Source: Candidatus Iainarchaeum sp. (lineage in GTDB: Archaea > Iainarchaeota > Iainarchaeia > Iainarchaeales > JAZDFD01). From it: a stretch of 19,612 nucleotides of DNA. Of this stretch, positions 1 through 19,612 are shown one piece after another. The stretch covers positions 1 through 19,612 of the forward strand of contig JAZDFD010000007.1 of the NCBI GenBank assembly GCA_043808155.1, in the 5' to 3' direction. Position numbers and translations under genes: made by a program. The notes beneath the pieces were generated by a model. That model was not told the DNA's origin and did no database searches. It worked only from the letters and a program-made list of their open reading frames with translations. Positions within the stretch are counted from its first letter, which is position 1. Every line of letters starts with the position of its first letter.

Positions 1-1983
1 TACAGTGGCTACAGAATTCCAGCAAAAACAACTTTCCGTGTTTTTGAAAAAATTAAAATTACCGATTATTCAAAAATACCCAACACTGAATTATTTGGTC
101 TCAGTGTAACTTATATTCCCAAAGGTGCCAACAATGAAAAAAAAGTAATAACTTCAAATAATGTAGTTTCATTAAGTTATGCATTTTCAGAAAGAAGAAA
201 ATTCCAGATTGAACTTCTTGCAGGAACACCGAATTATTGTTTAGGCGGAGACGGACAAGTTGGAGGAACAGGTGAAGGAATGGCACCGCGTGTTAAATTT
301 GACTGGGACTGGGATTCATGGGCAGGGCTAAAAAAAGTAGGTGACCCAACAGGTGTAAGCAACATAGGAAATATGATGTCCTGCGATAAAGAAGGCCCCA
401 ATGACAAGAAATTTTATTTTTGTGACCCTACGCAGTTCACAATAACTGTTGTTGAAAAACTGAAGTTATTAGAGAATGTTATTGAAAATTATAAAGACAA
501 AGAGCTGATTGAAGGCAAAGGGCAGGGTGAAGAATTAGTCACATACCTGACGCAATTCCAGACTTATTTAATAGGCGATAATTACAATGATGATTTTAAA
601 CAGGACTTTGTTAGTTATTATCTTTATGATCAATTTTATAGCACTCCTGATTATTTCAACCATCAGTGGTACAAATACCTTTACAATAATGGCACAAGCA
701 GAATAAGATTTCAGAACAGAACATATGACAACTGGGTCAGTCCTCCTGAATGGTTCACAGAAGACACAAGGATTGTTTCCGGACTTTACGATGTCACAAT
801 TAAAGTTAATTTTGATGACGGCGTAAACAGCAAATTTTTCATAAGTGGTGAGCCAACAACAAATATTACTGTTGAATTAGTAAAATCTTACGAATATAGT
901 GCACCCGTGAATCCATTATACTTCATGCCCTTCAATGGCAATGTCGGAATCAGCAGTGAAAATGGGCGTGTAGGATACGGCATAGCTTATACTTATGATC
1001 AACAACCATTAATTCTTACTGAAAAAAATCAGGAATCTTTTGAATTGAGATCAGGAACAATAAATGAACCTCTTTACACAGTCGAAACAAAAGTAGCAAA
1101 TACTTTCAATGAAGTGAACAAAGACCAAAGAGGCGCACTATTAACGATTAACATTTCAGATGAACCAACAAAGGCAGACACAGGCAAAGACGGAACAATC
1201 ATTTTTTCACCGTCAAAAGCAACACCTGTTTTTGTAGGTGCACTTTCAAATGGAAGTGAAGCCGGATTTTACTATTACATTACAAAAAATGGAGTGCCCT
1301 TAACCCCGCAAGTAACACTAAAAGATGATTTTATGACTTACTGGTCAGGAGATGCTGCAACTTATAATTGTGCAGATTTCGAAAATAAAAATCTCCCAAT
1401 AAACAGAGCAGACTCAAAATACCTCTCAACTGGCGGTGATAAATGTGCAGGCAGTTTATCAATTGAAGAATCCACAAATGCATTTGGTTTTAATTGGTCA
1501 GGATTCCCTGTATTTGAACCAGATCCTAAAGTAGTCATATTCCATACTATATTTTACACTCCCGATGAGCAGGCAGGGGCATATCAATTACACAATGCAT
1601 GCAGTGGCACTCTTGAAGACACAAGCTCAATTTTCTTAGTACCAACTGAAAGAACTGACGATGGCAAACCTGCATCAGGTGTTTGGGTTGGAAACGCAGA
1701 TAACAGAGTAATCCCATTAGAATATTCTTCACTTAACACCACAAACACAAATGGCACAAAAACAATTCAGCAGGTATTTGATTTAATCGAAGAAGAGCGT
1801 GCCTGTCTGACAGTTGAAAAAACAGAAGATACTTTTGAAATGAAAGTCTGGTGGAATGAAGCAAAATTAATTGATGAAACTGCTGTCTGGTGGAGAAATG
1901 AAGTAAAGTCAAGTACAGGCATCTTTGCAAATCTTAATACTTTCCTTAAAGAAGAACAACTCCAAGGCTGCGGAAGAACTTAA
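1..1983 (+). CDS. C-terminal ~660 aa of a large hypothetical, probably secreted/surface protein (5'-truncated by the window edge)
   Basis: Frame +1 is stop-free from base 1 (YSGYRIPAKTT...) through the track ORF 280..1983, so the ATG at 280 is internal. Rich in T/N/D/Y/W with several Cys (SCDKE...FYFCD, YNCAD, DKCAG, NACSG), like extracellular beta-rich proteins. Confidence 0.75.
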   Translation, partial: YSGYRIPAKTTFRVFEKIKITDYSKIPNTELFGLSVTYIPKGANNEKKVITSNNVVSLSYAFSERRKFQIELLAGTPNYCLGGDGQVGGTGEGMAPRVKFDWDWDSWAGLKKVGDPTGVSNIGNMMSCDKEGPNDKKFYFCDPTQFTITVVEKLKLLENVIENYKDKELIEGKGQGEELVTYLTQFQTYLIGDNYNDDFKQDFVSYYLYDQFYSTPDYFNHQWYKYLYNNGTSRIRFQNRTYDNWVSPPEWFTEDTRIVSGLYDVTIKVNFDDGVNSKFFISGEPTTNITVELVKSYEYSAPVNPLYFMPFNGNVGISSENGRVGYGIAYTYDQQPLILTEKNQESFELRSGTINEPLYTVETKVANTFNEVNKDQRGALLTINISDEPTKADTGKDGTIIFSPSKATPVFVGALSNGSEAGFYYYITKNGVPLTPQVTLKDDFMTYWSGDAATYNCADFENKNLPINRADSKYLSTGGDKCAGSLSIEESTNAFGFNWSGFPVFEPDPKVVIFHTIFYTPDEQAGAYQLHNACSGTLEDTSSIFLVPTERTDDGKPASGVWVGNADNRVIPLEYSSLNTTNTNGTKTIQQVFDLIEEERACLTVEKTEDTFEMKVWWNEAKLIDETAVWWRNEVKSSTGIFANLNTFLKEEQLQGCGRT

Positions 1984-2048
1984 ATAATGCCAAGCTTGTG
2001 AATGAACTTAAATAATTCTAAGCCTCTGCGGAAGAACTTAGATAATCC
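1963..2048. repeat. Three degenerate tandem copies of a 28-30 bp unit between convergent genes
   Basis: CAAGGCTGCGGAAGAACTTAAATAATGC (1963-1990), CAAGCTTGTGAATGAACTTAAATAATTC (1991-2018), TAAGCCTCTGCGGAAGAACTTAGATAATCC (2019-2048). Confidence 0.8.
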
Positions 2049-2814
2049 TAAAATAATACAAAAGCAGTACTGCAATAACTAAAAGCACAATTGCAATCAA
2101 AATCCCCGCAGGACTTAACTTAATTTCAGTGGCTTTTCGTTTTCTTTCTTTTTTAATTTCTTTAACTTCCTTTTTTCCAGAACCAGCAACAATTTCTTTA
2201 GTATATTTTAACCATGCACCAGGATTTTTAAGTTCTTCAAGAGTCTCTTCTGTAATTTCCAAAAATCCTTTCTCGCGTACAGGAACTTTCTCTAAACCAA
2301 ACACTTTCCCGTTAATTGCACTGATTTTAATTTTGAAAGTGCCTTCAGCAACAGTAACATACACTGCCCAAAAAGGAACGTAAATTTCCCTCATCCCAGT
2401 GATGATTATATTATATCTCGGAATTTCCAGTTCCTTTGCAAGAAGCGATTGTGAAATTTTCACTGCAGATTTTTCGTCAAGCAGATTTTCAATTATTTTT
2501 GGAGAATAATTTTTTGCTTCATCTTTTCCCAATTCAGCATCTAATTTATCAAACTCTGATGCAATTTCATAATTAAGTTCTCTTGTTACTGTATTAAGTG
2601 CATGGAAACCAGATTTTGTTTCCTTAACAAGTTTATCATCTTTTGTGTGCTCTTCAGAAAAAGAATCAGAATTGAATAAAAGAAATGGCACATATTCTAA
2701 TGCAACATCTCCAGTGTCAAATTTGTGCCAGTTTTTTTCCTTCAAAAGCTTCTCAAGAAGTTTCATAACTTCTTCTAAAGCAAAGGCAACAGGGAATGTC
2801 GGGTGATCCAACAT
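2038..2814 (-). CDS. Hypothetical protein with a C-terminal transmembrane anchor
   Basis: 258 aa ORF ending in a hydrophobic helix (GILIAIVLLVIAVLLLYYF) preceded by a basic stretch. Starts 7 bp after the sepF stop. Confidence 0.8.
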   Translation of the reverse strand: MLDHPTFPVAFALEEVMKLLEKLLKEKNWHKFDTGDVALEYVPFLLFNSDSFSEEHTKDDKLVKETKSGFHALNTVTRELNYEIASEFDKLDAELGKDEAKNYSPKIIENLLDEKSAVKISQSLLAKELEIPRYNIIITGMREIYVPFWAVYVTVAEGTFKIKISAINGKVFGLEKVPVREKGFLEITEETLEELKNPGAWLKYTKEIVAGSGKKEVKEIKKERKRKATEIKLSPAGILIAIVLLVIAVLLLYYFRII

Positions 2815-2821
2815 TTTAACC

Positions 2822-3181
2822 CTATCTTGAATTTTTTTGCTTTATGATTTTGACTCTGCTTGGAGTTACTAACACTCTTTCATGTGAAATCCTTGCAATG
2901 TCGCCATCAATTGAACTGACTTCGTTTTTTATTAAAGTAATCATTTCCTTTAATCTTATTGCATTTCTTTTTGAAATGTCTCCAATGTCGATAAGAACAA
3001 TATTCCCCTGCTTTGCTTCGCCTACAATTGCTTTAGCATCCTCGGGTGTGTTAAGGTTGAAAGGCTTTACAAAAGCATCTGCATTATCATATAATGTTTC
3101 TTCCTCAACATCCATATTATTCAAAAATTCTTCAATGTCAACATTTGCGTCTTTTTTTACCATTTTGTCTAAAAAAGCCAT
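2822..3181 (-). CDS. sepF: Archaeal cell division protein SepF (DUF552 family)
   Basis: 119 aa with an amphipathic N-terminus (MAFLDKM), GNIVLIDI, IDGDIARI and VLVTPSRVKI motifs. SD-like GGGGTGA upstream. Confidence 0.88.
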   Translation of the reverse strand: MAFLDKMVKKDANVDIEEFLNNMDVEEETLYDNADAFVKPFNLNTPEDAKAIVGEAKQGNIVLIDIGDISKRNAIRLKEMITLIKNEVSSIDGDIARISHERVLVTPSRVKIIKQKNSR

Positions 3182-3372
3182 GATTAAATCACCCCGCTCC
3201 GATAATAATACTTCGTCTATAATGTTATTTAAAGCCTATTGTCAGTATTACCTACATAACAAAGAAGTATGAAAACCAAATCACATTATCGGAATAGGTT
3301 CACTTCCACAACTCACTATTTTTTTAATTGAATTGCACGCTAATACATATACTTTTTTTGAGGGGCTGAGAA

Positions 3373-4581
3373 ATGGAAAGTAATGTAAAGAGCATTTTTG
3401 AACAGGAATTAAAGCGGAAATCTGTTTTCAAGGATAGAAATCTAATAAATCCCCATTATATCCCACAAGTTCTTCCATTTCGTGAATCCCAAATTCAGGT
3501 AATTGGCTCAATGCTTGCTGTTACAATCTCTGGAAAAAAACCAAATAACATTTTCATTTACGGAACAACTGGTTCAGGAAAAACCTCTGTAACAAAACAT
3601 GTTCTGAATGAACTAATCAGTTTTGCAAAAGAAAAAAATGCATATGTTGACGGAGTATATGTGAACTGCAGAAATCACAACTCAAAATACAGGACACTAA
3701 TAAAATGTGTAAAAGAATTCTATCCTGAACAAAATTTTCTTGGATTCTCAGTGGGTTTCATTTATGATAAACTTTTAGATTATGCAAACACAGGCAAACA
3801 GGTAATAATTGTGCTTGATGAAATTGATAAAATAAAAGACATTGATGAATTAGTTTATTCACTCGTACGTGCAAATGACGAACTCCCAAAAGGGTCAATC
3901 ACACTGATAGGCATTTCTAATAATCTCTTGTTTAAAGACAAGTTAGACAAAAGAAGCAAAAGTTCATTATGTCAGCATGAAATGATTTTCCCACCATATA
4001 ATGCTGATGAACTTCAGGAAATTCTCACTCAAAGAGTAAAACTTGCATTTAACGAAAATGTAGTAACAGAGTCTGCAATAAATTTAGCATCTGCTTATGC
4101 TGCAAAAGAATCAGGTGATGCAAGAACTGCAATAATGCTGCTTCTGAAAGCAGGGGAACTTTCAGACAGGAAAAACATTGATAAAGTAACTGATTTGGAA
4201 GTCGAAAAAGCAAGAAAAAAAGTAGAGGAAGAAATAACATTCAATATGATTTCATCTCTTCCAAAACAACAACAGTTAGTTCTTTACACAATTGCATGTT
4301 TAACTGTAGACAAAAAGGGCACCAGAAAAATTGGAAGTGAATACGAAACTGTTCTCTTTTCAGGCGAAATTTATGATGAGTACACAATAGTCGCAAAAAA
4401 ATTAAATGAAAATGTCGTAAGTTCACGATGGTATAGGGAATACATTTCCGAATTAGAAATGTACGGACTGATTATAACAACTGCCTCGGGAAAAGGAATC
4501 AGAGGTTCAACAAGATTAATAAAATTAGGTTTTGATGCAAAGAAAATAAAATCTGCTTTAGAAACTGAACTTTCAAATTAA
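3373..4581 (+). CDS. cdc6: Orc1/Cdc6 replication initiator (AAA+ ATPase plus winged helix)
   Basis: Walker A GTTGSGKT, YVNC, Walker B VLDEID, FPPYNADEL, GDAR sensor, and C-terminal ELEMYGLI...GKGIRGSTR wHTH. Confidence 0.96.
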   Translation: MESNVKSIFEQELKRKSVFKDRNLINPHYIPQVLPFRESQIQVIGSMLAVTISGKKPNNIFIYGTTGSGKTSVTKHVLNELISFAKEKNAYVDGVYVNCRNHNSKYRTLIKCVKEFYPEQNFLGFSVGFIYDKLLDYANTGKQVIIVLDEIDKIKDIDELVYSLVRANDELPKGSITLIGISNNLLFKDKLDKRSKSSLCQHEMIFPPYNADELQEILTQRVKLAFNENVVTESAINLASAYAAKESGDARTAIMLLLKAGELSDRKNIDKVTDLEVEKARKKVEEEITFNMISSLPKQQQLVLYTIACLTVDKKGTRKIGSEYETVLFSGEIYDEYTIVAKKLNENVVSSRWYREYISELEMYGLIITTASGKGIRGSTRLIKLGFDAKKIKSALETELSN

Positions 4582-4601
4582 ACAAACTATGGCAAATTTT
4601 T

Positions 4602-7600
4602 CTAAACAAACTCTAATAGACTCTTCTGTTTATCGTCTTTTGTAATATTTGTCTCATCGACATACCCTGCAAATATTGAATCTATCTCATCAGAGATCAA
4701 ATCAATTCTTTGTTTCAAATAGTCTCCTAATTCATAATCATAAATCATCTTTCTTGCAATCTCAAGATATTTTCTTACTGATCCCTGTGCAATTGTAAGA
4801 ATTATTTTATCTTTTCCGCATTTAGTACACTTTCCATTCAGCGGAATACGCCGGTATTTTGTATTGCAGTTAGTGCATCTGAAAGTCTGCCTTGAGAATG
4901 CACGTGCGTTTCCTATAATATCTGGGAAGAAATGTGTTGCAAGTACTCTTTCCAATGCATCTTTACTGTCAACCGCACTTATTGAATTTTGCAGTTCTGC
5001 CTGCGCTTTCATTTTGCCTTCCATTGTTGTGAGCTGTACATATCTCGATATTGAAGGTCCATCATCAAACGCATTTGTTTCGTGAGTATAACCAAGGCCA
5101 CTGTATTGTTTTTTATCATCTAATCTGTTTTTTACAAACTCAAGCCCAGAATCATCTGCCTTATAAAATTTCTCTGCTTTTTCATAAAATTCAAGCGGAT
5201 AGTCAAAACATGTTTCCATAAGATGAACTTCCTCATCAATTTCTGTTGGATTAAGTGCAACTGTAAAAACTAATGGTGCATCCATTCTGCCACCACGTGA
5301 ACTTGGTAAATAACTCTGTGAAAAATTAACCAATCCATCCATCAGCAGCATTATTGAATCCTGATCTCCATCAATGTTTCTTCTTTTAGTTTGATGAAAA
5401 TAAGGGTGTGCGAAACAAACTCTTGATTTTGTAAACCCAATCACTCTGCCAATAATTCCTGCAGATGTGTGCGGTGCAAGTCCCAAAAAAAGCTCGTCAA
5501 TAAGTTCTTCCCGAGAAGACATATTAAACACAGGGGGCAGTTTGTAAAATCTTTCCATTAATTCATCCATGAACTGAGTTACTGAAACAAAAAAGTCACC
5601 TGCTTTATCATGTATTATCATATCCTGCGGAAAAATTTCCAGCATTTGCTCATCACTTTCAATTGGATTTCCATGTATATCTTTCACATAACCAAGTTTT
5701 TTTACTGCTTCAACACTAAGTTTAATTTCTTTTGGTTTAAAGTGTGTAAGAGGCGCATTAATCAGTTCATATCTTATTGTTCCGTCTCTGAAAATATGTA
5801 CATTATGTCTTGCTCTAATAATTCCTTTTTCTAATGGTTCACATATTTTATCTGCGTTTATGATTCCTTTAACACCTTTTACAAGTTCCGGCATTCTGAC
5901 ACCAAGATTTTCTTCAGCATGTGAAATTATTTCTGAAAGATCAATTTGTCTTTTAGAAAAATGAGATATGTCTGTTCCGCATTTCGGACATTTCTTTTCA
6001 TTACTTTTGATTTTGCATTTTGGACAGCTTCCGACTAAAACAGTTCTCTCTCCGCATTCCAAACACCAAGAACCATAATTTATTTTTCCGCATTTCGGAC
6101 ATTTGAATTCCGCAATCTCTATGTCTAATTTTGTGTTTTTTTCGTCTATTTTTGACATTGCTTTATTTATCGAACGTGTATTTGTGCCCCATAATCCAAT
6201 AGGAAATAAAACATTAGGATTACCAATCATTTTTCTCGGTCTTGATGCTTCAGGCCTTCCCATTCTTGCGCCAATCCAAGTTCCAGCTTTATCTCTTATT
6301 TCAAGACCTGAAATTTTGCTCAATACCTGATGAATATTTTTAGATTCCAAATCTTCTGCACTTAGTTTTCCTTTTCCTTTCAAAACACCAAATGTTTTCA
6401 GAAGAGGGTAAGCATATTCTTCGTCAATAACAATTTTTTCATTTTCAACTGAATGTGGCAATCCAATATTTTCAAAAATTTCTTTTATCTCTTCATTAGT
6501 GTCAATTTCAATTCCAACAATTTTTGAATGTTCCTCAATTTTTCTGCCCTCATTTAATGCAGAAATAATTTCTTTTAAATCTTCTAATTTAATCGCACTG
6601 TAATAATGCAAAAATTTTGGATTTAAAGGTACGCTGTATTTTTCAGAAAGTTCAACTGCTTCATATGGTTCTGTTTTTTCAGGATTTTTAATCAGTTCCT
6701 TAATTCTCTCAGTCTTATGTTCAATTTTTTTCTCAATTTCCTTTGCCCACCATTCCTCACAGTAACCTGCAGGAACTAAAGAATGTGCTGAGTAATTAAA
6801 ATCCCCTACTGCCACTAATAAATCGCCAATGAACAGAATTTTTTCGAAATCATTTCTCATTCCAATTGCTTCTTCTGCTGTTTTTATTTTCACAACATTT
6901 CCATTTTTTAATTTAACAATCGGACCTTCAATTGAATCAACAGCAGCCATACCTGCAGCTTTCCCTGGACGTTCAACTTTAATTTGTGTTCCAACAGCAA
7001 TAAACTCATCTAATGCATACATTGTTGCGGGACTGCATCCTTTGCCCATTATGCCCATGTTACGCCCTCTGCCATATCTCAATCGGAATCCCCCAATTCG
7101 TGAAGGATATGCAAAAATAGGCCTTCCCGCAGCTGTACCTATCAAATATTTTTCATTTGGTTTAATTCCTTTTTCCTGAGAATCTGATTTCCCAACCTTG
7201 ATAATATCTTCAAGCCAGTCCCAGTCAAGTTTAAGCATTCTGCTGAACTTTAGAATTTTTTTTGCTTTTAGTGCAATTCCGTCACTCACAACAAGGCACA
7301 TTCCACCGCGAACTTTATTAGTTGGAATTCTTTTCAGGTCTCTGTTTAATGAAACTTCCCGATCTTCTGTTGGTTCGCCATTTATGCAAACCGGACATCC
7401 GCGTACAATTTTTTTGATTTCATCTTCTGAAATTTTATATTGACGCGAGTAAATTTCCTCGTAAATTAAAACTTCTTCAGCATATCTTTTAACTTCATCT
7501 TCTGTTGGTTTATATCTGTCTAATCCCATTAGTACGCGTGCGTAATCACCAAGAATTAATGGTAAAACTGCAGATGTTCCCCCTGCTGCTCTGATAGGAC

Positions 7601-8051
7601 CTGCATAATAAATGTCAATATATTTACTTCCATCGGGATTTGAATTAATTTCAACTCTTGGCACACCATCAAGAGGTGCAACAACAACTCCCTCTGTGTT
7701 CAGAACAAGAGCAGTTTTAATTGCCTGCGTAATTCTTTCGGCATCGTCTGGAATTTTATACCATTCCTGCTCAATTAGTTCTTTAAAAATTTTAAAAATT
7801 GTAAGTTCTCTGTTATTTTTCATTTCTTTCATTACTGTTCTGTAACGTGCCCCAATTCCCGGAGGTCCGATAATTGTTTCAGTTCTGTCTGCCAAATCCA
7901 GTGCAGGTGTTGTTTCAATATCTGTGCTTATGTCTAATCCTTTTTCTTTTGCTTCTTTTGCAATATTGTAATTGTCAGACATTTTTTCTGCAAGATGTTC
8001 ATAATATTTTTTTACAGAGTCTTCTGCTTTTACATTGACTTTGAAATTCAT
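4602..8051 (-). CDS. polC: DNA polymerase D large subunit DP2 (no intein)
   Basis: YYAGPIRAAGGT, GGFRLRYGRGRN, IGARMGRPE, FRDGTIRY, GLAPHTSAG, KRRNIDGDQD, RGGRMDAPL and CxxC zinc fingers. Start placed at ATG 8051 (MNFKV) after SD-like GAGGCG; the track start at 8090 lies inside the IS left end. Confidence 0.97.
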   Translation of the reverse strand: MNFKVNVKAEDSVKKYYEHLAEKMSDNYNIAKEAKEKGLDISTDIETTPALDLADRTETIIGPPGIGARYRTVMKEMKNNRELTIFKIFKELIEQEWYKIPDDAERITQAIKTALVLNTEGVVVAPLDGVPRVEINSNPDGSKYIDIYYAGPIRAAGGTSAVLPLILGDYARVLMGLDRYKPTEDEVKRYAEEVLIYEEIYSRQYKISEDEIKKIVRGCPVCINGEPTEDREVSLNRDLKRIPTNKVRGGMCLVVSDGIALKAKKILKFSRMLKLDWDWLEDIIKVGKSDSQEKGIKPNEKYLIGTAAGRPIFAYPSRIGGFRLRYGRGRNMGIMGKGCSPATMYALDEFIAVGTQIKVERPGKAAGMAAVDSIEGPIVKLKNGNVVKIKTAEEAIGMRNDFEKILFIGDLLVAVGDFNYSAHSLVPAGYCEEWWAKEIEKKIEHKTERIKELIKNPEKTEPYEAVELSEKYSVPLNPKFLHYYSAIKLEDLKEIISALNEGRKIEEHSKIVGIEIDTNEEIKEIFENIGLPHSVENEKIVIDEEYAYPLLKTFGVLKGKGKLSAEDLESKNIHQVLSKISGLEIRDKAGTWIGARMGRPEASRPRKMIGNPNVLFPIGLWGTNTRSINKAMSKIDEKNTKLDIEIAEFKCPKCGKINYGSWCLECGERTVLVGSCPKCKIKSNEKKCPKCGTDISHFSKRQIDLSEIISHAEENLGVRMPELVKGVKGIINADKICEPLEKGIIRARHNVHIFRDGTIRYELINAPLTHFKPKEIKLSVEAVKKLGYVKDIHGNPIESDEQMLEIFPQDMIIHDKAGDFFVSVTQFMDELMERFYKLPPVFNMSSREELIDELFLGLAPHTSAGIIGRVIGFTKSRVCFAHPYFHQTKRRNIDGDQDSIMLLMDGLVNFSQSYLPSSRGGRMDAPLVFTVALNPTEIDEEVHLMETCFDYPLEFYEKAEKFYKADDSGLEFVKNRLDDKKQYSGLGYTHETNAFDDGPSISRYVQLTTMEGKMKAQAELQNSISAVDSKDALERVLATHFFPDIIGNARAFSRQTFRCTNCNTKYRRIPLNGKCTKCGKDKIILTIAQGSVRKYLEIARKMIYDYELGDYLKQRIDLISDEIDSIFAGYVDETNITKDDKQKSLLEFV

Positions 8052-8151
8052 CAAAACCGCCTCAAGGATCTTGTGGTTCTCAGGAACCACGAGACATTAA
8101 GCGCTTTCAGCGCTTCACATACCCACAAATTTATTCGTGGGATGAATTGAG

Positions 8152-8165
8152 GCAAACCTTTAAAG
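8152..8165 (+). promoter_or_regulatory. Putative BRE/TATA promoter for tnpB
   Basis: GCAAACCTTTAAAG, with the TATA ~22-28 nt upstream of the in-frame TTG at 8187, which is leaderless-mRNA spacing. Confidence 0.45.
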
Positions 8166-8168
8166 TGA

Positions 8169-9413
8169 TTGCCTCGTATAAATATATTGGTTGATAGTTT
8201 GAAAAGAGCAATACAATTACAAATTGCTGATTTAACAAAATCAAAGACAAATGCTTTAAAAGAATTTAGCCAACAGGCTGTAAGCCTTGCTAATCTCTTA
8301 CTATCCAAAAGAAAAACTAAGCGATTGATGGACTTACATAACGCCACATATTTAACAAGCAAGAAAAACACCCCTTTTAATTCCCAAATTATCTGTGATA
8401 TTGAAAGAACTGTTGTTATATGTAAAGGAAAATATCTCAGAGCAATTACTGTCAAATTTAATGTTCCTCGCAACTGCAAGACTTTTGAAACAAAAGCCAA
8501 TTATTTTATTAGACTTGGAATGTATCCAAGAAAACGCTTTGCTGTTCCAATTAAACAGAATAGGAATTATCAAAGGTTTAAGTCCCTTCTTGAAAATGGT
8601 TGGATTTGTAAAACTTATGGGCTTACTTCCAATCTTGAAATAGTTGCATATCTTTCTAAAGAAGAAATTGAACTGCCTCAACGAAAAAACATTCTTGGTA
8701 TTGACATCAATAGCAAATGCTTTGCTGTTTCTGTTGTTTCTCCTGCTGGAAAAGTATTGAAGCAGACCTATTTTGGAAAGGACATCTGGGTAAAACGAAA
8801 AAAAATTTTTGAAAGAAAGGAAAGACTGCAATCTTTTGCTGATAGAGGAAGTAATCGAGCAAAAAAAAGCCTTGAAAGACTTAAACATAGGGAGCATAAC
8901 TTTGTTAAAAATCGGCTTGGCGAAGTTGTTAGAGATATTACTGAGATGGCTATTGAATATAATGCAGATATTGCTATTGAAAATCTTAAACGCTTTTCTC
9001 CAAAAGGAAAGCGATTTAACAAAGAAGTTATGCGTATCCCTTTCTATTCTTTTAAACAACTTCTTGAATCCCGATGTTTTGATAAAAATATTATGCTTAA
9101 TGTTGTTGATGCCTACCATACGAGTAAATGGTGTAGCCACTGCGGTGCTGTTGGCAAAGGGCATTCCAGCAATTATTCCTTGTTTAAATGCAAAGAATGC
9201 GGTCAAATAGTCAATAGTGATAGGAAGGCAAGCCTTGCTGTCGCTGTCAAATCCCTTTTGGAGCGGAAAAATCAAGCTATCAACCATAACTTGTTCTTCC
9301 AGTTTACCAATAGGCAAGTCCCTGTAAACGGGCTTCTGCGTCAAAATGACGAGTTTGTTTCTAATAGTGCTGTGCATCTTGATTCATCTCCGATTGAAAG
9401 CCCACTACTTTAG
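8169..9413 (+). CDS. tnpB: TnpB RNA-guided RuvC endonuclease (Cas12f/Cas14-related)
   Basis: RuvC-I LGIDIN, RuvC-II IAIENL, zinc finger CSHC...CKEC and RuvC-III VNSDRKAS; all three acidic catalytic positions are present. The true start may be TTG 8187. Confidence 0.93.
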   Translation: MPRINILVDSLKRAIQLQIADLTKSKTNALKEFSQQAVSLANLLLSKRKTKRLMDLHNATYLTSKKNTPFNSQIICDIERTVVICKGKYLRAITVKFNVPRNCKTFETKANYFIRLGMYPRKRFAVPIKQNRNYQRFKSLLENGWICKTYGLTSNLEIVAYLSKEEIELPQRKNILGIDINSKCFAVSVVSPAGKVLKQTYFGKDIWVKRKKIFERKERLQSFADRGSNRAKKSLERLKHREHNFVKNRLGEVVRDITEMAIEYNADIAIENLKRFSPKGKRFNKEVMRIPFYSFKQLLESRCFDKNIMLNVVDAYHTSKWCSHCGAVGKGHSSNYSLFKCKECGQIVNSDRKASLAVAVKSLLERKNQAINHNLFFQFTNRQVPVNGLLRQNDEFVSNSAVHLDSSPIESPLL

Positions 9414-9445
9414 TCGTGGGTTGTTTACCCTGTCACCTGATTCAA
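9280..9445 (+). ncRNA. Putative TnpB omegaRNA (reRNA) scaffold plus flanking guide
   Basis: Stem AAGTCC/GGGCTT (9316-9335) whose loop GTAAAC is complementary to terminal GTTTAC (9423-9428). Also hairpin CGTCA-AAA-TGACG (9339-9351) and the right-end hairpin 9401-9420. Both ends are approximate. Confidence 0.65.
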
Positions 9446-10942
9446 ATCATTTTTGTAAAAATATTTTTCAGTAAGTTTTCTGGTTTTCAAATCAATTACT
9501 GGCACAATTCCCGGAGTTGGTGTATGTCCTAATTTTGCTTGAAATGCAGTTTTTGCCTGGAATGTTCCTGAACAAATTGCACTACAGCCCCTATAAGTTC
9601 CATAACCATTGTGGTGCATCTCACCCATGAAAAAGAAATCAGGCACCTCCCTTATCAGCATGAAATTTTTCTTTTCAGGAACATATGGCTGGCGCGTCCC
9701 ATAAGCAGGCATTAAATCACGCCTTTTAAGAATTTCAATCATTCCCTCATGAGGTCTGCTTAAATCAAGGAAATTAACATTGCTGTGAAGATCGTGCAAA
9801 CATCCTCCGTGATACATTAAAACATTAAAACCCTCAATTTCCACTCTGCCAGGCGAACCAATAAGATGTACATTTTTCATTTCATAAAGTTCCGGAACTA
9901 ATGTTTTTGGAAGTGCAGGCTGAGGGTCTGCATGCCTTACTGCATCATGATTTCCCGGAATCATTACAATTTCAATATGTTCCGGAATCTGTTTAATATA
10001 CTCAACAAATTGTTCATATTGTTTAGTTATACTTTTGACACTCAGTTCATCATACTGGTTTGGATAAATCCCAATTCCATCAACATTGTCACCAGTCATC
10101 ACAATATACTTCACTTTACCAGCTGCTTCTCTTTCCTTTTCAGAAGCAATTTCACAATTTATCCATGCTAAAAATTTATTAAATGCATTTTCCAGATGAA
10201 GTTTACTTCCGACGTGCAAATCAGTAAGCCCGACAATTGAAATATCCTCATTAATTGTTTTCATTTCACGTATTGGCAAATCAGGTAAATAAATTTCATT
10301 TGCAAGAACAAGTTCATCACTTAGTTTAGTTGCTTTAATACCAATTACATCATCAAGTATAATTCTATCACTTGCTTTCTGCATTGCATGATCATTTTTT
10401 GAAAAAACAACAATGCATTTCCCATCCAAATCTTCAAGCTCTACTGCCGTATGCCCGTTTTTAGTTACCCATTTTTTTGAAATCATTCCAATTAAATCAA
10501 TTTTCTCTTTATCAGGAATTGATTTTATTTTTGAAATTTCTCTTGGTGCAAGAGCATGCCTCTTGTTCAGTTCATTTTTCAGAAATTCGAATTTGCTCTG
10601 GAACATATTCAAAAAATCTTTCACACTTCCGCCACAATTACTCTGCCCAGTAACATCCCATTCTGAAATAATTTTTAAATTAGAATCATAGTCTTTTGCT
10701 TTTGGTTTAAAATGTGATTTTACTGCAACAACTTCTTTCTCAACAGAATCCAGTTTTGTTTTCAATACTTTATTCTTTAAATTTTCAACACTTACTGTGA
10801 ACTCATTCGCATTTGCAATTTCATCTATGATTTCTTTGAAATCATCTCTGTCTTTAAGAAGTTTTAATGCCCCTGGCTCTACAAAAAGATTTTTCTCATT
10901 TGCATAACTTACAATTGCCTGTTCTTTTTCATTATGTGCCAT
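9425..10942 (-). CDS. polB: DNA polymerase D small subunit DP1 (3'-5' proofreading exonuclease, calcineurin-like phosphoesterase fold)
   Basis: OB-fold region (ELEDLDG...DDVIGI), TDLHVGS, GDNVDGIGIYPNQ, PGNHDAVRHADPQP, YHG, GTFQAKTAFQ and PTPGIVP. The stop codon overlaps the IS right end. Confidence 0.96.
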   Translation of the reverse strand: MAHNEKEQAIVSYANEKNLFVEPGALKLLKDRDDFKEIIDEIANANEFTVSVENLKNKVLKTKLDSVEKEVVAVKSHFKPKAKDYDSNLKIISEWDVTGQSNCGGSVKDFLNMFQSKFEFLKNELNKRHALAPREISKIKSIPDKEKIDLIGMISKKWVTKNGHTAVELEDLDGKCIVVFSKNDHAMQKASDRIILDDVIGIKATKLSDELVLANEIYLPDLPIREMKTINEDISIVGLTDLHVGSKLHLENAFNKFLAWINCEIASEKEREAAGKVKYIVMTGDNVDGIGIYPNQYDELSVKSITKQYEQFVEYIKQIPEHIEIVMIPGNHDAVRHADPQPALPKTLVPELYEMKNVHLIGSPGRVEIEGFNVLMYHGGCLHDLHSNVNFLDLSRPHEGMIEILKRRDLMPAYGTRQPYVPEKKNFMLIREVPDFFFMGEMHHNGYGTYRGCSAICSGTFQAKTAFQAKLGHTPTPGIVPVIDLKTRKLTEKYFYKNDLNQVTG

Positions 10943-10950
10943 TACGAACC

Positions 10951-11223
10951 CTATTTCAGTTTTTCTTTAACTGACTCAAGTTCGGATATAATGTTCCATA
11001 TTTCAGTTCTTGTATGTGCAGGCATATTTATGTCATTGCTCACATCATCAAGAAGATAAATTGCTTCTGAAAATTTCAAACCTGTTGCATCTTTAAGGTC
11101 AGAAATTTTGTTTTTTGCTTCATCAATTGCATTTCTTATGTTTCTTGGAACAGACCTGTCTTCTATGACTTCTTCCATCATTTCGGCAAGTTCTAGGATT
11201 TGTTTTTTCATTTCTTTATCCAT
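10951..11223 (-). CDS. UPF0147 family protein
   Basis: DRSVPRNIR and LDDVSNDINMPAHTRTEIWNIISELE motifs. ATG 11223 follows a G-rich SD. Confidence 0.9.
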   Translation of the reverse strand: MDKEMKKQILELAEMMEEVIEDRSVPRNIRNAIDEAKNKISDLKDATGLKFSEAIYLLDDVSNDINMPAHTRTEIWNIISELESVKEKLK

Positions 11224-11307
11224 ATTCTTACCCCCCACAAAATAGCGTTAAACGGAAAAATCAATTAAGATCCCTTTAACTCGAGTATATTTAATATAGA
11301 AAGTAAG

Positions 11308-11320
11308 TTATATAAATAAA
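11308..11320 (-). promoter_or_regulatory. Putative TATA box for the UPF0147-DP1-DP2 operon
   Basis: Minus strand reads TTTATTTATATAA in the intergenic gap upstream of UPF0147. Confidence 0.4.
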
Positions 11321-11355
11321 ACGATTAGCGCACGTCTGACACTCAGAAGTCAAAT

Positions 11356-11547
11356 TCAGTTGGTTTTTTTGACTCTCACAACAGTTGCATAAAGCCCTAT
11401 TATGATGAAAAGAAGCCCTACCAGTGACATCATCAGAACGATATTACTCACCATATCCAATTGCGGTGCAATTGTGGTCTGAATCTCATAGGCTATGACA
11501 TTTCCAAGAATAAGGGCTATAAACCCAAGAATAATTGCTCGTTTCAT
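11356..11547 (-). CDS. Small membrane protein (two hydrophobic segments)
   Basis: 63 aa with MKR plus a hydrophobic helix, a second helix IVLMMSLVGLLFIIIGLYATVV and a basic tail. Fills an otherwise empty gap. Confidence 0.7.
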   Translation of the reverse strand: MKRAIILGFIALILGNVIAYEIQTTIAPQLDMVSNIVLMMSLVGLLFIIIGLYATVVRVKKTN

Positions 11548-11583
11548 TACATTATATACGTTATGAAACTATTAAAAGATTGC

Positions 11584-12609
11584 TTATTTTTTCGATGCAC
11601 CGCTTTTTCTTGCATATCTTTCTGGTGCCTGAAGTTTAAGTTTTTCCACAATTATTTCCAGAAGTCCTGATTCCACATTCTCTCCTTCGAGTATGACATT
11701 TTTAAGTCCTGCTTTCGCTTTTTTGATTTCTTCTTCTGTGGCAATATCTGTCTTATTAATTATTACACGGAAAGGAATTTTGAAATCATCTTTCATATCG
11801 TTCAGGAGTTTTCTTTGTTCTGCTAATGCGTATCCGCAACGTTCAGTCGGATCAATAATAAAAAGAATCAACTCCCCAAGATGATTCAACGCACTTATTG
11901 CACGCTTCTCAACAAGATTTCTTTTTTCAATTGGTCTGTCCAGCAAACCAGGTGTATCAATTACCTGAATTTTATGATACTTATATGTGAAATAACCCAT
12001 CATCAAATTCTTTGTTGTGAATGGGTAATGTGCAATTTCAGGACTTGATTTTGTAAGTCTTTTAAGAATCGTAGATTTTCCTGTGTTTGGAAAACCAGCT
12101 AAAATCACAGTTGGCAGGTGTGTTTTTATTTTAGGAATTGTCTGCATTTTTTTTCTCGCAGTGTCATAAACCTCCAGGCTTTTTCTGCAGTTCTTCATCG
12201 CAGAAGACGCTCTTCCAAAAAATGCTCTGGTGAGTTCTGAAACTTCCATAGGATTTTAATCAGATGTTAATCTGTTAATTCTTGCAATATGCTTTTTTTT
12301 AAGTTCTGCAATAATTTTTGCAGTTGAAATCATTTTTGAAAGTGCCTGCTTTAATTCATCTACATCAAGTGTAGCATACATAAGTTCTTTGTAAAATGGG
12401 GCCATTTCATCAATTCTTGGAAAATCATTAACTGCTTCTATGAGCTTTTTATTAAGCTGATTTGCTGCTGTTGCAACTTTTTTAGCATTTTTATTCTTAG
12501 CGTCCTTTAGCCTGTTTCTAAGCCTTTTCTCCTTTGAGGCTTCCTTTACTGCTCTTGAATATGCTGAATCAATAAGTTCTTTCTCAGTTCCTAAATATTT
12601 GATGTCCAT
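11584..12609 (-). pseudogene. NOG1/GTPBP4-family (OBG-like) GTPase interrupted by one in-frame TAA at 12256-12258
   Basis: The N-terminal helical domain (SAYSRA...FPRIDEMAPFYKEL) and the G-domain (GFPNTGKST, YPFTTK, IDTPG, NKTD) are in the same frame: ...RLTSD-TAA-NP-MEV.... Could be a nonsense allele, a split gene or a sequence error. Confidence 0.75.
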
Positions 12610-12694
12610 CGCAACTCCCTTTCCCACTCACTTTTTTAATCCTTTCCTAAATAGAATAATACAATAGTATTTATTACTCTTTTCTGGTGAAAAA

Positions 12695-13756
12695 ATGGAT
12701 TTTGGTAAGCTTTATAAACGAAATTACAAGCCTTATGTTTTTTTAGTTCTAGCTCTTGCAGTGCTATTCTTATTTTTCATATTAGTAAGCCCAGGTCTCA
12801 AATTAGGCATGGACTTCACTGGAGGCACTCTAATAAGCATTGATCTGGATAAACCCATTGACCCAAAAGAGGTAGAAGCCAAGATTATAAGCAAATTCCC
12901 GCTAAGCAATGTAACTGTAATTTCAAGAAGCAGTTCTGTTGGTTATGGTATAGATCTTCAGTATGCAGAAAATACAATCATTTCAGATGCTCAAAAAGAA
13001 CTTGACTTAGCAGAGTCTCTTTTTGAATCAAACCCCGTAGAATTCCAGACACATGCAAAAAACGTAATTGCACTTGTGTCACCATACTACATTCCCGAAA
13101 GCATTCCTTCTGACAATGATGCACTTCTTAAAACTGCGAGAAATTCACTTATTGATGCCAAAACAAACTTTGATAAGCAACTTCAGGATTTCCTTGTAAA
13201 TGAATTTGATTTGTCTGAAAATATCGCATTCCAGAAAAAAGAAATTGGTGCAGCTTTGGGAAATGCATTTTGGGAAACAGGAATTTTTGTTGCATTAGTT
13301 GCATTTGCACTCATTACAATTGTCATATTTATTTTCTTCAGAGAAATAGTTCCAACTATTGCAATAATTGCAGCTGCAAGTTTTGATATTCTCGGGGGAA
13401 TTGGTTTAATGTCATTCTTCGGAATCCCACTTTCATTAGTGAGTATTCCTGCATTACTAATGCTTGTTGGTTACTCAGTTGACACAGATATTCTTCTCAC
13501 TACGCGCGTATTAAAAAGAAAAGGACAAACACCTGCTGACAGAGCAGGAGAAAGTATGAAAACAGGACTTACAATGACATTAACAACATTTGTTGCACTG
13601 CTTTCAATGCTTATAATTTCATATTTTACTCAGATTTCAGTAATTTTTGAAATCACTGCAGTTCTATTATTTGGTTTAGCTGCTGATACAATTTCTACGT
13701 GGTTTATGAATGCACCATTACTTTTGTGGTATGCTGAAAGGAAGGGTGTGAAATAA
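12695..13756 (+). CDS. secF: Protein translocase subunit SecF
   Basis: LKLGMDFTGGT and LLMLVGYSVDTDILLTTRVLKR motifs, 6-TM pattern, SD GGTGA. Confidence 0.95.
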   Translation: MDFGKLYKRNYKPYVFLVLALAVLFLFFILVSPGLKLGMDFTGGTLISIDLDKPIDPKEVEAKIISKFPLSNVTVISRSSSVGYGIDLQYAENTIISDAQKELDLAESLFESNPVEFQTHAKNVIALVSPYYIPESIPSDNDALLKTARNSLIDAKTNFDKQLQDFLVNEFDLSENIAFQKKEIGAALGNAFWETGIFVALVAFALITIVIFIFFREIVPTIAIIAAASFDILGGIGLMSFFGIPLSLVSIPALLMLVGYSVDTDILLTTRVLKRKGQTPADRAGESMKTGLTMTLTTFVALLSMLIISYFTQISVIFEITAVLLFGLAADTISTWFMNAPLLLWYAERKGVK

Positions 13757-15369
13757 TGTCGGATAATTTGTTAAAGAACTGGCAGGTTATGATTCTCATT
13801 GCTGCACTTGTACTTTCATTTGCAGTTTTAGCAATCAATGGTCTCAAATTCGGAATTGATTTTGAAGGCGGAACAATATTTTACATTCACTTAGCAGAAT
13901 CAGTTGAAGATGCAGATGAAATGTCACAAATTGTTACCACAATTTCTCAAAGATTAGACTGGACAGGATTGAAAGATACAAAAGTTGTTCCATGGGGTAA
14001 GGATTTTCTAGTTGTTCAAATTGCAGAAACAGATCCTGACACAGTTGAACGAATGGAAGCATTACTAAAAAAACAGGGACGATTTGAAGTCACAATTAAT
14101 GGTGATTTAATTTTCACTGGTGACGAAATCATAAAAATCACAAAAGACCCTGCTCAGGGTTATGGTTTCCGAAAAGAAGGCGACACTTACCAATGGCTTT
14201 TGCCTTTCACTCTGAAGAGTACTGCTGCACAAAGTTTTACTGAAAAAACATTCCACAAATGTACAATTTCAGCATATGATCCGCAATATGGGTCACAATA
14301 TGACTGTGATAGAACATACTTTTTCATTGACAGACCAGTTAATTCTATTTTAATAATCCCGCGTGAAATTTATGAATCTGATAAACTGAGTTTTATTGCT
14401 GGCAATCAAAATGAAAACATTCCTCAGAACACAAAAGTTGATGAAGTATTAGTTAATTCTGCTCTCACTTATTTTATTGTTGATGATGCGCTCTCAGAAG
14501 AACAAATCACCGAATTAGAAACTCATGTTTCAAGTAATGAAGAAATGACTGCATTAATCCATGTCGACATTTCCTCAGCTGATAAACAAAAACTTTCAGA
14601 TATTGGTTACGTTCTCAAAGAATCAACTAATTCAGGAAACACACCCTGGATTTGGGATGTTACAAACACAAGACAAGTTATTTCACTAAGTGAAGATGTA
14701 ACCAACATGAATGTTGCAAAAATAGAAGATGCAGAATTATTTTCTGATTTAGTTATCAGGGGGTTTGCATCTGATGCTGAACAAGCACAATCACGTTTAA
14801 GTGATTTAACAATTCTTTTAGAATCAGGTTCATTAAGTACACCTGTTGACAGCATAAGTAAGGAAACAATCTCGCCTTTGTTAGGTGAAAGATTCTTATT
14901 CAATGCCGGAGTTATGGGCTTAATTGCATTAATTCTTGTTGCAATTGTAATTTACATAAGATACAGGATTTTTAATTTGATGATTCCGATTATTCTTACA
15001 GGGCTAAGTGAAGTTATAATAATTTTAGGTTTTGCATCTTTGATTAAATGGAATCTTGATTTAGCTGCAGTTGCTGGTATTTTAGCAGTTGTGGGAACTG
15101 GTGTTGATCACCAGATTGTAATAACTGATGAATTAATGAAAGGCGAAGGAGATGCAGAAGCATCATTCATCACCAGAATAAAAAGAGCATTCTTCATTAT
15201 TGTTGCTGCAGCATCAACAACTATTGTTACAATGCTGCCAATTGTTTTGTTTGGTTTCGGATTCGGAAAACTTGTCGGATTCGCAATCACAACAATTGTC
15301 GGTGTTTTAGTCGGTGTTTTCATCACAAGACCTGCATTTGGTGAACTCGCAAAGAAAGTTCTGAGATAA
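13756..15369 (+). CDS. secD: Protein translocase subunit SecD
   Basis: LKFGIDFEGGT, LESGSL, ISPLLGERF, GTGVDHQIVITDE and VFITRPAF. TAATG overlap with secF. Confidence 0.95.
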   Translation: MSDNLLKNWQVMILIAALVLSFAVLAINGLKFGIDFEGGTIFYIHLAESVEDADEMSQIVTTISQRLDWTGLKDTKVVPWGKDFLVVQIAETDPDTVERMEALLKKQGRFEVTINGDLIFTGDEIIKITKDPAQGYGFRKEGDTYQWLLPFTLKSTAAQSFTEKTFHKCTISAYDPQYGSQYDCDRTYFFIDRPVNSILIIPREIYESDKLSFIAGNQNENIPQNTKVDEVLVNSALTYFIVDDALSEEQITELETHVSSNEEMTALIHVDISSADKQKLSDIGYVLKESTNSGNTPWIWDVTNTRQVISLSEDVTNMNVAKIEDAELFSDLVIRGFASDAEQAQSRLSDLTILLESGSLSTPVDSISKETISPLLGERFLFNAGVMGLIALILVAIVIYIRYRIFNLMIPIILTGLSEVIIILGFASLIKWNLDLAAVAGILAVVGTGVDHQIVITDELMKGEGDAEASFITRIKRAFFIIVAAASTTIVTMLPIVLFGFGFGKLVGFAITTIVGVLVGVFITRPAFGELAKKVLR

Positions 15370-15450
15370 TTCTTATTCTGATATTTATCTCATTAGTATT
15401 TGCAGTATTCAATTGTAACGGTGGAATAGCATTAACGATTTTTTAATAAT

Positions 15451-15717
15451 TTAAGGGAGCATCTGGCCCCAGAAAGTTACAAAGTAGCCACCTTCGCAGC
15501 TGGCAACATACCTTCCGAAAGGAAACCAACCTACTTTGTAGTCGCAAATTAATTTACCGGTTTGTTTGTCTATCGTTCCATCTATGTGAGCTCTTTCCTG
15601 AAAAACTTTATCTTGAATGGCTTGGTCATCAAGCCAGGGTGCCCAAGTAAACAAAATCAGAAGCAACATCATAGCAGATATTAAAATTTTTATTTTTTGT
15701 TTCATTTTCTTCATCAT
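15451..15717 (-). CDS. Small secreted or membrane-anchored hypothetical protein
   Basis: 88 aa with a basic N-terminus, a hydrophobic helix and a Cys pair in CDYKVGWFPFGRYVASCEGGYFVTFWG. Confidence 0.7.
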   Translation of the reverse strand: MMKKMKQKIKILISAMMLLLILFTWAPWLDDQAIQDKVFQERAHIDGTIDKQTGKLICDYKVGWFPFGRYVASCEGGYFVTFWGQMLP

Positions 15718-15775
15718 CTTTTCTTTTTCAGCCAGTCATTATTTAAAATTATGATGGTTTTACTCAAAATTATTA

Positions 15776-16300
15776 TTACCAAGGCACGTTTTTTAATTTC
15801 ATTTTAAATGCAATGTAATTAGTTACTCTGTGAAGTATTACTGTTACGCCTGCAATGAATATAATTCCCCAAAATGAAGGTGCGTAAAACACACTTCCAA
15901 AAATAATTCCACCTGCAACAAAATCAAGCTGGTCAAGCAGGAATACCGGTGCACCTCTTTTAATCCCGATTCTTCTTTTAACAAAGCTTCCTACAAGGTC
16001 ACCAAATAACGCTCCAAATGCAACAAACAATCCAAAAAACACTGTTTGAGGAACTGGAAAATTAGTGAAATTAAGCAAAAAATATTGTGTCAGTAATGCT
16101 ACGCCCCAACCCGAAAGCACACCAATTGCAAATCCTCTGAAGGTTTTTCCCTCACCAAATAAACGTTTGCCATCAAAGAAATTCTTTCCAAAATCAATTG
16201 GAGTCAAACCCCCGATAAGAACAGGCACTGCATTGCTCACATATAGTGGTATTGCGAAAAGAAGCAGTTCGATTGCAAAATCCTCAAATACCAAAACCAT
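15776..16300 (-). CDS. carS: CDP-archaeol synthase
   Basis: NAVPVL..G.TPIDFGKNFFDGKRLFGEGKTFRG and GALFGDLVGSFVKRRIG...LLDQLDF motifs. ATG 16300 follows SD-like GAGTGA. Confidence 0.92.
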   Translation of the reverse strand: MVLVFEDFAIELLLFAIPLYVSNAVPVLIGGLTPIDFGKNFFDGKRLFGEGKTFRGFAIGVLSGWGVALLTQYFLLNFTNFPVPQTVFFGLFVAFGALFGDLVGSFVKRRIGIKRGAPVFLLDQLDFVAGGIIFGSVFYAPSFWGIIFIAGVTVILHRVTNYIAFKMKLKNVPW

Positions 16301-16318
16301 GATATCACTCTGAATATC

Positions 16319-16328
16319 CTTATATAAG
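16319..16328. promoter_or_regulatory. Palindromic TATA box in the carS/sppA divergent gap
   Basis: CTTATATAAG is its own reverse complement and ends 22 nt before the sppA ATG. Confidence 0.5.
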
Positions 16329-16350
16329 TTATGCACTTTCTTTAAATTTA

Positions 16351-17271
16351 ATGACTACTATTAACTCAAAACACAAGAATTGGCTCAATTGGCTCATTAT
16401 TTCCGTATGTGTTCTCATAATTTTCATATTTGCACTTTCATTCCTGCTCAATTCACTAATCCCAGATTCAAAAGTTTTTCCTGCAAAAATAGCAGTAATT
16501 CCTGTGAAAGGAGACATCTATTTTGACAAGGCAATGTTTTCAGATGCACTTACTGCAGATGAACTTATTGAAAGAATAGAATCTGCAGAACATGACCCCT
16601 CAATCAATGCAATCCTTCTTGAAATAAACAGCTCGGGGGGTGAAGTAGTTGCAACAAAACAGGTTGTGGAAAAATTAAAACAAACAAAAAAACCAGTTGT
16701 TTCATGGATTGCATCAGTTGGTGCTTCAGGCGCGTACTATATTGCTGCAACCTCAGATTATATTTTTGCAGATGCTGATTCAATAACAGGAAGCATTGGA
16801 GTTATTTCAATGATTATGAATTATGAAGGTCTGATGGAAAAATTAGGTTTGGAAGTTGAAGTTCTTAAAGAAGGTGAATTCAAAGATATGCTAAGTCCTT
16901 TTTCAGATTTTGATGATAAGGGAAAAGCACTTTTACAGGAAATGATTCACGAATCATATTTAGGTTTCAAAAACGATGTTTTTGAATTAAGAAACGGAAA
17001 AATGAATGAAACTGCATTTGATGAAATTGCAGACGGCAGAATACTTTCCGGAAGACAGGCATTAAAGATAGGGCTGATTGATGAATTAGGCACAAAAGAA
17101 GATGCACTCATGAAAGCATCCGAACTTGCAGGTTTTTCAGGAAAACCAATTGCAATAAATTACGCGAATTCAGGTTCAGGTCTTGGCAGCTTTTTTACTA
17201 CTGCGGGTTTTTCTTTCGGGCAGGGTTTCAAAGAAGGGCTTGAATATACGCCAACTTATATCCGAACCTAA
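16351..17271 (+). CDS. sppA: Signal peptide peptidase SppA (36K type, S49)
   Basis: N-terminal TM, INSSGG, ASGAYYIAA, ITGSIGV, GEFKD, ADGRILSGRQA and GLIDELG. Confidence 0.95.
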   Translation: MTTINSKHKNWLNWLIISVCVLIIFIFALSFLLNSLIPDSKVFPAKIAVIPVKGDIYFDKAMFSDALTADELIERIESAEHDPSINAILLEINSSGGEVVATKQVVEKLKQTKKPVVSWIASVGASGAYYIAATSDYIFADADSITGSIGVISMIMNYEGLMEKLGLEVEVLKEGEFKDMLSPFSDFDDKGKALLQEMIHESYLGFKNDVFELRNGKMNETAFDEIADGRILSGRQALKIGLIDELGTKEDALMKASELAGFSGKPIAINYANSGSGLGSFFTTAGFSFGQGFKEGLEYTPTYIRT

Positions 17272-17277
17272 CTAACA

Positions 17278-17961
17278 TCAGAACATGATTGAAAGCCCAA
17301 ATGCAACTAATGCACCTGATGAACTTCCAATAAAATTAACAATTGTATTATTAATCATCTTTTTTCTTTCAAGTGTTGCACCCAATATAGAATCAACAAC
17401 AGAACCAGTAAAACCTGCGATAATCAATATGATTGAAATTTTCAAATCCTGAAATAAGAAAAAATAAAATCCAGAAATAATAAGTGCACCAACAAGAGCT
17501 GCCATAAAACCAACCCATGTCACTCCGCCATCTGCACCTGGTTCAACTTCCTGCATAGTTGTAATCAATTTTGGTTTTTGTTTTGATAAAAGCCCAATTT
17601 CAGATGACAATGTATCTGCCAATGCTGCAGCAAAAGCACCAAAAAAACCAACCCAAGAACCTAAAATTAAAGCAATAAGTGCTGCACCGCTATTCCCAAT
17701 AATATTTCCCGTTGTTCTTTTTTCATGTTCTGAATTATTCTTTCCGATATTCTTCCTTGCAAATGTTGTTGATGATTCACCTGCTCCATAAAAAATCACT
17801 GTTGTTATAAATGCAGTCATCCCGCCTGCAAGATACATTGCAATCCCGATAATATTGCCAACCGCAATTCCCTCATAATCCAGGGACTTATTTTTATATG
17901 CGATTGCAGAAAAAAAGAATAACATTGCTGCGAGAGCCGCTACTTCTAGTGCTGAATCCAT
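17278..17961 (-). CDS. DUF92/TMEM19-family membrane protein
   Basis: ADTLSSEIG, PGADGGVT, VDSILGATLE and NNTIVNF motifs; multiple TM segments. Confidence 0.9.
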   Translation of the reverse strand: MDSALEVAALAAMLFFFSAIAYKNKSLDYEGIAVGNIIGIAMYLAGGMTAFITTVIFYGAGESSTTFARKNIGKNNSEHEKRTTGNIIGNSGAALIALILGSWVGFFGAFAAALADTLSSEIGLLSKQKPKLITTMQEVEPGADGGVTWVGFMAALVGALIISGFYFFLFQDLKISIILIIAGFTGSVVDSILGATLERKKMINNTIVNFIGSSSGALVAFGLSIMF

Positions 17962-17966
17962 TCAAA

Positions 17967-18644
17967 TCATTCATCAAAATAAATTTTTGATTTTGCTATT
18001 TCTACTCTTTTAACCGGTACTATTTTTTTAATGTCAGCAAAGATTTTTGTTGAAATTGTTCCAAAAATTAATTCCTGAACAAATTGGTTGCATGTTTTTT
18101 TCTTTGCAGCGTCTGCAATACCCGCAATCATTATTTGTCTCATTGCAGTTCTCTGGTTTACTTTTGCTTTTCTTGCAGTTATTGCAATAGTTTTAACTTT
18201 TACTGATTGCTTGTCTTTTGTCATAACAGTCTGAACTGTTTCTACTTTACTGCTTCTTCTTCTGGTCATTCTCCCCAAATAAGATGAACTTATTTCATGA
18301 CCTGTTAAAATAGTATTTGCAGTTGTTCCTTCAACTTTGTTTATTTTAAATGAAACAGAAATATGTCTTTTTTGTCTCTGGTTGGATAAGTTTCCAAGAT
18401 TTGTTTTAATAACTCTGCCATCAAGAACTTTTACTTTCTCAGCTGGTGTTTCACCCACAACTTTATTGCTGAATTCTTTAGGTGCAACAATAGTAAACCA
18501 CTTTTTCTTTTTCCATTTATCAGTGGTTCTTCTTTCAACTCGTTTTCTGACAAGTTTCTTTTTGACTGTTTTACCCTTTTTACCTTTTTTTTCTTTCTTA
18601 TCTGCTTTCTCTACCTGTTCTTTTTCAGCCATAAAATCACTCAT
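17967..18644 (-). CDS. rps3ae: 30S ribosomal protein S3ae (eS1)
   Basis: DKWKKKKWFTIVAP, GRVIKTNL, SYLGRMTRRRSSKV and KKIVPVKRVEIAKS. The start could be ATG 18632 (MAEKE, SD-like GAGTGA). Confidence 0.93.
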   Translation of the reverse strand: MSDFMAEKEQVEKADKKEKKGKKGKTVKKKLVRKRVERRTTDKWKKKKWFTIVAPKEFSNKVVGETPAEKVKVLDGRVIKTNLGNLSNQRQKRHISVSFKINKVEGTTANTILTGHEISSSYLGRMTRRRSSKVETVQTVMTKDKQSVKVKTIAITARKAKVNQRTAMRQIMIAGIADAAKKKTCNQFVQELIFGTISTKIFADIKKIVPVKRVEIAKSKIYFDE

Positions 18645-18760
18645 TGTCTTTTGTTAATTATAATTTCATCACAATACTTTATCAGCGTTTCCAAATCTTT
18701 GTTTCCTTTTTCAGAAATGAATTTTTTTCCATTTTCACTTACTGAAAGTTCATACTTCAT
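18641..18760 (-). CDS. Putative 39-aa small protein
   Basis: MKYELSVSENGKKFISEKGNKDLETLIKYCDEIIINKRQ*. SD-like GAAGTGA upstream, and the stop overlaps the ATG at 18644 (ATGA). Confidence 0.5.
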   Translation of the reverse strand: MKYELSVSENGKKFISEKGNKDLETLIKYCDEIIINKRQ

Positions 18761-18766
18761 CTAACG

Positions 18767-18870
18767 TCACTTCACAAAGCCGAACGCCCGGCTGGTGCGA
18801 TATGTGCAGGTTCTTCGCAAGCTCGAACCCGCAGTAATATTATTATTTTTCATCATTCATCACTTCACAA
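18767..18870. repeat. 11-bp direct repeat flanking an 82-bp segment with two hairpins
   Basis: TCACTTCACAA at 18767-18777 and 18860-18870. Internal stems AGCCG/CGGCT and TGCAGGTTC/GAACCCGCA. Confidence 0.6.
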
Positions 18871-19315
18871 GCAATGCTGCTTTTTCTTCACTAAAGTGCC
18901 ATGTTTTGGGCAATCTTTTTTCCTTAATATTATATTTTACAAGTCTTCTTATTTTTGAGACTGTTAATTGATAACCGCGCTTTGCAGTGAAATCTTTTTT
19001 GTTTTTTTCCATGTGTTCTTTTAATTGCACGGATTTTCTAATCAAATTCAATAAATCTTCAGGAAGATCTCCCTGTAAATCATTTTCTGCAAGAATTTTC
19101 TGTATTGTTTTTCCAGTAACTGATTTAACACTCGGAATTCCGTATTGATCTCTTAAAGTAAGTCCTATCTGTGAAGGTGTGTGTCCTGAGTTTGCCAGAT
19201 TTATAATAAGCTCAGTAATCTCCTTGGTATTATATTCTACCCATGCAGGAGCTTTCTTTGAGCTTGGCTTTGTACTGCCTGATTTTCCTTTTTTTCCTGA
19301 GTGCATTCTTGCCAT
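18860..19315 (-). CDS. rps15: 30S ribosomal protein S15 (uS15/S13e)
   Basis: MARMHSGKKGKSGSTKP, PSQIGLTLRDQYGIP, LPEDLLNLIRK and SKIRRLVKY. True start is ATG 19315. Confidence 0.97.
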   Translation of the reverse strand: MARMHSGKKGKSGSTKPSSKKAPAWVEYNTKEITELIINLANSGHTPSQIGLTLRDQYGIPSVKSVTGKTIQKILAENDLQGDLPEDLLNLIRKSVQLKEHMEKNKKDFTAKRGYQLTVSKIRRLVKYNIKEKRLPKTWHFSEEKAALLVK

Positions 19316-19402
19316 AATATCACACTTATCCAAGTGCCCACCCAACGCCCATAAGGAACGGGGGAGATTGAAAATTAAGTTACATAATACTCCTTGCAAA
19401 GC

Positions 19403-19412
19403 TTTATATATT
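19403..19412 (-). promoter_or_regulatory. Putative TATA box of rps15
   Basis: Minus strand AATATATAAA ~90 nt upstream of the rps15 ATG. Confidence 0.5.
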
Positions 19413-19439
19413 TATCAGTGGTACCTTGCTCTCTTCTCA

Positions 19440-19589
19440 AGTAGGGGACTCTGTCCCCTTACTAGCCCCTGAAATTTGTTAATAGAACCAAGGGGCTCTG
19501 CCCCTTTGGAAACCCCGTAATTAATAGGCATATTATCGCCCTGTCGCAGACAGGGCACATATGCTCACAACCGGAGCGCCGGTTAGTGA
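19440..19589. repeat. Cluster of four GC-rich hairpins, including two related REP-like units
   Basis: AGGGGAC-TCT-GTCCCCT (19443-19459), CCAAGGGGC-TCT-GCCCCTTTGG (19488-19509), GCCCTGTC-GCA-GACAGGGC (19538-19556), TCACAACCGG-AGCG-CCGGTTAGTGA (19565-19589). Confidence 0.7.
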
Positions 19590-19612
19590 TATCTCGCACG
19601 CTTCTCAATTAC

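Follow-up and report, generated by a model that had tools for sequence, protein, structure and literature searches.

In those archaea for which it has been tested, PolD is regarded as the essential replicative polymerase. In the small-genome archaeon Candidatus Iainarchaeum sp. the genes for its two subunits, normally joined by a 4-base overlap, are split by an antisense 1.4-kb element. What exactly was inserted at this locus, and what did the insertion do to the two proteins and to the junction between their genes? The locus offers a natural test of the extent to which an essential heteromeric enzyme needs overlap coupling for its expression, and it raises the question whether the end of an insertion sequence (IS) can replace a ribosome-binding site or promoter. 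We analysed a window of 19,612 nucleotides of contig JAZDFD010000007.1, to which all positions below refer unless a locus is named; the source genome is a metagenome-assembled genome (MAG) of 35 contigs and 88% completeness. A preliminary description of this DNA had recognised a tnpB element with IS608-like ends between DP1 and DP2, which Pfam matches and end structures bear out, and had placed its left boundary at 8069/8070. The features needed to locate the insertion are:

4602–8051, minus strand: PolD large subunit DP2, 1149 aa, intact, single-copy
8047–8051, plus strand: target or transposon-adjacent motif TTCAT, whose complement ATGAA forms the first five bases of DP2
8052–9428, plus strand: the whole tnpB-only IS200/IS605-type element, 1377 bp, delimited by empty-site joints and by ends conserved in related copies
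9425–10942, minus strand: PolD small subunit DP1, 505 aa, full length, with a tail as long as in the related locus L050

The element runs from 8052 to 9428 and has an empty site

Within the source genome the element, like its TnpB, is single-copy, and its ends were for this reason set from the copies in other genomes. TnpB homologues with 40–76% identity were recovered from five other genomes of the order, with one partial match in a sixth, and a further nine TnpB loci lie in MAGs from other phyla of archaea; extending the genome search to the whole phylum, beyond the order, yielded zero new copies. In eleven other copies the left end is readable, and all of them place it at 8052, straight after TTCAT. 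Over 12 copies the target position reads TCAT in eight, CCAT in one and TCAC in three, and the spacing from the target to a conserved GAATT motif is 39–43 nt (41 nt in 9 of 12).

The empty site is seen in four of four metagenome runs from three studies, each of which contributes one contig joining 8051 to 9429 and skipping 1377 bases. The sides of these contigs measure 36, 174, 103 and 125 nt, and in all four the left side ends at 8051. The joint is ambiguous by a single base, and a target-site duplication is absent. These contigs stem from relatives 88–95% identical to the window, that is from strains other than the source, and the shares of all four runs are small (0.07–0.12). A fifth empty site, AATCAGGTGAAAGGATGAATTTTAAA at 2124–2149, is found in L050, the one relative among the 29 pattern matches of a metagenome scan; its DP1 is 90% identical and ends in ...NQVKG, with a TGA stop that overlaps the DP2 ATG. 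The four contigs show the ancestral state and not an excision event.

As IS200/IS605 elements excise precisely and without a scar, according to parts of 10.1101/2023.03.14.532601, an empty site alone gives no direction of change, and the element might have been ancestral at this site and lost from the relatives. However, the element is missing from all five empty sites, and the TnpB matches of the order search include none of the 29 DP1 loci of the order; three of these loci have a gap of 657–855 nt, which is of a different nature. Moreover, its distribution is patchy, with matches in 7 of the order's 196 genomes (the source included), and its flanks differ from copy to copy. We judge loss by precise excision to be very improbable.

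The occupied state is known from the window's own assembly, and this 35-contig MAG, together with the presence of related elements in several phyla, could point to an assembly chimera in which the PolD contig was fused with an IS from a different organism of the sample. Among the 32 contig pieces listed (87 others are outside the list), none independently bridges the occupied form over 8051/8052 or 9428/9429. Against such a chimera, both junctions fall exactly at the cleavage positions of the family, and the skipped length restores an ATGA overlap of the same form as in L050. The joined sequences share one base only, which is probably too little for a k-mer chimera, and contigs of run X1 are without differences from the window both inside the element (8768–8918) and in DP1 (9486–9821). 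A chimeric origin is, in our estimate, extremely improbable, and we consider it very likely that a 1377-bp tnpB-only IS200/IS605 element was inserted at 8052–9428, 3' of TTCAT, leaving both PolD proteins unaltered.

At the right junction, the complement of 9425–9428 completes the DP1 codon for Gly505 with its final base and then supplies TAA as the stop; the preliminary description had correctly traced this stop to the terminal TTAC of the element. The last DP1 codon has thereby changed from GGA to GGG, both encoding glycine, and the stop from TGA to TAA, while DP2 retains its ATG. Neither PolD protein is altered and zero DP1 residues are lost. Pfam recognises the DNA_pol_E_B and Metallophos domains in DP1 and three PolC_DP2 domains in DP2. 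The ancestral overlap is ATGA, with the DP1 stop TGA lying over the DP2 start ATG; the coupling through overlapping stop and start codons proposed earlier is upheld, with ATGA in place of the proposed TGATG.

Structured ends, guide/target pairing and the tnpB gene

The internal features of the element, all on the plus strand, are:

8052–8069: first 18 bases of the left end, earlier read as lost DP1 codons; common to copy L034
8059–8065: outer left-end helix, 5' arm, pairing with 8147–8153
8070–8120: 51-base insert, in this copy only, splitting the left-end guide tetranucleotide
8122–8141: inner left-end hairpin, presumed to bind TnpA; resembles the right-end hairpin
8147–8153: outer left-end helix, 3' arm, overlapping the conserved GAATT motif at 8144–8148
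8199–9413: tnpB, 404 codons from TTG 8199, identified by Pfam
9249–9428: conserved structured 3' region, candidate omega-RNA scaffold plus right end (RNAalifold)
9397–9400: right-end guide AAAG, present in 10 of 11 copies
9401–9420: right-end hairpin, arms 9401–9408 and 9413–9420, loop TTTA
9425–9428: right cleavage motif TTAC, the element terminus, read directly from the window
9429–9448: right flank, comprising the last DP1 codons; predicted omega-RNA target guide under the TnpB model in parts of 10.1101/2023.03.14.532601

Two helices that covary over 12 copies form the left end: an outer one of seven pairs, of which five have changed on both sides and 88.6% of cells are paired, and an inner hairpin of eight pairs, of which seven have changed on both sides. 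Together 12 of the 15 pairs show changes on both sides, and 84.4% of cells are paired vs 61.4% in shuffles and 37–47% in slid controls. With guides read from two anchors, the conserved AAGG and GAAAG motifs, the left ends follow the IS608-type rule, all three guide pairs being formed in 8 of 12 copies and two of three in the other four, including that of the window. Guide and target covary, CCAT occurring with GGAA and TCAC twice with GAAG.

The window's left guide forms only two of the three pairs because it is split by the 51-base insert, which folds into two hairpins (8070–8093 and 8099–8115) and is missing from 11 of the 12 left ends aligned. No other copy of this insert was found in the source genome or in the loci fetched by that point of the analysis. 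In L034 the unsplit guide is GATA, predicting TCxT, which corresponds to TCAT at 8048–8051. The guide CATA lies at 8118–8121, as given in the earlier account, directly before the hairpin at 8122–8141; the target GGAT assigned to it gives way to the TCAT predicted by the unsplit guide. With an insert in the left-end guide, excision of this copy would probably be impaired or abolished.

These observations bear on the earlier proposal that the element spans 8070–9428 and removed the last five DP1 codons (SLRRF), with a TGATG overlap on the DP2 ATG and the DP2 Shine-Dalgarno sequence lying within those codons. The DP1 frame is open through 8069–8054 and ends at a TGA touching the DP2 ATG, and the window's copy has a real sequence discontinuity at 8069/8070. 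That discontinuity, however, is the edge of the internal insert, and the frame seemed restored because 8052–8069 is 18 bases long and comprises six stop-free codons. This stretch agrees in 17 of 18 bases (counted by eye) with L034, which comes from another genome and has unrelated flanks, and it is part of the covarying outer helix; the supposed SLRRF codons are element sequence, belonging to its structured left end, and a DP2 Shine-Dalgarno sequence inside DP1 codons is not supported. The joint 8069|9429 is arithmetically right but occurs in no contig, whereas 8051|9429 occurs in all four, and copies and empty sites alike set the boundary at 8051/8052. In L050 DP1 ends in ...VKG and stops directly on the DP2 ATG, and more generally IS-free relatives end DP1 at ...V(T/K)G, an ending that the earlier account itself had named as evidence against its reading. 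The loss of DP1 codons retains next to no probability, and the case indicates that frame restoration alone is unsafe for setting an IS boundary.

The right end had been described earlier as AAAG followed by a hairpin and a terminal TTAC, and this arrangement holds across the family: AAAG and TTAC, set a constant 32–33 nt apart, form the full three guide/cleavage pairs in 10 of the 11 copies aligned, and compensatory changes are found in the hairpin (alignment columns 177–198). Every one of the 11 aligned copies terminates in TTAC, and in all 15 copies the right end could be located as TTTAC or ATTAC. Related right ends consist of GAAAG, the hairpin and then T(A/T)GTTTAC, immediately past which the flanks diverge and are unrelated; the right-end sequence is GTACATTAC in L042 and L056 and GGTGGTTTAC in L045. 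These right-end features exceed chance. Short, internally deleted copies keep both ends (L046, 678 bp; L048, 388 bp). Subterminal hairpins at both ends and the absence of terminal inverted repeats are the hallmarks of IS200/IS605 ends, and the element is a new tnpB-only member of that group.

The tnpB gene lies antisense to DP1 and DP2; the ATG of its homologues aligns with TTG 8199, and its TAG stop (9411–9413) falls inside the right-end hairpin loop. Its product matches PF07282 (Cas12f1-like TNB; E = 2.9e-12), while PF18516 and PF01385 score under their curated cut-offs; the Pfam domains comprise Cas12f1-like TNB, RuvC and OrfB_IS605. The best PDB match is the TnpB 9nzp (E = 1.2e-15), and the protein aligns to solved TnpB/Cas12f structures over the RuvC and zinc-finger region, with the motifs GIDIN, AIENL and NSDR and two CxxC pairs present in the alignment as read by eye. 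The space separating tnpB from the left end is too short to hold tnpA, and no Y1 transposase (PF01797) was found in the 88% complete source genome. TnpA genes are present in four of five other host genomes, but no end motifs of this family were found at those genes in the five of six fetched loci scanned (L064 lay outside), and no cognate TnpA was found in the genomes examined. The element is at best a non-autonomous IS200/IS605 member, and it would presumably be mobilised by a Y1 transposase acting in trans.

RNAalifold analysis of the last 180 nt of 11 copies, a partly coding region, shows 23 of 38 pairs maintained through changes on both sides, a conservation that reflects the coding sequence in part. 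No Rfam family was found for this 3' region, a scan of 7900–9600 giving two chance-level matches (E = 0.39 and 0.42). On the TnpB model, the targets cut by the protein with an RNA derived from the 3' end would be empty sites, namely TTCAT followed by the sequence from 9429 onward.

The altered DP1-DP2 junction and its recurrence at other genes

The native Shine-Dalgarno sequence of DP2, AGGTGA, is the complement of 9433–9438. As the genes are now 1377 bp apart, overlap coupling is lost and AGGTGA no longer lies ahead of DP2. The complement of 8058–8063, GAGGCG, lies within the left end 6 nt ahead of the DP2 ATG; the 16S 3' end is GGATCACCTCCT. DP2 would now be expressed by read-through or from a left-end promoter, using the GAGGCG of the left end. 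No RNA run was found among the sequencing runs listed as containing the locus. DP1 and DP2 occupy one locus in 28 of 29 relatives, and overlaps of 4–17 nt were scored in 13 of these 28, some of the −17 values being start-codon miscalls; the gaps of 657–855 nt mentioned above occur in 3 of the 29 loci.

The PolD locus is not the only operon junction hit by this family, others being Nop5|fibrillarin, NAD kinase|JAB and ETF|ETF-alpha. Compared with a crude null, based on sites outside ORF interiors in one genome with ORF-based gene calls and with every intergenic site assumed tolerated, a long ORF lying upstream takes its stop from the right end in 6 of 14 copies vs 7.3% (P = 2.7e-4), the target CAT is the start codon of a gene in 7 of 14 vs 12.8% (P = 8.4e-4), and both ORFs are spared in 4 of 12 vs 1.45% (P = 2e-5). 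The target has (A/G)TGA as its complement, and that of the right end starts with G-TAA; insertion consequently swaps stop for stop, leaves the ATG of the following gene untouched and alters the last codon just in its third base, to G, a change that is synonymous in all four such cases.

This recurrence might reflect survivorship alone, only insertions that spare both ORFs persisting in compact genomes, without any adaptation of the element. In the window's genome only 14.8% of (A/G)TGA sites (2896 of 19588) lie beyond ORF interiors, and replacement of the stop is automatic, given the likeness between the cleavage motifs TCAT on the left and TTAC on the right. Against this, junction sites are over-represented even relative to a null of sites outside ORF interiors. 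We nevertheless favour survivorship as a reasonably probable explanation. It is possible, though we think it rather doubtful, that the IS lineage is adapted to stop/start junctions within operons by a protein-sparing insertion strategy that goes beyond survivorship, in which the left end may offer the displaced gene a Shine-Dalgarno-like motif and perhaps also a promoter directed outward. If so, the element could colonise essential, tightly coupled operons such as those of PolD, Nop5-fibrillarin and ETF in very compact genomes. The recurrence at junctions points to a route by which IS200/IS605 elements in general could hold on in gene-dense genomes.

Comparison with known systems

A literature search at title level found no report of an IS in a PolD operon or of IS200/IS605 elements at ATGA overlaps. 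IS608 of Helicobacter pylori is reportedly the structural paradigm of the IS200/IS605 group, and in it each hairpin has on its 5' side a 4-nt guide that pairs with the cleavage tetranucleotide. The element described here resembles IS608 in having subterminal hairpins at both ends, in lacking terminal inverted repeats and in inserting 3' of a fixed short motif without target duplication. The AAAG/TTAC pair is common to both, at the left end in IS608 and at the right end here. Unlike IS608, the element targets TTCAT, lacks tnpA and has an extra covarying helix around its left-end hairpin. With the tnpB-only IS200/IS605 elements, the IS1341 type, it shares a tnpB alone between IS200/IS605-type ends and short deletion derivatives.

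The overlapping stop/start gene pairs treated in parts of PMC6728339 and PMC10666635 are coupled by termination-reinitiation. The ancestral ATGA overlap of DP1 and DP2, which encode subunits of a heteromeric complex, belongs to this class of gene pairs, and the 1377-bp spacer that replaces it in the window is incompatible with such coupling as those parts describe it.

According to parts of 10.1101/2023.03.14.532601, the ISGst elements of Geobacillus stearothermophilus have a transposon-adjacent motif (TAM) beside their left end and, at their right end, a motif encoded by the transposon, both of which covary with DNA guides in the ends, with flexible spacing between motif and guide being tolerated. 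TTCAT is there the TAM of ISGst5 and TTCAC a right-end motif of ISGst2, and in TnpB/IscB homing the RNA-guided nuclease cuts the vacant site. Unlike the archaeal element, those described in these parts of the study are bacterial, and the one with TTCAT, ISGst5, encodes IscB.

A mobile element in the DP1/DP2 overlap

The operon of the replicative polymerase PolD carries an IS200/IS605-type element that is non-autonomous, targets TTCAT (8047-8051), shows IS608-like guide pairing and has an intact tnpB; it lies in a former ATGA overlap between the genes of the small (DP1) and large (DP2) subunits. The element spans 8052-9428 (1377 bp), and the principal features are:

4602-8051, minus strand: DP2, 1149 aa, with 3/3 PolC_DP2 domains (Pfam)
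8059-8065 with 8147-8153, plus strand: outer left-end helix, covarying in 12 copies
8070-8120, plus strand: 51 extra bases of the window's copy alone, splitting the guide tetranucleotide
8122-8129 with 8134-8141, plus strand: inner left-end hairpin, covarying in 12 copies
8199-9413, plus strand: tnpB ORF between DP1 and DP2, with TnpB signatures (Pfam)
9397-9400, plus strand: AAAG guide, read in the window
9401-9420, plus strand: right-end hairpin, with the tnpB stop in its loop
9425-9428, plus strand: TTAC, read in the window; the complement of 9425-9427 is the DP1 stop TAA
9425-10942, minus strand: DP1, 505 aa, with DNA_pol_E_B and Metallophos (Pfam)

The insertion point falls between the second and third bases of the last DP1 codon. 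The right end, read on the complementary strand, starts with G-TAA, so that the codon GGA became GGG, still glycine, and TAA took over from TGA as the stop. The preliminary description was largely right in what it observed, including the donation of the present DP1 stop by the element and the former overlap of the two genes, and partly wrong in its interpretation: the insertion is real, but it removed no residues, and its left end is at 8052, not 8070. DP1 retains all 505 residues, and the bases read as five lost codons (SLRRF), 8052-8069, are element sequence. The DP2 ATG is also kept, now 1377 bp from DP1. DP2 is no longer preceded in the window by the native AGGTGA (complement of 9433-9438), a match to the anti-SD in the 16S rRNA 3' end of the same genome (GGATCACCTCCT); instead, GAGGCG (complement of 8058-8063) from the left end stands 6 nt ahead of its ATG. 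In the 1.08 Mb assembly (35 contigs, 88% complete) the element and TnpB are each found once, and DP2 is single-copy, with one family-B polymerase besides. A Cdc6/Orc1 gene adjoins DP2 on the opposite strand (3373-4581) and DP1 has a UPF0147 gene immediately upstream (10951-11238); hence, the window may be close to a replication origin.

The strongest test of the left boundary comes from metagenome contigs, one in each of four out of four runs (three studies), that join 8051 directly to 9429 and skip the 1377 bp. The shorter sides of these joints measure 36, 174, 103 and 125 nt, the skipped stretch has the ends CA..AC, and the joint is ambiguous by one base. Differences of about 5-12% from the window place these contigs in related strains. 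The junction proposed earlier, 8069 to 9429, is arithmetically correct, its frame being restored because 8052-8069 comprises 18 bases without a stop in the DP1 frame; it was not found among the contig matches listed for the four runs. Scanning metagenome contigs with DP1 (29 pattern matches) yielded a single relative, L050, whose DP1 protein is 90% identical and whose empty site (positions 2124-2149) reads AATCAGGTGAAAGGATGAATTTTAAA. A relative without the element whose DP1 ended at ...VTG had been named as evidence against the five-residue loss. L050 supplies such evidence, with a DP1 that terminates in ...NQVKG, a DP1 TGA that overlaps the start codon of DP2 (MNFK...), and AGGTGA ahead of that overlap. 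The ancestral overlap, as shown by L050 and the 8051|9429 contigs, was ATGA rather than the TGATG initially suggested.

Among relatives of the order, DP1 and DP2 share one locus in 28 of 29 cases, and overlaps of 4-17 nt were scored by script in 13 of those 28, some of the -17 values being start-codon miscalls. In three of the 29 loci (L005, 1572-2470; L028, 2970-3862; L026, 726-1471) a gap of 657-855 nt separates the genes, with no overlap. That of L005 and L028 contains an ORF on the same strand, rich in Lys and Arg and about 280-320 codons long, in which no TnpB signature was seen by eye. In two relatives the DP1 match is split inside one long open frame (G025:C44:1249-4095, a frame of 972 aa with halves about 1.35 kb apart, and G005:C18:429-1757), which looks like an intein-type insertion in DP1. 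The DP1 of a further genome, G017, is in two pieces with one TGA.

Element ends in related copies

Homologues of TnpB occur at 76, 72, 66, 43 and 40% identity in five other genomes of the order, with one partial match in a sixth, so that 7/196 genomes, the window's own included, have a match. Nine more loci are present in MAGs labelled Thermoplasmatales, Altiarchaeota, Thaumarchaeota, Micrarchaeota and Aenigmatarchaeota, and two additional loci come from one genome among these. Flanks differ from copy to copy. Two copies, L046 (2925-3602, 678 bp) and L048 (2904-3291, 388 bp), are internally deleted with both ends kept, and are MITE-like derivatives of the element.

At the right end, a GAAAG-type motif, varying to GAAAT or GAAAA in two copies, is followed by a hairpin and by TTTAC, for which two copies have ATTAC. 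The distance from motif to end is 32-33 nt in the 14 copies paired by motif scan; in a 15th, L038, the end was read by eye. These conserved ends, with flanks unrelated from the first base beyond them, confirm 9428 as the right end, and all right-end features first claimed were found on reading the window. In the structured 3' region 23/38 predicted pairs are compensatory.

At the left end, all 12 readable copies have a target (TCAT in 8, CCAT in 1, TCAC in 3), followed 39-43 nt later by a conserved GAATT (GAGTC in L042); the spacing is exactly 41 nt in 9/12, the window being counted after removal of its 51 extra bases. The nearest copy, L034, matches window 8052-8069 at 17/18 bases (counted by eye) despite unrelated flanks, and this stretch therefore belongs to the element and not to DP1. 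Alignment of the 12 left ends reveals two covarying helices, in which 84.4% of cells are paired versus 61.4% in shuffles (0/500 attain the observed value) and 37-47% with slid partners; both sides change in 12/15 pairs. The left end is thus a structured unit. The CATA (8118-8121) and a right-end-like hairpin (8122-8141) are present. Other copies and empty sites place the left end at 8052, not at the earlier boundary of 8069/8070. The bases taken for LRR codons and, within SLRRF, the DP2 ribosome-binding site form the 5' arm of the outer helix.

A second inverted repeat, GAGGCAA/TTGCCTC (8149-8155 with 8169-8175), uses part of the 3' arm of the outer helix as its 5' arm, so that either pairing, but not both at once, could form immediately ahead of tnpB; L034 retains a shorter GAGGC/GCCTC form. 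In L057 the left flank (about 1280-1400, element orientation) resembles a structured RNA gene on the opposite strand, beside a decayed left end.

In IS608, the first guide base pairs with the second target base, the second with the first and the fourth with the fourth. With a conserved AAGG as anchor for the left guide, 8/12 left ends have Watson-Crick bases at all three pairs, with informative covariation (CCAT with GGAA; TCAC with GAAG twice); the L034 guide GATA predicts TCxT, as in the TCAT at 8048-8051. At the right, all three pairs form in 10/11 ends, as AAAG with TTAC. The window's left guide meets just 2/3 pairs, whichever way it is read. Its 51-base insert, predicted to fold into two hairpins, has no second copy in the window's genome or in the related loci searched.

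Recurrence at gene stops and starts

Stop-codon donation is not unique to the window's copy. The right end supplies TAA to a long opposite-strand ORF in 6/14 copies with an assessable right flank (L044, with a 2-nt flank, was excluded), and in the remaining 8 the same frame is open for merely 0-23 codons. The target CAT is an ORF start codon in 7/14 copies with a left end, and 4/12 copies assessable on both sides occupy a stop/start junction.

ORFs bordering the element copies
Stop supplied, opposite to the element, ORF ending exactly at TAA: window, DP1; L036, Nop domain; L040, NAD kinase; L048, amino-acid permease; L056, ETF; L045, 110-codon ORF without Pfam match
Start retained, target CAT as start codon: window, DP2; L035, RMMBL; L036, fibrillarin; L040, JAB; L042, homoserine dehydrogenase; L056, ETF-alpha; L034, 57 codons running off the contig, without Pfam match

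In fibrillarin, JAB, homoserine dehydrogenase and ETF-alpha the Pfam domain starts within the first 12 residues; the single match in L035 is near the C-terminus. L043 and L048 have an ATG 8 nt from the insertion point, L037, L041, L044 and L046 lack a neighbouring gene start, and L057 is ambiguous.

Background at 19588 (A/G)TGA sites of the window's genome (crude ORF-based gene model)
Coincides with stop: 1.1% of all sites, 7.3% of sites outside ORF interiors
Coincides with start: 1.9% of all sites, 12.8% of sites outside ORF interiors
Both (stop/start junction): 0.2% of all sites, 1.45% of sites outside ORF interiors

Against the more lenient null of sites outside ORF interiors, binomial tails are 2e-5 (both), 2.7e-4 (stop) and 8.4e-4 (start), or 2.3e-3 (stop) and 5.2e-3 (start) with Pfam-backed cases alone, for a null built on a single genome and a small sample, in which not every intergenic site is truly neutral. 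We read the enrichment as real; it could reflect survivorship where genomes are dense in genes, or else the element may be adapted. Stop replacement follows from the likeness of the left and right cleavage motifs, as the complements of TCAT and TTAC carry a stop in the same register. This recurrent sparing of junctions is the part worth following up.

Mobility and affinities of the element

By analogy with known family biology, the element would have been moved in single-stranded form by a Y1 transposase acting in trans. None was found in the window's genome (88% complete) and the insert splits the guide, which together suggest that this copy is no longer excisable; as a counterpoint, variable motif-guide spacing is tolerated according to Meers et al. 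(10.1101/2023.03.14.532601). Among other hosts, G001 has five Y1 transposase genes and G095 two full ones, and the end motifs of this family were absent from the scanned loci of these genes. One of those in the relative G001 (G001:C2:123174-123524), belonging to a different IS200/IS605 type, is found some 600 nt upstream of DP1 (G001:C2:124129-125598).

TnpB, with RNA from the structured 3' region, would cut vacant sites in which TTCAT directly precedes the sequence that starts at 9429, and we propose that such cutting favours retention of the element. Transcription of DP2 might come from read-through on the strand antisense to tnpB or start at AT-rich boxes in the left end, and GAGGCG might serve for its translation. 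Among the papers listed in literature searches, none concerned an IS in the PolD operon or IS200/IS605 elements at ATGA overlaps.

The tnpB ORF is taken as 8199-9413 because the ATG of its homologues aligns with the TTG at 8199. Its product matches Cas12f1-like TNB (E = 2.9e-12), with RuvC_1 and OrfB_IS605 under cut-offs (Pfam), and its best solved relative is TnpB 9nzp (E = 1.2e-15), with the RuvC and zinc-finger parts aligned; it is an ordinary member of the TnpB family. The element passes all structural tests for IS200/IS605 save one, as it encodes no TnpA, and is therefore a tnpB-only member of that group. Its covariation of target and guide follows the same logic as that described by Meers et al. 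(10.1101/2023.03.14.532601), where TTCAT is the TAM of one Geobacillus element.

What the first reader, a model, noticed from the sequence alone, without database searches (positions are those of the whole stretch)
8051..9391. Antisense ORF relay across the whole IS: a possibly 'translationally transparent' transposon
Seen: on the host (minus) strand, 47 nt after the new DP1 stop, an ATG at 9377 follows SD-like GGAGATGA (9391-9384, 6 nt spacing). It opens 341 codons, codon-aligned and antisense to tnpB. This requires tnpB to avoid TTA, CTA and TCA over roughly 25 Leu and 24 Ser codons (manual count), whereas the first ~62 tnpB codons use TTA five times plus CTA and TCA. Four nt after that ORF's TAA (8354-8352), a GTG at 8347 lies in a second stop-free frame (open from at least 8500). 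That frame crosses the left end, enters the ancestral DP1 frame (element length 1359 = 3 x 453) and ends at the TGATG overlapping the DP2 start. Established: archaea couple transcription and translation, and untranslated RNA is subject to factor-dependent termination (FttA/aCPSF1). Inference: keeping ribosomes on the antisense strand could prevent polarity and restore coupling to DP2. Alternatively this is an overprinted gene. The F/I/K/S-rich products look like shadow ORFs, so the act of translation may matter more than the protein.
Basis: partly seen in the sequence, partly recalled or inferred. Interest (0 to 1): 0.75.

Follow-up and report, generated by a model that had tools for sequence, protein, structure and literature searches.

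The report
Transposon carrying an antisense ribosome relay
A small TnpB transposon sits exactly on the stop codon between two essential DNA-polymerase genes, and it and dozens of distant relatives keep their reverse strand readable by ribosomes from end to end, apparently so that the host genes on either side still work.

Summary
The antisense ORFs are real and far beyond chance. In 90 sequences of this TnpB clade (54-78% identity, 32-58% GC), 55 have no antisense stop and 15 have one in tnpB codons 63-405, where about 10 are expected. Seventeen decayed copies and 23 unrelated tnpB genes of the same phylum carry roughly the expected number.

A second antisense frame covers the rest of the element. 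In one clade a single frame covers all of it.

Its right end supplies G+TAA, so DP1 still ends ...QVTG*. Its left end abuts the host's ATGA, so antisense ORF2 stops on the host's old TGA, overlapping the DP2 ATG.

Across the family:
- 23 of 27 upstream host ORFs end on the element's TAA.
- 35 of 45 relays end at the left boundary.
- 28 of 38 intact relays, against 2 of 13 decayed ones, abut a host gene start.

A second case splits Nop5 from fibrillarin. No extra amino-acid constraint and no predicted fold (pLDDT 29) were found.

Best reading (0.55): a translational relay that makes the insertion harmless inside operons. No expression data exist, and U-tracts on the antisense strand are a caveat.

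The parts
8048..8051 (+). Target motif TCAT on the tnpB strand. On the host strand it reads ATGA, which is the DP2 start ATG (8051-8049) overlapping the inferred former DP1 stop TGA.
   Evidence: Family end alignment. Four near-identical copies diverge just left of TCAT. Relatives show ATGA overlaps between DP1 and DP2.
8052..9428 (+). The IS200/IS605-family, tnpB-only (IS1341-type) element, 1377 nt.
   Evidence: Conservation starts and stops at these positions in 20 aligned family members. It is a single copy in the genome.
8052..8198 (+). Left end. It holds CAAAAC-CGCCTCAAGG, a private in-frame 51-nt two-hairpin insertion (8069-8119), the hairpin cccac...gtggg (8122-8141), and GATGAATTGAGG, which pairs with CCTCAA.
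8169..9413 (+). tnpB open frame. The probable start is TTG at 8199, because homologs begin MKRAI. The stop is TAG 9411-9413.
   Evidence: Pfam PF07282 at 47 bits (cut-off 26.3); RuvC_1 and OrfB_IS605 fall below cut-off. There are 575 homologs. The D/E/D columns are invariant in 90 of 90 sequences.
9395..9428 (+). Right end: hairpin 9401-9420 and terminal GTTTAC 9423-9428.
   Evidence: GG(T)A-G(T/C)TTAC ends the conserved block in the family.
9425..9427 (-). DP1's present stop codon TAA, supplied by the right-end terminus (GG|G TAA AC).
   Evidence: In 23 of 27 non-duplicate loci the upstream host ORF ends on this TAA.
9384..9391 (-). SD-like GGAGATGA, 6 nt before the ORF1 ATG. The in-frame TGA it contains closes the frame upstream.
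   Evidence: The host 16S ends GGATCACCTCCT.
8352..9377 (-). Antisense ORF1: 341 codons plus TAA, codon-aligned with tnpB codons 403-62.
8051..8362 (-). Antisense ORF2, in the +1 frame relative to ORF1. The family-conserved candidate start is TTG 8362-8360, 6 nt after GGGGTG (8374-8369). The frame is open from 8500. The stop TGA 8053-8051 overlaps the DP2 ATG.
9425..10942 (-). PolD small subunit DP1, 505 aa, ending ...NQVTG*.
   Evidence: Pfam DNA_pol_E_B and Metallophos. Orthologs found in 26 of 26 relatives.
4602..8051 (-). PolD large subunit DP2, 1149 aa from ATG 8051.
   Evidence: Pfam PolC_DP2_N, PolC_DP2_central and PolC_DP2_cat. It lies next to DP1 in 10 of 11 relatives' loci examined.

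Best explanation
The element is an IS1341-type (tnpB-only) IS200/IS605 transposon of a clade that has adapted to sit, antisense, on the stop codon of a host gene inside a transcription unit without disturbing the host genes.

Shown by sequence comparison:
- It is inserted between the 2nd and 3rd base of DP1's last codon, just before R-TGA (the target TCAY on the tnpB strand).
- Its right end gives DP1 a G and a TAA, so DP1 is unchanged.
- Its reverse strand carries SD+ATG, then a 341-codon ORF, then an overlapping second ORF.
- The second ORF terminates on the host's original TGA, which overlaps the DP2 ATG.
- Selection keeps these frames open and keeps the ATG, but does not constrain the encoded amino acids.

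Inferred:
- The DP1 transcript reads through the element.
- Ribosomes released at the TAA start again 50 nt on.
- They are relayed from ORF1 to ORF2 and terminate at TGATG, so DP2 is re-initiated as before the insertion.
- The mRNA is never left untranslated, which avoids polarity or decay.
For: 1. Stop avoidance. Of 90 sequences, 55 have 0, 15 have 1, 3 have 2 and 17 have 3 or more antisense stops in codons 63-405, where 4-19 are expected from each gene's own third-position usage. In the 17 decayed ones, observed roughly matches expected.
2. Controls. 23 unrelated tnpB genes of the same phylum have 4-44 stops and none has 0.
3. Phylogeny. The open state is spread over the whole tree, with at least 7 independent losses forced by well-supported branches. 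One member at 41% identity also has 0 stops against 14.9 expected.
4. Second frame. In codons 2-70, 1.78 stops are expected and 0.31 observed, with 51 of 62 sequences at zero. The 11 others are all but one from the clade whose first frame runs through the N-terminal part instead; the eleventh (L040) is a decayed copy whose first frame is also open there. Decayed copies show 1.85 expected against 1.80 observed.
5. Start codon. His is CAT in 53 of 55 cases at the start column, against 239 of 376 elsewhere (Fisher p 5e-8). The ATG lies 46-52 nt after the right-end TAA in about 40 of 53 loci.
6. Relay end. It stops at the left boundary in 35 of 45 loci (+1 in 26, -2 in 8, -3 in 1). The target-TGA frame is used in 26 of 37 ORFs that reach the boundary (p 5e-6).
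7. Upstream host ORFs end on the element's TAA in 23 of 27 loci (p 4e-8).
8. A host ORF of 50 or more codons starts at the boundary in 28 of 38 intact-relay loci against 2 of 13 decayed ones (Fisher p 6e-4, or 4e-3 on a conservative count).
9. A second case in an essential operon: the element lies between Nop5 and fibrillarin in L012. These genes are adjacent in 11 of 11 relatives and overlap as ATGA in 2.
10. No amino-acid constraint. Codon sharing at identical residues is 1.22 times expectation in both the open and the decayed class. AF2 gives pLDDT 29. Pfam gives no match.
11. The private 51-nt insertion in this copy's left end is in frame.
12. Strict coupling at ATGA/TGATG overlaps was shown by experiment in 13 of 14 pairs (abstract of PMC6728339).
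Against: - No RNA or ribosome data exist.
- The antisense strand of the element has two T8 runs and one T6 run: 2.18 T6+ per kb against 0.68 in host ORFs, and T8+ at 1.45 per kb against 0.03. A-runs are not depleted in intact members: 0.63 against 0.80 per gene. U-tracts are archaeal termination signals (abstract of PMC8716108, seen in a listing only).
- Only 18 of 47 evaluable intact loci have a long upstream host ORF ending on the TAA. 10 of 38 have no host gene start at the boundary. So many copies are not inside operons.
- The SD-like GAGG in the left end is limited to a sub-group.
- Left boundaries were located by searching for TCA[TC], so a TGA at the boundary is partly there by construction.
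- Loci are related, and most come from the best 80 of 251 metagenome matches.
- An outward promoter in the left end could drive DP2 on its own.
Confidence: 0.55

Rival explanations
1. ORF1 and ORF2 are overprinted genes whose protein products work for the transposon, for example as a regulator or helper of transposition. The fit to the host junction would then be incidental.
For: The start ATG is selected. An SD-like motif is present. The length is conserved at 330-354 aa. Gene callers have listed 27 such proteins.
Against: - Synonymous sites show no more constraint than in decayed copies: 1.22 in both classes.
- AF2 with 34 sequences gives pLDDT 29, pTM 0.12 and no secondary structure.
- Pfam gives no match.
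- One clade reads the last 60-odd codons in a different frame, which gives an unrelated peptide.
- The stop codon is host DNA.
Confidence: 0.12
2. Antisense translation serves the element itself. Ribosomes on host read-through RNA would stop that RNA from pairing with tnpB mRNA or the guide RNA. Alternatively, coupled antisense transcription and translation would expose the top strand for excision.
For: The ORF1 start lies opposite the 3' end of tnpB and the right end, where guide RNAs of this family arise (recalled, not tested). The feature is a property of element lineages.
Against: This does not predict the following:
- The relay ends on the host TGA.
- Upstream host genes end on the element's TAA.
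- Intactness tracks a downstream host gene.
No Y1 transposase was found in this 88%-complete genome.
Confidence: 0.15
3. The ORFs are shadow ORFs produced by codon bias or recent transfer from a donor that rarely uses TTA, CTA and TCA.
For: The product is rich in F, I, K and S, like a shadow ORF. The gene prefers CTT, TCT and AGC.
Against: - The gene's GC (34.9%) equals the host's (35.0%).
- A-ending codons are used freely in other codon families (pA2 0.79).
- The depletion is frame-specific: 12 and 33 stops in the other antisense frames.
- It stops sharply at codons 62 and 406.
- It holds from 32 to 58% GC.
- It is absent in decayed sister lineages and in 23 control tnpB genes.
Confidence: 0.02

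Closest known systems
[quoted passage not shown]
   Same: They are TnpB-bearing transposons of the same superfamily that limit the cost of inserting into host transcription units (abstract of PMC10690162).
   Different: IStrons remove themselves from the RNA by splicing, in the sense orientation. Here nothing is removed. The element stays in the mRNA in antisense orientation and would be translated through. No intron family matched the region in Rfam.
Translationally coupled overlapping gene pairs (ATGA / TGATG, termination-reinitiation)
   Same: ORF2 and DP2 share TGATG. ORF1 and ORF2 overlap by 11 nt after an SD-like motif. The ancestral DP1-DP2 and Nop5-fibrillarin junctions are of this type in relatives (abstract of PMC6728339).
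   Different: In this case the upstream partners are transposon-borne antisense ORFs with no constrained product. They are inserted between two host genes that were formerly coupled directly.
Ordinary IS1341-type / IS200-IS605 tnpB elements
   Same: The element has TnpB with RuvC and zinc-ribbon parts, sub-terminal hairpins, insertion next to a short conserved motif, and no direct repeats.
   Different: 23 other tnpB genes from the same phylum have 4-44 antisense stops. No paper found in my searches describes an antisense ORF in tnpB or insertion on stop codons.
Antisense overlapping genes and 'shadow ORFs' (e.g. HIV-1 asp, long antisense ORFs in Pseudomonas)
   Same: It is a long ORF embedded antisense in a known gene and kept open by avoiding particular synonymous codons (listings).
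   Different: Those cases are argued to encode selected proteins. Here no amino-acid constraint or fold was detected, and the frame can be swapped.
Rickettsia palindromic elements inserted in frame in genes (recalled from memory, not checked)
   Same: They are selfish DNA tolerated inside coding or transcribed regions because translation continues through it.
   Different: Those are about 100-150 bp and become part of the host protein. Here a 1.4-kb element is translated as separate ORFs between two intact host proteins.

Membership tests
IS200/IS605 family, tnpB-only (IS1341-type) element | Encodes TnpB (RuvC-like nuclease with a zinc-ribbon/TNB domain) | tested here: met
   PF07282 at 47 bits, over the 26.3 cut-off. 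RuvC_1 (23.8) and OrfB_IS605 (23.4) fall just under their cut-offs. D/E/D columns are invariant in 90 of 90 sequences.
IS200/IS605 family, tnpB-only (IS1341-type) element | Sub-terminal imperfect hairpins at both ends, and no terminal inverted repeats | tested here: met
   Similar hairpins lie at 8122-8141 and 9401-9420. They are conserved with covarying stems across members.
IS200/IS605 family, tnpB-only (IS1341-type) element | Inserts 3' of a short conserved motif without target duplication | tested here: inconclusive
   TCA[T/C] abuts the left end in 54 non-duplicate loci, but it was used to find the boundary. Independent support comes from four near-identical copies with different flanks that diverge just left of TCAT. 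No flanking direct repeat is seen in the window.
IS200/IS605 family, tnpB-only (IS1341-type) element | Y1 (HUH) transposase TnpA available in cis or trans | tested here: not met
   PF01797 was not found in the 88%-complete genome. This is not required for the tnpB-only subgroup, but this copy may be immobile.
IS200/IS605 family, tnpB-only (IS1341-type) element | Guide (omega) RNA from the 3' end of tnpB and the right end | not tested
   Rfam gave no match in 7900-9600. No model was built.
Protein-coding antisense overlapping gene | Purifying selection on the encoded amino acids beyond what the sense gene imposes | tested here: not met
   The codon-sharing ratio is 1.22 in intact members and 1.22 in decayed ones. 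This is a coarse test.
Protein-coding antisense overlapping gene | A foldable or recognisable product | tested here: not met
   AF2 gives pLDDT 29.3 with 34 sequences. Pfam gives no match.
Protein-coding antisense overlapping gene | Transcribed and translated | not testable with these tools
   No RNA holder is listed.
Termination-reinitiation coupled gene pair | Co-directional ORFs whose stop and start codons overlap (ATGA/TGATG) | tested here: met
   TGATG lies at 8053-8049. The relay ends at the boundary in 35 of 45 loci.
Termination-reinitiation coupled gene pair | Downstream translation depends on upstream translation | not testable with these tools
   This needs a reporter experiment.
IStron | Group I intron within the element | tested here: not met
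   No intron family matched in the Rfam scan at E up to 1.

The most novel reading that the evidence does not exclude
A whole clade of archaeal TnpB transposons has evolved a third way, besides introns and inteins, for selfish DNA to be phenotypically silent. They settle on the stop codon of a host gene and give that gene a replacement stop from their own end. They also carry a product-less chain of antisense ORFs that hands ribosomes back to the host's original stop codon. Downstream genes, even essential ones such as PolD DP2 and fibrillarin, then stay transcribed and translationally coupled.
Probability: 0.5. Interest if true: 0.92.

Novelty: new variant of a known kind. Interest (0 to 1): 0.88.

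Why it matters
- It would show that selection can maintain a 340-450-codon reading frame purely for ribosome traffic. This would be a clean natural example of an ORF that is functional while its protein is not.
- It would explain how transposons persist in tiny, gene-dense DPANN-type genomes. Here the element lies inside the DP1-DP2 operon, and in another genome inside the Nop5-fibrillarin operon.
- It gives a direct handle on archaeal polarity and transcription-translation coupling. This question is still open: the Discussion of PMC11616081 calls it a hypothesis.
- It bears on genome annotation, because 27 such 'proteins' are already in databases.
- It bears on the design of TnpB-based insertions that do not disturb operons.

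Tried and rejected
- Codon bias or foreign origin as the cause was rejected.
- A test for amino-acid-level constraint on the antisense product found no excess over decayed copies. The test is coarse, and Leu, Ser, Met and Trp were excluded.
- AF2 of the ORF1 product predicted no fold. A 34-row alignment is shallow.
- Pfam gave no match for ORF1 or ORF2. Rfam gave only two sub-threshold chance matches.
- Expression: no RNA holder was listed.
- My first, crude orientation count used the longest flanking ORFs. It gave 17 loci with both flanks antisense, 6 with both sense and 17 mixed among intact loci, with a similar bias in decayed ones. I replaced it with boundary-anchored tests.
- My first regex for the ends read the wrong triplet for the right-end TAA and mis-placed several left ends. 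This was corrected. L031 was fixed by hand to the TCAT seen in its sister L086.
- In 26 of 80 non-duplicate loci no left boundary could be placed, either because no anchor motif was found or because the contig ended. In 21 of 80 the right flank was missing or too short.
- Depletion of antisense U-tracts was not found. This counts against the reading.
- I asked whether other copies also sit at DP1-DP2. No DP1 or DP2 homology was found in the other 93 loci.
- A +1 frameshift joining ORF1 to ORF2 was considered. The SD-like motif lies 15 nt before the stop, not the short spacing of the RF2-type site (recalled), so re-initiation at the conserved TTG seems likelier. This was not tested.
- Rows dropped: four short homologs (L007, L008, L009, L015) were left out of the 90. 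Ten near-identical loci (L021, L024, L029, L033, L039, L046, L049, L054, L064, L075) were counted once.
- The tree is the quick IQ-TREE search, because the careful one did not finish.
- Not used: the search of protein representatives, complex prediction, the protein-atlas search, fold search, search_dna_similar and the listing of cluster members.
- Supplementary files of papers were not opened. None bears on a claim made here.
Full report
WHAT IS IN THE WINDOW

The window is contig C7 of a 1.08-Mb archaeal genome bin with 35% GC, 88% complete. On the minus strand lie the two subunits of DNA polymerase D:
- DP1 at 10942-9425.
- DP2 from ATG 8051 (Pfam).

Between them, on the plus strand, is a tnpB gene. 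Its frame runs 8169-9413 and its probable start is TTG 8199. PF07282 scores over cut-off. The RuvC D/E/D columns are conserved in 90 of 90 family members. It is a single copy in the genome. No Y1 transposase was found. In 10 of the 11 relatives' loci examined, DP2 follows DP1 directly, and in three of them through an ATGA overlap.

THE OBSERVATION

- tnpB codons 63-405 contain 26 Leu and 24 Ser codons and not one TTA, CTA or TCA. Codons 1-62 contain eight.
- The host uses TTA for 32% of Leu and TCA for 39.5% of Ser. This gives P about 3e-11.
- The run is the longest of 469 long ORFs in the genome; the next is 162 codons.
- The gene has the host's GC and uses A-ending codons freely elsewhere. 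From its own third-position usage, 11.8 antisense stops are expected.
- The other two antisense frames carry 12 and 33 stops.

RELATIVES

I fetched 93 loci encoding relatives. Seven came from genome contigs, six from genomes of the same phylum, and 80 were the best of 251 metagenome matches.

Ninety sequences (the window's plus 89) have at least 300 aligned codons in the region. They span 54-78% identity to the window, plus two at about 40%, and 32-58% GC.
- In codons 63-405, 55 have no antisense stop, 15 have one (seven of these at the very edge), 3 have two, and 17 have three to fourteen.
- The internal null expects 4-19 stops in each sequence. In the 17 'decayed' sequences, observed is close to expected, so the null is calibrated.
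- Codon 62 is itself TTA, TCA or CTA in most members, although the TnpB residue there varies between Leu and Ser. Codon 406 or 407 is often TCA.
- On a quick maximum-likelihood tree, the open state is spread over the whole family, with at least seven losses forced by well-supported branches.
- Twenty-three unrelated tnpB genes (20-32% identity) from the same phylum have 4-44 antisense stops. None has zero.

Codon bias is therefore excluded. This clade is selected to keep that frame open.

THE SECOND FRAME AND THE 'RELAY'

In most intact members the frame +1 to ORF1 is open from about codon 71 of tnpB. It runs through the tnpB start and the whole left end.
- In codons 2-70 of that frame, 1.78 stops are expected and 0.31 are seen. 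51 of 62 non-duplicate intact members have none.
- The 11 members that do have stops are, with one exception, the clade in which the first frame runs on through the N-terminal part, giving single antisense ORFs of 425-496 codons. The exception, L040, is a decayed copy whose first frame is also open there.
- In decayed members, 1.85 are expected and 1.80 seen.

The two solutions are interchangeable although they encode unrelated peptides.

A TTG, 6 nt after GAGGTG (GGGGTG in the window) and 8 nt before the ORF1 stop, is present in nearly all two-ORF members.

The ORF1 ATG is the complement of a His codon.
- That codon is CAT in 53 of 55 cases, against 239 of 376 for other His codons of the same genes (Fisher p 5e-8).
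- It lies 46-52 nt from the right-end TAA in about 40 of 53 loci.

THE BORDERS, AND WHAT THEY DO TO THE HOST GENES

Aligning the ends of 20 members, and anchoring on the conserved GAGGAATTG motif, shows two things:
- The right end finishes ...GGTA-G(T/C)TTAC|.
- The left end begins just after TCA[T/C].

In the window this gives 8052-9428, 1377 nt, not 1359. Four near-identical copies in different places diverge just left of TCAT.

Read on the host strand, the junctions are ...ACA GG|G TAA AC...[element]...GGTTTTG|ATG AAT. From this I infer the following:
- The empty site was ACA GGA TGA, with the DP2 ATG in an ATGA overlap.
- DP1 keeps its exact C-terminus (...QVTG). A relative's DP1 also ends ...ETG.
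- DP1's new stop is the element's TAA.
- The old TGA region now ends antisense ORF2, as TGATG.

It carries a private 51-nt insertion of two hairpins (8069-8119). That insertion is in frame for ORF2 and is unique in the genome.

Family-wide counts:
- Of 27 non-duplicate loci with an antisense host ORF of 60 or more codons abutting the right end, 23 end on the element's TAA. One third would be expected (p 4e-8).
- Of 45 intact loci with a placeable left boundary, the relay stops at the boundary in 35.
- Of 37 relays that reach the boundary, 26 use the frame of the target TGA (p 5e-6).

In a second boundary type (TCAC|), the junction reads AAGG|TGA. This is an SD-like AGGTGA, with the host start 3-11 nt further on.

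Caveat: boundaries were found by looking for TCA[TC], so a TGA at the boundary is partly there by construction. What is not there by construction is that the frame is open all the way to the boundary, and which frame it is in.

HOST CONTEXT

- A host ORF of 50 or more codons starts at the boundary in 28 of 38 loci with an intact relay. It does so in 2 of 13 loci with one or more internal stops (Fisher p 6e-4, or 4e-3 after collapsing related rows).
- The null rate for any antisense ATG in the flanks is 26%.
- In genome G165, a 1377-nt member lies between Nop5 (ending ...KR, then G|TAA) and fibrillarin, whose ATG is at the boundary. These genes are adjacent in 11 of 11 relatives, with ATGA overlaps in two.
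- Other interrupted pairs include a ParA-like ATPase with an unknown ORF, HerA with TspO, and PAC2 with a flavin reductase.
- Five members have a premature stop in tnpB but an intact relay. This is suggestive only.

IS THERE A PROTEIN?

- At columns where two members share the TnpB residue (Leu, Ser, Met and Trp excluded), they share the codon 1.22 times as often as expected. This holds in intact and in decayed members alike.
- Every synonymous third-position change alters the first position of the antisense codon. The antisense amino acids therefore appear unconstrained.
- AF2 with a 34-sequence alignment gives pLDDT 29 and no secondary structure.
- Pfam gives no match.
- Gene callers have nevertheless deposited 27 such 'proteins'.

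HOW IT MOST LIKELY WORKS

Shown: the anatomy described above and the selection on it.

Inferred:
- Transcription from the DP1 side reads through the element.
- Ribosomes finish DP1 at the TAA and load again at SD+ATG, 50 nt on.
- They translate ORF1 and pass to ORF2 at the overlapping TTG (or the GTG at 8347).
- They terminate on TGATG, where DP2 is re-initiated.

Strict coupling at such overlaps was shown for 13 of 14 pairs in Haloferax and E. coli (abstract of PMC6728339).

Whether ribosome cover also prevents FttA-type termination is open. The host has a 632-aa beta-CASP ORF. But the Discussion of PMC11616081 presents archaeal quality control of coupling as a hypothesis. The older polarity experiments in Thermococcus I only recall.

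AGAINST

- No RNA data exist.
- The antisense strand carries two T8 runs and one T6 run, which is denser than in host ORFs. Such runs are not depleted in intact members.
- Many copies are not flanked by host genes on both sides.
- The loci are related to one another, and most were picked as the best matches.

COMPARISON WITH WHAT IS KNOWN, AND NOVELTY

The element is an ordinary member of the IS200/IS605 tnpB-only group by its protein and its ends.

The closest known strategy is the IStron, which splices itself out of host RNA (abstract of PMC10690162). Here no intron is present, and the proposed remedy acts at the level of translation.

Five full-text searches found no report of the following:
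- an antisense ORF in tnpB;
- insertion of such elements on stop codons;
- a transposon-borne translational relay.

I rate the finding a new variant of a known kind. The bolder reading, a new class of 'silent' selfish DNA, I put at about even odds.

Noticed in passing
window 8069-8119: A 51-nt insertion made of two perfect small hairpins (GTGGTTC..GAACCAC and AAGCGCT..AGCGCTT) lies inside the left end. It is absent from all other family members aligned and unique in this genome. It is in frame for antisense ORF2.
   Followed up: partly
G000:C23:25545-25742 (L114): The genome holds a second, unrelated tnpB: a 413-codon ORF with 24% identity to the window's. It has 23 antisense stops against 32.9 expected, so it carries no relay.
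   Followed up: partly
L098 (G020:C84), between DP1 stop 1599 and DP2 start about 2440: In this relative, about 850 nt of other DNA separates DP1 from DP2. In the other relatives examined the two genes abut or overlap. This may be another insertion at the same junction.
   Followed up: no
G166:C44:1249-4095: DP1 matches in two pieces (residues 6-329 and 328-499) about 1.35 kb apart, within one 972-aa open frame. This looks like an intein or other in-frame insertion in DP1.
   Followed up: no
L004, L011, L033, L067, L088: These tnpB copies carry a premature in-frame stop codon (positions 65, 139, 56, 139, 391), yet their antisense frame has 0-1 stops.
   Followed up: partly
window 8169-8199: The listed tnpB ORF starts at TTG 8169. 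Homologs begin at the residue matching TTG 8199 (MKRAI...), which is preceded by TATA-like TATAAATATAT at 8178-8188.
   Followed up: no
L012 (G165:C1) and window: The two elements lying in essential operons (Nop5-fibrillarin and DP1-DP2) are both exactly 1377 nt long, although their TnpB proteins are only 66% identical and only the window's copy was seen to carry the 51-nt insertion.
   Followed up: no
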